Shown here: one piece after another, positions 1 to 64,000 of the stretch
Layout of the letters: every line of letters begins with the position of its first letter
Position numbering within the stretch: position 1 is the stretch's first letter
Assembly: GCA_016778305.1 (NCBI GenBank)
Contig: JADHPT010000009.1
Location: 5,608-69,607 of the forward strand
Direction: 5' to 3'
DNA length: 64,000 nucleotides
From: Poseidonia sp.
GTDB lineage: Archaea > Thermoplasmatota > Poseidoniia > Poseidoniales > Poseidoniaceae
Notes under the pieces: generated by a model
The model's input: only the letters and a program-made list of their open reading frames with translations
Told to the model about the DNA's origin: nothing
Databases searched by the model: none
Program-made: the position numbers and the translations under genes

Positions 1-40
1 GTGAGGAGTTCTTCGTAGCCAACTCCAAAAACAGAAGCGT

Positions 41-721
41 ATGTGGGGCGTCATGGTAGATGCGGAGGGAGTAGGTGCTTCACTCTTAGACCAGGTGGTT
101 CAAGGAGGAGTTTTCTTTGCTATCCCTGTCTTTTTGATCTCGCTGGTGCTCTTCGTCCAGGGCTCCAAGCAAATCCCTCTCACTGTTGGCATGGTAGGTT
201 TTTTCGTCGGATTTGGGCTCTCTGGCCAACTTTATTCGGAGGCAGTAGACTTTGATTTACCTGTGACAGAACAGCAATTCAGAATCATCGTTGCTGCCTT
301 GGTCGCTGGCACATCAATTTCTGTGGCAAAAGTCGCCATGCGATTTTTAGCAGCCGGGTTGGTATTTTTGTTAGCGACGAACCTCATCGCAGTTGGTGAC
401 CGATTTGGTTATGATTTCGAGGGTGATGCTTTTCTCTCCGGCATTCTCACCCTCATCGCTTTCATTTCCAGTTATGCCTTTCGTAGACTGGTTCCGGCCT
501 TGATGGCAGGCTTGGTTGGAGCGCTTGGAATGATGTTTTCCATCTATGTGATTCTTGGATGGCCGGTTGAACGACTTGACGGAGTCGCTTACCCCGATGC
601 GTACCTCGCCATACCCTTCATGCTGGTAAGTTGCTATATCCAGTACAAATATTTCATACAGAAACGCAAAGAGATGGAAGCAGAAGAGTTTGCTGAAGAA
701 GATAAGGCTTACACCTTTTGA
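41..721 (+). CDS. multi-pass membrane protein of unknown function
   Basis: About 7 hydrophobic segments and a charged C-terminal tail. Alternative start at ATG 53. Confidence 0.75.
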   Translation: MWGVMVDAEGVGASLLDQVVQGGVFFAIPVFLISLVLFVQGSKQIPLTVGMVGFFVGFGLSGQLYSEAVDFDLPVTEQQFRIIVAALVAGTSISVAKVAMRFLAAGLVFLLATNLIAVGDRFGYDFEGDAFLSGILTLIAFISSYAFRRLVPALMAGLVGALGMMFSIYVILGWPVERLDGVAYPDAYLAIPFMLVSCYIQYKYFIQKRKEMEAEEFAEEDKAYTF

Positions 722-759
722 ATGTCAAGCATTATACAACGAAGGCGAGAGTCATTTGT

Positions 760-1437
760 ATGCCTCAAGCATTGGTCACCGGCGCCAACCGTGGAATTGG
801 GTTTGAATTGACTCGACAACTTCTAGAAACTGGTTACACCGTTCACGCGACCTACAGGAGCACGAAAGGCGGGTTGGCTGACATTACTCACCCATTGTTA
901 CATCTCCACAAGTTGGATGTTCGCAGTGATGATGCCATTGCTTCAGTAGCATCGCTTATTGAGGGAGGTTTGGACCTGCTCATCAACAATGCAGGAATTG
1001 CTGACGGGCGATGGTCCTCGGTTGAAGAGATTGACTTTGGAGTCGTGAGTGAAGTGATGGAAGTCAACGCAATCGCTCCGCTTCGAGTGACAAGAGGGTT
1101 GCTTCCAGCTTTGGATCACGCTGAAGGGGCTAAGGTGGTGATGATGACCAGCTTGATGGCATCAATCGCCGATTGCCACAGCGGGAAATCTTACGCTTAT
1201 CGCGCCTCTAAAACCGCATTGAATATGTTGACCGTCGCTATGAAGAACGAACTTCTTGATCGAAATATATCCGTCATTCTCATCCATCCTGGATGGGTGG
1301 AAACCGATATGGGTGGACCGCGCGCTCCGCTACGACCAAAGGAAAGTGTTGAGGGGATTCTGGACCGAATTCACGAACAAACACTCGATATGAGCGGGCG
1401 TTTTGTCCAATATGACGGTGAACGATTGCCCTGGTAA
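760..1437 (+). CDS. short-chain dehydrogenase/reductase (CsgA/C-factor-like)
   Basis: TGANRGIG, NNAG, YRASK and HPGWVETDMGG motifs. Start moved to ATG 760. Confidence 0.9.
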   Translation: MPQALVTGANRGIGFELTRQLLETGYTVHATYRSTKGGLADITHPLLHLHKLDVRSDDAIASVASLIEGGLDLLINNAGIADGRWSSVEEIDFGVVSEVMEVNAIAPLRVTRGLLPALDHAEGAKVVMMTSLMASIADCHSGKSYAYRASKTALNMLTVAMKNELLDRNISVILIHPGWVETDMGGPRAPLRPKESVEGILDRIHEQTLDMSGRFVQYDGERLPW

Positions 1438-1827
1438 TCAGGCCGAACAATTGCGGCAGATACCGTGAAGCGTCAACGTGACGTGGTCCACAGATGATAT
1501 TTTATCTGAGGTTGTCAAGTCGATACTTTCTGGTAGGGGGATGTCCCAGAGCGTGCCACAGACCGTACATGATACGTGGGCGTGTTCGGCTACATTGCAA
1601 TCGTAACGGACTTCTCCTCGGTGATTCACCGCTTGGATATGCCCTTCATTTGCAAGATGTGTCAAATTCCTGTATACCGTTGCCAATCCAATACCGTGGT
1701 GAAGAAGTTCCTTGTGAAGTTCCTGGGCGGTTGGGTGATCGTGACGGTTGATGACGGCGTCATGAATGGTTCTCTTTTGCCACGTCATTCGACGATCAGG
1801 TTGATCCGTCGCTGACGGTTTGCTCAT
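1438..1827 (-). CDS. Fur/PerR family transcriptional repressor
   Basis: HPTAQEL, LATVYRNL, HAHVSCTVC and CRNC motifs; lies directly downstream of katG. Confidence 0.9.
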   Translation of the reverse strand: MSKPSATDQPDRRMTWQKRTIHDAVINRHDHPTAQELHKELLHHGIGLATVYRNLTHLANEGHIQAVNHRGEVRYDCNVAEHAHVSCTVCGTLWDIPLPESIDLTTSDKISSVDHVTLTLHGICRNCSA

Positions 1828-1845
1828 ACAAATGCCTCAGTTGAC

Positions 1846-4080
<2,235 letters not shown>

Positions 4081-4082
4081 CT

Positions 4083-4457
4083 ATGACCGACCCCGTGCCG
4101 TCCGTTACACTGGTCAAATCAGGGGAAATTGACGATCGACCGCCGCTTACCTCGGCCGATGAAGCGCTCGAACAAACCCTCAGCATGTTGTGTTCCTTTC
4201 TGAGCATTGATGATTTTTTTAGTTTCCTTGCGTCCCCCGCGTTTGCGTCTCTTGCCCGCCGTGACACTCCGTGGATTACCTTTGAAATCGGCCTCTATGC
4301 AGATCACACGAAAACCCTCCAACTCATCCCTTCAAGTCACGAATTGAAAATAGCTGATGCAAGTGAATCGGGCGTCTTTGAAAACAACCTCTGGACCGGA
4401 GATATTGAAGACGGGTTGATGGAACTTCTTGGTGCCTGGGTCATTGCTGTTGCATGA
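4083..4457 (+). CDS. hypothetical protein
   Basis: 124-aa ORF filling the gap between katG and the DDAH-like gene; normal composition. Confidence 0.7.
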   Translation: MTDPVPSVTLVKSGEIDDRPPLTSADEALEQTLSMLCSFLSIDDFFSFLASPAFASLARRDTPWITFEIGLYADHTKTLQLIPSSHELKIADASESGVFENNLWTGDIEDGLMELLGAWVIAVA

Positions 4458-4458
4458 T

Positions 4459-5268
4459 TCAATAAAAAATTGAGCAGCACGTAAGAGAGCCATCGGCGGC
4501 TCGGATTTCACTCATGTCCAGTTCAACGGTCGTGAGGCCTCGTTGTTCAAGGGTGGCTTTGACCGTCGGATATCCTTCTGCAATCAGAACCGTGCCATTG
4601 GGCAGGCCAATGGTATTGCACCCGTAGGTTTCTTCGGCCGGCATCCAAATCACTTCACAGCCTACGGGCAAGATTCCAAAAGCATCTGCGTCCAAATAAC
4701 CCTCTGGGGCCAGAATGATATCGTCCGTGGGCGTGGAGCAAATGCTGGTCAAATGAAGGGCTTGCGGGGGTATGTCGATGATTCGCAACTCATAATCAAA
4801 GAAGTCCAGCAGGCTACGAAGGCTGGCAATGCCCAAATCATTGGTCCTCGAAGAACGCCCTACAAAGAAAAGATCGCCTAACCGAACGATATCTCCTCCA
4901 TCCATTCGTGCATCTCCACCCATGTTGCAGGTCTGAATGCCCTCCAGTGCGGACATCAGAAAATCAGCAATGGGGGGCTGTTCTGCTACTCGAGATGGCG
5001 CCCCGGGGGTTGGAAGCAGCATGTGGCCGTCCACAACAACGGCTTGGTCCTCAACAAAAATACAGTCTGGATGGTTGTCATCTGCCTCAAGGCAGTGCAC
5101 CTCAACACCTGCTTGACGGAGTGCGTCGATGTAGGCTTGATGTTGGACCTTTGCGAGCGCAATATCCGTGGGCCCGGTACCGAAAAAGCGGGCAATGGCT
5201 CGCTTATATGAAGCGGGAACAGAACGCACCAAAGCACGGTGCTTCTGGTTCAACCGAACGGTTGCCAT
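4459..5268 (-). CDS. dimethylarginine dimethylaminohydrolase / amidinotransferase family protein
   Basis: PDCIFVED, DGGD, HLTS and C-terminal GSLTCCS motifs. Confidence 0.88.
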   Translation of the reverse strand: MATVRLNQKHRALVRSVPASYKRAIARFFGTGPTDIALAKVQHQAYIDALRQAGVEVHCLEADDNHPDCIFVEDQAVVVDGHMLLPTPGAPSRVAEQPPIADFLMSALEGIQTCNMGGDARMDGGDIVRLGDLFFVGRSSRTNDLGIASLRSLLDFFDYELRIIDIPPQALHLTSICSTPTDDIILAPEGYLDADAFGILPVGCEVIWMPAEETYGCNTIGLPNGTVLIAEGYPTVKATLEQRGLTTVELDMSEIRAADGSLTCCSIFY

Positions 5269-5396
5269 GTATTACCGGTTGACGGGCGTGCCTTAACCCT
5301 TCGCCTGTTTTCGGTAGGCCGTTTCCGGTGAACGGAAATCTGAGTGATTTACAATCCCTACGTACCCATACTGTTGGATTCAACGATGGGGGAGGT

Positions 5397-7406
5397 TCAG
5401 TTCTCTTCTTCCGAGGTATAGGTGGGTGGATAGAGATAGCGCGGGTCGCGATCCTCATCCATTTGGACGACATAGACTCCCGAAACCATCTCTGAGATGA
5501 ATAGATAGCCGCGAGGGTCGTATTGCAATCCCCAATCGAATGGAATCATACAAGATGCCCAGCAGTCAGCCATATCGTAACCGAGCGTTTCCTTGGGGTC
5601 TTCAATCCACGTTGGGCCTGCTGGAAGATAGTAGCCCATCGTGACGGTTTCAGCGAATTCTTGAATTGCGGGGAATCCAATTTCAGGAGCTGGGACGCCG
5701 TTGATCCACGTTGTTTCAGACCAGATGTTGCTGTGATCTGTCACCCAATTTCCTGCGTGGTAATGCGTCCAGTACACGTGTCCGTTGGTTCCTGTATCTC
5801 CGTTGTGCGGACTGTAAATGTAACCGCCCGGAATGTAGTGGTGATCGTGCACACTACCGTCGGGGAGAATGCTGGTTCCCGGTAATTTCCATTTGCTCAG
5901 GAGGAAGGGTTTCGCTGGATCGGTCGTGTCAATGGTCCAGATGTATCCAGTGTGATTGGTATTGGTGCCGTATTCAGGAGCAATCATGGTTAAGTGGCGC
6001 CAATTAATCCCGAAAACTGGGTCTTCAGGGCCCGTGCCGCATTCTTCATCCCATGTGTCTACGGGGTCAATTTCAGCAGCTCCGTTGCACAAAAGGTGGT
6101 CATAAGGAACTGCGTAGTGTATCCACCCGTTCCCGTTCAAGGCGCCTGTACTTCCGCCCCATTCTTCCGGGGTCATGTTTGCGTGGCCTCCACCATCAGG
6201 CCCGTACCAGCCGTCGTCCTCACTCGGGCAACCGAGCCAGCGACCGACTTCATTGTCCTGTGGCCATGTGACCCCTTCAGGATCGGGAACTTCGGGCGGG
6301 TTTGTAACATCTACAATCCGTAGCCCTGCATCCCAATAAGAAATGTAGAGAAGTTTCTGGCCGGTTATTGGATGAATATGAAATACGTTATCGTGATTGA
6401 AGATTGAACCACCACAGGTCGTTTCAGGTTCGGGAGAGTATCCGCCCCAACGAAGGATCTGCCGGCTGTCGTTTTGTTGTTCATCGGTTGATGTTGGGTT
6501 CCAGGATTCAAATCCAAGCGGCACATAGAAGATTTGGGTTCCTTTGTAGAATGTTCCAGAATCTCCTTCAACCATTTCTGGATAAGGATCTGCTCCATAG
6601 AGGAAAAGATGGCATTCTTCGATGGCCCAAAGTGGGTTAGCAGGCTCCCAGTCACAGTCCACGTGCATGTCTTGGTTGTGGAACCCCGCTGGAGGGTTGT
6701 TCCATTCGGCTACCTTGATTGGTTCATTCTTATTGACAACAGAAATAACGTCGAGACGGTTTGCTCCACTGTTCGCATCGTCATCTTGAGGAATTGGGTC
6801 CAAATCGCTGTTGGTAAGTTCGTGGTTGACAAGGACCCAGTTGTTATCTGGTGTTACTTTGATGTCAATCATTCGGCCGACCTCTGCGTAATAAGTGGAG
6901 AGGAGCGTGATGTTATTAGGTTCAGAGATGTCCAAGATTTCAAATTGGTTGTACGAAGAAACATATGCATAGCAACCGCCAGTACCATCGGGATTTTTGA
7001 CACAATCTTCCATGAAATTACCCTCAATCGAAATTTCAGAGGAGTCCCCCGGAGTGGGCCCGACATTCTTGTACTCTGGGAAGCATGGTCGCCCTGCAAC
7101 GTTATCAAGTTCTGCGGGTGGAGCCACATTTCCATCGCAATTGAGATTGTGATAGTCAATGAGCTTCATGTTGGACGTTTGGAGTCTGTGAGCAAGAAGG
7201 TCACTGTGACTGTGGTTCTCGTCCTCAATTTCAACCACTGGATCAATCCATTCGCTTGAATCATTACTGTCATTGGCACTTCCTCCATCGTCCAGACTCA
7301 TGTATGCGAGTGCAGAAAGTACGCTTACTGTTAGTAAAGTTGACAGCGCTATAACAATAATTTTGTCGGCTGCACTTTCATCCTCTCTAAGACGGGGTGT
7401 TTGCAT
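5397..7406 (-). CDS. membrane-anchored LVIVD-repeat-like beta-propeller protein (paralog A)
   Basis: N-terminal TM helix; FEILDISEP, SYWDAGLRIVDVTNP, SPHN and HYHAG motifs; clear similarity to 8915..10693. Confidence 0.8.
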   Translation of the reverse strand: MQTPRLREDESAADKIIVIALSTLLTVSVLSALAYMSLDDGGSANDSNDSSEWIDPVVEIEDENHSHSDLLAHRLQTSNMKLIDYHNLNCDGNVAPPAELDNVAGRPCFPEYKNVGPTPGDSSEISIEGNFMEDCVKNPDGTGGCYAYVSSYNQFEILDISEPNNITLLSTYYAEVGRMIDIKVTPDNNWVLVNHELTNSDLDPIPQDDDANSGANRLDVISVVNKNEPIKVAEWNNPPAGFHNQDMHVDCDWEPANPLWAIEECHLFLYGADPYPEMVEGDSGTFYKGTQIFYVPLGFESWNPTSTDEQQNDSRQILRWGGYSPEPETTCGGSIFNHDNVFHIHPITGQKLLYISYWDAGLRIVDVTNPPEVPDPEGVTWPQDNEVGRWLGCPSEDDGWYGPDGGGHANMTPEEWGGSTGALNGNGWIHYAVPYDHLLCNGAAEIDPVDTWDEECGTGPEDPVFGINWRHLTMIAPEYGTNTNHTGYIWTIDTTDPAKPFLLSKWKLPGTSILPDGSVHDHHYIPGGYIYSPHNGDTGTNGHVYWTHYHAGNWVTDHSNIWSETTWINGVPAPEIGFPAIQEFAETVTMGYYLPAGPTWIEDPKETLGYDMADCWASCMIPFDWGLQYDPRGYLFISEMVSGVYVVQMDEDRDPRYLYPPTYTSEEEN

Positions 7407-7497
7407 AGTCTAAGCGGAGTCTGAGTTATATTTCAAATAAGAGTATGATTGGTTCCTTTCACGAATTTCTTTTATGTAGGCAGCTAAAGTGGCCGTT

Positions 7498-8166
7498 ATG
7501 ATGAAGCGGATGGCCCCATTGATCGGTTTGCTATTTCTCTCTTCGGTTTTGATCGTAGGAAATGTTCAGGGCCACTCTGCAGACACCTTTACCGTCGTCA
7601 TCAAACAAAGCGGTTTGACGCCGGGCTCATCTCAAATTGCCTACAACGATTCTGTGGTGTGGCACAATACTGATTCGAGAGAAAACATCACGCATCGAAT
7701 CGTCTTTGATTTTGACGGAGATGGCTTGTTTAACGGTTCTGACGATTGGGATTCCGGTGAATTGGTATCGGATTGCGATTCAACATCGGACAACTCCACT
7801 GAAAATAACAGCGAAGCAGAATGTAACGTTACCTTCTTTGTGTGGTTTAACGGCACGTGGGGTATTGGAGAATATGCGTATCAAGACATGGTATCCGACG
7901 GCTCTGTCATGAATGGGACAATACTTGTGGTTGAGGATGTTCACGTAGAGAATTCGACTTCTCCTCCAATAGGGAGCTCCTTTGGCGTTGTTGAGACAAA
8001 TGATGATGAAGTCGTTGAGACAGATGATGATACTTCTGATGATGTTCGTCGAATGTTACTTCTTGTGGGTGCTGGCTCTGGATTGGGTGCGGGAGGATTG
8101 CTGGTTCTCCTGTTAGTGCGCCGTTCAGGAGACGGTATTGCAGAAATAAATGATGAAGAAGCGTGA
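7498..8166 (+). CDS. secreted, C-terminally anchored cupredoxin-like protein (paralog A)
   Basis: Signal peptide ending VQG|H; VVWHNTD..THRIV resembles plastocyanin-type strands; DxDGDG motif; C-terminal TM helix. Confidence 0.7.
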   Translation: MMKRMAPLIGLLFLSSVLIVGNVQGHSADTFTVVIKQSGLTPGSSQIAYNDSVVWHNTDSRENITHRIVFDFDGDGLFNGSDDWDSGELVSDCDSTSDNSTENNSEAECNVTFFVWFNGTWGIGEYAYQDMVSDGSVMNGTILVVEDVHVENSTSPPIGSSFGVVETNDDEVVETDDDTSDDVRRMLLLVGAGSGLGAGGLLVLLLVRRSGDGIAEINDEEA

Positions 8167-8260
8167 TTGAATTGACGATCCTCGTCTACGTCCTAGGAGA
8201 ATGAAAAACCGAGATTATCGGTTTGATTACCTGGATGGGGTCTCAAAAAAAGGAGAACGT

Positions 8261-8905
8261 TCAGAGGGTGTTGAGATAGCGTAAGTCTTCCAAGAAAAGG
8301 TCGAGAATCCAGTCGTTATCGCCCCACCACACACGTTGATAACCAAATCGGTCAACGAGAATTGTTCCAGTTTCATGGTTTACTGTGTAATCGTCTGGAT
8401 GGTGGCGGGCACTGGAGTTATTGGCGGCTTCTTCAATCGTTAGTCCAACCCCGAAGTTGACCCAAACGTTTTGCAAAGCGTTCATGGAAGGGCTGTCACT
8501 ATCGTTACTGGTCGAGGTGAGGTGTGCCCACTCCGATTTCGTGCCAGTCTTCCAGTCGTGGAGAGTTGAAACGTTATCGCGCCAGGGGTCAACGGTGATG
8601 GTCAGGAAGGTGGTCTTGTTCAATTCATCATCCGATAATTGTGATTTGACCCACTTCATGTTGTGAGTAACAATCGGGCAGATATCAATGCAGTTGGTGA
8701 ATAAGAAGGCGATGGCGAGGGTGGTGTTGGCTGCTTCTTCTGAGTAAGTCCAAGAAGTCCCTTCGCTGGTGGTGAGAGTGAAATCCTGCACTTTAACGCT
8801 GTCAATTGACTCACCTTTTGGCGTCCAACGGTCAATTTCAGCAGGAGAAAAGCATCCTGCGAGGAAGAGAGTACAAATGAGAATTGAGAACAGTCGCGAT
8901 TGCAT
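8261..8905 (-). CDS. SCO1/SenC family copper chaperone, lipoprotein
   Basis: Lipobox LAGC; FTNCIDICP (CxxxC); ITVDPWRD; distal His in VNHE. A GGTGA SD sits in the 9-bp gap after the upstream propeller gene. Confidence 0.9.
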   Translation of the reverse strand: MQSRLFSILICTLFLAGCFSPAEIDRWTPKGESIDSVKVQDFTLTTSEGTSWTYSEEAANTTLAIAFLFTNCIDICPIVTHNMKWVKSQLSDDELNKTTFLTITVDPWRDNVSTLHDWKTGTKSEWAHLTSTSNDSDSPSMNALQNVWVNFGVGLTIEEAANNSSARHHPDDYTVNHETGTILVDRFGYQRVWWGDNDWILDLFLEDLRYLNTL

Positions 8906-8914
8906 GGTTTCACC

Positions 8915-10693
8915 TCAAAGTCGATACGGTTCATCGATATCGAGTTGGACAAGATACAGGCCGGTGGAGATGCACGAGGCGTACGTGATGCCTTCATGGT
9001 GTTCAACCGCCCATAGGAAGGGCACCCACCCGAAATCATAGAAGCTTGAATCAAGGGGGGTTCCGTCTTCGCCATGAGGAAGGTAATAGGCAACTGTGGC
9101 CTCTTCATTGGTTGCGATTCGATCGTCGGGTTGGGTTGGGGCAACCAGGGTTTCTACATCAATCACCCATAATCCCGCATGGTAATGGGAAATATACAGA
9201 CGCCCATCCCACGTTCCACCGCGGCTTTGATCGGTCTCTTCGGTAGTTTCGAAGTAAGTGCTGTCGAGGTTGTGTGGGGAGAAAAGGAGCCATTCATCGC
9301 CGTTGGGGTGTGCCTCGCAATCTGCCCCATAGCAGTGTTCTTCTGCATAGGGAATTTCCCAGTCCCTGATGAGTTTCGGTTTGAATTTGAATTGGCCGTC
9401 TTCAAGGGTATATTCTGTTGTGTCAATCAGGTAAATGATACCCGTTCCAACGTTTGTGGAAAGGACTTCGACCGCTGCTGTTACCATGTGGACGGGTTCA
9501 TCTGAATAGCCAACGTGAGATAAATCAAGCATCTCGGGGAAGGGTTCTGCATAGTGGATGTAAGAGACACGTCCACCGTTTTCGTTTCCAGTAGTACCGC
9601 TATCGGGTTGCCCATCGCCATCCATATCGAGGAAGTCCATCCACAATCCAACTTCTGGTGCACGCCATCGGCACATGAGTGGATTGCCTTGTCCTGCCTT
9701 ACAGGTCGTTGCATGAAGGGTGTAGGCTTCAGGTGAGTTCACGGGGTGGGGGACGTCTGAAACATCGGCAATACGCAAGCCTGCTTCCCAATAACTACCG
9801 TAAATGAACGTCCTTCCAAACCTTGGGTCGTTGGGATCTTCTCCCGGCCAGGTTTGGACGGTCATATCGTGGATGTAAATCCAGCCACCACGGGTGGTAT
9901 CCCACGCAACTTCGTATTCTCCAACCTTGATCATCGTGTGCCCCGCTCCGCTGAGAGGAACCCCGGGGAGGTTACGGGCAGCTGAGCCATCGAGGTTGAG
10001 ATGAACGATGGTGACTCCACCACAGGCTTCGCCGATGGCGTCGTTGCATTCATTGTAATCGGGATTGGCGATGAAAACATACCATTCGCCGTCAATCATG
10101 TGCGTGTAGAGGTTGTGGGGGCCGCTTGGGTGGTCGCTATCGTACCACGAATCGATGAGGGTTGGATTTGTCTTATCGGTCACGTCGATGAGAAGCGCGG
10201 ATACTTGAGTTGGATCGCTCCATTCACCGACGTTGGGGTCCGAGTTTCCCGGATCGATGAGTTGGTTCTGCTGAAGGATGTACTCTCGTCCGTTGTACTC
10301 AAGATATTTGACATCGAGAACTTGGGTGTTCGGATCGTTGAATACGCCTACAACTTCAGTGTTTTCGGGGTCGGTAACGTCGACAATGTGCATGTCGTTC
10401 CAACCTGCCAAATATGCATAGGTCCGTCCGTCAGGGGTCGTGGCCACTTGGACTTCGGCATTTCCTGGTGTACTCAGGGGATTGAAATCGAGGAGTTCCA
10501 TGTTATCGGTGCCAGCAATGTGCTGGCTGGCGTTTTTGTGATCGTGCCCTTCCCCTTGGAAGAGCGGGTCGCCGCTGGAAATGAGGGTTTCATTGACTTG
10601 AACAGTGTTGGTGTCCTCGCCAAGAAGCAACAACGCTGCCGAGGAGGCGAACAGGAGGACAAAGAGCCCCAGCGCAATTTCCTTCCCACCCAT
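8915..10693 (-). CDS. membrane-anchored LVIVD-repeat-like beta-propeller protein (paralog B)
   Basis: MHIVDVTDP, LLIDVTDK, SYWEAGLRIADVSD, SPHN and HYHAG motifs. Start placed at MGGKEI so it does not overlap the divergent gene. Confidence 0.8.
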   Translation of the reverse strand: MGGKEIALGLFVLLFASSAALLLLGEDTNTVQVNETLISSGDPLFQGEGHDHKNASQHIAGTDNMELLDFNPLSTPGNAEVQVATTPDGRTYAYLAGWNDMHIVDVTDPENTEVVGVFNDPNTQVLDVKYLEYNGREYILQQNQLIDPGNSDPNVGEWSDPTQVSALLIDVTDKTNPTLIDSWYDSDHPSGPHNLYTHMIDGEWYVFIANPDYNECNDAIGEACGGVTIVHLNLDGSAARNLPGVPLSGAGHTMIKVGEYEVAWDTTRGGWIYIHDMTVQTWPGEDPNDPRFGRTFIYGSYWEAGLRIADVSDVPHPVNSPEAYTLHATTCKAGQGNPLMCRWRAPEVGLWMDFLDMDGDGQPDSGTTGNENGGRVSYIHYAEPFPEMLDLSHVGYSDEPVHMVTAAVEVLSTNVGTGIIYLIDTTEYTLEDGQFKFKPKLIRDWEIPYAEEHCYGADCEAHPNGDEWLLFSPHNLDSTYFETTEETDQSRGGTWDGRLYISHYHAGLWVIDVETLVAPTQPDDRIATNEEATVAYYLPHGEDGTPLDSSFYDFGWVPFLWAVEHHEGITYASCISTGLYLVQLDIDEPYRL

Positions 10694-10751
10694 ATTCTTC
10701 CTGAATACTTTCCTCCGTTTGGTCTTTATGGCTCCTCGCTCACCGCGATAC

Positions 10752-11429
10752 ATGGGCAGGTCCGTGGTTGCATTGGGCCTCTGTACCATGATGTTGTGCC
10801 TTGTTGCGCTGCCTTCTATGCAGGCCCACGAACAGAAAACCCTCTCGGTTATCCTTCTTGATGACGGTGCAGTATACGGGAATATCAGCGACCCCTCATT
10901 CGTTCAGGGCAATGCGATGTGGTTCAAAATGGAAGATGGGACGGAGAACGCCACGATGGTTGCCCGCCTCGATGTGAATCAAGACGGGGTCTTCAACGCC
11001 AGTGTTGACTTTGAGTCGGGCGTCATGATGGAGTCGTGTGAACTTGATGAAAATGGATCCTTGGTTGATGAAGAATGTATTGTCTCAAGCACCTACGCCT
11101 TCCCGTCCAACGCAAGTACGGGAATGTACACCTATTGGATTCTACGTGACCACAATACTACCGTAACTATGTGGAACTATACCATTTACGTGCACGAAGA
11201 CATCCATGAAGAAGACGGTCCTTCACCGGGAGACTGTTTTGGAGCTGGTTGTGAAACCAGTGCGGCTGCAGATGAAGACGTGAACTCGGGTGTTCCGCCC
11301 GATGAAGCCATCCTCCAAATTCTTGTTATTCTTGCCTTCGTTGCAATCATCTTCTTGTCTCTCTCCATACGAAAAGACCGCTTGAGTGGTAAAAGCCTGG
11401 ATTCAGTTCACGCCAGTGAAGATGAATGA
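10752..11429 (+). CDS. secreted, C-terminally anchored protein, paralog of 7498..8166
   Basis: Signal peptide ending MQA|H; shared DxxxDGxFNxSxDxxSG..C..EC and TIxVxEDxHxE motifs; C-terminal TM helix. Confidence 0.7.
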   Translation: MGRSVVALGLCTMMLCLVALPSMQAHEQKTLSVILLDDGAVYGNISDPSFVQGNAMWFKMEDGTENATMVARLDVNQDGVFNASVDFESGVMMESCELDENGSLVDEECIVSSTYAFPSNASTGMYTYWILRDHNTTVTMWNYTIYVHEDIHEEDGPSPGDCFGAGCETSAAADEDVNSGVPPDEAILQILVILAFVAIIFLSLSIRKDRLSGKSLDSVHASEDE

Positions 11430-11623
11430 TCAGCCTTCGATAAGAGGGCAACGTTGGTCATTGACTGCTTCGAGTAAAAATCGGGCAAAGAGCGTTCGTT
11501 GGGCTGTACTGCGCTTTTGGTTTTGTATTTGGCCTTTCATGTTCTCATATTGAATATGGGCCTGCTCCCCTATCAAAGAATCGCTCGCTGGAGGGTAGGA
11601 CTTGAGAAGGTGAACCACGACGC

Positions 11624-13396
11624 ATGCTCATGATGCGACAACGCTACGGGCAGGCCTGCTTGCTCGTCACCCTGATGTTACTCGCTCCTTTATCCGGTTG
11701 CTTTGGTGAAGATGATGCTTCCGGGCCACGTTCTACCAGCGACGTAACCGTCTCTCCAGAAGTGATGGTTGGTGGCGTCTTTCAAGGATTGACGATCGCT
11801 GCTGAAACTGATTTGACAGCCTTTGTCCCCTACCTCATCAAAAACCAAGAAACTGGATTTGTTCAAAATTCAACCGTTGTAGATTTGAGAGCAGGTGAAT
11901 CAATTCTCCTGTCCGTTCTCGCACCGCCACGTACCGATACGGGCGTCGTGCTTATCGGAGATTACGGGAGAGAACATTGGCCAATTCGCGCCATTGATGA
12001 ATCGTGGCGGACATGGTATGAACGGGATGGCCATGAGCGAAATGACAATCCTGGAATCATGAGAGTGGCTCCTATCAACGGCACTCTTGACACGGTTCAG
12101 CCTTCAAATGAAAGTGGCGGGCCTGCATTGACGCTTCGAATCTCTATTGAGCGGGACGTTGCCCCTGCCTATGGAGAAGAGGCTGGTGGGCGGCATTCAA
12201 CGGGCGTGGTCAACGGACGAACGACATTCAATTATCTCTCAATGCTCTCGGATGAATCCCCGGATCCTTCTGACGGTGCTGACGGTGCTATTGGTTACCT
12301 TGACCGTTGGGCTGGCCAAGGCAATGTCGCATACGAAGACGCCGCACAATACTTGATTCAGGCCCTGGAAAGTTTCGGCCTGGAGGTCATCACGCAGCGG
12401 TTCACCTATGACTCATTGACGACGGGAGCTCAAAATCCCGAGGCATACAACATCTGTGGGTATCGATTTGGTGACGTAGATCCGGATAAATGGATGGTCT
12501 TTGGTGCTCATTTCGATATTGCTCCGCCTGCGAATGGTGGAATGCTGGACCCGCACATTTTCGGCCGGACATATGGAACTCGAGTAGGGGCATATGACAA
12601 CACTGCAGGAACAAGTATGGTGCTCACTGTTGCCGAAGCAATGGCGAATTATAACACGCGTAACACCATGGTTTTCTGTTTGTGGTCCGGTGAAGAAGGT
12701 GGAAAGCGTGGAAGTGACTTCTGGACTGATTACTGGGTGAAAGAAGACAATCCAAATGTCGAGGTTACCAATTATGTGAATCTGGACATGGCCGGCGTTA
12801 ACTGGCCAGGTGGCGGTGGCGCCCCATGTGGAGGCGAACACGGTGGAGGCGACGCTGGTTGTGACCCGCAGCCTGAAATCGATCCCGACGGCTATCCTAA
12901 GGACGAGGAAGTGTGGCCAATGCGAGTCTACATCGGCCCAAGCCTGGACCATGATGTCATGAACCAGCCCGGTATGGTTGGCCTTGCTATGTGGATTGGA
13001 TCAGACGCGATTGGTGTTGAAGAACAAATGTCGCCACTCATCGGAGCGGGGTACGATGCTGAAACCTGGAAAGTTGACGATTGGATGGCAAAGGACCGTC
13101 CTGAGATCATCGTCTATGAAGACACTACTGCTCGCTCTGATCACGCTACGTTCCAGGACAATCTCGGTACTGTGACCATGGGCTTTGGAGGCCTTGTCGA
13201 CGGGTATTGGTGTTACCACCAGACCTGTGATACGATAGATGAGATGATCGATTGGATGGATACAACTGGCAAAGATTACGGGGAAGAGCAATCCGGAACC
13301 AGTAACCTTGTTGACGCCCTTGATACCATCACCTGGTGGGCAACCTATTCCTTCTTCCACCTTGATGAAACGCCCGTTCGAAATGCATACCTCTGA
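11624..13396 (+). CDS. M28 family metallopeptidase, lipoprotein
   Basis: Lipobox LSGC; GAHFD, GAYDNTAG, SGEEGG, NLDM, RSDH and YHQTCD motifs. Confidence 0.9.
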   Translation: MLMMRQRYGQACLLVTLMLLAPLSGCFGEDDASGPRSTSDVTVSPEVMVGGVFQGLTIAAETDLTAFVPYLIKNQETGFVQNSTVVDLRAGESILLSVLAPPRTDTGVVLIGDYGREHWPIRAIDESWRTWYERDGHERNDNPGIMRVAPINGTLDTVQPSNESGGPALTLRISIERDVAPAYGEEAGGRHSTGVVNGRTTFNYLSMLSDESPDPSDGADGAIGYLDRWAGQGNVAYEDAAQYLIQALESFGLEVITQRFTYDSLTTGAQNPEAYNICGYRFGDVDPDKWMVFGAHFDIAPPANGGMLDPHIFGRTYGTRVGAYDNTAGTSMVLTVAEAMANYNTRNTMVFCLWSGEEGGKRGSDFWTDYWVKEDNPNVEVTNYVNLDMAGVNWPGGGGAPCGGEHGGGDAGCDPQPEIDPDGYPKDEEVWPMRVYIGPSLDHDVMNQPGMVGLAMWIGSDAIGVEEQMSPLIGAGYDAETWKVDDWMAKDRPEIIVYEDTTARSDHATFQDNLGTVTMGFGGLVDGYWCYHQTCDTIDEMIDWMDTTGKDYGEEQSGTSNLVDALDTITWWATYSFFHLDETPVRNAYL

Positions 13397-14359
13397 TCAA
13401 CGAACGAGGTTCGATACGGGGTCCGCAATCATTTGGAGAATGCCGGATGGCGTCCAAACCCCAGTGAACATGGTGAACACTGGAACGGCAAAAATAAGCA
13501 AGACTGAGAAGTAGGCTACTTCGTTCCAATCCTTGACTTTAAGCCCGTCAAGTGGCCCAAAAGGCAGCATGTTAAACAGGCCGAGAATAAGATTCGCGCC
13601 CAACCAATATACGCCAACATCAACGAGCATGGCTTGCCATACGAGGCTGCCATCGCTGACGTAATCTCTTCCAAAGAGTCCCGAGTCTGGAAGATTGTTG
13701 AAGGCACCTGTCAGACCAAGGATGAGGCCCCAAAGCGGGATACCGATCAAAAACAATCCAAGATTGGTGAGCGGTCCAGCGACTGCGATGTGTCCGTTTT
13801 GACGTCGCGTGACCAGGCCTGCCACCATCACGGCACCGGGCGCCATGAAGAGAAAGCCAATGAAGAATGAAATAGCAATACCAAATTGCAAGCCCTTCGG
13901 ATCTGCACGGAATTCAGCCCAACATCCATTTTTCTTAGCCACCAATTTGTGCCCGATTTCATGAAATAAGAAGGCGGGCCCTATGGCGATGAACATCACC
14001 GGCATCGAAAGAAGGAGCATGACAATCCACGTTGAGAAACCATAGAATGAGATCCCCCCGATCCCCCCCACTGCCATAAATCCAAGAGCGAGTGTGAACG
14101 CACCCATCGCCAAGCGAAGGTGCTGTTTTTCGACATCACTGAAGTGCCACAGAGGCCCGGTATGATGCTTGGGTTTTTGCCAGGTATCTTGCCCAAAAAA
14201 TTGCATAAAGGCTGGAGGTAAGTTCGCTCGTGAAGTCTCGAAGTGAATGGTCCCCTCGCTATCGATGCGCTGATGGACGCGACGAATTCGTGAAGAGTTT
14301 TTTTGATTGGAGAAGGGGTCATCATCCAAAATATCGGCTCTCTTGTCCCTGCCCGCCAT
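13397..14359 (-). CDS. site-2 protease (M50) family intramembrane metalloprotease
   Basis: HEIGH, AGPLTN and FNMLPFGPLDG motifs. Start uncertain (14359 or 14380). Confidence 0.88.
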   Translation of the reverse strand: MAGRDKRADILDDDPFSNQKNSSRIRRVHQRIDSEGTIHFETSRANLPPAFMQFFGQDTWQKPKHHTGPLWHFSDVEKQHLRLAMGAFTLALGFMAVGGIGGISFYGFSTWIVMLLLSMPVMFIAIGPAFLFHEIGHKLVAKKNGCWAEFRADPKGLQFGIAISFFIGFLFMAPGAVMVAGLVTRRQNGHIAVAGPLTNLGLFLIGIPLWGLILGLTGAFNNLPDSGLFGRDYVSDGSLVWQAMLVDVGVYWLGANLILGLFNMLPFGPLDGLKVKDWNEVAYFSVLLIFAVPVFTMFTGVWTPSGILQMIADPVSNLVR

Positions 14360-14444
14360 GGACCTATGTGTATCGGGCATGACTTTGAATCCTCGTGTCC
14401 AAGAGTTCATGAGGACGACTCCCTGTGCTACAGTCGGGTTCACC

Positions 14445-15152
14445 ATGTCCATGCCGCGTAAAGCCATGCAAGAATTGGGGTTCCAAGCCTGCTGCGTATG
14501 GTGTGATGCTCCGGATGATTCGAGTGCAAAACGGTGCGGGTCTTGTATCCAACATCATCGTAATGTGCGGGAACATCTAGCCGCAGGGCCGCCAGACGAT
14601 CCGTTATTCCAACTTGCGAAGGAAATGATGGCCATGGCTGCCGACCCTCACCATTACGACCATGACGAGGTTCACGGGCCAGTTCTCCGAGAATTACAGC
14701 GTAGAGCGGGTTCGATGGTGGATGCTCCCGTGCGGTCAACCACTGCGTCCATTGACGAACTCTTCCAACAACAAAAAATGAAGAAGAACGTCAACGTTCT
14801 CCAAGACATTGGCAACCAAAACCCGTGGAGACATCAGCCCCTAGAAGCGGAGAAGGCACAACAGATGGCAGATGAATTATGGGGGTTGCAAAAAAACGAG
14901 AACGCCCATTATGGAGCCCGAACTGTTCCGAGTAAACCCATTCAAGAGGTCGATCGAAGTGAACGAAGTGGTGAGGACACCAAGTTGACCGACCGTGTTC
15001 ATGCTGCCGCTGCAACCGAAAAGTATCTCGATGAAGAAGCTGCTGAGATATTCGAGGAATTAGAGTTTAAACATCGGCAATCCCAGCGGGAGTCATTAAA
15101 ATCAGCCATGAAGGAAGTAGAGAAACTCATTGACGACGACTTGGATTTCTAG
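14445..15152 (+). CDS. hypothetical protein with N-terminal CxxC..CxxC zinc-binding motif
   Basis: CCVWC...CGSC followed by a helical charged region. Start uncertain. Confidence 0.65.
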   Translation: MSMPRKAMQELGFQACCVWCDAPDDSSAKRCGSCIQHHRNVREHLAAGPPDDPLFQLAKEMMAMAADPHHYDHDEVHGPVLRELQRRAGSMVDAPVRSTTASIDELFQQQKMKKNVNVLQDIGNQNPWRHQPLEAEKAQQMADELWGLQKNENAHYGARTVPSKPIQEVDRSERSGEDTKLTDRVHAAAATEKYLDEEAAEIFEELEFKHRQSQRESLKSAMKEVEKLIDDDLDF

Positions 15153-15910
15153 AGTGCTTTTGTGTAAGGTTGGCGCAATTGTGGCGAGCCTACGAGGTCG
15201 TACTTGATCCGCTGGGTTCCTTTCCCCTTGGATTTTTTTCCAAGGATGTTGATGTGTCCTATTTCTCCCAAGTTTGTCACGTGCGTTCCAGCACAGGGGC
15301 ACATGTCAATACGATCGCCGATTTGTACAATTCTTAATTCGTTAACACTGCGAGGAAGGAGGTCCATGTTGGTTCTATCTGACGGCATGATGGCGTTGAT
15401 TTCTTCTCGCGTCATCACGCTATCCGTCACGGCCAGGCCTTCGTCCACTCGTTGATTGACGATTTCTGTGAGCGTTGAAAGCATGACCTCATCAAATGCA
15501 ATGGGGTTGAAGTCAATACGTGAGCCGTTTGCATGAATTTGATTGCCAACGGTTCTCGCGCCGTTGAATTCCTCATAGACGATGCCGCTCACAAGGTGCT
15601 GTGCCGTGTGCATGCGCATGTGTGCATAACGTAGTTCCCAATCGATGCTTCCACGGACCTCGTCTCCTGGTTCCAACTGATGATCCTGTCCAACTGTGTG
15701 ATGTACGTCGTTGCGGCCACGGACTTCCGTAACGTTGAGTTTACCATTTGGTCCAACAAGGGTTCCAGTATCCCAATGTTGACCTCCGCCGAGAGGATAA
15801 AATAGGGTTCGATCAAGAACAACCTGCCCGCTTTCTACTGAGGTTACAACGGCGTCAAAATGCTGATAATATCCCGCATCAAGTGTCTCGAGATACAACT
15901 TTTCAGTCAT
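15149..15910 (-). CDS. alaX: alanyl-tRNA editing protein AlaX
   Basis: TLFYPLGGGQ, HTAQHL, RIDF and CAGTHV motifs. Confidence 0.92.
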   Translation of the reverse strand: MTEKLYLETLDAGYYQHFDAVVTSVESGQVVLDRTLFYPLGGGQHWDTGTLVGPNGKLNVTEVRGRNDVHHTVGQDHQLEPGDEVRGSIDWELRYAHMRMHTAQHLVSGIVYEEFNGARTVGNQIHANGSRIDFNPIAFDEVMLSTLTEIVNQRVDEGLAVTDSVMTREEINAIMPSDRTNMDLLPRSVNELRIVQIGDRIDMCPCAGTHVTNLGEIGHINILGKKSKGKGTQRIKYDLVGSPQLRQPYTKAL

Positions 15911-15941
15911 TGTGTTCTCACCTCGAGTACAGGCGTTTCAT

Positions 15942-17039
15942 TCATTCAATGGCTGGTTGGGGTGTGGTAAAATCTTCTATCAGTGCAGCATTCTCTGGGT
16001 TTGAAGCGTCAATTTCAATGGATGGGGTCTTCCATGCCGTATGAAGGGCCACCGTTGAAAGTATGAGGGCTCGGAAAAATCCTACTTCTTCATATTCCCA
16101 TCCTCGCTCCTCGGCGTATTCTTTGACGATAGGTGCAGCCTTTGGTAGATTAAAGTGAGAAAGGGCCGGAAGTAAGTGGTGCTCGATTTGATAGTCAAGT
16201 CCAACAAAGAAAAAGGAGCCAAATTTGCCGAGTTTGATGCGGCGGCCCGTTTCAATCTGCAACCGCCAGTTTTCGTCGTACTTCGTTACAATAGGGCGTC
16301 CTGCGTGACCCACGATGAAAATGGCTGTAAGGTACGTGCCCACGAGACTCCAGAGGAGGATATAGAATCCGAAGGTAACCTGCCAGCTTACACCGAGCAT
16401 GATCGGGAGGGCGAGCCACAGGAAGAAGTGAACGAGAATGAGGGATGAGTCGAGCATCCATATCTTTGAAAATCGGTTTCGCTTCTTTTTGAACGGGTGC
16501 AAAATGGTGTACTTGATGCCGTCCCAACGCATCAAATGACCCACGAGGAGGGAAATTGGCCAGAAGAAGTATGCCTGAATGTTTCGCTGGAACCACTGTC
16601 GCAATTTACCGCTGCTCTCATATTCCTCTTGGGAAAAGGTGAGAGGCCATGAGTGAATGTCCGGATCTTTTTCGACAACATTGGGATGTGCATGGTGCTT
16701 CACATTGTGTTTTTCACGCCAGTATTCCATTGAGAGGCCTGAAAAGAGAGGGAATGCAACGGCTGCGAGTGATACGTTTCCTAATTTTGATCTGCACGCT
16801 GAAAGGTGAACTCCTTCATGCCCGATCATAGCCACGGTGGTCGTCAGGAGAGCTGTAATGGGGAACAAAACGAGCCCCCATTTGATGGGGAGAAGAATAT
16901 GGGCGGTGTAGAGGCCACCGAGAACGGCCAACAGAACGATGATTTTCGTCCAAGATTTACCCGTTGGTTTGTCCAATAGACCATGTTCTTGAAGTTTTTT
17001 GCGGAGTTCAGCCATAGGATGCGCAGCCATTATTGTCAC
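15942..17039 (-). CDS. membrane fatty acid desaturase family protein (front-end type, no cytochrome b5 domain)
   Basis: His boxes HEGVH, HNVKHH and QIEHHL; PNVVEKDPDI; several TM helices. Confidence 0.88.
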   Translation of the reverse strand: MTIMAAHPMAELRKKLQEHGLLDKPTGKSWTKIIVLLAVLGGLYTAHILLPIKWGLVLFPITALLTTTVAMIGHEGVHLSACRSKLGNVSLAAVAFPLFSGLSMEYWREKHNVKHHAHPNVVEKDPDIHSWPLTFSQEEYESSGKLRQWFQRNIQAYFFWPISLLVGHLMRWDGIKYTILHPFKKKRNRFSKIWMLDSSLILVHFFLWLALPIMLGVSWQVTFGFYILLWSLVGTYLTAIFIVGHAGRPIVTKYDENWRLQIETGRRIKLGKFGSFFFVGLDYQIEHHLLPALSHFNLPKAAPIVKEYAEERGWEYEEVGFFRALILSTVALHTAWKTPSIEIDASNPENAALIEDFTTPQPAIE

Positions 17040-17119
17040 CTGAACAGGGTGTGTTCATTGACCAACCGCGCGCCCCTCCCCTATGAAACTGGTGTTTTTA
17101 CCAACACCGTTTTGGCCAG

Positions 17120-17839
17120 TCATTCAAGGGAATGAATGAAATCGTCTACGCGCTGTGCAATGGCATCAAATGAAAGGTCATCGACGATGGAAGGAAGGAA
17201 ACCTGAACAGGTCTCAAGATATCCCGTAGGTGGATTCCAGGGGCATTTGCCTTTCCACCACACCTCTGTTTGTCCGTCACTTCGTGATAGTGTTAACGCT
17301 GGTGTAGGCATGGATGGGTGGGGGTGATGAAGGGTTAAGAGGGTGCCACCAAACCATTGAACGTACTCTTGATTTGTAAATGAAATCACCAATGATTCAT
17401 CCACGACATGCTGCAGACGCCCTGGTTTTCCTAAGGTCTCACGGGTTGAAATAATGAGATCTGCATCAAACTCAGTAGGTTGGTGGCGTTCATTCTTTGT
17501 CGTTGATACTCGAATCGTCTCACCTTGTTGCACCATACCCAATACTCGCGTCCTCGGGTAGATGTTGACGCCTTTTGAAGCTGCAACAGAGGTCATGTGC
17601 TTCATGACCCATTCCCAACGGCAACCCCAGCCGTCTGGGTTTGAAGAAAGTTTGAGAAATTCTATCTGGTGTGTTGAAAAATACTGATTGAAAACGGATG
17701 GATTGAGAACTCTCCCGGGATGTGAAATAGGTAACCCTAACTCAGCATCGATTTCAAAAATTGAAACCGTCCCTTTTTCTTGATAATGCAGTGCGAGAAG
17801 CAATGCTTCAAGGCTACCTCCAATAATACATACGTCCAT
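17120..17839 (-). CDS. degenerate FAD/NAD-binding protein resembling the geranylgeranyl reductase N-terminal domain
   Basis: DVCIIGGSLEALLLA...FEIDAELGLP...AASKGV..DADLIIS. Altered GxGxxG motif; only about 239 aa. Confidence 0.55.
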   Translation of the reverse strand: MDVCIIGGSLEALLLALHYQEKGTVSIFEIDAELGLPISHPGRVLNPSVFNQYFSTHQIEFLKLSSNPDGWGCRWEWVMKHMTSVAASKGVNIYPRTRVLGMVQQGETIRVSTTKNERHQPTEFDADLIISTRETLGKPGRLQHVVDESLVISFTNQEYVQWFGGTLLTLHHPHPSMPTPALTLSRSDGQTEVWWKGKCPWNPPTGYLETCSGFLPSIVDDLSFDAIAQRVDDFIHSLE

Positions 17840-17840
17840 G

Positions 17841-18041
17841 TCAATCACTCGGAATGATATCAAGAGCAAAGACTGGACAGGATGGAATGCAAAGACGACA
17901 ATGGGTGCAATTTTTTTCATCAACATATATCATACGATCTTCAAGAGTTAGTACGTGCACTGGACATAATGCGATACATGCTCCACATCCAAAACACCGA
18001 TCTTCACGGACAATGAATTCGTGGTGTTTCACTCTGCCCAT
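17841..18041 (-). CDS. 2x[4Fe-4S] ferredoxin
   Basis: CFGCGACIALCP and CTHCRLCIPSCP. Confidence 0.93.
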   Translation of the reverse strand: MGRVKHHEFIVREDRCFGCGACIALCPVHVLTLEDRMIYVDEKNCTHCRLCIPSCPVFALDIIPSD

Positions 18042-18081
18042 GACAACTGCAAAATACGATGATAAAAGACTCCTTCTCTCC

Positions 18082-18319
18082 TGAGTGGAAAGAAAAACCC
18101 AGATTCACCGCCGAAAACATGAGAGCGTGCACATACCCCTTTCTTTCCACTGGAAAGAAATCTTTGGATCTCAACTGATGAAGGAAAAAGGGGAGAGAGA
18201 TCAGTGAAGGAAAAAACCCGTCTGATATGGTCGCGAGAGGTTAATCAACATAATGGTAAAAAAAGAAGAGAATTTATTCTTCCCCGAACAAGAATCTACT
18301 CCAATGGAAATGAGGGGGT
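18082..18319. other. putative archaeal replication origin (ORB cluster with AT-rich spacer)
   Basis: TTCCAGTGGAAAGAAAGGGG on minus (18136-18155); TCCAATGGAAATGAGGGGGT on plus (18300-18319); degenerate copies at 18082-18100, 18176-18193 and 18201-18219; AT-rich tract 18241-18281. This is the largest intergenic gap in the window. Confidence 0.72.
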
Positions 18320-18361
18320 CTCTACCCACATCTTCATGTGTCACTTAGGTGTGGTGTTGCC

Positions 18362-19675
18362 ATGGTCTTGTATTCTGCTGGTCGGACCAGCACCTATCCT
18401 GATGAGGCACCAAGAAAAGGACTCCAATACCACTACCTTGGTGGTGGAGATGAAGTCGGTAATGTAGGTCTTGTTCTTGAGGATCACGAGGGAGTTCGTT
18501 TGCTTCTCGATTACGGATTAGCCCCAACATCTCCGCCAAGGTATCCCTCTGAAGCCCCCTTAGTACACGATGCTGTCATTACCCATTCCCACGTTGATCA
18601 CCTCGGCATGGTACCGTGGCTGTGTGCACATCATCGAACTCGTCTTCACGGAACAAAAGTAACAGCCGATCTGTCAGATATGATGTGGCGAGATTGCTAC
18701 AAGGTCAGTTCCATTGAGCGATATCCACTTGCTTGGGACAAACGAGATATCGATACTGCATTGGATTCTTGGCATATTCATGAGTTTGGTCAGCCTTGGA
18801 AACATCATTCTTGGACGCTTACCCTCCATTCAGCAGGTCATATTCCAGGAGCTGCGATGCTGCACATTCAAACACCCACCCACACCGTATTGCTCACCGG
18901 CGACTTTGATACACGAGATTCACCGCTTGTCGCAGGAGCTCAACCTGTCAAAACAGATATTCTCTTTGTTGAAGGCACCTACGGGGGACGTGACCATCCT
19001 CCAAAGCAAGAGGAGATTCAACGATTCATCGATGCAGTTGACCGCGTGGTACGCCAGGGAGGCACCGTCCTCATACCCGCCTTTGCCAACGGCCGTACGC
19101 AGGACGTAGTCATGCTCCTGCACCGTCATCTGCCACATTTGGATGTTCATGTCGATGGAATGGGCAAGCGAGTTGCTAGAATTCACATGGACCACCCAGA
19201 CATGCTTCGTGATAGCGAGGAGTTTGAACGGGCTTGGCGGTGGTCAAAGCGGGTTTCAAGTAAATCAGACAAGAAAAAAGCCCTGGAGGCAGACGTCATT
19301 GTCACCACGTCAGGGATGCTCAATGGAGGTCCAGCCCACTGGTACCTCAACCGCTTGCGCCATGACGGTCGGAATGCCGTATTTTTTACAGGATACCAAG
19401 CCAAAGATACAGGGGGTAGAAGTCTTCTAGAAACAGGGCGTGTTGAAATCTACGGAAATTCAACAGAGATAGAATTGCCCACAGAACAATTTTCTTTCTC
19501 GACTCACGCTGGTCACCAGGAAATACTTGACTTCGCTAAAGCCTGTGAGGCCAAACACGTGATCGTTTACCACACGGACCCGAATCACGCCCGCCCCCCA
19601 CTTGTTGAAGCCCTTGAGCTACAAGGCCATATCGTTCACCAGCCAAAGAATGGGGAATCGCACATACTGGAATGA
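18362..19675 (+). CDS. beta-CASP metallo-beta-lactamase ribonuclease (aCPSF2-like)
   Basis: LGGGDEVG, THSHVDHLG, AGHIPG, TGDF, EGTYG, PAFANGRTQ, GYQA and FSTHAG motifs; no N-terminal KH domains. Confidence 0.9.
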   Translation: MVLYSAGRTSTYPDEAPRKGLQYHYLGGGDEVGNVGLVLEDHEGVRLLLDYGLAPTSPPRYPSEAPLVHDAVITHSHVDHLGMVPWLCAHHRTRLHGTKVTADLSDMMWRDCYKVSSIERYPLAWDKRDIDTALDSWHIHEFGQPWKHHSWTLTLHSAGHIPGAAMLHIQTPTHTVLLTGDFDTRDSPLVAGAQPVKTDILFVEGTYGGRDHPPKQEEIQRFIDAVDRVVRQGGTVLIPAFANGRTQDVVMLLHRHLPHLDVHVDGMGKRVARIHMDHPDMLRDSEEFERAWRWSKRVSSKSDKKKALEADVIVTTSGMLNGGPAHWYLNRLRHDGRNAVFFTGYQAKDTGGRSLLETGRVEIYGNSTEIELPTEQFSFSTHAGHQEILDFAKACEAKHVIVYHTDPNHARPPLVEALELQGHIVHQPKNGESHILE

Positions 19676-19681
19676 GGACTT

Positions 19682-20524
19682 ATGATGCTTAAATCCTTAT
19701 TTTGGAGAATCAACTTCTTCCTAATGAATAGAAGATCAGCAAAGATCGGGCGTCGATTAGGAAATGGAGTAAAATCCGTAATAGTCGATAGTAAAAACGG
19801 CATGTTAGCAGTAGACCCAAGAGACCTCGAGGTTGGATACAAACTCCGAAAATTTGGAAGTTATGGTTTAGATGAAATAGCCAGGATAAATGAATTAATC
19901 ACCAGTAGTTCGAACGTTTTGATAGTTGGAGCACATATTGGTTCAATCGTAATTCCAATTTCTAATCATTGTAACAAAGTAGTCGCTATTGAGGCCAACC
20001 CAAACAACTACAAGTTACTAGAAACCAATTTACACCTTAACAAATCAGAAAATATAACGATCCATAACATCGCTGCTAGTTCCAAAAAAGAGACAATAGA
20101 ATTTCAGATGAATGTGGTAAATTCGGGTGGCAGTAAGCGGGTTCCTAAAAATAATGAATACATGTATCGCTATGATAATCCAGAAATCATTGACGTTCAA
20201 GCCCACTCTTTAGATGAATATCTTGATGATGAAAATTTTGATTTGGTCTTAATTGATATTGAGGGATCCGAATATTTTGCCATGCAAGGCATGGAAAAAA
20301 TACTAGCAAAGTGCAACACGTTAATTATCGAATTTTTACCTCACCATCTCGAGAATGTAGCTGGTGTAGCGGTAGAAGTATTCTTATCACTGATCCCTGA
20401 ACAATTCACAAAACTAACGATTCCAAGCAAAAATAAAACCCACCCAATCGACATTGGTAGAGCAATGCTTAAGCAAATGTATCATCACAAAGAAGGCGAC
20501 GACGGCATCATATTTACAAAATAA
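19682..20524 (+). CDS. FkbM family methyltransferase
   Basis: VGAHIG, VVAIEANP, LIDIEGSE and LIIEF motifs; visibly AT-rich. Confidence 0.88.
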   Translation: MMLKSLFWRINFFLMNRRSAKIGRRLGNGVKSVIVDSKNGMLAVDPRDLEVGYKLRKFGSYGLDEIARINELITSSSNVLIVGAHIGSIVIPISNHCNKVVAIEANPNNYKLLETNLHLNKSENITIHNIAASSKKETIEFQMNVVNSGGSKRVPKNNEYMYRYDNPEIIDVQAHSLDEYLDDENFDLVLIDIEGSEYFAMQGMEKILAKCNTLIIEFLPHHLENVAGVAVEVFLSLIPEQFTKLTIPSKNKTHPIDIGRAMLKQMYHHKEGDDGIIFTK

Positions 20525-20667
20525 CGCTACTATTTGTGATAATTCCTAATACAGAGTTTTCATGTCTCTTCGACGACATGAGCAACCTCAAAAAAAACTT
20601 GACTTCACCAAGTCCTGGAATGAAGATATTAGCCGAAGCGATTGAATACATCTACACCCAGCGGTAG

Positions 20668-20970
20668 ATGAGTCCTATGGCGGCAAAGACACCACCTGGA
20701 AAAAAGAAAGGCATGCGAAAACGCAAGATGCGTCTTTCGCTCAAGCAATCCAAACTATCTGCTTCCAAAGACAAGTATTCCGATTCCTTGGGGTGGTCCC
20801 AAGATGTAGGAAGAACCCTCACCGACCAAGAAGCACCCAAGGGCCCTGAGACACTCAAGGTACAGTGCGATATGTGCGGTTCGATGCTGAAGATTCCGAA
20901 ACCAAAACGGTCTCGGTACACGGTAACATGCACGTATCCAGAGTGCGGTAATGAAATGAAATTCGATTAA
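20668..20970 (+). CDS. small basic zinc-ribbon protein
   Basis: Lys/Arg-rich N-terminus; CDMC...CTYPEC. Confidence 0.7.
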   Translation: MSPMAAKTPPGKKKGMRKRKMRLSLKQSKLSASKDKYSDSLGWSQDVGRTLTDQEAPKGPETLKVQCDMCGSMLKIPKPKRSRYTVTCTYPECGNEMKFD

Positions 20971-20971
20971 A

Positions 20972-21784
20972 ATGGATTTCAAAGTATTCTTTGCCACCCT
21001 TCTGTTGCTGCCACTATCAGGGTGTTTTGCACCCCTCGACGACGATACAACGACCCTGCGTTTAGCGACAACGACGTCCATGCGCGACTCTGGGCTACTC
21101 GACATACTCGTTGCAGATTTTGAACAACAACACGACCTCCGCGTTGAGTATGTAGCAGTAGGAACGGGGGCTGCCTTGGAACTTGGAGAAAACAAGGACG
21201 TTGACGCCCTGATCGTCCACGCCCCCGAGCAAGAAACAACCTTCATCGAGCAGGGCTTTGGAACGGAACGAACACTCTTGGCGTGGAATTCATTCGTTCT
21301 CCTGTCTCCAATGACCCTACCCGGGCAACTCGAAGATGCTTTTTTTGAAATTCAGAATGAAAGCCACTGCTTCATCTCGCGGGGAGATTTCTCTGGGACC
21401 CACCAGAAAGAACAGGATATCTGGCGCCAATTGAATCAATCACATGACGTCCCCCTCACATCTGATTCAAACGGCGTTCATCCGAGTGGGGATTGGTACC
21501 GCTCAATCGGCCAAGGAATGGGCGCGGCAATCAATATGGCCCACGAGAAAAATTGCATCACGCTCTCAGACCGTGGAACAGCACTTCACTACGAAGACAA
21601 GGTCACACTTGACCGATTTGAATATGATGACGAGATATTGTATAATCCCTATTCCTTCATTTCAATTACGGACCGGCCCGCGGGGCCGAACACGATCTTC
21701 CTTGACTACCTTACAAAGCAAGGAAAGGACATTATTGCAAATTATACGATCGGAGGCGAACCAGCCTTCTTTGTCCCTTCATGA
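20972..21784 (+). CDS. tupA: tungstate ABC transporter substrate-binding lipoprotein
   Basis: LRLATTTS..DSGLL, VGTGAAL, VHAP, FISRGDxSGTHxKE, GQGMG, LSDRGT and NPYS motifs; lipobox LSGC. Confidence 0.9.
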   Translation: MDFKVFFATLLLLPLSGCFAPLDDDTTTLRLATTTSMRDSGLLDILVADFEQQHDLRVEYVAVGTGAALELGENKDVDALIVHAPEQETTFIEQGFGTERTLLAWNSFVLLSPMTLPGQLEDAFFEIQNESHCFISRGDFSGTHQKEQDIWRQLNQSHDVPLTSDSNGVHPSGDWYRSIGQGMGAAINMAHEKNCITLSDRGTALHYEDKVTLDRFEYDDEILYNPYSFISITDRPAGPNTIFLDYLTKQGKDIIANYTIGGEPAFFVPS

Positions 21785-23109
21785 CCCATCCACGAACCGC
21801 TAAGAACGCCTTTGACGAGCGGGTCGTTATCCGACAGACGTTTCCCTTCATGGAGAACGATCACTTCATCTCCCAAGCGCTTGGCCTGAAGGATGTTGTG
21901 AGTGACCATGACGATACACACACCCTCGCCTTTCAACCTGATGAGTTCATCTTCAATCGCCTGAATATGCTTCCATCCAAGATTTGCAGTGCATTCATCA
22001 AGCAATAAGAGAGAAGGAGCGAGCGAAAGCTGGCGTGCTAAGACCAATCGTTGTCGTTCACCACCCGATAGATTGGCTGTCGACTGCTCGCTAAGATGAC
22101 CCAGTGAGAATTTGTTTTGATAGTAAAGAGCCGAAGGGGAAAGGGCAGGGAAGTACTGGGATGAAAAATTGAGTTCTTCAGCGACACTTGGCGTAAGGAG
22201 TACGGGCCGCTGGGGGACGAAAATACAAGCTTCGGGGCCGCACATAACATCGTCTTCCTCGAGACCTGCAAGACAGCGAAGGAGGGTCGACTTCCCTGCG
22301 CCGGATTCTCCAACTACCGAAAGGATGGTGCCAGCTTCGAGCCGAAGGTGAACGTTATCAAGCAGACGATTCTCATCTTTTGTAAGTGAAATGACACGAC
22401 TGGTTGCACCTCTGTAGGGCGTAGCCGCTCCTACCGCTTCACCTTTCAAGACAGGCTTTGTTCGTTTTCGTTGTGTTCTGGCAAAGGATGCAAAGGCTAC
22501 CAATGCAAGGGATAGACCCAAGAGAAGCAGGCCCAAAAGCGCCGCCTGATCCATGTTCCCCTTTGAGGTCTCGAGAACAATACTGGTCGTCATCACTCTG
22601 GTTTTACCAGAAATATTCCCGCCGACCATGATCACAGCACCTACCTCAGCAATCGCTCGTCCAAAGCCCAGGATAACGGCGTGGTAAACTCCATTTATTG
22701 CTAAACCCACCTCCAACATCAACCGCTGTCGAGGAGAAACCCCGAGCGTTCCTAACGTATCGCTGTAATCCTCTCCCACCGCCTCGAAAGCCGACCATGA
22801 ACCACCCCATACCAAAGGCAGAATCAAACACGTTTGGGCAAAGATCATCGCTTCAACAGTGAACAAGAGATCCAGTCCACCAAGGACTCCACTCTTCGAG
22901 AAGAGGGAATAGACGAAGACGCCTACAACAACTGGGGGCAGGCCATAGAGTGCCGTGATGACGGTCTGAAGTTTTGAAAAAAACGATGCATTTTGTCGAG
23001 CGCACCACGCACCGAGAGGCACGCCAATCGCCGCAGCAATCAAGGTCGCAGTACCACTCGTGAGGAAAGTGGTGAAAATCACTTCTTGAAGCACCGCTTC
23101 ATCCACCAT
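21742..23109 (-). CDS. fused tungstate ABC permease (TupB) and ATPase (TupC)
   Basis: N-half has GLPPVVVG and FGRAIAEVGAVIMVGGNI..KTRVMTT; C-half has GESGAGKS, LSGGERQR, LLLLDE and VTHN. Confidence 0.88.
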   Translation of the reverse strand: MVDEAVLQEVIFTTFLTSGTATLIAAAIGVPLGAWCARQNASFFSKLQTVITALYGLPPVVVGVFVYSLFSKSGVLGGLDLLFTVEAMIFAQTCLILPLVWGGSWSAFEAVGEDYSDTLGTLGVSPRQRLMLEVGLAINGVYHAVILGFGRAIAEVGAVIMVGGNISGKTRVMTTSIVLETSKGNMDQAALLGLLLLGLSLALVAFASFARTQRKRTKPVLKGEAVGAATPYRGATSRVISLTKDENRLLDNVHLRLEAGTILSVVGESGAGKSTLLRCLAGLEEDDVMCGPEACIFVPQRPVLLTPSVAEELNFSSQYFPALSPSALYYQNKFSLGHLSEQSTANLSGGERQRLVLARQLSLAPSLLLLDECTANLGWKHIQAIEDELIRLKGEGVCIVMVTHNILQAKRLGDEVIVLHEGKRLSDNDPLVKGVLSGSWMGHEGTKKAGSPPIV

Positions 23110-23185
23110 GGTAGGGCATTGAACAGACCCCCATCATCTTACCGTCTACCCACATCCTCAAACATCACCACGATTTGCCCCTAAC

Positions 23186-24400
23186 ATGGAGGGCGTACCG
23201 TACTTTATTCCCGTAGAGGAAGCTCAATCCATCGCATTCAAAACACCTCCACTCACTGCAGATGAGGAATGTGATTTGGATCGTGCCCACGGGCGTATAT
23301 TATCTCAGGATTTGGTGAGCAAGGTCAACGATCCGCCCTTTGACAATTCATCCATGGACGGATTCGCGTGCCGTCTTAATCCAGGTGCAATCTATCCCCT
23401 AACGTTGAAAATTTCTGGTGTCGTAGCGGCATCGGGGCAGGAAGGTACGAATGTCCTCGGCGAGGGGGAAGCCTTCCGAATCATGACGGGAGCGCCGATG
23501 CCAGAAGGTGCTGATTCAATTTTGCAAATCGAGCGATGCGAGGTTACTGCAGACGAAAGCACCGTTACACTCCTTGAAGCACCAAAGCCACACTTTGTAC
23601 GGAAGATGAGTGAAAATCTCACCGAAGGCGAGGTGACGCTCAAACAAGGAACACTCCTCACTCCTTCGCGAGTGGGCCTGTGTGCAACGATGGGTTACGC
23701 TACAGTGCCCGTGTACAAGCCTCTTGTCGTAGGTATATTGTCAACAGGAGACGAACTCAAAGCACCGGGGTCAGAACTCAAGCGCGGGGAAATTTACGAA
23801 TCAAACTCCTATGGTCTCGCTGGACTCGTTCAATGGATGGGCCATAAAGCCAAACGCTATTCTTCTGTTAACGACTCAATGGATGCGTTACGAACCAGCC
23901 TTGATGCCGCAAGCGATGAATGCGATGTTATTCTCACGTCTGGGGGCGTTTCCATGGGCGAATTCGATTATGTTCGCCGAATCATGGAGGAGGAAGGAGA
24001 CATACATTTCTGGCGCATGAAAATTCGCCCAGGCTCACCACCGCTCTTTGGCACGTGGAAGAGCACGCCCCTTTTCGGACTCCCCGGCAATCCCGTCTCC
24101 AGTCACGTTGTATTCCGGATGCTCGTAGCACCTTACCTTCGCCGAGCACTCAATACCGAGGGTCCTGTAGAGTGGAAGGTTCGAGCAAAATTATGTGATA
24201 AAATCAAGTCTACAAAGGACTGCTTGACCCTGCGCAGAGTCACACTTACTTCCACGGAAGAAGGTATGATGGCTCACCAGCCACGCCACCAAGGCTCGGG
24301 TAATTTGGAAAGCCTTGCAAGCGCAGACGCCCTTACACTCCTACAGCCCGGTCAATCTGGCGATGTTGGCGAATGGATCGATGTTCTGGTGATAGAATGA
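23186..24400 (+). CDS. moeA: molybdopterin molybdotransferase
   Basis: PPFDNSSMDGFA, IMTGAPMP, STGDEL, TSGGVSMG and GLPGNPVS motifs. Confidence 0.95.
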   Translation: MEGVPYFIPVEEAQSIAFKTPPLTADEECDLDRAHGRILSQDLVSKVNDPPFDNSSMDGFACRLNPGAIYPLTLKISGVVAASGQEGTNVLGEGEAFRIMTGAPMPEGADSILQIERCEVTADESTVTLLEAPKPHFVRKMSENLTEGEVTLKQGTLLTPSRVGLCATMGYATVPVYKPLVVGILSTGDELKAPGSELKRGEIYESNSYGLAGLVQWMGHKAKRYSSVNDSMDALRTSLDAASDECDVILTSGGVSMGEFDYVRRIMEEEGDIHFWRMKIRPGSPPLFGTWKSTPLFGLPGNPVSSHVVFRMLVAPYLRRALNTEGPVEWKVRAKLCDKIKSTKDCLTLRRVTLTSTEEGMMAHQPRHQGSGNLESLASADALTLLQPGQSGDVGEWIDVLVIE

Positions 24401-25272
24401 AACACGTCGCCGAACACGAAACCGTTCTGTTGACGGTTCTCGAAGCCATGTATCCAGTAACGAGCATGTCAAAACTGAGGAAAATGCTGACTCAAGGGCG
24501 CGTTGAAGTCAACCAAGAAGTTCAACACCGAGCGAAACATGAAATTCACCCCGGCGATATCATCGTAATTCTTGACCATCAAAAAGCGATAGAACAAACA
24601 CCACCCCCGGAATCAAAGAAGAAAATTGATCTCGACGTTCTGTTTGAGGATGACTTTCTGTTGGTTGTCAACAAAGCCGCACACCTTCTTTCCATCGCTA
24701 CCGATAAATTGGAAATGGACACACTCCACAGCCGATGTGTAGACTATTTGCGGCAACACGATGCCGATGCTTGGTGCTTTATTGTCCACCGACTCGATAG
24801 AGAGACCTCCGGAGTCATGGTCTTTGCAAAATCCAAACATACCAAAAACCATCTTCAAGAACAATTCAGTGAACGTGAAGTACATCGCCAATATCTTGCC
24901 TTGGTTGAAGGAACGCCACAACAGCAACATGGAAGCATCAATACCTGGCTCATGGAAGACAAATTTCTCAACGTAAAAGCAGTGAATTCAAAACACCCGA
25001 AGGGCAAAGAGGCCATATCTCACTATCGTGTGATCGAAGCTAACGAAGTGCTGGCACTCGTCGAAGTAGAAATTGAGACGGGACGGCGCCATCAAATTCG
25101 CATGGCGATGCAGTACCTCGGAACACCTGTTGTTGGGGATGAACTCCACGGGGCTGAAACCAACCCTCATGGCAGGCTCATGCTCCACGCCCACGCCCTT
25201 GAATTCCTCCACCCAGAGCACGACGATCCCGTTCGTTTTGAGGCAGCCCCGCCCCGCTCTTTCAAGGTGTGA
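24397..25272 (+). CDS. RluA/RluD family pseudouridine synthase with S4 domain
   Basis: VHRLDRETSG, TGRRHQIR, PVVGD and LMLHA motifs. Confidence 0.93.
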   Translation: MKHVAEHETVLLTVLEAMYPVTSMSKLRKMLTQGRVEVNQEVQHRAKHEIHPGDIIVILDHQKAIEQTPPPESKKKIDLDVLFEDDFLLVVNKAAHLLSIATDKLEMDTLHSRCVDYLRQHDADAWCFIVHRLDRETSGVMVFAKSKHTKNHLQEQFSEREVHRQYLALVEGTPQQQHGSINTWLMEDKFLNVKAVNSKHPKGKEAISHYRVIEANEVLALVEVEIETGRRHQIRMAMQYLGTPVVGDELHGAETNPHGRLMLHAHALEFLHPEHDDPVRFEAAPPRSFKV

Positions 25273-25358
25273 AGGAAGAAACTGGCCGACTTCCACAGTT
25301 GCTGCGAAAGCAGGACTTGAAGAACTGTTGACGCCCCGCTAAGCACAGAGGGTCGCCT

Positions 25359-28298
25359 TTGAGTAAAGCAGGTGATGACGGCTGGATTGAAATCCGAGGG
25401 GCTCGCACTCACAACCTCCAAGACGTTTCAGTGAACCTTCCTAAGGGTCAATTTGTCGTTATCTCAGGTGTATCTGGTTCGGGCAAATCGAGCCTGGCCT
25501 TTGACACGCTGTATGCAGAAGGACAACGGCGCTACGTTGAGAGCCTGTCGTCCTATGCCCGCCAATTTATCGGGCAGATGAAAAAAGCGGACTGCGATTC
25601 TATTGAAGGCCTCTCTCCCGCCATTTCCATCGATCAAAAACAAGGCAGCCATAACCCCCGTTCAACGGTGGCAACGGTTACGGAAATCCAAGATTACCTC
25701 CGCCTGTTGTGGGCGCGAATTGGGAAGCCACACTGTCCAACCTGCGGCAAAGAAGTTGCACGCAGAACCGTACAGGAAATCGTTGATGATATCTTCTGGA
25801 AGATGGAAGGCCACGGAATCGCCGTTTGGAGCCCAGTGGTTCGGGCACGCAAAGGGACGCACGTCGATTTATTCCGCCAACTGGTTGAGCAAGGTTACCT
25901 GAACGGCCGAGTCAACGGGCACGAGACACCCTTCGAGACACCACCAACTCTTGACAAAAACTTCCGTCACGATATCGACGTACGAATCGATCGCCTCCGA
26001 TGCACGCGAGACCGAAAGCAACGGTTGACTGAAGCCGTTGAATCTGCCTTGCGTTTGGGTGGCGGCACCTTGGCCGTCGAGAGTTTGGAGGCACCCTCCG
26101 AAGGAAGTGTCACGACCAAGAATTCACGCTCCTATGAAACCGAACAGGGTCAAACCATTGCCTGGTCGGAAGATTTTGCTTGCCCCGACCACGGCGCATT
26201 CATGCCCGAACTATCGCCCCGAGTGTTTTCCTTCAATTCTCCACTCGGTGCTTGTGAGACCTGCCAGGGCTTGGGCGTTCAACGCCAATTCAATACCGAA
26301 CTCATCGTTGATCACACTCTCAGTGTTGCCAACGGGTGCGTCGTACCTTGGCGCCAATCGATGTCTCCCTCATGGTATCGGAAATTATTGGAATGTACGT
26401 GCAATCATTATGGGATATCAACAACGCTTCCCTTCGAGCTGCTTGATGAAGACGAGCAAGACATCCTCCTGCACGGTTCAGGGTCAACCATCATCCACTT
26501 CGAATTCACCTCGGAAAACGGCTCCCAATACAAGTATAGCAAACCATGGGAAGGCATCATCCCTCGTCTAGAGAAAACGTATACTGAGACTACATCCGAA
26601 CGCTCAAGAAACCGATTGATTGCTTGCATGACCGACCTTGACTGCCCGGAATGCAACGGTGAGAAACTCAATCGCGCTGCTCGCTACGTCACCGTTGGAG
26701 GCATACGCCTCCCTGAAGTAAGCCAGTGTTCGGTTCATGACGCACTTGGTTTGGTACGCGCTTGGGACCCCGAAGGCGACGGCCCGCCGGACGCCTATCA
26801 GGACATTCTTGAAGCCCTTGACGAACGAAGCATGTTCATCGGAACTGAAATTATCAAGGAAATCGAGAATCGGTTGGGCTTCCTTGACAGCGTTGGCTTA
26901 GACTATCTGACCCTTGACAGGAAAGCGAACACACTCTCCGGGGGTGAAAGTCAACGCATCCGCCTTGCAACGCAAATCGGCAGTAGACTTACGGGCGTCA
27001 TGTACGTTCTCGATGAACCCTCGATCGGATTGCATCAGCGGGATAATGCCCGACTTCTCGCCACCCTTCGCGAACTCAGCGATTTGGGCAATACACTGTT
27101 GGTTGTTGAACACGATGAAGACACTCTCCGACAGGCCGACTGGCTGTGCGATCTCGGCCCGGGAGCCGGACTCGAAGGAGGCCTCATCGTTGCAAACGGG
27201 ACGCCAGAAGAAGTCATGAAGACAGAAGCATCGATTACCGGTGCTTACTTGAGTGGTCGACGAAGCATTCCTTGGCCAGAACAACGGACGCGGCCAGGCA
27301 AAAAGAAACTCACCATCAAAGGCGCGAGCCATAACAATCTTCAGAACATCACGGCATCCTTCCCCCTCGGCTGTATGACGGCCGTGACTGGAGTCTCAGG
27401 GTCTGGAAAGTCGTCCCTTGTATCGGGAATTCTTGCACCCGCTCTTTTACGAGAAGTGCACCGAGCCGAGACTCTTCCTGGACGGCACACCTCCGTCAAC
27501 GGAATGGAATACGTTGACAAAACCATCATCATCGACCAGTCCCCTATTGGACGAACCCCTCGCTCAAATCCAGCGACCTACACCAAAGTATTCGATGAGA
27601 TACGCAACCTCTTCGCCGATACCAAATTGTCGAAAGAACGAGGTTACAAGCCAGGGCAATTCAGTTTCAACGTCAAAGGCGGACGTTGCGAAGCGTGCAG
27701 AGGGGGAGGCTCAATCAAACTCGAGATGAACTTCCTACCCGATGTCTGGATTACCTGCGATATCTGTGACGGCAAGCGGTATACCAGAGAATGTTTGGAG
27801 GTCACGTGGAAAGGACGCAACATCCACGATGTCTTGCAGATGCCGGTTGCAGACGCCGTTGATTTTTTCAAACACCATCGCAAGATACAACGCACTCTTG
27901 AGACCCTCAATGCCGTAGGTCTGGGTTACATCCGCCTCGGGCAACCCGCAACGACCCTTTCGGGCGGCGAAGCTCAACGTGTCAAACTCGCAAGCGAGTT
28001 GCGAAGGATGCCCAACAAACACACCGTTTACATTCTCGACGAACCAACCACTGGCCTGTCATTCAGCGATGTTGCCAAACTGATCAGCGTCCTCCACCAA
28101 CTCAGAGACAAGGGCCACACCATTATCGTCATTGAACACCATCTCGACGTGGTGAAATCTTGTGATTGGGTCATCGACCTCGGTCCTGACGGTGGAGAAC
28201 GGGGAGGCCAGTTGATTGCAAGTGGCACACCCGAAGAGATTTCGAAGGCTACAGAAAGCGCTACAGGCCATTTCCTGGCGAAAATGTTGGAACAATAG
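25359..28298 (+). CDS. uvrA: excinuclease ABC subunit A
   Basis: Two GVSGSGKSS Walker A motifs, YAEGQRRY, LSGGESQR/LSGGEAQR and zinc fingers. Confidence 0.97.
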   Translation: MSKAGDDGWIEIRGARTHNLQDVSVNLPKGQFVVISGVSGSGKSSLAFDTLYAEGQRRYVESLSSYARQFIGQMKKADCDSIEGLSPAISIDQKQGSHNPRSTVATVTEIQDYLRLLWARIGKPHCPTCGKEVARRTVQEIVDDIFWKMEGHGIAVWSPVVRARKGTHVDLFRQLVEQGYLNGRVNGHETPFETPPTLDKNFRHDIDVRIDRLRCTRDRKQRLTEAVESALRLGGGTLAVESLEAPSEGSVTTKNSRSYETEQGQTIAWSEDFACPDHGAFMPELSPRVFSFNSPLGACETCQGLGVQRQFNTELIVDHTLSVANGCVVPWRQSMSPSWYRKLLECTCNHYGISTTLPFELLDEDEQDILLHGSGSTIIHFEFTSENGSQYKYSKPWEGIIPRLEKTYTETTSERSRNRLIACMTDLDCPECNGEKLNRAARYVTVGGIRLPEVSQCSVHDALGLVRAWDPEGDGPPDAYQDILEALDERSMFIGTEIIKEIENRLGFLDSVGLDYLTLDRKANTLSGGESQRIRLATQIGSRLTGVMYVLDEPSIGLHQRDNARLLATLRELSDLGNTLLVVEHDEDTLRQADWLCDLGPGAGLEGGLIVANGTPEEVMKTEASITGAYLSGRRSIPWPEQRTRPGKKKLTIKGASHNNLQNITASFPLGCMTAVTGVSGSGKSSLVSGILAPALLREVHRAETLPGRHTSVNGMEYVDKTIIIDQSPIGRTPRSNPATYTKVFDEIRNLFADTKLSKERGYKPGQFSFNVKGGRCEACRGGGSIKLEMNFLPDVWITCDICDGKRYTRECLEVTWKGRNIHDVLQMPVADAVDFFKHHRKIQRTLETLNAVGLGYIRLGQPATTLSGGEAQRVKLASELRRMPNKHTVYILDEPTTGLSFSDVAKLISVLHQLRDKGHTIIVIEHHLDVVKSCDWVIDLGPDGGERGGQLIASGTPEEISKATESATGHFLAKMLEQ

Positions 28299-28362
28299 AC
28301 GCCGCAGACTACAAAGAGCGCATGGAACAACATCCGCATGCCCAACGGGCACGGTGCTTCCT

Positions 28363-31300
28363 ATGCCAATGACACGGGTTGAGATTACACCGAGAGAGGG
28401 TGAGGGTATGCGCGACGTCCGAGGGGACGTCGTTCGCCGCCAATTGCACGCAGACCACGGCTGCAACGTTCACCGCGTTCGCTCGATTTGCGGCTATCTC
28501 ATTCAAGGTGAGACGACAGCGGAAGCAATTGCTGCACGAGTAGACGACCTGTTCGCCGACCCCATTATTGAACACGGCGCAGCGAACACGCTCTTCCTCT
28601 CGACAGATTTGTTTGACCAAACTCCCGACATGGTCGTGACCGTCGGCTTCAAACCGGGCGTTACCGACAATCCCGGAAAGGCAGCAACCGACGGCTACCT
28701 CACACTCTTTCCCGAGGATACTGAGGCCAAGATATCAACCTACACAACCTATGCATTTTACGGAGCAGGGGACCTCGACCCGACGTGGCTTGCTGGGACG
28801 CTTCATAACGGCCTCATCGAACGTGCGTTGGTGGCAGATCAAGCGGCATGTCAGGCAGGAGCCTGGCCCGCGCTTGACTACCCAACGCCTCCCGAACAAG
28901 TCTTCATCCAACCGAAAACCATCGACCTGGAGTGCGACGATGAGACCCTTGAAAGGATCTCAACGGAAGGACTCTTGGCGCTGAATTTGGAGGAAATGCA
29001 CGCCATACAAGCCCACTACCGTGACGAAGAGATTCGTGCCCTGCGCACCACACACAACATTTCACCCGATGCACCAACCGATGTAGAACTCGAATGTCTT
29101 GCTCAGACCTGGAGTGAGCACTGCAAACACAAAATCTTCGCTTCCCGCATTCATCACGTCGACCATGAGACAGGAGAGGACACTGTCATCGACTCACTCT
29201 TTAAGACACACATTATGACGCCAACTCACGACATGCAAAAGGACGTGGACTGGCTCCTCTCAGTCTTCCATGACAACTCTGGCGTCATCGCTTGGGACGA
29301 CACGTGGAGTGTTTGTATGAAGGCAGAAACCCACAATTCTCCTTCAGCACTTGACCCGTACGGAGGCGCTATGACTGGAATTGTTGGAGTCAATCGCGAC
29401 ATCCTCGGAACGGGTTTGGGCGCTCGCCCGATAGCAAATACCGATGTATTTTGCTTCGGACCACCCAATTGGGAAGGGACCTTGCCCGACAACCTCTTCC
29501 ATCCCTCGAGGGTTCTACGAGGCGTCCACGCAGGTGTTCGGGTTGGAGGCAATGAGTCAGGCATTCCCACGGTCAACGGAGCGATCGTCTTTGACGACCG
29601 CTACATCGGTAAACCTCTCGTCTACTGCGGTACAGTCGGCATCATGCCCCGGCACCTCCCCGACGGGCGCCCTTCACACATCAAAACCCCCGTTGCGGGA
29701 GATATTGTCTACATGGTCGGAGGGCGGGTTGGCTACGATGGAATCCACGGTGCAACCTTCTCATCCCTTGAACTGACAGAAGAATCCCCGTCCAGCGCTG
29801 TTCAAATTGGCGACCCCATTACACAGAAGAAAATGGTTGATATGATTCTCGAGGCGCGGGATGAAGGATTGATCAGCTGCATTACCGATAACGGGGCAGG
29901 CGGACTCTCCTCGTCGATTGGTGAAATGGCTGAATACACCAATGGATGCGAAATTGACCTTGCGACAGTTCCTTTGAAACAAGCCGGACTGTCACCTTGG
30001 GAGATTCTTGTTTCAGAAAGCCAAGAACGGATGACAGTTGCCGTTCGCCCGGCCGATCAAACAGCCTTTGAGGCGCTTGCAAATTTACATGAAGTCGAGG
30101 CAACGCCCGTGGCCACCTTCACATCCACTGGTATGTTCCACGTTCGTTATGGGGAGGAAACGGTGGCGTACCTCCCCATTGATTTCCTTCACGACGGCGT
30201 TCCACAACTTCAACTGGAATCGGAATGGACTCCGCCGCAACAAAGGCCCTTTGTAACGCCGAATGAAGCAGATCACAATGAATTGCTTTCATCCATGCTC
30301 CAACGCCCCAACATTGCCAGCAAAGAGACATGGGTTCGTCAGTACGACCACGAAGTCATCGCTCAAACAGCGATCAAGCCCTTCGTCGGTGTTGAACGAG
30401 ATGGCCCTGGCGACGCGGGCGTCATCGCGCCGCTCCACGGCGACCCCCACGGACTCGTCATCTCGTGTGGAATTGCACCGCGATATTCAGACATTGACGC
30501 CGGTGCAATGGCCGCAGCAGCAATTGATGAAGCGGTACGAAACGCCGTTTGCGTCGGACTTGACGTTGACAAAATGGCTGGCCTTGACAACTTTTGTTGG
30601 CCCGATCCGATCGAATCAGTGAAGACCCCCGACGGCCGTTTCAAACTGGCCCAACTCGTTCGAGCCAATCGCGAACTGGAACGAGTATGTCGTGCGTACC
30701 GACTTCCTTGTGTAAGCGGAAAGGATTCGATGAAGAATGATTATGGAAGCGGCAAGGATAAAATCTCCATTCCGCCAACCCTTTTGTTCTCCTTATTTGG
30801 CGACCATCCCGATGTACGCAAGAGTGCAACGAGTGATTTCAAAGAGGCTGGCGACCGAATTTATCTGGTCGGGCATTCACAACAGGAATTGGGAGCAAGC
30901 GAACTATCTTTCATGATGCGAGAACGGAATCCGGCCAACGGTATTGGTGGCAATGTCCCCCTCCTGCTCAACCCCGAACAAAATTTAGCCACCTATCGCC
31001 AACTTTCGACAACCATCCATCAAGGCTGGGTTAAAACAGCCCACGATTGCAGTGAAGGAGGCCTTGCAGTAGCTCTGGCTGAAATGTGCATCGGCGGACG
31101 CATTGGGGCGAAGGTTGACATCGATGGAACAGGAGACGGAGACCTGTGGGCTCGACTTTGGGGAGAGTCTCTTGGACGTATCGTGGTAGCGGTCAAACCT
31201 GAACATGAATCAGACTTCTTGGCTACCATGAAAGGTCACCCTACGACGATCTTAGGCGAGGTAACTCCATCTTCAGCTCTTGAGATGGTCGATGGCGAAA

Positions 31301-31380
31301 CCACCCTCATATCAAGCGACATCAACGTATTAGCGGACGCATGGAAAGGCACGTTGGACATGACCGGGGGGGTTGCGTGA
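28363..31380 (+). CDS. purL: phosphoribosylformylglycinamidine synthase PurL with N-terminal PurS-like domains
   Basis: QTWSEHCKHK, KAETHNSPS, DGIHGA, DNGAGG, SESQERM, QYDHEV and HDCSEGG motifs. Confidence 0.95.
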   Translation: MPMTRVEITPREGEGMRDVRGDVVRRQLHADHGCNVHRVRSICGYLIQGETTAEAIAARVDDLFADPIIEHGAANTLFLSTDLFDQTPDMVVTVGFKPGVTDNPGKAATDGYLTLFPEDTEAKISTYTTYAFYGAGDLDPTWLAGTLHNGLIERALVADQAACQAGAWPALDYPTPPEQVFIQPKTIDLECDDETLERISTEGLLALNLEEMHAIQAHYRDEEIRALRTTHNISPDAPTDVELECLAQTWSEHCKHKIFASRIHHVDHETGEDTVIDSLFKTHIMTPTHDMQKDVDWLLSVFHDNSGVIAWDDTWSVCMKAETHNSPSALDPYGGAMTGIVGVNRDILGTGLGARPIANTDVFCFGPPNWEGTLPDNLFHPSRVLRGVHAGVRVGGNESGIPTVNGAIVFDDRYIGKPLVYCGTVGIMPRHLPDGRPSHIKTPVAGDIVYMVGGRVGYDGIHGATFSSLELTEESPSSAVQIGDPITQKKMVDMILEARDEGLISCITDNGAGGLSSSIGEMAEYTNGCEIDLATVPLKQAGLSPWEILVSESQERMTVAVRPADQTAFEALANLHEVEATPVATFTSTGMFHVRYGEETVAYLPIDFLHDGVPQLQLESEWTPPQQRPFVTPNEADHNELLSSMLQRPNIASKETWVRQYDHEVIAQTAIKPFVGVERDGPGDAGVIAPLHGDPHGLVISCGIAPRYSDIDAGAMAAAAIDEAVRNAVCVGLDVDKMAGLDNFCWPDPIESVKTPDGRFKLAQLVRANRELERVCRAYRLPCVSGKDSMKNDYGSGKDKISIPPTLLFSLFGDHPDVRKSATSDFKEAGDRIYLVGHSQQELGASELSFMMRERNPANGIGGNVPLLLNPEQNLATYRQLSTTIHQGWVKTAHDCSEGGLAVALAEMCIGGRIGAKVDIDGTGDGDLWARLWGESLGRIVVAVKPEHESDFLATMKGHPTTILGEVTPSSALEMVDGETTLISSDINVLADAWKGTLDMTGGVA

Positions 31381-32225
31381 TGATGCCCCGCGTCGCCGTT
31401 CTCTTTGGCTTCGGGATCAACTGTGATCACGAAACAAAGGCCGTTTTCGAATTAGTCGGGGCTGAAGCCCAGCGCATCCACGTCAACCGCTTTATTTCAG
31501 GCGATACAAATCTTGCAGATTTTGACATTCTTGCCGTTCCAGGTGGTTTTTCCTTCGGGGATCACTTGGGCAGCGGGCGGCTTCTTGGCAATCGCATGCG
31601 CTTTGCTATGCGCGATGCTCTACGGGATTTCGTTGATGCCGGCAAACCGATTATCGGTATTTGCAACGGCTTTCAAGTCCTTGTTAAAACCGGATTATTA
31701 CCGGGACCAGATGCAGGGCATTCCCCCGACTTCGTTCAACGCGGCAGTCTCGGGCTCAACGATAGTGGACGCTATGAAGATCGCTGGGTCACTCTCGAAT
31801 TCGACCCGAACAGTCCTTGCATATGGACCAAGGGAATGACGAGAATGACCTGCCCGGTACGTCACGGTGAGGGAAAATACATCATGCCCACCCCACAAGC
31901 ATTGGAAGCGCTTTCAACCACTCACCAACTAACAGTTCGCTACGTTGACCCATCAACATCGGTAGGAGAAGGTCTCAGCGATACAGTTCTCCCCTATCCA
32001 ATGAGCCCAAACGGGAGCATGAGAAACGTAGCAGGAATCTGTGATGCAACCGGCCTTGTGTTTGGCTTGATGCCACATCCAGAAGCCAACTATGCTCGTT
32101 GGCTCCACCCAGACCATACCAGGGGAACGGCGCCAGCAAGCGAAGGAAACGCTCTCGATTCATGGGAAGGCGAGGGATTGCAGATGTTTCGAAACGCCGT
32201 GGAATACGTGAAGCAGAACCGTTGA
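31380..32225 (+). CDS. purQ: phosphoribosylformylglycinamidine synthase glutaminase subunit
   Basis: GINCD, PGGFSFGD, GICNGFQ, HGEG and MPHPE motifs. Confidence 0.95.
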   Translation: MMPRVAVLFGFGINCDHETKAVFELVGAEAQRIHVNRFISGDTNLADFDILAVPGGFSFGDHLGSGRLLGNRMRFAMRDALRDFVDAGKPIIGICNGFQVLVKTGLLPGPDAGHSPDFVQRGSLGLNDSGRYEDRWVTLEFDPNSPCIWTKGMTRMTCPVRHGEGKYIMPTPQALEALSTTHQLTVRYVDPSTSVGEGLSDTVLPYPMSPNGSMRNVAGICDATGLVFGLMPHPEANYARWLHPDHTRGTAPASEGNALDSWEGEGLQMFRNAVEYVKQNR

Positions 32226-32230
32226 TTTAA

Positions 32231-33301
32231 ATGTTGAAGGACAACAAACGAATCGTTCACATCGATGCATTACGAGGCCTTGCCGTTTTGTTCATGGTGA
32301 TGGTCCATGCAGCAGCCACATGGAATCCATATTCAAGTTCTCAAACATCGGTTCTAGCCTACGTTGTCTCAGGTCTCGGTGGACTTGCAGCACCTCTGTT
32401 CATCACGCTCTTGGGCTGGGGGCTGTTGCGTGCGAACTTATCCCATCAACAACGTGTTATTCGTGCGGGCTTTCTTTTCGTATGCCAATTTCTTGTGAAC
32501 ATCATTTCACCCCACCTTTTCGAACCCTTTACTCCTGGTGTTCTTTCATTGATGGGATTGTTGATTCTCACTGAACCCATCTGGATCTATCCGCTCCGCC
32601 AAGGCCGACTTTCTGCTCAAGCGTACTTCTTGTCGACCTTTGCAGCCGTGTTGACACTGACATTTTTGGCTCCAGAGATACAAGGGGTATCGTCATGGAA
32701 CGCTCGTGTAGCAACCAATTCAACGGTTGTGTTGGTGGAGCATTTGATGTTGACAGGGACCTATCCGCTCCATCCATGGGTTCTTTTTGCGGCCTTTGGC
32801 GCCACGATATCGGCCCTTCCCGATGGAGAACACCGAAGACCGGCTATCGCCTTTGTTGCGCTGGGCTTGACCTATAGCGGTCTGTTGCTCATCCATGCTT
32901 GGAGGAATCAAGTGGCCTGGGCGCTACCGTCTGGAACGGCCCTTCTAACGTTCTTTCCTGCCAACGGACCCTTTCTGATCGCGAGCCTTACGGGAGTCAT
33001 CCTTCTGTGGGCTCTCGCATCAACACGGCTTCACGTTGAGTGGTTGGCCCAAACAGGACGATGTTCCCTTACCGTGTACGTGATGCATTTCTTTCCGTTT
33101 GCCTTCCTCCACGGAATTGATGAACGGTATGCTTGGTCGTTATCACAGTCGATGTTGGTCACCTTTTGCTACACGTTACTGTGGGCAATGATTGCCACAC
33201 AGTGGTACAAACGATATCCAACGAAAACCCTTGAGTCATTGATGCGTTCTCTCGAAGGAAACATCAGGATGAGGCAACAAAGGACCAAGGGCGGGTCATG
33301 A
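32231..33301 (+). CDS. heparan-alpha-glucosaminide N-acetyltransferase-like (DUF1624/DUF418-type) membrane protein
   Basis: RIVHIDALRGLAVLFMVMVH, YPLHPW and GRCSLTVYVMH motifs; multi-TM. Confidence 0.75.
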   Translation: MLKDNKRIVHIDALRGLAVLFMVMVHAAATWNPYSSSQTSVLAYVVSGLGGLAAPLFITLLGWGLLRANLSHQQRVIRAGFLFVCQFLVNIISPHLFEPFTPGVLSLMGLLILTEPIWIYPLRQGRLSAQAYFLSTFAAVLTLTFLAPEIQGVSSWNARVATNSTVVLVEHLMLTGTYPLHPWVLFAAFGATISALPDGEHRRPAIAFVALGLTYSGLLLIHAWRNQVAWALPSGTALLTFFPANGPFLIASLTGVILLWALASTRLHVEWLAQTGRCSLTVYVMHFFPFAFLHGIDERYAWSLSQSMLVTFCYTLLWAMIATQWYKRYPTKTLESLMRSLEGNIRMRQQRTKGGS

Positions 33302-33339
33302 AACAGCATTGATTTGAATTGATTCATCTCATATGATTT

Positions 33340-34629
33340 TCAAGCACTCTTGTTGGCTTTTTGAGCGATTGCTCGCTTGAAAACAGATTCATAATCGGTA
33401 GCATTGTGCTCATATGTGTACTTCGAAAGTACTCTCTCACGTCCCAGTAAAGCTTTCTCTTGCGAGTCAACATCTGATAGCATTTGGTTTACACATGTTG
33501 CTAGATCATCAGGATCTCCTCGTTTGAATAACCCGCCGACAGAAGTATCAACCATCTCTGTCAATGGTTCCTGGTCAACAGTTGCTACAGAAGTTCCACT
33601 CGCTAATGATTCCAAAGGAATGAGCCCTTGACCCTCATAATATGAAGGGTAAACTACCAAATCTGCAGAACGGAAATGTTGCGCCAATTCTTCGAAGGAA
33701 AGGCTACTTTGGATAAAAATCGAATCTGAGATTCCTAATTTCTTAGCTTGTTTCTCGAGACTGGATTTCATATGACCCCGGCCTACAATTACCAAACGAG
33801 CACCGGGGTTTTTCTGCAATATATTGGGCATTGCTCTCAGCAGGGTCATGTATCCTTTCCGTGCCACTAAGCGACCAACCGCCAGTAACATAGGAGTTTT
33901 TGTTTTGGAAGAATATGAGAGAGCGTCTTCGTCAGCGCAATCATATTGTAATCGTATTCTCTCGTGTTCTAATTGCTCAGCCTCGTCATCAATATTAGGC
34001 GGCCTGAACACTTTATGGTCACAGCCCCACAAGATTACTTCACAATCAAAATTCTCGTCAGGCCGGTACCATTGTTTGAATTCCTTGAGTGTGGATTGGG
34101 AGTTCGCAACACAAATACTCGACTCTAATATTCCCGCACGTTCGTATTTTGAATACCACTTACCGGTAGTCAGAATTGCAAGGTCGTTAGGGTTTCGCCA
34201 CGTAGCAGACTCACGTGCCGCCGCAGCTCTCTTTACCCCTTCCTTTTCACCCAACCAAGAACCGTGAAGGCAAGATACGACAGGAGCGATATTGTCTTCT
34301 AACCACCTGAACTCTTTCCTCTTCCATGAGACGAGGGGTAGATGTGCATTGATGATATCGATTGGCTTCTTGCTGTGCAATTGCTTCAGGGCTGCAAAGG
34401 CGTTCTTGCCGTACGATCGGGTGAAAGCCATAGGGAGCTTAGCCCATGGAACCGAGACAACATCAACCCCCGCAAGAGAAGGTGGTCTTTCTGAGTGACT
34501 CCTCGTGATAATGGTGACATCGTGGCCCAGTTTGACAAAGTGGCCTGCTAAATGAAAAACCACTGAACCTATGCCTCCCCAACGTGGAGGATATTCACCG
34601 GACACTATGGCTATGTGCATGTCGAACAA
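33340..34629 (-). CDS. glycosyltransferase family 4 protein
   Basis: EYPPRWGGIG, VGRLVARKG and PSYYEGQGLIPLESLASG motifs. Confidence 0.92.
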   Translation of the reverse strand: MFDMHIAIVSGEYPPRWGGIGSVVFHLAGHFVKLGHDVTIITRSHSERPPSLAGVDVVSVPWAKLPMAFTRSYGKNAFAALKQLHSKKPIDIINAHLPLVSWKRKEFRWLEDNIAPVVSCLHGSWLGEKEGVKRAAAARESATWRNPNDLAILTTGKWYSKYERAGILESSICVANSQSTLKEFKQWYRPDENFDCEVILWGCDHKVFRPPNIDDEAEQLEHERIRLQYDCADEDALSYSSKTKTPMLLAVGRLVARKGYMTLLRAMPNILQKNPGARLVIVGRGHMKSSLEKQAKKLGISDSIFIQSSLSFEELAQHFRSADLVVYPSYYEGQGLIPLESLASGTSVATVDQEPLTEMVDTSVGGLFKRGDPDDLATCVNQMLSDVDSQEKALLGRERVLSKYTYEHNATDYESVFKRAIAQKANKSA

Positions 34630-34793
34630 TTACTCCACTTCGTAATCTAATAAATAATCCAATGGAGCGTTGTCTTCAAAGCCACCTATCCTTGAAACTA
34701 CAGGACTTGGTTGGAGAGTTGACTGCCGGGACGCAGATTACGGAGTGCTGTTGGCACGCTAAGTCGAGTGACTCGCAAATAACACCATGGAAA

Positions 34794-34817
34794 CAGGACA
34801 GCCCGAAGGCTGCCCTG
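34794..34817 (-). terminator. stable hairpin downstream of the rhodopsin gene
   Basis: Minus strand CAGGGCAGCC-TTCG-GGCTGTCCTG followed by TTT; C(UUCG)G tetraloop about 30 nt after the stop codon. Confidence 0.6.
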
Positions 34818-34848
34818 CTTCAGGGGTTTGGAGAAACCGTAACGGTCT

Positions 34849-35724
34849 TCACTCAGCTGCAGCAAGTGCTTCGGTTGCTTTCTTAGCACCCATCCAAGCA
34901 ACAATACCGAATCCGATCTTGTTGATGATGTCTGCAATGTTGTAAGCAACAGCCATGATCTCTGCTCCGTTGTCTATGTCAATGAGGGAGACTTCAGGGC
35001 TGAAGAGGTAACCGAGGGGGTAGATAATCCATCCAACGACGATGAACCAGCGGAGAGCGTTTGCGCTCCAGAGAAGTTCTTCAGAAATCTTGGAGTTGTC
35101 GACGCCCAGACCGTCAGTCCAAGGTGTTCCAGTGGCGACAATAATCATTGCCCAACCCATACCGCCAAGCAAGAGAGCGGGGATAGGGCTGAGGAGGCCG
35201 GCTTCACCGAGGTATCCGAATCCAATCATGATGAGAGCACCGGTGAAACAGATGCCGGTGAATCCGAGACCTGCCACTTTCTTGTCAGTGATGGCTTCCT
35301 TTCCAACAAGGGACGGGAATTTGAGGGCCATCAACGGAACGGTGATGATCCAATCCATGTATCGGTACTCGATAGAGACCACGCCGAAATCAGCGTAGAC
35401 ACCACGCATGTAGTAGTAGTGGAATGCAGCGATACCAACGATGAGCGCTGAAATCGTCATGGTTGTGCGGAATTGTGGAGCGACGTTACTTCGCTCACTC
35501 ATGAAGAAGACGAAGGCGGCACCCATTGAGATGTATCCGACGAAGAAGAGGAAGAAGGTCACAAGTTCCAGACTGTCATTTTCGAGGCCATCGGAAAGGA
35601 ATGCCGGAAGTCCGGTTTTCTCATTCATTTCACCGGCCGCAGCACTGACCGTAGAGGCCATTGCAAGGGCGATTGTGGCAATTAAAAGCAGGCTCGTTGT
35701 TTTGGAGAATTTTTCAGTTAGCAT
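34849..35724 (-). CDS. proteorhodopsin-like microbial rhodopsin (DTK motif)
   Basis: AAFHYYYMR, YRYMDWIITVPLMALKF, GWIIYPLGY and ADIINKIGFG (retinal-binding Lys); signal-peptide-like N-terminus. Confidence 0.95.
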   Translation of the reverse strand: MLTEKFSKTTSLLLIATIALAMASTVSAAAGEMNEKTGLPAFLSDGLENDSLELVTFFLFFVGYISMGAAFVFFMSERSNVAPQFRTTMTISALIVGIAAFHYYYMRGVYADFGVVSIEYRYMDWIITVPLMALKFPSLVGKEAITDKKVAGLGFTGICFTGALIMIGFGYLGEAGLLSPIPALLLGGMGWAMIIVATGTPWTDGLGVDNSKISEELLWSANALRWFIVVGWIIYPLGYLFSPEVSLIDIDNGAEIMAVAYNIADIINKIGFGIVAWMGAKKATEALAAAE

Positions 35725-35754
35725 GTTTCTCAAGTCGCGCTTTTTGGGAACGTG

Positions 35755-35762
35755 TATATAAA
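35755..35762 (-). promoter_or_regulatory. archaeal TATA box of the rhodopsin gene
   Basis: TTTATATA on the minus strand about 30 bp upstream of ATG 35724, preceded by an A-rich tract. Confidence 0.7.
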
Positions 35763-35802
35763 CGAATGTTTTTTTTGCTAGGAAAAAACACCCTATTCCT
35801 TA

Positions 35803-37581
35803 CTAATTCTCAACACCCAAGCCGGTTTGAACCGACCACAATCGAGCATAGATCTCATTGCGCTCAAGCAGAGCCTCGTGCACCCCGTCTTCTGCGACAT
35901 CCCCGTTATCCAGTACAAGGATGCGGTCAGCCCTTCGAATGGTTGAGAGGCGATGTGCGATAATGATGGTCGTTCGCCCCTTTGAGATACGCTCAATTGA
36001 ACGTTGGAGCGCAGCCTCAGTCTCGTTATCCACTGCAGATGTCGCCTCATCGAGAATAAGCAAAGGAGCATCTTTCAAGACGGCGCGCGCAATAGCGACT
36101 CGTTGACGTTGTCCACCAGAGAGGCGATGGCCCCCCTCGCCTACCATGGTGCCCCATTGGTCCGGAAGTGCTTCTACAAACTCAAAGGCTTCAGCAACTT
36201 TGGCAGCTTCAATCACTTCACCATCATCGGCATCAGGTCGCCCATAGCGTATGTTTTCCATGATGGTTGTTGGAAAGAGTGTGATGTGTTGGTCAACCAA
36301 AGCGATTGAAGAGCGCAGGGCCTCTAACTGCCATTCTGATAACTCTTCTCCAGCCCAAGATATTGATCCACTCTGCGGCTCTGCAAATCTCAACAGCAGC
36401 CTGACAAGAGTCGTTTTTCCGGCACCCGTTGAACCAACGACTCCCGTTGTCCGTCCCGCCTCAAAGGTAAGGTTGAATGAATGAAAAATCTGCTCTCGTC
36501 CAGGGTAACCAAAGGCAACGTCCTTCAGAACGAGATCGCTCGCTTTCACATCAGCTCGCGGGGGACGATGGTCTCCTTGAACGATCTCAATTGGAGATTC
36601 CAGAACATCAAGCACCCGTGTTGATGATGCCATAGCTCGCTGATAGAGGTCAAAGGTTTCACCGAGACGGGTGAGCGGCCAGAGCAAACGCTGTGTCATA
36701 AAGACAAGAACCGAATAGGCACCAATCGCCAAGGTGCCTTCCAAGGTTAACCATCCACCAAGCAGGAGGGTCGCTGTAAATCCGACGAGAATTGCCATTC
36801 GAATAAGCGGTGTAAACGCTGCAGAGAGGCGGATAGCCTCGCGATTTGCCTCGCGATAGTCGTCGCTTAGAACCTCGACCCTCGCCAACTCATGGGCCTC
36901 AGCGGTGAAGGATTGAACCGTGGACATTCCAGACAAATCATTCTCTAAGAGGGCGTTCATCCGTCCAGCAGCATCCCGAACACGGGCATAACGGGGCTCT
37001 AAACTACGCTGATAGCGAAATGAGCCCCATACGATAATCGGGATGGGCAAGACCGCGAACAAAGCAACCTGCCAAGAAATCAACAAAAAAACGGCACCTA
37101 CTACGATGACGGTTGTGCTGACTTGTAGCAAGTCATTAGCACCCTTGTCGAGGAATCGTTCGAGTTGATTGATGTCATCGTTGAGAATTGCGAGAATATC
37201 ACCCTTCTGCCGTTCATCAAACCAACCCATGCCCTGCTGCTGAACGTGATCAAAGGTGTCCAGCCGCAACTCATGCTGAACGGTCTGTGCGAGATTCCTC
37301 CACAGCACGCCATAGAAATACTCGAACAGTGATTCAAGCCCCCAAATCAAGAAGGTAAGTACGGAGAGCAATACGAGTTGATGCCAAGGGTCTTCTACGC
37401 CAAACGAGGCGAGCAAGGAATCTTCGCGAAGAACGACAACGTCAACCGCTAAACCGATGAGCAACGGAGGGGCGAGATCCCAAATTTTGTTGAGGATGGA
37501 ACAGAACGAAGCCAATCGGATGGTTCCTCGATGAGGGCGCATGTACGAGAGGAGTCGTTTGAAGGGCCCCGCTTCGCTCAT
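35803..37581 (-). CDS. ABC exporter, fused permease/ATP-binding protein
   Basis: N-terminal TM domain; GSTGAGKTT, LSGGQRQR and LDEATSAVD motifs. Confidence 0.93.
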   Translation of the reverse strand: MSEAGPFKRLLSYMRPHRGTIRLASFCSILNKIWDLAPPLLIGLAVDVVVLREDSLLASFGVEDPWHQLVLLSVLTFLIWGLESLFEYFYGVLWRNLAQTVQHELRLDTFDHVQQQGMGWFDERQKGDILAILNDDINQLERFLDKGANDLLQVSTTVIVVGAVFLLISWQVALFAVLPIPIIVWGSFRYQRSLEPRYARVRDAAGRMNALLENDLSGMSTVQSFTAEAHELARVEVLSDDYREANREAIRLSAAFTPLIRMAILVGFTATLLLGGWLTLEGTLAIGAYSVLVFMTQRLLWPLTRLGETFDLYQRAMASSTRVLDVLESPIEIVQGDHRPPRADVKASDLVLKDVAFGYPGREQIFHSFNLTFEAGRTTGVVGSTGAGKTTLVRLLLRFAEPQSGSISWAGEELSEWQLEALRSSIALVDQHITLFPTTIMENIRYGRPDADDGEVIEAAKVAEAFEFVEALPDQWGTMVGEGGHRLSGGQRQRVAIARAVLKDAPLLILDEATSAVDNETEAALQRSIERISKGRTTIIIAHRLSTIRRADRILVLDNGDVAEDGVHEALLERNEIYARLWSVQTGLGVEN

Positions 37582-37677
37582 GGTGGTCCCAGAACGCGAG
37601 GCCTTGAGAATGCTCGCTTCAATCCAGTACGAGCGCAACGCCTATGCCCCTCAGGCCACAACCGCTGACTGAGCAGC

Positions 37678-38490
37678 ATGCATGTGGGAGATGGTACGGT
37701 TCTCGCTAAGGTTTGCCGACCTTCCAGTACAGCACGTCACATCACGCTTATCGACCCTGCAAAGCAAACAGCAGACATAGCAGCACAACGAGCGATGGTT
37801 GCTGTAGAATGTGGCTCCAAGATGATCTTTGTCGGAGGCTCTACCGATACGCCCGACAAGGTCGTACACGCAACTTGCACGGCGATTCAGGAAGCCTTTG
37901 AATTGAGGATGTTCGCCGCGAGCCAAGACCCAGAAAGCGATGAAATGGATTGGGATATTCCCGTTGTTCTCTTTCCTGGCGGAGCCCATGCCCTTTCGCC
38001 GGCTGCAGATGCCATCACCTTCATGATGCTGATGAATTCTACCAAACGAGAATACCTCGTAGGCGAACAAGTGCGCGGAGCACCCTCTCTCCATCAATTC
38101 GGCGTCGAGGCTCTACCTACCGGATACCTCGTCTGTGCGCCGGGTGGTCGCGTGGGGGAAGTTGGTGCTGCAGAATTGATTCAACCCACCGATACGGAAC
38201 TGGTCGAGGCCTATGCTCTGTGCGCGAACATGTACGGCTTCTCACTTCTCTATCTCGAGGCGGGGAGCGGAGCCACTTCACCGGTTCATCCAAACCTTAT
38301 TGCAAAAGCAAAGAGCGTTGAGGGTCTTACATTATTGGTCGGCGGCGGCTTAAGGAGCGGAGCAGATGTTGCTAAAGCCGTCAACTCTGGTGCCGATTGG
38401 ATTGTCACAGGGACCGTTACGGAAGATGCTTCTTCGCTTGATGAATTAAGGACACGCCTTACTGAAATCATCAAAGCCTGCTCGGCCTAA
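37678..38490 (+). CDS. geranylgeranylglyceryl phosphate synthase
   Basis: TLIDPAK, FVGGS, VVLFPG, YLEAGSGA, VGGGLRS and GADWIVTG motifs. Confidence 0.92.
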   Translation: MHVGDGTVLAKVCRPSSTARHITLIDPAKQTADIAAQRAMVAVECGSKMIFVGGSTDTPDKVVHATCTAIQEAFELRMFAASQDPESDEMDWDIPVVLFPGGAHALSPAADAITFMMLMNSTKREYLVGEQVRGAPSLHQFGVEALPTGYLVCAPGGRVGEVGAAELIQPTDTELVEAYALCANMYGFSLLYLEAGSGATSPVHPNLIAKAKSVEGLTLLVGGGLRSGADVAKAVNSGADWIVTGTVTEDASSLDELRTRLTEIIKACSA

Positions 38491-38491
38491 A

Positions 38492-39763
38492 TCATTCGTC
38501 GGTGTCTTCGTCGAACAAAACAGGATCGCCCGTACCGCCTGGTGAAGGTGGACGAACCCCATCAACATCCATGCCCTTCTCGAGCACTGTTTCACCTGTT
38601 TCCAAGTCAAGTTCTGCGCCATCGGCTAACTTGGCCATGTCCTCGGTATTCGGGGCCTTGATGGTGCGCTCAAGGTCAGGAGCATTGGCATAGAGTTCCC
38701 GCTTGAGTTCCCGACTCTCGTGACTTCGTACGAGGGAAAGTGAATCAGCAAAGACACGTCCAACGACCTCACGAGTTCGCTCACTTCGGCGAGCGGAATT
38801 CAATTCATGCTCCATCGAGCTTCGCTGGTCTGCGATTTCACGCAGTTCTGCGGTACGGTCTTGGAGTGCTGCTTCAATGTCGGTCATGGTCAGCGTCATT
38901 TGTTGGAGACGCTCATCGCGTTCGAAGACCTCGTTGTGCAGGCGACGCTCACGACGTCGCAACGACTCATACTCTCGGTTTCGTTCAAGCAATCGTCGCT
39001 TCAATTCCTCGATTTGCTCGACCAGATAATCGTGTTCCGCAGATACGGACCGGGGACCCTGCATGACGCGCTCAAGCTGTTCTTCCAACTCTTCCAAACG
39101 GCGATCCCTTGCATCGAGAAGACCACGGAGTCGGTCGGCGATGTCACGAAGTCGTTGACGTTCTTCTTCAAGGGCCTCAGCAGCAGCCTTTTCCACTTCG
39201 AGTTGGCGCTGACGTTCATCGACTTGTTGCTTGAGCAAACGGACCTCTTCTGCCGTAACCGAGGTCAAGCCTGCATCTGCAGCCTTTTCCAAGGCCTCAA
39301 CCATTTGCGTGATTCGGCCTTCCATCTCTCCGATAACTTCGTCCTGTTGAGTAGTAAGTTCACGCAATTGTGAAACTTCATGCTCCATCGAACTTCGTTC
39401 TTGTTGGGAGAGCGAGGATTGCTGATTTGCTAACTCTTCTTTTGTATCGTTGAGAAGACGTTCGAGGTGGACAATTTTCGCGTCCGCCTCTTTCATCGAT
39501 TGTTCAGTTTCGGCCAGCCGGGCAACCTCTGGGGCGACCTTGTCGTGGCGTTCAGCCAAATCCAATTCAACAACGCGAAGGCGTTGTTTGACCGTGACCA
39601 ATTCGTCGTTCCTTTTTCCAAGCTCGTCCCAGGCCACCAGGACCTCCTCAACGAGTTGCTCTACGGGGTAGCCTTTGAGCATCCCCTCAAGCGCTGCGCG
39701 CTCATCGTTGGACGAATTTCCAACACGACGGATACCACCGGGGGACGAACTCTCTACAGCCAT
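38492..39763 (-). CDS. long coiled-coil protein
   Basis: About 300 aa of E/L/R/Q heptad-like sequence; no ATPase motif; acidic disordered tail. Confidence 0.8.
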   Translation of the reverse strand: MAVESSSPGGIRRVGNSSNDERAALEGMLKGYPVEQLVEEVLVAWDELGKRNDELVTVKQRLRVVELDLAERHDKVAPEVARLAETEQSMKEADAKIVHLERLLNDTKEELANQQSSLSQQERSSMEHEVSQLRELTTQQDEVIGEMEGRITQMVEALEKAADAGLTSVTAEEVRLLKQQVDERQRQLEVEKAAAEALEEERQRLRDIADRLRGLLDARDRRLEELEEQLERVMQGPRSVSAEHDYLVEQIEELKRRLLERNREYESLRRRERRLHNEVFERDERLQQMTLTMTDIEAALQDRTAELREIADQRSSMEHELNSARRSERTREVVGRVFADSLSLVRSHESRELKRELYANAPDLERTIKAPNTEDMAKLADGAELDLETGETVLEKGMDVDGVRPPSPGGTGDPVLFDEDTDE

Positions 39764-39855
39764 ACGGCAATGCATGCCCGATTGACTACACTTGAACCTT
39801 CCCGCCACGGCAGGGGAGATGAGGCCGTATTTCAGACCCTTTTTTCAGCACCGAA

Positions 39856-40860
39856 TCAATTGATTGAGGTGTACATGTCATCAGGCATGTCGCCGGCGAG
39901 CTTGAGTGCACCAATGGCGACTGAGTTGATGGGGTCTTCGACGCACCAAACCTTGACATCACCGATGTCTGAGATTTCGCTTGCGACTCGCTCAGCACTT
40001 CCTTCAATCAGGGAGCCGCCACCGGAGAGGATGATGTTGTTGCGGAGAATAGGCTGGTATTCGGGGTCGGCACCAGCAACGATCTTCTTGATGGCGTTAC
40101 CGATCTTTGGAATAATCAATCCGCATGCCTCTTGAATCAAATCACCGATGTCGACAACTTGTTGCTTACCCTCAACGGAGAGTTTGACAGTTACTTCGCG
40201 AGTATCACCGCCAACGTAAGACGACTCCTCTTTCCACTTACGGACCATGTCCTTGGTGACCTGCGCGCCGGTGTACTTCTTCTTGATGAGGTCCATGAGT
40301 TGGAGGTCAAGCCAATCACCAGCTTCGGTGATGGTGACTTGGTCTTCATCGGTAGGGAAGGTTCCGTAGACTCGTGCGATGTCGGTTGTACCGGCACCGA
40401 TATCAACAACGATTGAACCAGCGATCTCATCGATTCCGTAGGCGGTAGCGAAGGGTTCGGTAACGACCATAATGGCGTTCACTTGTCCACGAAGGGTGGC
40501 AACAAGGTTGGATTTGTCCGTGAAGGAAACGTGGCTTGGAGAGCAAATAACGCCAAAAACCTCGTCGTACTCTTCAGGGTCAACGGTTTCAAGAAGGTGC
40601 GAGACGAAAGCCTTGGCAGCAGCCAGATTTGCCTCATCATCTTGGGTGACTCCAGCAGCCATTGGGCGGTAGAGGTTGCAAGCAAGTTTGTTCTTCAATG
40701 CATCATCGCCGAACAGGACATCTCGGCCGAGGAAATTACGAGCCACTGCATCCTTTGGACGTCCGACGACGGTTTCGATTGTATGCATCTTATCAGCGCT
40801 TGATGCGATGGTAGATTGGTAGGTTCCAAGGTCAATTCCAACATAAAGGCGGTCACTCAT
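39856..40860 (-). CDS. actin-like ATPase, MamK-like
   Basis: GIDLGT, VVGRPKD, TEPF, VDIGAGTTD, EDQVTITEAG, LSGGGS and GALKLA motifs; GGTGA SD upstream. Confidence 0.9.
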   Translation of the reverse strand: MSDRLYVGIDLGTYQSTIASSADKMHTIETVVGRPKDAVARNFLGRDVLFGDDALKNKLACNLYRPMAAGVTQDDEANLAAAKAFVSHLLETVDPEEYDEVFGVICSPSHVSFTDKSNLVATLRGQVNAIMVVTEPFATAYGIDEIAGSIVVDIGAGTTDIARVYGTFPTDEDQVTITEAGDWLDLQLMDLIKKKYTGAQVTKDMVRKWKEESSYVGGDTREVTVKLSVEGKQQVVDIGDLIQEACGLIIPKIGNAIKKIVAGADPEYQPILRNNIILSGGGSLIEGSAERVASEISDIGDVKVWCVEDPINSVAIGALKLAGDMPDDMYTSIN

Positions 40861-40981
40861 TTCATTCACCTTCCGACTTGCGGACATGTTGGCGAGTCCG
40901 CCATCAACCTTCAAGGTTCACCTTGATATTTTGAGGAGAATTATACCTTCTCTCGCAATAAAAAGAGCCGCAGTTAGTCGT

Positions 40982-43900
40982 TTATTCTTGTTCGGTAGAA
41001 CTTCCAATTCCCTGAGCCAATTTCTCGTCTGAAAAGGGCGGATACGACCCTTCTTGACCGCTAGACGAGGCATTCAATACCCGAAAGCCCCGTGCAACAG
41101 CAAAGCCCAACAACATACCAATTATTCCGATCAACACCATTGGTTGAATGGTTACACTTGCGTCGTCTGACACGGGAGCGGGCTCGTCATCATGCATGGG
41201 ATTGTTCCATGTGAATGAAAGGTTCTCGCGAGCGACGGTCGTGATCGGTGGCTGAACGGCTGCGGGCGACCCATTTGTTGTCTCGATCGTCACAGCTATT
41301 TCGTAGGTTGTCGATTGGAGGTAATACGGGGGCAAATCATTCGGAATACTCCAGGTACACCGATGCAGAACCCCCGGCTGTAATGCGATTCCGCTGCAAG
41401 CGAATACAGAAAGATTCGTCTGGTTGGTGAAACGAACTGTAAAATTGGAAACATAACCGTCGCCATCATCATCTACAACACGCCAAGCAACGGAGAGATT
41501 GTCGGTAATGGTGCTGTTATCTTGGGGCGCTTCCACGACAACGAGAAGAGGGGCCTGATCGATGGGGTAACATCCCGATCCGTCCACGGGCCAAGCAAGG
41601 TCGTCGGTCAAGCACGCATCATCGGGGTCGGCCACACCGTCACCATCTGTGTCATCGATACAACCATCCACATTGGCATCAAAGCCACGGGCATCTTCTT
41701 CCGGGCAAAAATCGTCCAGGTTGTGGACGCCATCTCCATCGTCATCGTCAAGGCAACCATCATCGTTGAGGTCAGCAAGACTTGCATTCTCCATCGGGCA
41801 AGCATCGTCGATATTGTTGACTCCGTCCCCGTCCCCGTCCATGTGGTCATCCGAGTCGCGCTCAACACCGCTGACGACAAGAGCAAAGCCAACGGCATCT
41901 CCATCAAGGCCAACAGAACCTGGAGTTCCACCAGGCACGACATAGCGGGCTGCAACCTCAACCTCGATGAAGCGGGAACCATTGATCAGTGATGCGGGAA
42001 TATCAATCCCGAAGGTGGTCTCGTTGCTTTGGGGGAAGAGCGAGGTATTGCCGAGATCGACCACACTTCCGTAAAATGAAGTGGGAGCCCCATCACCCTG
42101 AATACGATCGGCAACCATGACACTCCCATCATCCAGTCGAACCCGGAGTTGGAGATCATCAACAAGCGCAGGCTGCGCTTTGGCGGGATAGGCCAAGCGG
42201 ACCCGTACGGATTCGTTGTCAAGAGGAGTAAAGCGGTGCGTGAATGCATCTCCGGTTTGCAAAAAGGGGCCTGAGGCGCCTTGACCGAACCAAGGGTTTT
42301 GTTCAAAAGCACTCAATCCCCTATCGTTTTCAGCATATTCATTGAACCAATCATTGACGGTGGTATTGTGCAATCGATAACTGTCGTGTGCCCAGAGATG
42401 AGCTCCCGGAGACTGGCCATCGGTCAACGACGTCGTGTCAACCAGCGTGCTTAGGTTGAGCACTCCCCACCCGTCATAGGGGTTGTGGAGAGCGTTGGAA
42501 ACATCCCCTCCGGATCGGAATTCATTGTCAAGCGGGGTCGTGGATAACGCCAGCGTAGCCCGTAGGAGCGCTCCTGATGGCGTAAAGCCAGATCCGAGGG
42601 CGACGCTTCGAACATCTGGAACTGCCCATTCAGGTTGAATATCGCTCAAGTTGACATGTGTTGTCGGCTCCCAAGGGCCGTGTATCCACCCGTCTTCGTA
42701 GAGCTGCTGGATGATCCCAGCACTTCCCGCAGCTAAGGGGGTGGCCATACTGGTTCCAGAAGAAAGCCTCAACCCGTCGTTGTTGGTGTCCCAGAAACCA
42801 TCGCCATTCGCTGACTGAATATTTTTTCCGGGCGCGAGGAGGAAGACGCCATCAGTACCTTCCTCGGTCGGCCCGTAGGCGGTTGAACCCCACCGTTCGG
42901 GAGAGGAATCCTTCGTACTTGCACTCACGGCAACAACATTTCTCCCGTTAGCTGGCTCAAGAATTCCTTGCCCCCCATTTCCAGGGGCGATGAAAGCGAG
43001 CGACCAAGGCATCGCTCGAGCATAACTATCGAAGTGACCGGTACGCTCTGTATAAGCGGTGGTATCGTCGCCCCAAGAATTGGAATGGATCACTGCACCG
43101 TGCACACTTGCTTCATACAGCAGTTCATCGACATTCGGGGGCGACCATCCGCTCTCGTTCACAATGTCCTGAACCACGAGCCGTGCACCATGAGCGAGGG
43201 TACTCCCGTTGGCTGGCTCAGCACCGGTTCGCTGGCTCTGTACGTCTCGACAGCCAAGAGAAGCAACAACGTGGGTGCCGTGTCTGTAATCGCTCTGTCC
43301 GGGGGTGTCGTTTCCATCAATGGTGTCGTTGAGGAATATGATTTTCCGATGTGATTCACCAAAAATTCCGACAGCAGGATAGGGCGCACCCTCTTCTGCG
43401 TGCAAGGAGGTATCTTGTGTTGCGTTGCGAAAACAGGCATGGTCGGCGTCAATTCCACTGTCGGCTACGCCGAGAACGATTCCGGAACCGTCCAAGCCGA
43501 AGGTCCAGAGAGGATGGGATGAAAATACCCCGTCCTGGAGCAGGGCACTCGCTTGGGCGTTTCTCGCTTTCGTGGTAAGAACAGGCTCAATCCACAAGAC
43601 GCCATCCAAGCCCAGCAACCTTTCAACAACCGAACGTGAGCCGACGCTCAAGTGTACTGAAGTAGGCAATACCGATTCAACAAGGGCAACGCTCTCTATT
43701 AGTTCGGCATCGAGGAATGAAAGAGAAGCAATGACCTCCTCTTTGACAAGAAGGGGAAGGTTCGGTTCAAAGACGAGACGAATATCACTCCAACCTCTAT
43801 CATCCAACCCTCCTTTCCAGACTGCATCGTCGAATGGAATCACTTCAACATAAGAAGGAAGGACTGACTGCGTTGGATGCCAAACCAACAACGTCTCAGG

Positions 43901-44092
43901 ACTTACAACTCGCAGTGGGACAACGCCGTGTTGCTCCATCTCCTCCCAAGCCTGCGAAGTCCATACCGCTTGGTCGAGCCGCAGTAATTTTTCTTCTCCG
44001 CCGATATCCGGTTTGGGCATGTAAGCGGGCGTTTGGAGGCCCGAGGCGAGGGGGAGCACGAACAGGAGAACGAGCCACCATGCCGTGCGCAT
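40982..44092 (-). CDS. secreted S8 subtilisin-like peptidase with thrombospondin type 3 repeats and C-terminal membrane anchor
   Basis: Catalytic triad motifs ADSGID, HGTHV and SGTSMATP; HSNSWG; DxDGDGV..D.CP repeats; C-terminal TM helix. Confidence 0.92.
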   Translation of the reverse strand: MRTAWWLVLLFVLPLASGLQTPAYMPKPDIGGEEKLLRLDQAVWTSQAWEEMEQHGVVPLRVVSPETLLVWHPTQSVLPSYVEVIPFDDAVWKGGLDDRGWSDIRLVFEPNLPLLVKEEVIASLSFLDAELIESVALVESVLPTSVHLSVGSRSVVERLLGLDGVLWIEPVLTTKARNAQASALLQDGVFSSHPLWTFGLDGSGIVLGVADSGIDADHACFRNATQDTSLHAEEGAPYPAVGIFGESHRKIIFLNDTIDGNDTPGQSDYRHGTHVVASLGCRDVQSQRTGAEPANGSTLAHGARLVVQDIVNESGWSPPNVDELLYEASVHGAVIHSNSWGDDTTAYTERTGHFDSYARAMPWSLAFIAPGNGGQGILEPANGRNVVAVSASTKDSSPERWGSTAYGPTEEGTDGVFLLAPGKNIQSANGDGFWDTNNDGLRLSSGTSMATPLAAGSAGIIQQLYEDGWIHGPWEPTTHVNLSDIQPEWAVPDVRSVALGSGFTPSGALLRATLALSTTPLDNEFRSGGDVSNALHNPYDGWGVLNLSTLVDTTSLTDGQSPGAHLWAHDSYRLHNTTVNDWFNEYAENDRGLSAFEQNPWFGQGASGPFLQTGDAFTHRFTPLDNESVRVRLAYPAKAQPALVDDLQLRVRLDDGSVMVADRIQGDGAPTSFYGSVVDLGNTSLFPQSNETTFGIDIPASLINGSRFIEVEVAARYVVPGGTPGSVGLDGDAVGFALVVSGVERDSDDHMDGDGDGVNNIDDACPMENASLADLNDDGCLDDDDGDGVHNLDDFCPEEDARGFDANVDGCIDDTDGDGVADPDDACLTDDLAWPVDGSGCYPIDQAPLLVVVEAPQDNSTITDNLSVAWRVVDDDGDGYVSNFTVRFTNQTNLSVFACSGIALQPGVLHRCTWSIPNDLPPYYLQSTTYEIAVTIETTNGSPAAVQPPITTVARENLSFTWNNPMHDDEPAPVSDDASVTIQPMVLIGIIGMLLGFAVARGFRVLNASSSGQEGSYPPFSDEKLAQGIGSSTEQE

Positions 44093-44191
44093 GGCTTTGC
44101 CAGCCTTGCGGTTTGCCTCAAACTATCGGTGAAGTGTTTGCCAGATATCGCGCCAGCGCGTTTAAGGATGGATGGCAGGTCGGACGGCTTG

Positions 44192-44464
44192 ATGAAGGCC
44201 TACCGAGTTTCTGGAACGGCACCCTTTGGAAGCCAACGACAAGCATTTTCCTTTGATATCCCAGCGGAAAATGAAGACGGTGCAACACACCACGCGTATT
44301 CAATCCTCGGGTCACGGCATCGCATCGGCCGCCGCATGGTCAAGATCGAGTCGATATCTGAAATCGACCCACGCACCTCGACAGAAGCAAAAGTTCTCCA
44401 CCACTTCCGCGAACAAATCGCTGCACAAGGTGGCACCATCGCCCCTACTGCCGAGGAAGAGTGA
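44192..44464 (+). CDS. rplX: 50S ribosomal protein L18Ae/LX
   Basis: MKAYRVSG...AYSILGSRH..R..VKIESISEI; canonical position upstream of prefoldin alpha and ftsY. Confidence 0.88.
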   Translation: MKAYRVSGTAPFGSQRQAFSFDIPAENEDGATHHAYSILGSRHRIGRRMVKIESISEIDPRTSTEAKVLHHFREQIAAQGGTIAPTAEEE

Positions 44465-44513
44465 AGTCGCCACCGCCTTCTTCTACCCTGAGGTGTTGGG
44501 AGGTCTGAAGACG

Positions 44514-45083
44514 ATGGTTGACAGAAATCAATTGCAACAACACGCCCGTGAGGTTGAAGCCCTCCGCAAGCGATTTGATGAAATCAACCTCCGGCTCGAA
44601 CAAGTAGACACCGTCCTTGCAGAGCATGCCATCACCACCTCCGTGCTTTCAGCGCTGACTGCACCGTCTGACAAAGCGTCGATTTCGACGCATCTTCCAA
44701 TCGGTTCGGGCGTGAGCCTCCCCTATCGCCATACTGGAACAAAGGAAGGCACCGCTCTGGTTGACCTGGGAGCCGGGGTCTTTGGAGAACGCCCATGGTC
44801 GGACGCTCATGCCATCACCGACCAGCGCCGACAGGATATCCAACAGTTGAGAGATGAATTGAAAGGTCAAGCCGACCAAACTGAAGCAAGCCTTGCCGAA
44901 GTGGCTCAGAAATTCAACACGCTTGCGGAAACACTCCAATCTCAAGCTGCGCCACCCCCGGCCATGAATTCAGCCCCAACTTCAGTACCTCAAGAGGAAG
45001 AACAGCCTCCCCAAGAACAACCCCCACAGCGCCGACAGCGCAAACGGGGGATGTTTGGTAACAATTTGACATTGGATGATTGA
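44514..45083 (+). CDS. pfdA: prefoldin subunit alpha (divergent, C-terminally extended)
   Basis: Coiled coil - LPIGSG..ALVDLGAGVFGE - coiled coil; synteny with rplX and ftsY. Confidence 0.8.
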   Translation: MVDRNQLQQHAREVEALRKRFDEINLRLEQVDTVLAEHAITTSVLSALTAPSDKASISTHLPIGSGVSLPYRHTGTKEGTALVDLGAGVFGERPWSDAHAITDQRRQDIQQLRDELKGQADQTEASLAEVAQKFNTLAETLQSQAAPPPAMNSAPTSVPQEEEQPPQEQPPQRRQRKRGMFGNNLTLDD

Positions 45084-45092
45084 GGGAAGACC

Positions 45093-46475
45093 ATGGGCCT
45101 GTTTGATCGATTCAGAAAACGTATTCATGAGGTTGCGGATGAAACCGATCAAGACGCTCTTTCCGTCGATGCGTCTTCAGAGGAGGCCAAAGAATTGCTT
45201 CAGCCGCCTCAGGCAGCCCAATCTGAAGATGAATGGGATGATCTTGAGGAAGTTGAACCTCTTCGGGAGGCGAAGCCAGAAGGGAATACCGATGATGATT
45301 GGGATACTTGGGACGATGACGAACCGATTGTACCGGTCACATTGACGAAAAAAGAACGTAAATTACTCGAACGTCAAGAACGCGAACGAAAGAAAGCAGC
45401 AGCCCAAGCAAAAAAAGCCATGAAAAAACGCGGGGCGGTCGAAATGGCACGCCCAAAAGGCTCCAAAGTGGACTTGAGTATGATGCGAACCACCACGGGC
45501 AGACAACTCGTTGAGGTTAAACAAGCACCGAAAGGGTCCAGTAAAACTGCTACGATTGAATTTGAACAAGGATCAACCGTGGATATTGACCTCGGCGGAG
45601 GTGTCGTTAGTGAAGGCGGGCGCATCATCAAACCCGGACAAGGGCTGGATGATTTACTTGAGGAACTCGAATGGGCACTCCTTGAATCTGATATTTCCCA
45701 ACAAGCCACCAGCGCCATCATAGATAGTTTACGAAAGGCCCTTGTTGGGGCGCGGCTCCGCAAAGGAGCAGACCTCTCCAAAGTCCTCGAAGCAGCCCTC
45801 AAACGTGCCCTTCACACCCTTCTACAAGCAGGTTATTGGGACTTTGATGCCTCGGTGAAGGCCTTCGTTGAGAAGGGCGATCTTCCAGTTGTCATCATGC
45901 TCGTTGGGGTAAATGGAACGGGCAAGACCACGACGGCTGCTAAAATCGCCCAACGGTTGTTGAATAACGGCTTGAGTGTGATTGCAGCGGCTGGAGATAC
46001 CTTCCGTGCTGGCGCCATCCAACAACTTGAGTCCCACTGCGAACGCCTTGGTATCCGCTGTGTTTCAAGCCAACGGGGCGGCGACTCAGCCGCTATTGCC
46101 CGAGACGCCATCGATAGTGCGAAGGCGAAGGGGATTGATGTCGTACTGGTTGATACAGCCGGGCGCATGCAGAACAAAACGAATTTGATGAATGAATTGA
46201 ATAAAGTTCGAAAGGTCACCAATCCTCACCTCACCCTCTTCGTTGGAGACTCCCTGGCAGGAAATGACGCCGTCGAACAAGCGAAAATGTTCCAGGAGAT
46301 CATGCGCTTTGACGGCGCGGTGTTAACGAAAATGGATACCGATGCAAAAGGCGGAGCTGGACTGTCCATCGCGTTTGCAACCGGGCGCCCAATCGTGTTT
46401 GTTGGCGTCGGCCAAAATTACGAGGACTTGCTTCAATTCGACCCCCAATGGTTACTTGACCAACTCTTCGAGTGA
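45093..46475 (+). CDS. ftsY: signal recognition particle receptor FtsY
   Basis: GVNGTGKTT, DTFRAGA, DTAGR and TKMDTDAKGG motifs; acidic N-domain. Confidence 0.96.
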   Translation: MGLFDRFRKRIHEVADETDQDALSVDASSEEAKELLQPPQAAQSEDEWDDLEEVEPLREAKPEGNTDDDWDTWDDDEPIVPVTLTKKERKLLERQERERKKAAAQAKKAMKKRGAVEMARPKGSKVDLSMMRTTTGRQLVEVKQAPKGSSKTATIEFEQGSTVDIDLGGGVVSEGGRIIKPGQGLDDLLEELEWALLESDISQQATSAIIDSLRKALVGARLRKGADLSKVLEAALKRALHTLLQAGYWDFDASVKAFVEKGDLPVVIMLVGVNGTGKTTTAAKIAQRLLNNGLSVIAAAGDTFRAGAIQQLESHCERLGIRCVSSQRGGDSAAIARDAIDSAKAKGIDVVLVDTAGRMQNKTNLMNELNKVRKVTNPHLTLFVGDSLAGNDAVEQAKMFQEIMRFDGAVLTKMDTDAKGGAGLSIAFATGRPIVFVGVGQNYEDLLQFDPQWLLDQLFE

Positions 46476-46513
46476 AGCGTAGGACAAAAAGACCTCCACC
46501 CACAGGGAGCCTC

Positions 46514-46894
46514 ATGGCCGATATGTTTGCAGACGAAGACTCCGCCCGTTTTTTTCAGATGATTCAAATGCTGCAACGCTCAACAATGTTGCACATGGGC
46601 TACCTTCCAGATCAAGAAGGGAAGTTCCATTACGATCTTCTTGAAGCAAAAGAAGGGATTGAAGTCATACGAATGTTTCAGAAGAAAACAGACGGAAACC
46701 TCAACGCCCAGGAAGTTCAATTGCTACGAACTGTGATCAGCGAACTCCAAATGCAATTCACCAAAGCGCCACAACTTCACCGGGAACGTCAAAGCGAACA
46801 AACCCAAAGCGACGTCATCCGAGAAACCTTCTCTCAACCTCAAGACGGCCCCATTGAGGACCTTTCAACATCGATAGATGAAGGCGAAGAATAG
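46514..46894 (+). CDS. DUF1844-like protein
   Basis: F..MI..L....MLHMG..P....DL.EAK..I......KT.GNL...E..LL...ISELQM.F pattern. Confidence 0.75.
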   Translation: MADMFADEDSARFFQMIQMLQRSTMLHMGYLPDQEGKFHYDLLEAKEGIEVIRMFQKKTDGNLNAQEVQLLRTVISELQMQFTKAPQLHRERQSEQTQSDVIRETFSQPQDGPIEDLSTSIDEGEE

Positions 46895-46938
46895 CGGTTG
46901 TTTGATGTGCAAGAACATCCTGCGAGGAATTGATTGGT

Positions 46939-47601
46939 ATGGGACTCGTGACAGAAGTTGATGACGAAGGAGCACCTACCGTGCTCATCGTTGACAACAA
47001 CCCAATGTCGAGTCTACGCCTTTCAAATTTATTCAAAGCACGTAATTTCATCATCGAACATTGTGAGGATGGCGACCAAGCCGTTGACGAATACATCCGC
47101 CTCGATCCAGAACTCGTCGTTCTCTCCCTTGACATTCCGTCCTTGGACGGACATCTAGCGGCGCTTGAAATGCGAGAGCACGGCGGCGAACAACGCATTG
47201 TATTCGTTGCGCCAGCAAGGATGGCTGACGTAGCCAACGATGCTGCATTTTCTGCAGGAGCAGTGGCTTGGCTTCAAAAACCGATCTCGAACGAGACCCT
47301 TGAGTCACAGTGGCGCAAGATTCTCGGCAGGATCCCCGACGCTCCAGGGCTTGAAGACTTGGATGAACTCTATCCGGGCGATCGTGTCAAACCAGAAGCA
47401 GATGAAGGCCCGATGCCGGGACTCCCACTACCATTGCCGATGCCGGTTGGAGGACTTCCGTTGCCACTTCCCGAACTTGTTGTCGCAGAAGTAGCTGCAC
47501 CAGTCAAGAAAAAAAGTCGTAAAAAGTGGGTGTTTGCTCTTCTCATTCTGGCTGTTGCAGCCGCTGGAGCAGCGTACGGTTTGGGCTATATCTCGCTTTG
47601 A
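46939..47601 (+). CDS. atypical response-regulator receiver domain with proline-rich linker and C-terminal TM anchor
   Basis: VLIVDNN, DGDQAV, PELVVLSLDIP.LDG and AGAVAWLQKP; KKKSRKK followed by a hydrophobic tail. Confidence 0.8.
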   Translation: MGLVTEVDDEGAPTVLIVDNNPMSSLRLSNLFKARNFIIEHCEDGDQAVDEYIRLDPELVVLSLDIPSLDGHLAALEMREHGGEQRIVFVAPARMADVANDAAFSAGAVAWLQKPISNETLESQWRKILGRIPDAPGLEDLDELYPGDRVKPEADEGPMPGLPLPLPMPVGGLPLPLPELVVAEVAAPVKKKSRKKWVFALLILAVAAAGAAYGLGYISL

Positions 47602-47720
47602 GTAATGCAATTGAGCAACCACGCATGGAAACCCATCGTCATCTTTTCTTGGTTCAAGACAGGGTGGGAACATCATTGGGGATTGTGAGTTTCCTCATCC
47701 GTCCAAGCGAATAACTTCAG

Positions 47721-50468
47721 TTATCGGTTCTTGAGGTATTCTTCACCGTAGTACGCCCACTGTTCCATGCTCCATCCAGCAGGCAAGCCTTCTGCGGGGA
47801 GTGGAGGCATTGCCGGTGGCGCTTGAGGCTGGAGGGGGGCCATCGGAGCGATAGCAGGCAACTGTGTGGGAGTTGCATCGAATCCAGTTGAAAGCGAGGA
47901 TCGCTTTCGTCCAAAGAAGAGGAGAACACCCACCAACATGAGCAAGAGGGGCACACCGACATACAGAAGCATGCTATTGACGTCACCTTCCTCTTCTACA
48001 TGTTTTGATGCGTCCATGGGGTAAACGTCAACATCGTCGGACCAACCGTCACCATCGCCATCCAAGCAGCCTTTTCGGTCTTCAAAGGATGTTCCAGATT
48101 CTTCAGGGCAGTCATCGGAGAGATTGGTTCCCTGTTGGTCGGCGTAACCGTCTCCGTCAGTGTCTGACCAGAGCAAGGGGGCGTCATCGTATGCGTCCAG
48201 GCGGTTTTCCCACCCGTCTCCGTCTGAGTCAGGACATCCAAAACTCTGCTGCGATGAGAGCCCGTAGAGGCCAGGGCAACTGTCGGGCATCACCCCGTCT
48301 GCATTCTCGCCGTAACCATCACCATCAGCGTCTTCGTGCTGGGTTGCTTCATTTGGGAATGCGTCGTTAAGGTCCGACCACCCGTCTCCGTCAGTATCAG
48401 CGCAACCGAAGCGGTCTTCAGTAGAACTACCGAAGACTGCAGGACAGGCATCTGGTTGGAAACCTGTCAGGGAATCTCCGTACCCGTCTCCATCACCGTC
48501 GGCATGTTGAGAGGCAAGGGTTGGAAAAGCATCGTTGAGGTCTGACCACCCGTCTCCGTCAGCATCAGCGCAACCGAAGCGGTCAGCAGTGGAGGTGCCG
48601 GCAGTTTGAGCACACCCGTCTCCTTCAAAACCGTCGGGGTTATCTCCATATCCGTCTTCATCAGCATCGAACCACTGTGTTGGTTCGGTGGGGAATTCAT
48701 CTGTTGAGTCGCTGTAGCCATCGTTGTCAAAGTCGGCGCAACCCAAGGCATCTCCTAACGAACTCGTTCCGGGAACGAGTGGACAATCATCCACGTCATC
48801 CATGGTTCCGTCGTTATCGTCATCGAGATCTTCACCAGCATCTTCACAACCATCCCGGTCAATGTCATTGCCCACATAGGAAGTAAATGAAGGAGGGCTC
48901 ATCGGACAGAGATCGCTTCCCGCAGCCGAGACCGTGCAGGCCCAACCATCATCCAAGTCACTTGCGTCACAGATGCGATCGTTGTCGTCATCAACGTCTT
49001 CACCAGCATCCTCGCATCCATCCCCGTCATAATCAGTAGACGTGGAGGACTGCCATCCAAGTGCGCCAAGCGCACACAAATCGATTTGATCATTCATGCC
49101 GTCGTTATCGTCATCTTGGTCCTCCGCAGCATCGTGGCAACCGTCGGCGTCATGATCGGTTGAGATTGAAGCGGTCCAATTGCTATGTCCGACGGCACAA
49201 TCATCGTTGAGGTCAAGAACGCCGTCGTTGTCGTCATCATCATCACACGCATCGCCGTATGCATCCCCGTCACGGTCGAGCTGAAACGGGTTGGGTGTTG
49301 CTGGACAATTGTCGACTTCGTTACCGACGCCATCGCCATCATCGTCCTCGTAGGGGTCGATGCGTACCACTTCGTTTTGGGCATTATCGACGTAGAAAAG
49401 ATGGCCTTGCGGACCGACTTCAAGACCCATAATCGAGGTCGCAGTTGTTTGAATTTTATCAAGGAAAGTAGCGCTTTTTCCGTCCGCAGCAAGTTCGTAA
49501 GCAGCAATTTTACCATTTCCGTTTTCAGAGATGAAAAGTTGTCCATCGGCCAGAGCAATCCCTGAAGGAATGTTAAGGCCAGTAGCGAGAACTCCCCACT
49601 CTACTCCGGTAATTCGAGAATATTCAGCAAGCGGCTCAAGGCGAGAAGCGTCGTTCATGATGTTCGCCTTATTGGTAGATGGGTCGTCGGTGTTGACCCA
49701 AACAACGCGATTAGCACCCGCATCAGCGATGTAAAGGATTCCCGTATCCTTGTCCATGATCATGTGACCTGGCTTGCCCATGAAGTGGGAGAGTTGAATT
49801 TCAGAATACCTGTGGACGACGGCGTCCGAATGGTCGTCTTGTCCTGTATCATGGTCCTCTTTGAAATCGTAACGGACCAGCTCACCATAATATCCGTCGT
49901 TGTACCAGTAGACGTTATCGTAGTCGTGTGCGATTCCAACACCGTAGGGTGATTCGTGATTCATGTCAATGTGGCTCCCGAGTAAACCATTGCCGTTGTT
50001 CTGGTTTTCAACGGCATAGTGGTCCAGGGAAGACGGCCAAAGTGCTGGACCCATGAAGTTGTTCGCAGCTCCTTGACCACAATATGTATTGACACTTTCT
50101 TGGGCCGAGCCCCACATCCAATCGAATTCTTCGTCGTACGCTCCAAAGGCGATAGCACTGACTTCTTCAAGGAAATGGTTGCTGTTGGAATCTTCCCGAT
50201 TTTGTGAAGTTTGATTGGCAAGTCCCGTGTTCTCAACGATGGTGATGCTGTCTGTTCCACGATTGGCAATCCAAAGTTCATTGGTTCTTCCAGGATGGAA
50301 TTCCAAGTCCCGGGGGCTGGAGAGGTCATCGGAAGCATCGGCAATAACGACTTCATTGAAGCCAACACCGAACTTCTCAACGGGATCAGACTCGCCTTCT
50401 GCAGTCGCGTATGACGGAAGGGAAAGGAGGAGGACGATGAGCACAGAAATGGCGACTTGCTTCTTCAT
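47721..50468 (-). CDS. cell-surface protein with N-terminal beta-propeller, thrombospondin type 3 repeats and TM anchor
   Basis: Signal peptide; PRDLEFHP...ELWIAN propeller-like region; many DxDGDG..D..DxCP repeats; TM helix; Pro-rich tail. Confidence 0.85.
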   Translation of the reverse strand: MKKQVAISVLIVLLLSLPSYATAEGESDPVEKFGVGFNEVVIADASDDLSSPRDLEFHPGRTNELWIANRGTDSITIVENTGLANQTSQNREDSNSNHFLEEVSAIAFGAYDEEFDWMWGSAQESVNTYCGQGAANNFMGPALWPSSLDHYAVENQNNGNGLLGSHIDMNHESPYGVGIAHDYDNVYWYNDGYYGELVRYDFKEDHDTGQDDHSDAVVHRYSEIQLSHFMGKPGHMIMDKDTGILYIADAGANRVVWVNTDDPSTNKANIMNDASRLEPLAEYSRITGVEWGVLATGLNIPSGIALADGQLFISENGNGKIAAYELAADGKSATFLDKIQTTATSIMGLEVGPQGHLFYVDNAQNEVVRIDPYEDDDGDGVGNEVDNCPATPNPFQLDRDGDAYGDACDDDDDNDGVLDLNDDCAVGHSNWTASISTDHDADGCHDAAEDQDDDNDGMNDQIDLCALGALGWQSSTSTDYDGDGCEDAGEDVDDDNDRICDASDLDDGWACTVSAAGSDLCPMSPPSFTSYVGNDIDRDGCEDAGEDLDDDNDGTMDDVDDCPLVPGTSSLGDALGCADFDNDGYSDSTDEFPTEPTQWFDADEDGYGDNPDGFEGDGCAQTAGTSTADRFGCADADGDGWSDLNDAFPTLASQHADGDGDGYGDSLTGFQPDACPAVFGSSTEDRFGCADTDGDGWSDLNDAFPNEATQHEDADGDGYGENADGVMPDSCPGLYGLSSQQSFGCPDSDGDGWENRLDAYDDAPLLWSDTDGDGYADQQGTNLSDDCPEESGTSFEDRKGCLDGDGDGWSDDVDVYPMDASKHVEEEGDVNSMLLYVGVPLLLMLVGVLLFFGRKRSSLSTGFDATPTQLPAIAPMAPLQPQAPPAMPPLPAEGLPAGWSMEQWAYYGEEYLKNR
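48364..48584. repeat. intragenic direct repeat with 168-bp period (thrombospondin type 3 units)
   Basis: GACCACCCGTCTCCGTCAGyATCAGCGCAACCGAAGCGGTC recurs 168 bp apart and encodes DRFGCADxDGDGWSDLND. Confidence 0.85.
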
Positions 50469-50564
50469 ACGCACGGGCCATGTAGAATTGACTTTTGATA
50501 TGTTGGTTTGTTTGCCCACGACAAAGAATGGCTTGCTATGCGAGCAATCACCCAACAATAACCC

Positions 50565-51461
50565 CTATTGGTGCCTTGGTGGCTTGGATAAATGAATCGA
50601 TGAGATCGTCGACCAGGGGATATTTTCTGGCGTTTTCCGTCCAACAACATGCATGCGCAGAACTGCTCCGTGAGGCAAAGTCGCTTTGAGGTGCTGACCG
50701 CCATGGGCCAACTCAACAGAACTCGGCGAAGTGGCAAAGAGGGAGAAAAGGCCGTTATTGTGGGCAACATCAGCCAATAATGGAACGGTTCTCGCAGCCT
50801 GCCATTCTCTGACGGCATCGCCCAAGCCAAGGTCCAAAACGTCGCCTTTGCACGTTAAGCCGCCATTCAACTTCACTTCATCCCATGTCCCAAAACCATC
50901 AATGGTCTCGAGCAGCGCTTCGTTTAATGTTCCAGGTTTTTCCGTTTCAAGCATTGAGATAAAACCCCGCTCATCCTTGATGATGCTACTGAGTAGGTGG
51001 ACGTTTTCAGGCCAATCCAGATTCCGGTTTGTGAATGCGAGAACGACCCGTACGTCGACATCATCGTCGTTGCCAATACGCTCCTGGTGCATGGCGATGA
51101 GCATGCGTGACTTCCTTGCAATGCGTTGATTGACCGTACTGTGATTGTGACTGGTTCCGTTTTTTCGCTGTTGAATGAACTCTTCCTCAGCGTTGATGAG
51201 AAAGGTGCCAGACCAATGTTTCTGTTCGACGACCAACAGACTGTTTCCACCCACGACAACAAGGTCAATTTCACGCATCCCACCTTGTTCCTCGTCGGGA
51301 ATACGAACCGATTCAAACACATGCCACCCGTTCTCTTTCCCTGCAGCCCGGGAAATCCTGGCTAAACGCTGTTCTGCCATTTCGCCGGCCCGGTGAATAT
51401 CATCGGGAGGGTGCACACGCCGCCGTTCACGCCACCAAGACCAGCGTGTAGACAACTTCAT
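50565..51461 (-). CDS. NERD (nuclease-related) domain protein
   Basis: AGEMAE, VRIPD, REIDLVVV and VVEQKHWSG motifs. Confidence 0.85.
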   Translation of the reverse strand: MKLSTRWSWWRERRRVHPPDDIHRAGEMAEQRLARISRAAGKENGWHVFESVRIPDEEQGGMREIDLVVVGGNSLLVVEQKHWSGTFLINAEEEFIQQRKNGTSHNHSTVNQRIARKSRMLIAMHQERIGNDDDVDVRVVLAFTNRNLDWPENVHLLSSIIKDERGFISMLETEKPGTLNEALLETIDGFGTWDEVKLNGGLTCKGDVLDLGLGDAVREWQAARTVPLLADVAHNNGLFSLFATSPSSVELAHGGQHLKATLPHGAVLRMHVVGRKTPENIPWSTISSIHLSKPPRHQ

Positions 51462-51465
51462 GATG

Positions 51466-52257
51466 TCACCGCAACAATTCATCAACGCTGTTGACGATGA
51501 CGGTCGGACGTTGTTCAGCGCCCTCGGGCAAAGCATCAACGTCGGCTTGGGTTGCCTCGCCTGAGAGGACGAGGACGCCCACCACACCAGCCCGAGAGGC
51601 CATGGCCATATCGGTGTACAAACGATCACCGACCATAGCGCAGCGAGCTGGCTCAAGGCCCAACGCCTCAATTTTGTGAAGAATCATGCCAGGGTTGGGC
51701 TTCCCTGTGATGTGCTCTGGGTCAACTCCAGTCGTAGTCTTGAACATGGCGAGATAGGCGCCAACATCAGGCAAGCCTCCATCGGGGCTCGGGCAGACCA
51801 TGTCGGGGTGACTTGCAACCAATGGTACACCAGCATGCATGTGAATGCTTGCCCGTGCGATTTTATCATAGGTTAATTCGGTATCGTAGCCAAGCACAAC
51901 ATATCGCGGCTGCTCACTTGTTGTTGAAATACCGGCTGACTCCAGCATGGAGCGCATCCCTTCGGTGCCTACCAACCAGGTCTCAGATATCTGGTTTTTT
52001 GCCAGCCAAGCCAGCAAATCATGAGTTGAAAGAAGAACATCCTCCTCGTTCGCTGCAAGCCCCAAGTGGTGTAACTTCACGAGATATTGTTCAACCGATT
52101 TTGAAGAATTATTGGAGAGGAAGAAACGCTGAACACCCTGCTCCTGACATCGGTCAAGGAAGGCCTTGGCTCCGTCAATCAACTCGCCTCCAAGGTAGAT
52201 GGTGCCGTCCAGATCAAGGAATACAGCATCGACATCGGTGAGTGTTGCATCCATCAT
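51466..52257 (-). CDS. HAD-IIA family hydrolase (NagD-like)
   Basis: DLDGTIY, LSNNS, GKPN and MVGDRLYTD motifs. Confidence 0.92.
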   Translation of the reverse strand: MMDATLTDVDAVFLDLDGTIYLGGELIDGAKAFLDRCQEQGVQRFFLSNNSSKSVEQYLVKLHHLGLAANEEDVLLSTHDLLAWLAKNQISETWLVGTEGMRSMLESAGISTTSEQPRYVVLGYDTELTYDKIARASIHMHAGVPLVASHPDMVCPSPDGGLPDVGAYLAMFKTTTGVDPEHITGKPNPGMILHKIEALGLEPARCAMVGDRLYTDMAMASRAGVVGVLVLSGEATQADVDALPEGAEQRPTVIVNSVDELLR

Positions 52258-52263
52258 CTTCCC

Positions 52264-53643
52264 TCAGAACATCAAGGTCTTGAACATGAACCATGGTGAA
52301 TGCAGATTTTCCTGCGCCTCTTTGCTTGCAATCATTTCAGTCATCATTTCTTGAATAGCAGGCTTTTTCGAGGCTTTTCCAACAAACCAGTTCAACAACC
52401 AGGCACGCCGACTCATTTTCTGCATTCGGAACGAATTGGTCAACTCGGGGCCGAGTGCAGCCCAAAGAGCATCTTGATACGCCTCTGGTGTTTTCTCGTT
52501 GAGAATATGATCTGCGGCCATTTCGCCACTTACGAGAGCATTACCAACACCTTCCCCACTGAAGGGGTCGACCAATGATGCGGCGTCGCCAACGAGGAAA
52601 ACGCCGTTTGCAGATGAGCGGCGCGGTTGGTTACTCGCCTTTTTGCGAGGTGAGCCGAACGGGAGCTGCCACCCCTTACCGGTTCCTGGAATCATACTGG
52701 CTTCGGCAAACCTGTCCTTGAACAGTGGATGTTCGTGAATCACTTCATGTTGAAGCAACTTGAGTTTCTTCTTCTGCTTGTCAAGTAAGGACATCACCAT
52801 GCCTATGCCGACGTTGACCACGCCTTCGGAAACGGGGAAGAGCCAGAAATAACCTGGGATCACAGTATCAACGAAGTGAATTTCAATGTCTCCGACATTT
52901 GCCTCACATCCTTTGACGCCTCGCCAATATTCGCGGTATCCTGCGCAATAGTGGTCCCGGTCCACCATTTCTTCTCCATAAGTCTCCTCAACCATCGATT
53001 TAGCGACAGGGCATCGATAGCCAGCAGCTCCGATGATGTTGGTAGCATAATAGGTACGCTCCTCGCCCTTTCGCCCACCGATGCGAACAACGATTCCTTT
53101 GGCATGGCGCTTTGATTGAGAACCTTCACCGGGGTCTTCCCCGCCTGCCCCATCATCGTAGAGAACATCACGAACATCTCCACCCTGGATGATTGCACCA
53201 CCAGCATCTCTTACGAGGGTTTGAACTTGGTTGAAGAGGATGTGGTCAAATTGTTGGCGAGGCAGAGAATAGCCAGCCTCCAGACGAGCAACGTCTTCTT
53301 CTGGTAGTGCGACCCGAACAGTATGCCCTTTGGGCGAGGAAAACAGAATCCCAGTAACACGGAAGTGAGGCGTAGATTCGAGATGTTCTTTCACTCCAAG
53401 TCGTTTAACATGACTTAGTGATTTACCGCCCACTGCATCACCACAGATTTTGTCACGGGGCCACGTTTCTTTCTCAATCAGCAACACCCGCTTGCCTTCC
53501 ATGGCAAGGTAGCCAGCAGCAGAAGACCCGCCGGGCCCGCCGCCAACGACAATGGCATCGTAGGTACCTTCTGCGTCAGGGGTTTCTCCAGAGTCAATGG
53601 GTTGTTTCCAAGAAACATCGTCTCCCGTCCTCGGTGCGCCCAT
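52264..53643 (-). CDS. geranylgeranyl reductase family FAD-dependent oxidoreductase
   Basis: VVGGGPGGS, PRDKICGD, GYFWLFP and VGDAASLVDPFSGEG motifs. Confidence 0.9.
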   Translation of the reverse strand: MGAPRTGDDVSWKQPIDSGETPDAEGTYDAIVVGGGPGGSSAAGYLAMEGKRVLLIEKETWPRDKICGDAVGGKSLSHVKRLGVKEHLESTPHFRVTGILFSSPKGHTVRVALPEEDVARLEAGYSLPRQQFDHILFNQVQTLVRDAGGAIIQGGDVRDVLYDDGAGGEDPGEGSQSKRHAKGIVVRIGGRKGEERTYYATNIIGAAGYRCPVAKSMVEETYGEEMVDRDHYCAGYREYWRGVKGCEANVGDIEIHFVDTVIPGYFWLFPVSEGVVNVGIGMVMSLLDKQKKKLKLLQHEVIHEHPLFKDRFAEASMIPGTGKGWQLPFGSPRKKASNQPRRSSANGVFLVGDAASLVDPFSGEGVGNALVSGEMAADHILNEKTPEAYQDALWAALGPELTNSFRMQKMSRRAWLLNWFVGKASKKPAIQEMMTEMIASKEAQENLHSPWFMFKTLMF

Positions 53644-53690
53644 GACAGGAATGGAGAGGGGGCGCCCTTTGAGGATATGCTTTCAAGACG

Positions 53691-54719
53691 ATGATGTACC
53701 GCCACACTCATGACCTCTCGGCCATTGGTCGTACCATGGATGAAGTCGCCCGAGAAGCCGGTGTTGACTACCATCCGCAACGGCGTAAAGCCGCTCTCGT
53801 TTTATTGAGCGTCACCTTGATCTGGGGTGCGACCTTCATCTGGATGAAACAAGCACTCAATGCCCTTCAGCCAGAAATAGCTGATTACGGGACCTTTCCG
53901 GTAGTCGCTTTTCTTGTTGCTGGGCGTTTCTTCATCGCAATGGTATTGGTTCTGCTGTTCTTCTCAAAAGCGAGAGAAGGCCTGCAAGCCCGAGCCATGT
54001 GGAAGGGTGGGAGTGTACTTGGCGGCGTTATGCTGATCGGTTTCGTCACACAAATGGTTGCATTGGACGACATCAACCCCTCAACATCAGCCTTTCTCAC
54101 ATCACTCTATGTCGTGATGACGGCCTTGTTGACGGTTCGAATGGCTGAACATCCTCCCCGCAGAGCGCTGTACTGGGGCGTCTTCATGGCAACCTTTGGG
54201 GCGGGCTTCATCGAAGGGCCGCCTCATCTATCGTGGGGGTGGGGTGAACTCGCCACGGTATGTTCAGCATTCTTCTTCGCCCTTCATATCGTATTCACTC
54301 AACATTTCACCCAGCGTTTTGATCCGATTGGATTGACAGCTACGTCCTTCGTATTCATTACGGCAGGTTGTCTTTTTCTGGCCCTTTTATCCACGCCATC
54401 ACTCCCTGCCATGGCCAGCGACATCCTTTCTCGCGAAGGTGTTTTGTTGCCCCTATTCTTGCTGGGACTTGGAGGCTCGTTCTTTTGCCTCCTCGCCCTC
54501 AATCTTTTCCAGCGATACATGCACCCCGTTCAAGCGGCCATTATCTATGCATTTGAACCGGTTTGGGCTACGATCTTTGGTCTCGGTTTGGATCTCGTCA
54601 CCTGGACGCTCTGGATACCCCTTGGCGGCGGTATTCTTCTTGCCGGCAATATCATGGTTGAATTGACCACGCCGCATGAATCGTTCAAAACCGAGCAAGA
54701 AAATGAGCAGAACTCTTGA
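53691..54719 (+). CDS. DMT/EamA family transporter
   Basis: IWGATF, SAFLTSLYVV and AAIIYAFEPVWA motifs; about 10 TM helices. True start may be slightly downstream. Confidence 0.9.
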   Translation: MMYRHTHDLSAIGRTMDEVAREAGVDYHPQRRKAALVLLSVTLIWGATFIWMKQALNALQPEIADYGTFPVVAFLVAGRFFIAMVLVLLFFSKAREGLQARAMWKGGSVLGGVMLIGFVTQMVALDDINPSTSAFLTSLYVVMTALLTVRMAEHPPRRALYWGVFMATFGAGFIEGPPHLSWGWGELATVCSAFFFALHIVFTQHFTQRFDPIGLTATSFVFITAGCLFLALLSTPSLPAMASDILSREGVLLPLFLLGLGGSFFCLLALNLFQRYMHPVQAAIIYAFEPVWATIFGLGLDLVTWTLWIPLGGGILLAGNIMVELTTPHESFKTEQENEQNS

Positions 54720-54754
54720 AAGAGCGACAGGAATTGGTCTGCTTGTTGGCCTAC

Positions 54755-55927
54755 ATGTCAGATGACGACGAAAACCACCGTTTTGCCACGCACACCGTTC
54801 ACAGTGGAACGCAGCACATCGGCGACGCCGTCAACACACCTATCTTCCAATCATCAACGTACAAATTGACCGATGAACGATATGCTGGCTGGGCTGCAGG
54901 CGCACAGCATACACTTCTCTACGCTCGCCTTTCTTCAGTCAACTCCGATGCCGTCGCTCAAAAACTGATAGCGCTTGAGCATGGCGAGGATGCCGAAGTA
55001 TTCGCATCAGGCATGGCGGCAATCTCCACTACACTGCTGGCTCTGCTCAATCAAGGCGACCACATGGTCGCCAGCCCAGATGTCTACGGCGGCACCTACG
55101 GGCTTCTGACTGAGGAATTACCGCGCTTTGGAATCTCAACGACCATGGCTGACATGCGAGACCCAGCCTCTTACGAGGCAGCCATTCAACCCAATACGAA
55201 ATTGCTGTACATCGAGACCTTGACCAACCCCGTGCTCAAGGTGTGCGATATTTCCGCCATGGCCGAAGTGGCGAAACGTCACAATCTCCTGCTTCTGATC
55301 GACAATACCTTCGCATCCCCGTGGGGATGTCAACCCTTAGTCCTCGGTGCAGATTTAGTCATACATTCTACCACCAAATACCTCGGAGGTCACTCAGACA
55401 TTATCGGCGGAGCCGTTGTTGGCCCGAAGGACCTCATCGCTCAGATTTTCATGCGAAAGGTCCACTTTGGAGGCAGCCCCGACCCTCATGCCTGCTACCT
55501 TCTCGAACGAGGTATGCGTACACTTGATGTTCGTATGCCCCGTATTTGTGAAAATGCAGCAACGGTTGCAGAGCGCTTGGAACAACATGACGCCATCGAG
55601 ACCGTCTATCACACCAGCCTCGAGAGTCACCCTGATTTCGAAGTCGCTCAACGAACCATGCCAAAAGGCTCAGGCATGGTAGCCTTCGTCGTCAAGGGCG
55701 GTGACGAAGCGGCCTTGAACTTCATGCGCAGCCTCAACATTATCTACGAAGCAACCAGCCTGGGTGGCGTTGAATCATTGATTGAATGCCCGTTTAATTC
55801 CAGCCACATGTTCGTACCTGAGGACGTTCGTGTAGCTGCAGGCGTCGTGCCAGGCTTTGTTCGACTGAGCATTGGCATTGAGGACGTTGAAGATTTGTGG
55901 CAGGATATTGACCAAGCCTTGGCTTGA
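54755..55927 (+). CDS. PLP-dependent trans-sulfuration enzyme (cystathionine gamma-lyase/synthase or methionine gamma-lyase family)
   Basis: TPIFQSST, FASGMAAI, YGGT, DNTFA, HSTTKYLGGHSD, SLGGVESL and RLSIGIED motifs. Confidence 0.92.
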   Translation: MSDDDENHRFATHTVHSGTQHIGDAVNTPIFQSSTYKLTDERYAGWAAGAQHTLLYARLSSVNSDAVAQKLIALEHGEDAEVFASGMAAISTTLLALLNQGDHMVASPDVYGGTYGLLTEELPRFGISTTMADMRDPASYEAAIQPNTKLLYIETLTNPVLKVCDISAMAEVAKRHNLLLLIDNTFASPWGCQPLVLGADLVIHSTTKYLGGHSDIIGGAVVGPKDLIAQIFMRKVHFGGSPDPHACYLLERGMRTLDVRMPRICENAATVAERLEQHDAIETVYHTSLESHPDFEVAQRTMPKGSGMVAFVVKGGDEAALNFMRSLNIIYEATSLGGVESLIECPFNSSHMFVPEDVRVAAGVVPGFVRLSIGIEDVEDLWQDIDQALA

Positions 55928-55929
55928 TC

Positions 55930-57675
55930 TCATTCGCCCGTGGTTGCACGCAGCGTACTCAAAGCGATGTTCCACTTTTCTTGAAGCCCACTGACGTCAT
56001 CTGCTTCAGCGTTGAGCAATTCTTGACCGATTTCATTCAAGGCAGTTGTCGCCTGCGACCAAGCACCACCTCGGTCTCGAGCATTGTTATCGAAGTGCCA
56101 CTCCTGGCCTCTTGAGCGGCCCACTGCCATCAGCCACGCCCATGCAGCCGCTGCTTCGTCTACGCTGTTGTGGCGGGCCGTTGCGAGGCGTTCGACGCCA
56201 CCCATGCCCGTGGTCAACCCTTTGACGATGAAGGACGTGATCATGTTCGTTGCCACCCCTGCTTCCTCCATGGAAGGGAAGCGGGATTTTTGTAGAGCCA
56301 GCGCCTTCGCCTGATCGAGCCCTTTCAAGAATTTTCCATATGCCTTGGGGGTGTTGAGTTGGTCTTCCCAAATAGCGTGAGCATCTTCACCTTCGAGACC
56401 TACATAGGCCAAACTCTTCTCTCCGTGGGTCTCCCACAAGGCATTGAGAATATCGCCACAGGTAACTCCCGCCATTACGCGCAAACATCCTGTTTCACGA
56501 GCTTCCGCTCCTCCCTTTGCCTCAATGCGAAGCGCCTGAGTTTCTTCGGTAGGCTCCAAGAGAGCAAGGCGGAGAATTTCAGCGGTTAATCCCTGTTCTT
56601 CTTTGGAACCAGACACGTCAACCAAGGACTCATGAATGGCTTCAAATGAAGTTCCATCAAGCCACGTTTCTCCTATCAATAATCCTTCATCAATACCTTC
56701 GAGGACGGTTTGTTTAATCGCCGAGCCAACCAGTCCCTCGTTCATCGTCAAGCCCTGCCATGCGTCAACGATTCTGTCAATACCTTCGATACAAGGCTTA
56801 GGTAATGGCGTCTCTGTTGGCCACCCCTTTGGAGCCCAATGCGCTTCAACGGTGAGGATGGAAGGCAAGAGCGGAGGAAGCATCGATAGGGCGAGGTGGT
56901 GAATGAAGGGGGGGTCTTTTTTGGTAAACGATGCGATGGCTTCGAAGCCAAGATACACCTCTGGGCCGTGATGGAACTTGATTTTCACATAACCTGCCTT
57001 TGTAGGATGGCCCTGCGTTGCCAGGGCCTGGTCAACATCTTCTGTCGCCCACACGACGTTGTCGTCTGAACGAGATTTCTCAAGGTCGAAGCGGGAGCGT
57101 GATAGAACGTCGCCCAACCACGCTTCTGGCGGCTTTGGCTTCGGGCCTGTGCAGACAAAGCCACCGTCCCAACTGAAGAAGTACATCCCGCGTTTTGCGT
57201 GTTCTTCCCAAGGCAGCATGCGCAGCGTAAGGTGACTGTAATTTTGGATCCCTGCGAGGTACCCGGGCTTTCCATCACCTCTTCGAATGTAGGATGCAGA
57301 TCCAAAGGACGATGATTTGAACTGCCCGACCATGGTGAATTGCTCGTCATGAGTTGCGTGCAATGATCCAGCGAATGCCTTCGACACGGGGTCGCCTCGT
57401 TTGGCCATCATTCGCTTGGAGAGCCACTTGACGTCATCCTTTTTCTTGATGATACGCTCGAGGTCGCGCAGCGTTTTGGTAACTGGATCTGTCCTTCCCC
57501 ATCGCATTCTCCCTTCAAAGGTCATGGCCGGGAGGTGCCCACGAGGGTTCTCTTGGAACTGCTTGAGTTGTTTTGCCAACTTCTTGGAGGTGGCTTCGTT
57601 GGCTTGTTTGGTACCCCGCATTTTCACGCGTTGTTTCTTTTTGCCGGGAAATTCCACTTTGGATGGTGCCGCCAT
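55930..57675 (-). CDS. hypothetical protein
   Basis: About 580-aa ORF with a basic N-terminus; no family motif recognised. Confidence 0.75.
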   Translation of the reverse strand: MAAPSKVEFPGKKKQRVKMRGTKQANEATSKKLAKQLKQFQENPRGHLPAMTFEGRMRWGRTDPVTKTLRDLERIIKKKDDVKWLSKRMMAKRGDPVSKAFAGSLHATHDEQFTMVGQFKSSSFGSASYIRRGDGKPGYLAGIQNYSHLTLRMLPWEEHAKRGMYFFSWDGGFVCTGPKPKPPEAWLGDVLSRSRFDLEKSRSDDNVVWATEDVDQALATQGHPTKAGYVKIKFHHGPEVYLGFEAIASFTKKDPPFIHHLALSMLPPLLPSILTVEAHWAPKGWPTETPLPKPCIEGIDRIVDAWQGLTMNEGLVGSAIKQTVLEGIDEGLLIGETWLDGTSFEAIHESLVDVSGSKEEQGLTAEILRLALLEPTEETQALRIEAKGGAEARETGCLRVMAGVTCGDILNALWETHGEKSLAYVGLEGEDAHAIWEDQLNTPKAYGKFLKGLDQAKALALQKSRFPSMEEAGVATNMITSFIVKGLTTGMGGVERLATARHNSVDEAAAAWAWLMAVGRSRGQEWHFDNNARDRGGAWSQATTALNEIGQELLNAEADDVSGLQEKWNIALSTLRATTGE

Positions 57676-57774
57676 GATGCTCCCCAACCCACGCGGCTCG
57701 GTGGTGAGGTTTGAGTGCTTCTATGGGGAGTTGCGTTCGCAAAGGCCAAAGATAAGAGGCACACCTCGCTTGTC

Positions 57775-58626
57775 ATGGTGACGGTCACGCTGCTGGGAAC
57801 CGCCCAAGATGGCGGACGCCCGCAAGCAGGCTGTCAATTGGATTGCTGCAGCGACTTGAGCCCGGACAAATACCGCTACCCGGTCAGTTTGGGTATCGTT
57901 GATCAAAATGGCCACGGACATCTTATTGAGGCGACGAGGTCTCTTGCAGACCAACTCAAACTTTGGAAGCACCCTTCAATTCACTCAGTCGCATTGACCC
58001 ATGCACATTTCGGTCATGTCGATGGGCTCGGTCTGTTCGGAAAAGAAACGCTCAACGCCAAAGGATTAGCCCTGTATCTCTCCTCTTCAATGCAACGTTT
58101 GGTTGAGGCAACGCCACAATGGAACTTGATGGTGGAGGACGGCGTTTTTGTTCCCCGTCCGATCGCTGGGGGGCAAGACGTCCTCCTCGGCGAGGGGTGC
58201 CTCCTCGAAGCAGTTGAAGTCCCCCACCGTGCCGAACTTTCTGACATGCATGCCTTCATCGTCCGGGGGCCCAACCGAAGCCTCCTTTTTCTCCCCGACC
58301 ATGACCGATGGGCGGCCACGCTCGCCTTCCACCAGAGCGCCAGCATACGAGCATGGCTCAAGGGTATGGAAGTTGATATCGCCCTCATCGATGGGACCTT
58401 TTGGAGTGCAGACGAACTTTCAGGACGCAATCAGAATGAGATTCCTCATCCACCCGTTCAAGAGACGCTTCAGAGCCTTGGCAAGCGTCATGCAGACGAC
58501 CCAGAAATCCATTTCATCCACCTCAATCACACCAACCCGCTTCACGAAGAAGGATCAACACAGCATCACGAAGTTACCAACCTTGGGTGGGGCGTGGCTC
58601 AACAAGGAATGACGTTCACGTTGTAG
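57775..58626 (+). CDS. PqqB-like metallo-beta-lactamase fold hydrolase
   Basis: LLGTAQDGGRPQAGC, THAHFGH, VPHR, PDHD, DGTFW and HLNHTNP motifs. Confidence 0.85.
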   Translation: MVTVTLLGTAQDGGRPQAGCQLDCCSDLSPDKYRYPVSLGIVDQNGHGHLIEATRSLADQLKLWKHPSIHSVALTHAHFGHVDGLGLFGKETLNAKGLALYLSSSMQRLVEATPQWNLMVEDGVFVPRPIAGGQDVLLGEGCLLEAVEVPHRAELSDMHAFIVRGPNRSLLFLPDHDRWAATLAFHQSASIRAWLKGMEVDIALIDGTFWSADELSGRNQNEIPHPPVQETLQSLGKRHADDPEIHFIHLNHTNPLHEEGSTQHHEVTNLGWGVAQQGMTFTL

Positions 58627-60727
58627 CCGGCGTCATACCGCTGGGTTGAAAGACCAACATGCGGAGGGTTACAACGACATTTTCACTGTTGTCTCCACCG
58701 AACAAGTTTCCATTATTTACCTCAAGCGAGACATCCATGTTGACGGTGCCAACCATTTCAGGACTCGTTCCGAGGAATTCCAATACCTCAATCAACTCAC
58801 TTTCCGTACCGTTCAATTCGTAGTCCCCCGTACCGTTTCCAGCATACTGGGTGAGGTCGGTGTTGGGACGAATGCTTCCAACAACAGTCGTCGTGTCGCA
58901 TCCAGTTGTCGTGCGTGTTGCATCATCACTCTCGGACATTGGCCCAGCAAGGCTGCTGTAATCAGGACTCGTAATCACATCGTCACACGCTGAAGTGACG
59001 GTTTCACCCGTGTCACTGTACGTGACGGTCAACTCTGCGAGCAGGACCGCTGTCATCATTTCATCGATGGTAACCGAGAACGTTTGCGTTTCACCATCTG
59101 CAAGTGAGAGGGTCTGAGACTCGGTCCATTCACTGACGGTATAACTGAGGACATAGTCGCCGTTGCCTGAACTTGCTCCATCACTGTCCGGTGCAAACGT
59201 TTGGTAGGAGCCTTCTACCACAGCAAAAGAAGCAAATAAAATGCCTGCGGCAATAGCCATCGTCTTTTGGGTTGGTACGGCGTAACGACCAAAGGGATTG
59301 CTTACCGAATCATTTCGTAACCAACAGAAGCTAAAGTGGACGGCAAACGCTGCTCCCATCCCCGGAACTGATGGAAAAACCTCGTCTCCGTAGCCCAAAA
59401 GGGACCAAATCACAACTGCACTCATGGCAGCGATCATCATCGAGATCGAATGCATCGTATCGGGTTCATAGCCAGCCATGCGAATCAAGATCAAGGGTAC
59501 AAAAATTCCACCCAAGCCGTATACCGCTAAGACCACGAGGGCAAATACAGAGTCGCCAAAACCAGGGAAGCCCTGGCCAACCAATGAGATCAGGGTCGCA
59601 AACATGGCGACGATCAGCGTGACTCGCTTGGTCGTCTTGTGGTCTTGACTCCATTCGGGACGCACGTCATCGGTGATGGCGGCGGTGCAAGCCAGCACTT
59701 GACTGTCGGCAGTTGACATGGTAGCAGCAAAAATCGATGCGAGAATCAACCCGCCGAGGAAGGGGCTGAGTTCCGTCATGGCCAACTGTGGCAACCCACT
59801 CTCTGCACCCTCTGCTCCCAGTTCGGGAAGGAGGACACGGCAAGCCAGTCCAATAAGGAACATGAGGATGATAAAAGGCGTTTGCCAAACGAAAAACCAG
59901 ACCATCGCTTGCTTACGATCGTTATCGTCTTTCAGGGTCATGACACGTGATACGACCTGAGGTTGGCCGGCAACACCGAGGCCTCCGAGGAAAAAGGCAG
60001 CAATCCAGAGTGTAGCTCCAAACATGAGGCCGCTCGGGAACACGTTGACCATAGCCGGATCGATGGCGTTCAGTTCATTGTGCAATCCAGACAAGCCGCC
60101 CGTGCCCTTGAGGGCGACGACGCACAGGATGGTTGAACCGACGATCATCACACACGACTGAGCAGCATCCGTCCAAATTGAGGCACGAATACCTCCGGCG
60201 TAACAGTAGGCGACGACCAGTACGAAGCCGATGAGGATTCCAATGATTTCTGACCAGCCAAGCATGGTTTGGAGGGCAACTCCGCCCGCAGTGAGTTGGG
60301 CTGCGGCATAAATAGATAGGAAAATCACCGAGAGAACTGCGGCGACTTTGGCTTCTGGTGAACCAGCGGTCTTCGAAACAAGCGAAGACAACGAGCGAAT
60401 GCCTCGTTCCTCGCCTTCTTGCTGAATGTACTTGTACAGCCAAATCCAAGCGACGAGTTGTCCGATGGTAGAGATCAAGGCAATCCAAATCGCGGAATAT
60501 CCTTTAATGAAGATGAAGCCGATGAAACCGATGAACATGTAGCCCGAATTCCACGTACTCACCGCACTGAGTGCGGCCAATGCGGGGTGCATTCCTCTAC
60601 CTGCGACGAGGTAGTCATCGGTCGTGTCTTCTTTGACTCGCATCGAAGCAAGGCCAACGCCAGCGAAGAGGCCCATGAAGAGCAAGAAGGAAAGGAGGAG
60701 GGACACGTCATTGGATAGGCCGAACAT
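58616..60727 (-). CDS. sodium:solute (proline-type) symporter with C-terminal extracellular extension
   Basis: DYLVAGR, LSAVSTWNSG, GGIRASIWTD, GQPQVVSR and FAATMSTADSQ motifs. Confidence 0.9.
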   Translation of the reverse strand: MFGLSNDVSLLLSFLLFMGLFAGVGLASMRVKEDTTDDYLVAGRGMHPALAALSAVSTWNSGYMFIGFIGFIFIKGYSAIWIALISTIGQLVAWIWLYKYIQQEGEERGIRSLSSLVSKTAGSPEAKVAAVLSVIFLSIYAAAQLTAGGVALQTMLGWSEIIGILIGFVLVVAYCYAGGIRASIWTDAAQSCVMIVGSTILCVVALKGTGGLSGLHNELNAIDPAMVNVFPSGLMFGATLWIAAFFLGGLGVAGQPQVVSRVMTLKDDNDRKQAMVWFFVWQTPFIILMFLIGLACRVLLPELGAEGAESGLPQLAMTELSPFLGGLILASIFAATMSTADSQVLACTAAITDDVRPEWSQDHKTTKRVTLIVAMFATLISLVGQGFPGFGDSVFALVVLAVYGLGGIFVPLILIRMAGYEPDTMHSISMMIAAMSAVVIWSLLGYGDEVFPSVPGMGAAFAVHFSFCWLRNDSVSNPFGRYAVPTQKTMAIAAGILFASFAVVEGSYQTFAPDSDGASSGNGDYVLSYTVSEWTESQTLSLADGETQTFSVTIDEMMTAVLLAELTVTYSDTGETVTSACDDVITSPDYSSLAGPMSESDDATRTTTGCDTTTVVGSIRPNTDLTQYAGNGTGDYELNGTESELIEVLEFLGTSPEMVGTVNMDVSLEVNNGNLFGGDNSENVVVTLRMLVFQPSGMTPATT

Positions 60728-61620
60728 TATTCCTCACCTTGTTTCCACCGAAGAAGGGCCTTCTCTTCAACCTCACTCGTTCCCGCTGGGAAGATGAGGC
60801 AGTTTAAACGCCCGCCTGACTCGTCAGCCAAAGCACCCAATGTCGTCGTGACAATGCGCTGGTCAACCGTGCCCATGTCGGAGCAAAGAACCACGGGTAG
60901 CCCCTCAAATGCTTGCGTCATGTAGCCGTTAACAATGGCCTGTTCTTGTGCCAAGAGCAAAAATTCTTCAGAAAGAGGCTCGTCCTTTCTCAGATCAACT
61001 TTTTCCCACATTAAGCGCATTGAATGAACGGCATCTGAAGGTTTCATGGGGCGTTGCTCACCGGTTCCCTGCCCGGTCGGGTCAAGATCGAGCAAAACGA
61101 GTGTGTGGAGGTTACGCGACCAGTTGACGGCGATCAATTCAAGTGGCGAAGTGGCAATCCAATCTCCGTAAGGATAGGTCAGTGTGACTTGGCGCCCGAA
61201 GCGGTAATTGGACAAACCGACAGCGCTGGTGGCAACCGTCGTGATGGAGATACCATGGTACACTTGGCACTCAATACCGGCCTTCTCCGCACGCAATTGC
61301 AGGTCGACGTGAGTGGTGGCCTGGAGAGGGTCGCCCACGACTAAAAGAGCCACTACACTTTCCTGCGCAAGAGAAAATAAAGCCTCTGGATGCTCAACCT
61401 CAGGGCGCATGACACGTTCAATAGGGCCGACTTCGGCCTCCAGTCGTTTCAATTCTTCTTCGGGCCAGAGAGCCGTGTAAGCCTCGTACCTTCGATGGTC
61501 TGCACCCTTAGCTGCTTCAATGGCGGCGCGCGTCATACCCTCTATCGAGCCCATGCCCATGCCGATGAGCAGGAGGCCGGAGGAAGGGAATGCATGGTCT
61601 TCGTTTTCTTTTGCCACCAT
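60727..61620 (-). CDS. dph5: diphthine synthase
   Basis: LIGMG, YEAYT, VGDPLQATTH, GLSNYRFG and LHTLVLLD motifs. Confidence 0.9.
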   Translation of the reverse strand: MVAKENEDHAFPSSGLLLIGMGMGSIEGMTRAAIEAAKGADHRRYEAYTALWPEEELKRLEAEVGPIERVMRPEVEHPEALFSLAQESVVALLVVGDPLQATTHVDLQLRAEKAGIECQVYHGISITTVATSAVGLSNYRFGRQVTLTYPYGDWIATSPLELIAVNWSRNLHTLVLLDLDPTGQGTGEQRPMKPSDAVHSMRLMWEKVDLRKDEPLSEEFLLLAQEQAIVNGYMTQAFEGLPVVLCSDMGTVDQRIVTTTLGALADESGGRLNCLIFPAGTSEVEEKALLRWKQGEE

Positions 61621-61657
61621 GCTCAAACCTCCGTGACGCTTGGATAGGGCGAAGGCC

Positions 61658-62749
61658 ATGCGTCATTTGAGAGTGCCGAGCGACCAAACCCAAGTTTGGT
61701 TGCACCGCTGCCGTCGAGAGGGGTGGCTCTCCAAAGCATCCGTCCTCCAGTTGGATGAGGGCATGCGAGGCATACCTCTGCTCGATGAGGCTCCAGATGA
61801 CGGAGATGAACGATGGCAAGGGCACAACATCGTTCACCGAGAACCGAAGCAACAGGGGCCAAGCCACTGGACGGATCGCCTCCCGGACCCACTTCAAGCA
61901 CTTCCTGACGACATATGGCCCAGCGCATACGAAATTCAAGGCGACGTGTTGATGGTTAAACTTGAGGCAAACGTGATTGAACACCAACAAGCCATCGCTG
62001 AAGCCATGCTCGCCCAACTCCCCAACGTGCGTATTGTATGCGCGGACAATGGAGTTGCTGGTGATTTCCGCGTACGTGAATTGACACCCATCGCAAGTCG
62101 AGACGGGAACCTTTCAACCCGCACACGAATCCGAGAACACGGGATGACGATGTGGGTGGATCCGAGCGAGGCCTATTTTTCGGCCCGATTGTCAACCCAG
62201 CGCCAAGGGACTCTCGAGCAGGTACGATCATTGCGTCAGCAATTAGGCCGACCGGTTGTGGTCGCTGACCCCTATGCGGGGGTCGGGCCCGCCCTCCCGC
62301 TCCTGCTCTCTGACCCCGCCCTCGTATCGGGATATTTGGTCGGGGACCTGAACCCCAAAGCCGTCGATTTGTTGACCTTGAATCTTGAAACATGGTCTGC
62401 AAAGCACGTAGGTAATCGTTCCCCATCACTCGTGGTCTGCGATGATGCACGAGCGTGGCAGCACGACCCGTCGCGAACGGGGGTGGCAGATGCCCTCTTG
62501 GTCAATCTCCCTCATGATAGCCTGACACATTTACCAACGCTTCTGCCCATTTTGAATCATTCAGAACGACGCCTACTGCGCGGATGGGCGATCATCGAAC
62601 GTGCCGCACTTGAGCAAACAAGAGGCAACCTCATCGCCGTGATTGAAGCGGCAGGGGCGACTGCAGAATCGGTTGATGTTGAGGAAATCAAAGGCTTTTC
62701 TACCACCCGTTGCTTCATCGCATTTAACGCCATTTTGGCATGGGAATAA
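61658..62749 (+). CDS. Trm5/Taw2 (Met-10+) family tRNA-modifying SAM-dependent transferase
   Basis: AYEIQGDV, GDFRVREL, REHG, AYFSARL, DPYAGVGP, DLNP and VNLP motifs. Confidence 0.82.
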   Translation: MRHLRVPSDQTQVWLHRCRREGWLSKASVLQLDEGMRGIPLLDEAPDDGDERWQGHNIVHREPKQQGPSHWTDRLPDPLQALPDDIWPSAYEIQGDVLMVKLEANVIEHQQAIAEAMLAQLPNVRIVCADNGVAGDFRVRELTPIASRDGNLSTRTRIREHGMTMWVDPSEAYFSARLSTQRQGTLEQVRSLRQQLGRPVVVADPYAGVGPALPLLLSDPALVSGYLVGDLNPKAVDLLTLNLETWSAKHVGNRSPSLVVCDDARAWQHDPSRTGVADALLVNLPHDSLTHLPTLLPILNHSERRLLRGWAIIERAALEQTRGNLIAVIEAAGATAESVDVEEIKGFSTTRCFIAFNAILAWE

Positions 62750-62787
62750 AGCGTTCAATTCATGAAGGCCAGCCCTCTCCCATGCCC

Positions 62788-62913
62788 ATGGACAACATCG
62801 TCAAGTGCGCCTGCGGTGCAAGCATTGACATTTCAGGCGTCACCCCTCGTAAAGATGGCACCAAGGTATGGTGCAAAGTCTGCGGGATTGTAACATCCCA
62901 TCATCGCCGTTAA
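62788..62913 (+). CDS. 41-aa zinc-ribbon microprotein (below the ORF-track cutoff)
   Basis: Hand translation MDNIVKCACGASIDISGVTPRKDGTKVWCKVCGIVTSHHRR*; CxCG...CxxCG; fills an intergenic gap. Confidence 0.7.
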   Translation: MDNIVKCACGASIDISGVTPRKDGTKVWCKVCGIVTSHHRR

Positions 62914-63963
62914 ACAGATGGTTCGACAGAATGAACATCAGGGCGTTCTCTTCGCCAACCAGCTAGCCCGATTAAACATAGAATTTCCAAGAGCCCAACC
63001 GGCACAGGCAAAAATCGCTCAACTTCTTCTTCACGGTCCGTAGGCGGCGTGAAGGCCATGGAACTATCGTAGTCTTCAACTTGGATCATGAACCAATCCA
63101 AATCACGTGGGAGTTCAGCAGTCATGAATTCGTGGTCTTCTTGATTGACCAAGAAATCATCTTCAATACGGATGCCGAACCAACCGTCAAGATAGATGCC
63201 TGGTTCGATGGTAATGGCGTCGTAGGGCGCCAATGGTTGTTGGTTGTAGGACAGGCCAAACAGGGGATCATCAGAGCCCCCCGATAGCAGAGGAGGCTCG
63301 TGAACACAAACGCCAAAACCGTGGCCGAGCGAATGAATAAAATTCTCACCAAATCCCTGTTCTTCGATGTGCGTCCTCGCAATGTCATCCAGCGCCCATG
63401 CTGGTGTACCCGCCTCAATCAGGGGAAAGGTGAGATTCTGAGCATCGTAGACGGCCATGTATGCTTTGATGATGGTCTCGTTCGTGGTGCCACCGACCAC
63501 ATAACTTCGCGTGACGTCACTCACCCAATCGTTAACACGGGCGCCAAGATCGACCACGACAACATCGCCAATCTGCACTTGCTTGGGCCCAGCTCCATCG
63601 TTTTCAGGGTCACCGTGAGGGATGGCTCCGTTTGCACCAGAAGCAACGATTGTCGAGAATGAAGGCCAGTTTGGGTTTGAGCCATTTTCAATCATAGCAC
63701 GGTCGATTTCAGAAGCGATAGTGGCCTCCGAGAGATTGGCCCCCCATCAATACCTGCCACAACATTTCACGAGCAACCTCTTGGCCGACCTCTGCCAGTC
63801 GAACGGCTTCTCGTACCGAGTCGTCCTTGTTCGGAGAGATTCCGGTGGGTGAGGGGAACTTCCCTTCAAGAGCATTAGCAACTTCCGTTTCGCATGCCGC
63901 AGTAGGAGGTAAGGATGCAAGGAGGAGGGTGAGCAACACTCCCATGACAACAGTCTTGCGCAT
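62910..63963 (-). pseudogene. secreted M24 (Xaa-Pro) aminopeptidase split by a +1 frameshift (pseudogene or sequence error)
   Basis: The signal-peptide ORF 63709..63963 joins the catalytic ORF (IPH, DLGA, SDVTR, HSLGHG, HEPP, TIEPG, RIEDD) if one C is removed from the C6 run at 63740-63745. Confidence 0.75.
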
Positions 63964-64000
63964 GAGACTCCTACCCCACCCCTCCTCTTTGAAGCATCGG

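Follow-up and report, generated by a model that had tools for sequence, protein, structure and literature searches.

The window analyzed here is a stretch of 64,000 nucleotides (contig C13, positions 5608–69607) of a 1.9-Mb assembly, G000, which holds 1,901,525 bases in 33 contigs, and the relatives with which it was compared are public MAGs labelled Poseidonia, Poseidoniaceae or Poseidoniales. At positions 18042–18361 of the window lies a 320-bp intergenic gap whose two flanking genes diverge (Table 1). A preliminary description of this DNA had placed the gap between a ferredoxin and a beta-CASP nuclease, and both assignments are borne out by the open reading frames and their Pfam matches. 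The ferredoxin is also found as a neighbor in the sister family f2. The start codon of the nuclease, an ATG at 18362, is conserved in relatives, and the beta-CASP ortholog adjoins the pair of boxes described below in families f1 and f2. An Rfam scan of 17000–19500 returned one sub-threshold match only (E = 0.83), which falls within the beta-CASP coding region, and we therefore take 18042–18361 to contain no known RNA.

Table 1. Features in and around the gap (window coordinates) and the dif-like site (contig and scaffold coordinates).
Feature	Position	Strand	Remarks
Ferredoxin, 2x[4Fe-4S], 66 aa	17841–18041	-	ORF; Pfam Fer4_21 1.2e-13, Fer4 1.8e-13; reads away from the element
Degenerate mini-ORB CTGAGTGGAAA	18082–18092	+	3 mismatches to TCCANTGGAAA, no G-string; ~55 nt left of the left ORB
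Left ORB TTCCAGTGGAAAGAAAGGGG	18136–18155	-	Weight-matrix score 36.5 bits, best in the genome; dyad towards centre, G-string outward
Palindrome TTTCTTTCCA-C-TGGAAAGAAA	18140–18160		21 bp; overlaps the left ORB
Direct repeat, copy 1 TGAAGGAAAAA	18179–18189	+	Iteron-like, exact 11-nt repeat
Direct repeat, copy 2 TGAAGGAAAAA	18205–18215	+	Copies 26 nt apart
Central block (…CCCGTnnnATATGGTCGCGAG…)	18216–18245		TCGC/G columns invariant or nearly so; about midway between the ORBs
AT-rich tract, candidate duplex-unwinding element	18241–18281		80% A+T; next to the right ORB
Right ORB TCCAATGGAAATGAGGGGGT	18300–18319	+	Weight-matrix score 35.1 bits; dyad towards centre, G-string outward
Conserved word ACCCACATCTTCAT	18324–18337	+	14-mer, conserved columns; between the right ORB and the beta-CASP start
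Beta-CASP / metallo-beta-lactamase nuclease	18362–19675	+	Pfam Beta-Casp 8e-16, Lactamase_B_6, RMMBL; reads away from the element
Dif-like site	G000:C22:179,964–179,987; G012:1,269,044–1,269,067		Palindrome from a de novo search

The gap contains two ORBs, one on each strand, which have the letters and the positions claimed for them in the preliminary description, and which match the archaeal ORB consensus as quoted in PMC4153887. Together they form a 20-nt inverted repeat with arms 80% complementary and 145 nt between them. The full pattern TCCANTGGAAAN(3-6)GGGG has two matches in the 1,901,525 bases of G000, searched on both strands, and both are at this gap. The genome-wide scan that had been proposed as a check was run with a weight matrix derived from 40 ORBs found in relatives, to which G000 contributed none; the two boxes rank top, the next-best site reaches 19.8 bits, and there are 10 matches of at least 12 bits in total, with no ORB cluster elsewhere in G000. 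Since both full-pattern matches and both high matrix scores fall in one gap, the match is far beyond chance.

The left ORB is overlapped by a 21-bp palindrome, which is present as first reported; however, only its dyad core is conserved, and the extension to 21 bp is peculiar to G000. The G-strings of the two boxes had been seen to point outward, and this orientation holds, but it is the canonical arrangement and no anomaly, so that the earlier reading has to be corrected. In work of Gaudier and colleagues from 2007, the winged helix of the initiator reportedly binds the dyad and its AAA+ domain the G-rich end. ORBs that flank a DUE are usually opposite in polarity, with the winged-helix domains facing each other across the DUE (PMC6742236). 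By this polarity rule and these domain contacts, outward G-strings with inward dyads are what a canonical origin would have, and the same conclusion follows from the recurrence of the minus-then-plus order in relatives whose ORBs flank cdc6-1. Opposite-polarity ORBs around an AT-rich tract, with their dyads inward, are thus found here as in origins of the oriC1 type.

Loss of the motifs in relatives had been named beforehand as an outcome that would speak against an origin, and the motifs turn out to be conserved in both families of the order. A search for the beta-CASP ortholog placed it in 60 genomes of the family to which G000 belongs, and 30 of the loci were compared. Both ORB arms are exact in 16 of these 30 loci, and under a looser pattern both arms are present in all 30, with 126–156 nt between them. 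In the alignment of the 30 loci the ORB columns, including those of the left ORB, are near-invariant, whereas the 4 nt that precede GGGG are free to vary. A second, independent collection comprised 31 named Poseidonia loci. Of these, 5 were dropped, 3 because their upstream flank was incomplete and 2 because they fell short of 2,500 nt; among the other 26, both arms were exact in 16, one arm in 9 and none in 1, at a spacing of 163–166. In the sister family, G065, G074 and G106 have a minus-then-plus pair, 145–165 bp apart, between beta-CASP and ferredoxin, and G130 has one exact box in the same place among the matches listed. Since the pair is present in both families, the arrangement predates the split of the two families of Poseidoniales.

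The boxes are accompanied by further elements. The AT-rich tract is as first described, with an A+T content of 80% compared with 48.5% for the window. The least stable 30-mer of 17900–18500 starts at 18250 (dG −31.0 vs a window mean of −41.6, sd 2.9), equally unstable 30-mers make up only 0.02% of those in the window, and the inter-ORB segment is 52–75% A+T among the 30 loci. Three degenerate ORB copies had also been proposed. One of them, at about 18082–18092, occupies the place of a mini-ORB in relatives. There, 21 of 30 loci have at most 2 mismatches, mostly at a constant 55–56 nt from the left ORB, compared with 10 of 30 on the opposite strand, and the alignment shows an aligned block of columns. 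The other two, however, are the copies of a separate family of direct repeats. Across loci these repeats are 9–13 nt long and about 26–33 nt apart, and their position is conserved while the words differ by genus; a repeat of other sequence is present at this place in 23 of 30 loci (score at least 9), and in 3 of 4 loci of family f2. In a shuffle test, no more than 2 of 200 shuffles reached the observed score in 19 of 30 loci, a count to be read in the light of the related genomes not being independent, though the repeat words differ between genera.

Between the repeats and the AT-rich tract, 24 of the 30 loci keep the TCGC core of the central block at a distance of 74–77 nt from the left ORB, and a GG(A/T)CGCG word is at the corresponding place in 2 of 4 f2 loci. 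The 16-mer at 18225–18240 has no second match in G000 with up to 2 mismatches, and its 3-mismatch matches there equal those of the reversed control. Accessory factors probably bind at the central block and at the direct repeats, whose words are genus-specific. The conserved word ACCCACATCTTCAT, to the right of the pair, raises the question of whether it has a promoter or leader role.

The preliminary description had further noted that no cdc6 gene occurs in the window, and a TIGR02928 search found no Orc1/Cdc6 gene on the entire 70-kb contig. Two such genes are present in G000, at C28:58079–59173 (423 bits) and C26:106950–108044 (225 bits). The product of the former, orc1-1, matches over its full length the proteins of ORB-bound crystal structures (2v1u_A, 5.9e-94; 2qby_A, 1.1e-93), and judged by this similarity the Orc1-1 of G000 should bind ORBs in the canonical way. 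In none of the five genomes checked (G000, G012, G021, G023 and G053) are the initiator genes linked to the ORB pair. In G012, a single scaffold with many N gaps, so that long-range distances depend on the scaffolding, the two orc1/cdc6 genes are 437 and 497 kb from the pair. A better ORB cluster beside cdc6 had been put forward as the finding that would overturn the proposal; it was looked for, and the matrix scan shows no ORB cluster at either orc1/cdc6 gene. Repeats within 1.5 kb of both genes are short two-copy families only, and there is no skew switch at either gene. Judging from the genomes compared, the unlinked arrangement is ancestral to the order Poseidoniales, with both its families. 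A segment of about 38 kb around the pair is inverted in G021 relative to G012 and G000.

ORBs in the Poseidoniales lineage are not confined to origins, since conserved single ORBs also stand some 75 bp in front of mcm and within an ORF in the neighborhood of orc1-1. Such Orc1 sites outside origins lend some weight to the view that the boxes are an Orc1 operator for the divergent ferredoxin and beta-CASP genes and not a replication start, the true origin being elsewhere or not based on ORBs, and the right ORB indeed ends only 42 nt before the start codon of beta-CASP. We consider this very unlikely. An operator of the known class would be a single ORB near a promoter, with no paired box or unwinding element, a description that fits the single sites upstream of mcm better than the present gap. 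It would also leave unexplained why two inverted boxes are kept at a fixed distance around an AT-rich core, together with the central block and the iteron-like repeats, and why there is no other ORB cluster in the genome.

Comparison with known origins points in the same direction. In the origin oriC1 of Sulfolobus, inverted ORBs lie around an AT-rich segment (PMC6742236, PMC12141716). The oriC1 of Sulfolobus/Saccharolobus has two inverted Orc1-1 boxes around an AT-rich segment of about 130 bp (ORB2-DUE-ORB3), compared with 145 bp here, and a conserved motif about midway, ucm, which is bound by UBP (PMC12141716). The central block GGTCGCGAG can be likened to ucm by its place. The cognate initiator in both systems is an Orc1-1 ortholog. 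However, Sulfolobus oriC1 is directly upstream of orc1-1, whereas in Poseidoniales the closest orc1/cdc6 gene is 437 kb from the pair on the G012 scaffold and on other contigs elsewhere. The gap thus has the sequence-level features of the oriC1 class and lacks the adjacent initiator gene. For the genus-specific direct repeats, we know of no described counterpart at other origins.

The predicted origins of Methanomassiliicoccales share the same ORB consensus, including the 4-nt spacer before GGGG, and the minus-then-plus order (PMC4153887, Table 2). Their ORBs, however, flank orc1/cdc6.1 and are 1.5–1.9 kb apart (G110, G151 and G093), whereas the boxes of the Poseidoniales pair are separated by 164 bp without an intervening gene, the initiator gene being elsewhere. 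In relatives of family f5, minus-then-plus boxes flank cdc6-1; in family f4 of the phylum, two boxes are 4.4 kb apart and are unlinked from cdc6, as in Poseidoniales. The oriC of Pyrococcus abyssi resembles the present locus in its ORB and mini-ORB repeats around an AT-rich region (PMC1904270) and in its sharp skew feature (PMC2958812). According to two reviews, archaeal origins adjoin an initiator gene (PMC4010727, PMC2643942), a "replicator-initiator" rule from which the present locus departs, as neither orc1/cdc6 nor whiP, the usual neighbors of an origin, lies beside the ORB pair. Sulfolobus oriC3 is also an origin without an adjacent orc1/cdc6 gene (PMC4010727), but oriC3 adjoins its own initiator gene, whiP, whereas here the neighbors are the ferredoxin and the beta-CASP nuclease, neither of which is a known initiator.

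Strand composition also changes at the gap. Within the window, the raw cumulative GC skew has its maximum at 16–20 kb, and in two-kb bins the skew is positive in 9 of 9 before 18 kb and negative in 8 of 8 after. Because raw skew cannot be separated from the effect of gene orientation and gives a weak signal across the genome, A-T and G-C skew were instead taken at 4-fold degenerate sites, with long ORFs as gene proxies and the coding-strand term regressed out. The best change point then falls at 23,508 on contig C13 of G000 (ORB pair at 23,830; t = 8.4), at 203,332 in the 109–329 kb segment of G012 (pair at 203,830; t = 6.6) and at 130,168 on G031:C18 (pair at 130,642; t = 16.1). In G026 it is 4.5 kb from the pair, with a weak step of the same sign (t = 2.4), and G021 has no step (t = −1.6). 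Three of the five family genomes thus have a coding-independent step no more than about 0.5 kb from the pair, and in these the composition switch, to which the earlier remarks on skew had drawn attention, coincides with the boxes. On the contig of G000, A-T skew at 4-fold sites is negative in 18 of 21 genes to the left of the pair and positive in 26 of 35 to the right, in both gene orientations; in G012 the cumulative A-T minimum is at the gene adjoining the pair; and in G031 the step is about ±0.2, flat over ±40 kb, with G-C stepping too (t = −7.2). A composition step that holds in both gene orientations and extends over tens of kb is a further observation that an operator would leave unexplained.

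Taken together, we consider it likely that the gap is an Orc1-dependent oriC unlinked from its initiator gene, as the preliminary description had proposed, and this reading now has the support of the conservation of the boxes, of cdc6 genes without an ORB cluster and, with the reservation on its polarity given below, of the composition switch at the site in 3 of 5 genomes. That Orc1 binds here, that MCM is loaded and that the origin fires, as well as what the accessory elements do, we infer along the following lines. The locus would be a chromosomal origin of the oriC1 type, in which each of the oppositely oriented ORBs binds one Orc1-1 monomer, so that the winged-helix ends of the two monomers would face each other across the 145-bp segment with its AT-rich unwinding element. 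MCM would be loaded between the ORBs, and replication would proceed both ways, co-directionally with the diverging flanking genes. The accessory sites, by analogy, could be bound by a factor like ucm/UBP and by the fast-evolving Orc1-2.

A de novo search for 11-6-11 palindromes common to G000 and G012 yielded one dif-like site (Table 1), so called because it resembles the core of bacterial dif. Of the 41 genomes of the family, 29 have exactly one match to its pattern, and G011, which has a weaker second match as well, brings the genomes with a match to 30; the reversed control has zero matches in the 41. The site is between convergent genes in G000, and each genome encodes one tyrosine recombinase, away from the site. 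On the G012 scaffold, 185.8 degrees separate it from the ORB pair, and a gradual global skew switch (1.227–1.24 Mb) is 30–40 kb away from it. This switch extends over about 60–100 kb in both G012 and G000. Skew is described as sharp at oriC and broad at the terminus (PMC2958812). Around this second switch (G012 1.205–1.26 Mb; G000:C22 180–225 kb) we found neither an ORB nor an AT-rich repeat cluster, and the conserved words between genes came to no more than four 11-mers, attributable to chance. An antipodal dif-like site, too, would be left unexplained by an operator. The region in G000 includes a 157-bp AT-rich divergent gap (C22:212023–212179).

When gene orientation is cumulated along G012, the minimum falls at about 220 kb, and with a single origin at the pair 55.6% of coding length is co-directional compared with 44.1% with the origin at the opposite pole. 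The bias is modest, the best single-origin position by this measure being 140 kb, at 57%. As the axis that joins the ORB pair and the dif-like site is a line of mirror symmetry for the composition pattern, the pair should be one pole of the replication axis, and gene orientation, motif identity and the sharpness of the step together point to it as the origin pole.

The polarity of the step complicates this account. At the pair, the strand running away has A>T and C>G, which is the polarity of the switch on the terminus side, so that both are a V in cumulative A-T skew, although the composition step and the divergence of gene orientation are both at the pair and the dif-like site is diametrically placed. 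The simple single-origin picture does not predict the same polarity at both switches. Two diffuse switches of the opposite type are found in G012 about 95 and 125 kb on either side of the pair (~109 and 329 kb), and G000 composition projected on the G012 order gives the same large-scale pattern with shorter arms. When two switches are fitted to G012, the "upper" one is placed at 60–100 kb and not at the pair, owing to the local inverted domain; as a locator, this fit counts against the simple model. Inversions were considered as a cause of the paradox and rejected by reasoning, since an inversion that contains the origin keeps the type of the switch and cannot create it. In G151, whose ORBs flank cdc6-1 and which was taken for calibration of the polarity, there is no skew step (t = −0.4).

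Equal polarity at both switches is what might be expected if the pair were a real Orc1-dependent origin but not the sole or main one, with a second, ORB-less origin near the other switch (G012 ~1.23 Mb; G000:C22 ~190–215 kb) and the ORB origin firing late or rarely, so that it replicates only about 50–125 kb per side. The opposite switches at about 109 and 329 kb in G012 would then fit one delay, with fork travel of about 780–850 kb on both sides; the step amplitudes are similar at both G012 switches; and the large-scale pattern is shared by G000 on the G012 order. However, the 1.2-Mb switch has the gradual shape described for termini (PMC2958812), the unique dif-like site is located there, and no ORB, AT-rich repeat cluster or conserved intergenic element was found in the regions searched around it. 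Moreover, only 48.4% of genes would be co-directional. We therefore regard this version as unlikely.

The leading strand is T- and G-rich in most bacteria. If the same were true here, as it appears to be at the dif-side switch, the polarity of the pair would be that of a terminus, and the pair might then be a fixed point of fork convergence, the flanking 50–125 kb being copied towards it, either from diffuse initiation zones or by helicases that are loaded at the pair and fire at a distance, with the Orc1-bound boxes as a barrier. Such a model would account for a sharp step flanked by opposite switches that are diffuse and differently placed in G012 and G000, and the midpoint of the 109-kb and 329-kb switches (219 kb; antipode 1,251 kb) is near both observed switches. 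However, the region of 200–330 kb in G012 is strongly plus-strand biased, so that its genes would be head-on to the forks, co-directional genes would amount to 51.6% compared with 55.6% for a single origin, no ORB-type origins are found at the flanking switches, and we know of no precedent for Orc1 as a terminator. We consider convergence at the pair highly improbable.

The inverted polarity might also be reconciled with an origin at the pair if the pair were the centre of a mirror-symmetric origin-proximal domain, about 50–125 kb per side, in which replication strand asymmetry has the opposite sign to that elsewhere on the chromosome. This could arise if DNA near the origin were usually copied towards the pair, initiation occurring away from the loading site with the Orc1-bound boxes as a barrier, or if, in these archaea, the strands of early- and late-replicating DNA mutated in opposite senses. 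We hold this to be rather doubtful.

Poseidoniales (Marine Group II) rank with the most abundant archaea of the plankton; to our knowledge none is in culture. In the literature, we found no published location of their replication origin. An Orc1-dependent oriC between the ferredoxin and beta-CASP genes, together with a dif-like marker of the terminus, would allow growth rates to be estimated from metagenomes by coverage (peak-to-trough ratio), and would provide anchors for ordering the contigs of MAGs. Two new leads, both open to testing, are the iteron-like repeats that change with the genus and the paradox in skew polarity. The order would further offer a natural case of a canonical Orc1-1 origin without linkage to its initiator, next to a sister lineage that keeps the gene between the boxes, and the lost linkage bears on the question of why replicator and initiator are otherwise so constantly paired.

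Besides the ORB pair, which lies in an intergenic region between ferredoxin and beta-CASP genes and probably marks oriC, a single canonical or near-canonical ORB was found directly upstream of the mcm helicase gene, in a divergent gap, in the genome containing the window (G000), in its single-scaffold, N-gapped relative G012, and at four further loci in relatives (L159, L162, L163, and L170). In G012 it is situated ~75 bp from the mcm start, and it is kept across both Poseidoniales families. This site could serve as an Orc1 operator on mcm, or could be a second, minor Orc1 site.

An ORB-like 19-mer is also present ~5 kb from orc1-1, inside an ORF that encodes a protein of 835 aa whose N-terminus is winged-helix-like. 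The DNA word is retained in both families, while the encoded protein is only 21–25% identical and the flanking nucleotides differ. For intragenic ORBs, the Thermococcales DP1 gene provides a precedent (PMC2643942). In f4, another family of the same phylum, two ORBs are spaced 4.4–4.6 kb apart and unlinked from cdc6 (L207/L211, L205/L209, L206/L210, and L208/L212). In the one pair that was read, in genome G103, the ORBs make up the inner portions of a longer inverted repeat (~48 nt or more) that brackets several genes, and this arrangement may represent an invertible or duplicated origin half.

Features in and outside the window (C, contig; L, locus in a relative; G021, family genome)
Feature	Location	Strand	Remarks
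Single ORB before mcm	G000:C1:79031-79060	-	outside window; canonical or near-canonical match
Single ORB before mcm	G012:C1:305934-305952	+	outside window; canonical or near-canonical match
ORB-like 19-mer	G000:C28:52716-52734	+	outside window; within ORF 52323-54830
ORB-like 19-mer near orc1-1	G012:C1:1824165-1824183		G012 copy
ORB-like 19-mer near orc1-1	L165 and L166, around 1501	-	copies
f4 ORB pair L207/L211	G103:C1:41523 and 45961		
268-aa ORF	window 17120-17926	-	two genes left of ORB pair
Inversion breakpoint	G012:C1 ~1,175,400-1,231,800 vs G000:C22 ~216,700		at terminus-side skew switch
Inverted block, ~38 kb	G021:C4 148-186 kb vs G012 178-215 kb		contains ORB pair in G021
Dif-like palindrome	G000:C22:179964-179987		outside window; 9-nt arms, 6-nt spacer
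Dif-like palindrome	G012:C1:1269044-1269067		outside window; 9-nt arms, 6-nt spacer

The 268-aa ORF to the left of the ORB pair matched no Pfam family at E ≤ 0.001.

Replication-type skew at 4-fold degenerate sites is almost absent from some long G000 contigs (C20, 132,890 bp, and C1) and amounts to ±0.05–0.1 on others. Arranged along G012, the stretches with near-zero skew lie between zones of opposite polarity. Two inversion breakpoints were identified between genera, one between G012 and G000 and the other between G021 and G012. The genome lacking a skew step at the ORB pair is G021, the same one whose inverted block holds this pair.

A unique dif-like palindrome, located between convergent genes, is present in 30 of the 41 family genomes: 29 carry it once, and G011 has a second match as well, a weaker one. 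The only tyrosine-recombinase gene (G000:C25:12639-13148) does not adjoin it. The palindrome may be a XerA site and may mark the terminus.

Follow-up and report, generated by a model that had tools for sequence, protein, structure and literature searches.

Introduction

In magnetotactic bacteria the actin MamK has MamJ and McaA/McaB as partners. Crenactin is accompanied by the arcadins, one of which is coiled-coil-like, while arcadin-2 and arcadin-4 regulate or decorate the crenactin filament. Crescentin depends functionally on the actin homologue MreB, and the ParMRC system carries parC upstream as a DNA element. For Desulfovibrio magneticus RS-1, the available part of a recent report lists the coiled-coil proteins Mad20/23/25/26 and Mad28 as MamK partners (PMC12748827). 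According to the portions available, salactin from Halobacterium forms dynamic filaments and has MamK as its closest subfamily (PMC10746226), and saltatorellin from the non-magnetotactic Saltatorellota forms filaments in E. coli and has a proposed role in cell shape (bioRxiv 10.1101/817700).

Here we describe an actin gene and a coiled-coil gene in a window of 64,000 nucleotides from the archaeon Poseidonia sp. (assembly GCA_016778305.1, contig JADHPT010000009.1). In the surface ocean, few archaea are as abundant as those of Marine Group II (Poseidoniales). We know of no pure culture, and to our knowledge almost nothing is known about their cell biology. In the literature on archaeal MamK-like actins and on the Marine Group II/Poseidoniales cytoskeleton we found no published description of an actin/coiled-coil module, and Rinke 2019 and Tully 2019 contain neither "MreB" nor a relevant mention of "actin". 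An initial annotation of the window had proposed a filament with an adaptor or scaffold protein, serving chromosome segregation or polar organisation. The features of the locus are collected in Table 1.

Table 1. Features of the actin/coiled-coil locus, in window coordinates
Feature	Coordinates	Strand	Basis
Upstream motif GTGAACCTTGAAG, 48 nt before actin ATG	40909..40921	-	exact match
Actin A, MamK-like actin-fold ATPase, 334 aa	39856..40860, stop codon included	-	NCBIfam, PDB, AF2/Foldseek, motifs
Spacer, actin stop to coiled-coil start, 92 bp	39764..39855	-	74-118 bp in 24/29 loci
Upstream motif GGGAAGGTTCAAG, 1 mismatch, 27 nt before coiled-coil ATG	39791..39803	-	motif search
Coiled-coil partner, 423 aa from MAVESS: head, three long helices, acidic tail	38492..39763, stop codon included	-	AF2
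Coiled-coil residues 1-163, N-terminal module kept without actin	39275..39763	-	short homologues of 143-161 aa
Coiled-coil residues 164-360, helices 2 and 3, only where actin occurs	38684..39274	-	genome survey
Coiled-coil residues 361-423, variable acidic tail with conserved PGG motif at end	38492..38683	-	pI, alignment

A MamK-like actin

Among the open reading frames of the window, those of actin A and the coiled-coil protein are both carried by the minus strand. Counted from its first TTG the actin frame spans 39856..40914. The start is likely the ATG at 40860 (MSDRLYVGIDLG..., 334 aa), since the lengths of orthologues are 333-337 aa and many have a stop codon just upstream. The four motifs quoted for this protein in the initial annotation (VVGRPKD, EPFATAYGID, IVVDIGAGTTDIARVYGTFPTDEDQVTITEAGD and EDPINSVAIGALKLAGDMPDD) are all present in the translation, and its judgement that the protein resembles MamK more than MreB, FtsA or crenactin agrees with profile, sequence and structure comparisons. 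Against NCBIfam, MamK was the top-scoring actin subfamily by a wide margin with 337.7 bits, followed by BeeR (214.9), MreB (80.4) and salactin (29.8). The MamK score is below the curated cut-off of 400 bits (NF040964); for scale, a Paramagnetospirillum MamK-like protein reached 471.9 bits on this model. Sequence matches in the PDB gave E = 1.5e-63 for MamK (5jyg) versus 7.5e-14 for MreB. The AF2 model (pLDDT 90.3) had MamK structures as its best Foldseek matches and superimposed on the MamK filament form 5ljv_A with a TM score of 0.92 and an rmsd of 2.0 Å. The phosphate-1 segment GIDLGT, the glutamate of EPF, which aligns to E143 of MamK, and the segments DIGAGTTD and GGGS are invariant or nearly so among 29 orthologues.

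Models of other actin subfamilies remained under their cut-offs. The MreB models TIGR00904 and PRK13927 gave 68.4 versus 365.75 and 80.4 versus 293 bits, and the salactin models NF053533 and PF25229 gave 29.8 versus 400 and 23.6 versus 27.1 bits. With scores of 23.6-29.8 bits, the analogy to salactin drawn in the initial annotation is weak. A genome-wide profile search found no MreC, in line with the absence of mreC noted earlier, and no MreB above the cut-off. By sequence profiles and predicted fold, actin A is a MamK-like protein, not an MreB or a salactin. Judged by the genes recognised there (an S8 subtilase, PcrB/GGGPS, a rhodopsin, a prefoldin and an FtsY-like ORF), its neighbourhood is not magnetosome-like. 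Database entries for its orthologues are labeled "MreB" or "hypothetical".

The genome encodes a second MamK-like paralogue, actin B, with a zinc-ribbon protein as a partner of its own; it scored 368.6 bits on NF040964, also under the cut-off of 400. In a quick tree actins A and B grouped together (branch value 98) and joined other archaeal sequences and a Caldithrix-type clade in a clade of 46 rows (branch value 97). The Paramagnetospirillum MamK-like sequence was placed elsewhere, outside this mostly archaeal clade. When the N-terminal domain of the long Caldithrix-type actins was compared with the coiled-coil partner by hhalign, no homology was detected (probability 0.7%).

Linkage of the two genes

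The coiled-coil gene follows actin A at the distance and on the strand that the initial annotation had given (Table 1). A spacer of this kind was found in 24 of the 29 loci in which it was measured; the remaining five have unrelated genes between the two. In all 24 genomes of the same genus a coiled-coil match lies just downstream of the actin, on the same contig and strand. Among 201 Poseidoniales genomes actin A occurs in 124, the long form of the coiled-coil protein in 124 and both in 123, so that the predicted linkage of the pair in other genomes was found in 123 of 124 actin A genomes. In one of the two exceptions a contig end truncates the coiled-coil gene; the other is a MAG of 84% completeness. 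One genome has the two genes on separate contigs.

These numbers come from a single order whose genomes are kin, and within it the whole neighbourhood of S8 subtilase, actin, coiled-coil gene and PcrB is syntenic, so that adjacency of the pair alone is weak evidence. The suggested synteny across Thermoplasmatota held in part: the pair is linked throughout Poseidoniales, but the coiled-coil family, present in 59 of 64 Poseidoniales genomes, was detected in none of 237 Thermoplasmatota genomes from outside the order. Three MamK-like genes of other Thermoplasmatota directly precede a coiled-coil-rich partner gene that is not homologous; hhalign of the two partner families gave a probability of 0.2% and thus detected no homology. 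In one study, contigs assembled from metatranscriptome libraries span at least 99% of each gene; these show that the genes occur in RNA libraries but give no transcript ends, strand or level. A complex prediction for two copies of actin A with coiled-coil residues 165-423, with alignments given and without controls, returned a score of 0.00, which argues neither for nor against binding.

A motif upstream of both genes

Each gene is preceded by one copy, not an array, of a palindromic motif with the core TGAA-NN-TTCA. With up to two mismatches allowed, 21 of 29 loci have it at 45-54 nt before the actin ATG; shuffled sequences gave 0.3 of 29, and among 3000 genomic windows drawn at random 48 contained it. 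Upstream of the coiled-coil ATG it lies at 15-34 nt in 23 of 29 loci, including loci with intervening genes; the expected number is 0.3 here as well. The strict form is rare, with 9 sites in the 1.9-Mb genome. The motif was also kept before the short form of the coiled-coil gene in five of five actin-less loci and is therefore independent of the actin. A scan of the locus for bacterial-type promoters and terminators gave counts at shuffle level. Since a separate copy of this rare motif precedes each gene, the two are probably co-regulated by one factor; from the sequence, they are probably separate transcription units.

Actin-less genera retain a short form

No actin match was found in any of 59 genomes from six genera (g5, g6, g7, g8, g10 and g24). 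Where the coiled-coil gene was found in these genera it is an open frame of 143-196 aa, and every one of the matches listed is confined to about positions 3-164 of the long protein. In five of five actin-less loci examined, short forms of 143-161 aa occupy the orthologous slot next to PcrB. The C-terminal part of about 260 residues is thus missing exactly where the actin is missing, and the gene in these lineages is not deleted but trimmed precisely at the first helix break.

The actin-less genera have genomes of 1.2-1.7 Mb, compared with 1.6-2.2 Mb for actin-bearing genera. All Poseidoniaceae sampled, and the Thalassarchaeaceae with larger genomes, have both the actin A module and the zinc-ribbon/actin B module; the streamlined genera have lost the two together. 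Since both paralogues and the long coiled-coil form vanish in the same genome-reduced genera, the co-loss is not assignable to actin A specifically, and general streamlining could explain it.

The coiled-coil partner

The partner was taken to start at MAVESS; a start giving 427 aa is also used by gene callers. Orthologues appear in databases as "chromosome segregation ATPase" or "hypothetical". The AF2 model (pLDDT 80.2) consists of helices at residues 34-163, 171-234 and 240-360, separated by breaks at 164-170 and 235-239, with a disordered head and tail. Hydrophobic fractions at the heptad positions are 0.62-0.88 across most of the rod, and the heptad frame is unbroken over about residues 216-327. 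The protein is an elongated three-segment rod and probably forms a dimer. It matched no Pfam family and no DNA-binding family was detected; SMC and Rad50 models gave 14-30 bits, on the coiled-coil arms, which is consistent with its earlier description as a coiled coil without an ATPase. The acidic tail noted then was confirmed as well, residues 361-423 having a pI of 4.05 with 18 Asp or Glu among 63 residues. The model has pLDDT values below 50 from residue 398 on; P408, G409 and G410 are invariant.

Conservation is highest at residues 240-290, with a mean identity to the consensus of 0.92 and 27 of 51 positions invariant among 29 orthologues from three families. The start of helix 3 is conserved on all faces, beyond the heptad positions, and the segment 255-276, which precedes a long heptad zipper, is nearly invariant and has a high content of arginine and lysine.

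The layout of this protein raises the possibility that it is a self-assembling, intermediate filament-like (IF-like) scaffold of the crescentin/CCRP type. It would then form a second, nucleotide-independent filament, merely co-regulated with or positioned by the actin, rather than an actin-cargo adaptor. Several features would fit such a scaffold: the head and tail, the three helices (130, 64 and 121 residues) joined by two short linkers, the continuous heptad frame, and the persistence of the N-terminal helix alone in actin-less lineages. In the ESM Atlas the nearest named clusters are crescentin rod proteins (score 0.92, 146 of 256 features shared), but this score is within the range given by chance and is a lead only. 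The Pfam crescentin rod model PF19220 was not matched at E values up to 1, and Foldseek with the predicted structure found nothing in the PDB at E ≤ 0.001. Moreover, two thirds of the rod are gone exactly where the actin is gone, which fits a dedicated actin partner better. We consider the scaffold an unlikely alternative.

Discussion

We favor the interpretation that the two genes form a filament-plus-partner module of cell architecture that is specific to Poseidoniales and unrelated to magnetosomes, and we assign this a probability of about 0.55. Actin A would most likely polymerize with ATP into MamK-type filaments, as suggested by its family and fold, because the ATP-binding motifs are kept and the fold resembles that of the MamK filament. 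The rod would have two functional parts. Residues 1-163 would work without actin, because they are the sole remnant in actin-less lineages. Residues 164-423, which contain the nearly invariant, arginine-rich first part of helix 3 as well as the acidic PGG tail, would be the actin-linked part, which may bind along the filament, bundle it, anchor it or regulate it. Loss of both modules in the streamlined genera indicates that they are dispensable for basic growth and division, and a role in shape, size or internal organisation appears more likely than an essential step of segregation. The pair is probably an unstudied internal skeleton of Marine Group II archaea.

Of the earlier proposal, the pairing of a filament with an adaptor or scaffold retains the MamK-like actin, the linkage, the shared motif and the co-missing C-terminal part as evidence, whereas the salactin analogy and the argument from the replication origin fell away. 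The origin had been placed about 21 kb from the locus, but Orc1/Cdc6 matches above the cut-off occur only on contigs C28 and C26, and the window is on C13. No finding points specifically to chromosome segregation or to polar organisation.

A composite of the two readings can be imagined, in which an IF-like rod laterally coats or cross-links the MamK-type actin through the invariant helix 3 segment, and the N-terminal helix is an older, actin-independent scaffold kept by streamlined lineages. This two-polymer cytoskeleton is speculative, and we give it a small chance. If true, archaea would have their first actin-plus-IF-like system, and Marine Group II ecotypes with and without the C-terminal module would differ in cell size or shape.

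It is also conceivable that the genes have no functional link, with synteny inherited within one order and the joint loss a by-product of streamlining in some Thalassarchaeaceae. In favor of this view, synteny extends equally to the flanking genes for the S8 subtilase and PcrB, the pair can be interrupted by other genes, as in 5 of 29 loci, the separate upstream motifs make a separate transcript for each gene probable, and the actin-less genera have the smaller genomes. This account does not fit well with a shared rare motif upstream of both genes, with precise trimming rather than deletion of the coiled-coil gene, or with the coiled-coil-rich genes directly downstream of MamK-like genes in other Thermoplasmatota, and we regard it as improbable.

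Segregation of chromosomal DNA in the manner of ParMRC, with the coiled-coil protein using the arginine-rich beginning of helix 3 to bind DNA (perhaps the palindromic motif) and coupling this DNA to growing actin filaments, would account for the basic, nearly invariant segment before the zipper and for the motif upstream of both genes, which recalls parC, but is very improbable given that no DNA-binding family was detected, that the motif persists before short forms without helix 3, that entire genera lack the system and that Orc1/Cdc6 is encoded on other contigs. Salactin, which had been cited as the precedent, is also related only distantly.

A role in motility was rejected. Archaellin (PF01917) is decoupled from actin, with genera g3, g4 and g21 having actin without archaellin and g10 and g24 archaellin without actin; none of the 201 Poseidoniales genomes gave a match to ArlD/E (PF04659), with controls detected. 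With regard to a possible division anchor, this genome has FtsZ and lacks Snf7. SepF was not found with a Pfam model that is probably too insensitive for divergent SepF, and weak SepF matches in 22 of 201 genomes were distributed over actin-bearing and actin-less genera alike. The cytoplasmic tails of the S8 subtilase, considered as a membrane anchor, are not conserved between loci.

If the preferred filament-plus-partner reading is correct, two dedicated MamK-like modules would give a handle on Marine Group II cell architecture, with the domain content of one partner tracking the actin across genera. Actin-bearing and actin-less genera, with long and short forms of the rod, provide a natural experiment.

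Comparison with known systems

Crescentin and other bacterial coiled-coil-rich cytoskeletal proteins share with the partner a head-rod-tail layout with interrupted heptad coils, but the rod model is unmatched and the one link is the Atlas feature similarity of 0.92. The crenactin/arcadin system of Thermoproteales is similar in that an archaeal actin lies beside lineage-specific partner genes, as described in the part of PMC5173318 available. Crenactin belongs to a different subfamily, closer to eukaryotic actin, and the arcadins are likened to the partner by description only. Salactin is, like actin A, archaeal with MamK as its closest subfamily, but it has a long charged N-terminal tail, and the available part of its description reports no coiled-coil neighbour (PMC10746226). 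Saltatorellin is likewise a MamK-like actin without a magnetosome context; it is bacterial, and the portion of the preprint available describes no dedicated coiled-coil partner (bioRxiv 10.1101/817700).

The MamK system differs in its host, since the Poseidoniales locus belongs to an archaeon without magnetosome context and actin A scores 337.7 bits against the cut-off of 400. In the tree, actin A and the Paramagnetospirillum MamK-like protein are also separated, the former lying in a mostly archaeal clade, and the partner of actin A had no detectable homologue outside Poseidoniales in searches that covered 237 other Thermoplasmatota genomes. Nevertheless, by HMM, sequence and fold actin A belongs to the same subfamily as MamK, which, in the sources as far as available, also works with non-enzymatic acidic or coiled-coil partners encoded nearby. 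With a mostly archaeal clade, the idea of MamK-type actins as general-purpose positioning filaments would extend beyond magnetosomes.

A MamK-like actin below the NCBI cut-off for MamK

The genome that carries the window (contig C13) is 1.9 Mb in size and 94% complete. Judged by the source names of near-identical proteins, it belongs to genus Poseidonia of the Poseidoniales, within the Marine Group II (MGII) archaea. Every actin motif quoted in the initial annotation could be read in the translation of the actin-fold gene, here called actin A. In NCBIfam the protein scored 337.7 bits with MamK, 214.9 with BeeR, 80.4 with MreB and 29.8 with salactin, and in Pfam it matched the generic MreB_Mbl and Actin models only. 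The best solved relatives were MamK (E 1.5e-63), followed by 8r2n (1e-40) and MreB (7.5e-14). An AlphaFold2 model based on 29 orthologues (pLDDT 90.3) matched the MamK filament subunit 5ljv_A with a TM score of 0.92 and an rmsd of 2.0 Å, the BeeR filament 8r2n ranking second. The nucleotide-binding motifs and the glutamate aligned to MamK E143 are kept across the order. All sequence and structure measures favor the original assignment of actin A as MamK-like and not MreB. By NCBI's own cut-off (337.7 against 400 bits) it lies outside the MamK family proper.

A quick maximum-likelihood tree of 101 sequences, midpoint-rooted and with SH-aLRT support only, resolved actin A (8 rows) and actin B, a second MamK-like paralogue of the same genome (8 rows), as monophyletic groups (100 each) that are sisters (98). 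The clade next to the two (95) comprises 14 proteins, 523-1232 aa in length (P0242-P0256), with a long acidic disordered N-terminal extension preceding the MamK-like actin domain; at least one of them is from Calditrichota. Proteins of this clade have a conserved helical domain of ~90 residues at the N-terminus, a very long acidic disordered linker and the actin domain at the C-terminus. A 46-row clade (97) unites the three groups with the other Thermoplasmatota sequences and with an ANME-2/Methanosarcinales cluster. The Paramagnetospirillum MamK-like protein falls outside it, among clusters that bear the names of Gemmatimonadota and other groups. Beyond Poseidoniales, a MamK-like gene was present in just 7 of 237 sampled Thermoplasmatota genomes (36-43% identity); the sister family in the same class, with 8 genomes, lacked it throughout. 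Two genomes from another Thermoplasmatota family have the gene amid ORFs that resemble chemotaxis genes by sequence alone, among them a CheA-like histidine kinase, a receiver domain and CheC-like proteins.

Positions and loci of the features discussed (window coordinates unless a locus or contig is named)
Feature	Position	Strand	Description
Actin A	39856-40860	-	334-aa actin-fold protein
Spacer, actin A to coiled-coil gene		-	92 bp
Coiled-coil gene	38492-39763	-	423-aa protein, after 92-bp spacer
S8 subtilase	40982-44092	-	1036 aa, C-terminal membrane anchor
Bacteriorhodopsin-family gene	34849-35733	-	proteorhodopsin-type, 4 kb away; Pfam E 4e-30
Zinc-ribbon protein and actin B	L002:1480-3657 (G000 contig C22:216951-219107)	same strand	pair
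ORF after strict motif	G000 contig C22 near 259047 (motif copy)	+	522 aa
ORF after strict motif	G000 contig C28 near 33756 (motif copy)	+	368 aa
MamK-like gene and 425-618-aa partner	L065:1746-4055		other Thermoplasmatota
MamK-like gene and 425-618-aa partner	L066:161-2773		other Thermoplasmatota
MamK-like gene and 425-618-aa partner	L067:3143-6279		other Thermoplasmatota
MamK-like gene among chemotaxis-looking ORFs	L069:1027-6160		another Thermoplasmatota family
MamK-like gene among chemotaxis-looking ORFs	L071:1607-7450		another Thermoplasmatota family
Sister-clade protein	L082:4001-7507		Caldithrix sp. record; one protein of the clade is 63% identical to it

The coiled-coil protein

No Pfam family covers the coiled-coil protein; SMC and Rad50 models reached only 14-30 bits, via their coiled-coil arms. 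Its best 120 database matches, all from MGII (Poseidoniales), are annotated as 'hypothetical' or as 'chromosome segregation ATPase'. With a threshold of E 1e-6 the family was found in 59 of 64 Poseidoniales genomes and in none of 237 other Thermoplasmatota genomes, and is confined to the order. AlphaFold2 (29 orthologues, pLDDT 80.2) predicted a disordered head, a short helix (18-30) and three long helices (34-163, 171-234, 240-360) with AGLTSVT and GPRSV at the breaks, followed by an acidic tail of low confidence. Good heptad hydrophobic periodicity extends across most of the rod. In residues 240-290 the mean identity to consensus is 0.92, with 27 of 51 positions invariant in three families, and this segment is conserved far beyond the needs of heptad packing. 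The tail is variable, yet has an invariant PGG at its end. A Foldseek search with the model found nothing, and the nearest named ESM Atlas clusters are crescentin rod proteins (0.92), which is a lead only.

Linkage of the two genes

In all 24 genomes of the same genus, the coiled-coil gene follows actin A on the same strand. Among 201 Poseidoniales genomes drawn evenly from the order, with actin A counted at an identity of at least 63%, actin A was present in 124 and the long form of the coiled-coil gene, encoding the whole rod, in 124, with both in 123. The exceptions were G025, where the coiled-coil start lies at a contig end 8 kb downstream, and G126, an 84%-complete MAG. The spacer measures 74-118 bp in 24 of 29 extracted loci; unrelated genes are inserted in the remaining five (an Ig-domain surface protein, a cupredoxin, a protein without family), and in G208 the two genes are on different contigs. 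Adjacency by itself is weak evidence because the wider neighborhood is also syntenic, in the order FtsY, prefoldin, S8 subtilase, actin A, coiled-coil gene and convergent PcrB; the genomes are also kin.

In every one of the more distant loci examined, the subtilase is the gene immediately upstream of the actin. Since its short cytoplasmic tail varies between loci, it looks like a syntenic neighbor rather than a part of the module. The nearby bacteriorhodopsin-family gene fits the photoheterotrophic way of life that has been described for MGII. One f2-family genome (G027) has two divergent copies of the whole pair on contigs C24 and C4 (L023, L024), with actins 74% and 66% identical; its estimated contamination is 6% and two populations may be mixed. 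By eye, a GC-rich inverted repeat, possibly a terminator or an RNA element, can be seen within ~40 nt past the actin stop in the spacers of L023, L025, L027, L034, L041 and L048; the window shows no obvious copy.

Actin-less genera and the second actin module

An actin, A or B, turned up in all 99 Poseidoniaceae-type genomes (family f1), in both f2 genomes (2/2) and in only 27 of 99 f3 genomes. Six f3 genera with genomes of 1.2-1.7 Mb had none (0/59); in g23, a seventh genus, one match with 86% identity to the query lies on a short contig and appears to be a contaminant. In those actin-less genera that did yield the coiled-coil gene, its open frame is 143-196 aa and matches only positions ~3-164. 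This short form covers the head, the short helix and helix 1, and stops at the first predicted break. In all five actin-less loci examined it occupies the orthologous slot, convergent with PcrB, and neither subtilase nor actin is present there. Given this slot and the limited match, the gene was trimmed, not lost, in these genera. The trimmed-off part occurs only where actin occurs.

Actin B, on contig C22, is 48% identical to actin A, scores 368.6 bits with the MamK model and never has the coiled-coil gene after it. Directly before it stands a protein of 338 aa that bears zinc-ribbon-like cysteine motifs at either end; this protein was found in 26 of 41 relatives and adjoins actin B in every case listed. 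The small-genome genera without actin A yielded no such pair either.

A shared upstream motif

The motif GTGAASSTTSAAG (core TGAA-NN-TTCA) occurs upstream of both actin A and the coiled-coil gene. Allowing at most 2 mismatches, it lies 45-54 nt before the actin ATG in 21 of 29 loci and 15-34 nt before the coiled-coil ATG in 23 of 29; shuffled sequences gave 0.3 of 29 and random 133-nt genomic windows 48 of 3000. The strict motif has 9 copies in the whole genome. The coiled-coil copy is kept at loci with other genes between the pair, and a close variant precedes the short form in each of the five actin-less loci. At promoter-like positions of the zinc-ribbon/actin B module it was found in 0 of 8 loci. 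The sharing of this motif would imply that actin A and the coiled-coil gene are two co-regulated transcription units. The motif evidence argued against helix 3 of the coiled-coil protein as the motif-binding factor. Two more strict copies stand 9-25 nt before long ORFs of 522 and 368 aa, which may also belong to this regulon.

Metatranscriptome libraries from a single study gave assembled contigs that span most of both genes at an identity of at least 99%, and a 1.5-kb contig from an oligo-dT library, from a ~93%-identical relative, spans the coiled-coil gene start, the spacer and actin. Because the contigs are assembled and DNA may have been carried over, they show presence in RNA libraries and no more.

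Function and comparison with known systems

A filament with a coiled-coil partner is the best-supported reading of the module, with a probability of about 55%. The observation in the initial annotation is real, and its proposals on segregation and on the origin found no support; the origin argument fails because the Orc1/Cdc6 genes sit on contigs other than that of the window. The most economical reading of its function would be a role in cell size, shape or internal organization of larger-genome ecotypes. An essential division or segregation role is unlikely because whole genera lack both modules. FtsZ is present in this genome and ESCRT-III is not. The Pfam SepF model found nothing in this FtsZ-bearing genome and gave weak matches in 22 of 201 genomes across the order, 2 of them above cut-off; SepF may be highly divergent in Poseidoniales. 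A motility role, suggested by the chemotaxis-looking neighbors of the MamK-like gene in two other Thermoplasmatota genomes, was rejected here: ArlD/E was found in none of the 201 Poseidoniales genomes sampled, and archaellin presence is decoupled from actin presence, genus by genus.

We found no paper on this actin and coiled-coil module, although the supplementary trees of the salactin paper may include such sequences, and neither actin nor MreB is mentioned in the two main MGII genome papers. In other Thermoplasmatota, three MamK-like genes each have behind them a gene for a protein of 425-618 aa from a different, unnamed family, with a conserved globular N-terminal domain, a variable middle region that is coiled or low-complexity/proline-rich, and a short conserved C-terminal motif. 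These partners showed no homology to the MGII coiled-coil protein. A dedicated elongated partner thus tends to accompany MamK-type actins in archaea, much as coiled-coil Mad proteins accompany MamK in deep-branching magnetotactic bacteria (PMC12748827).
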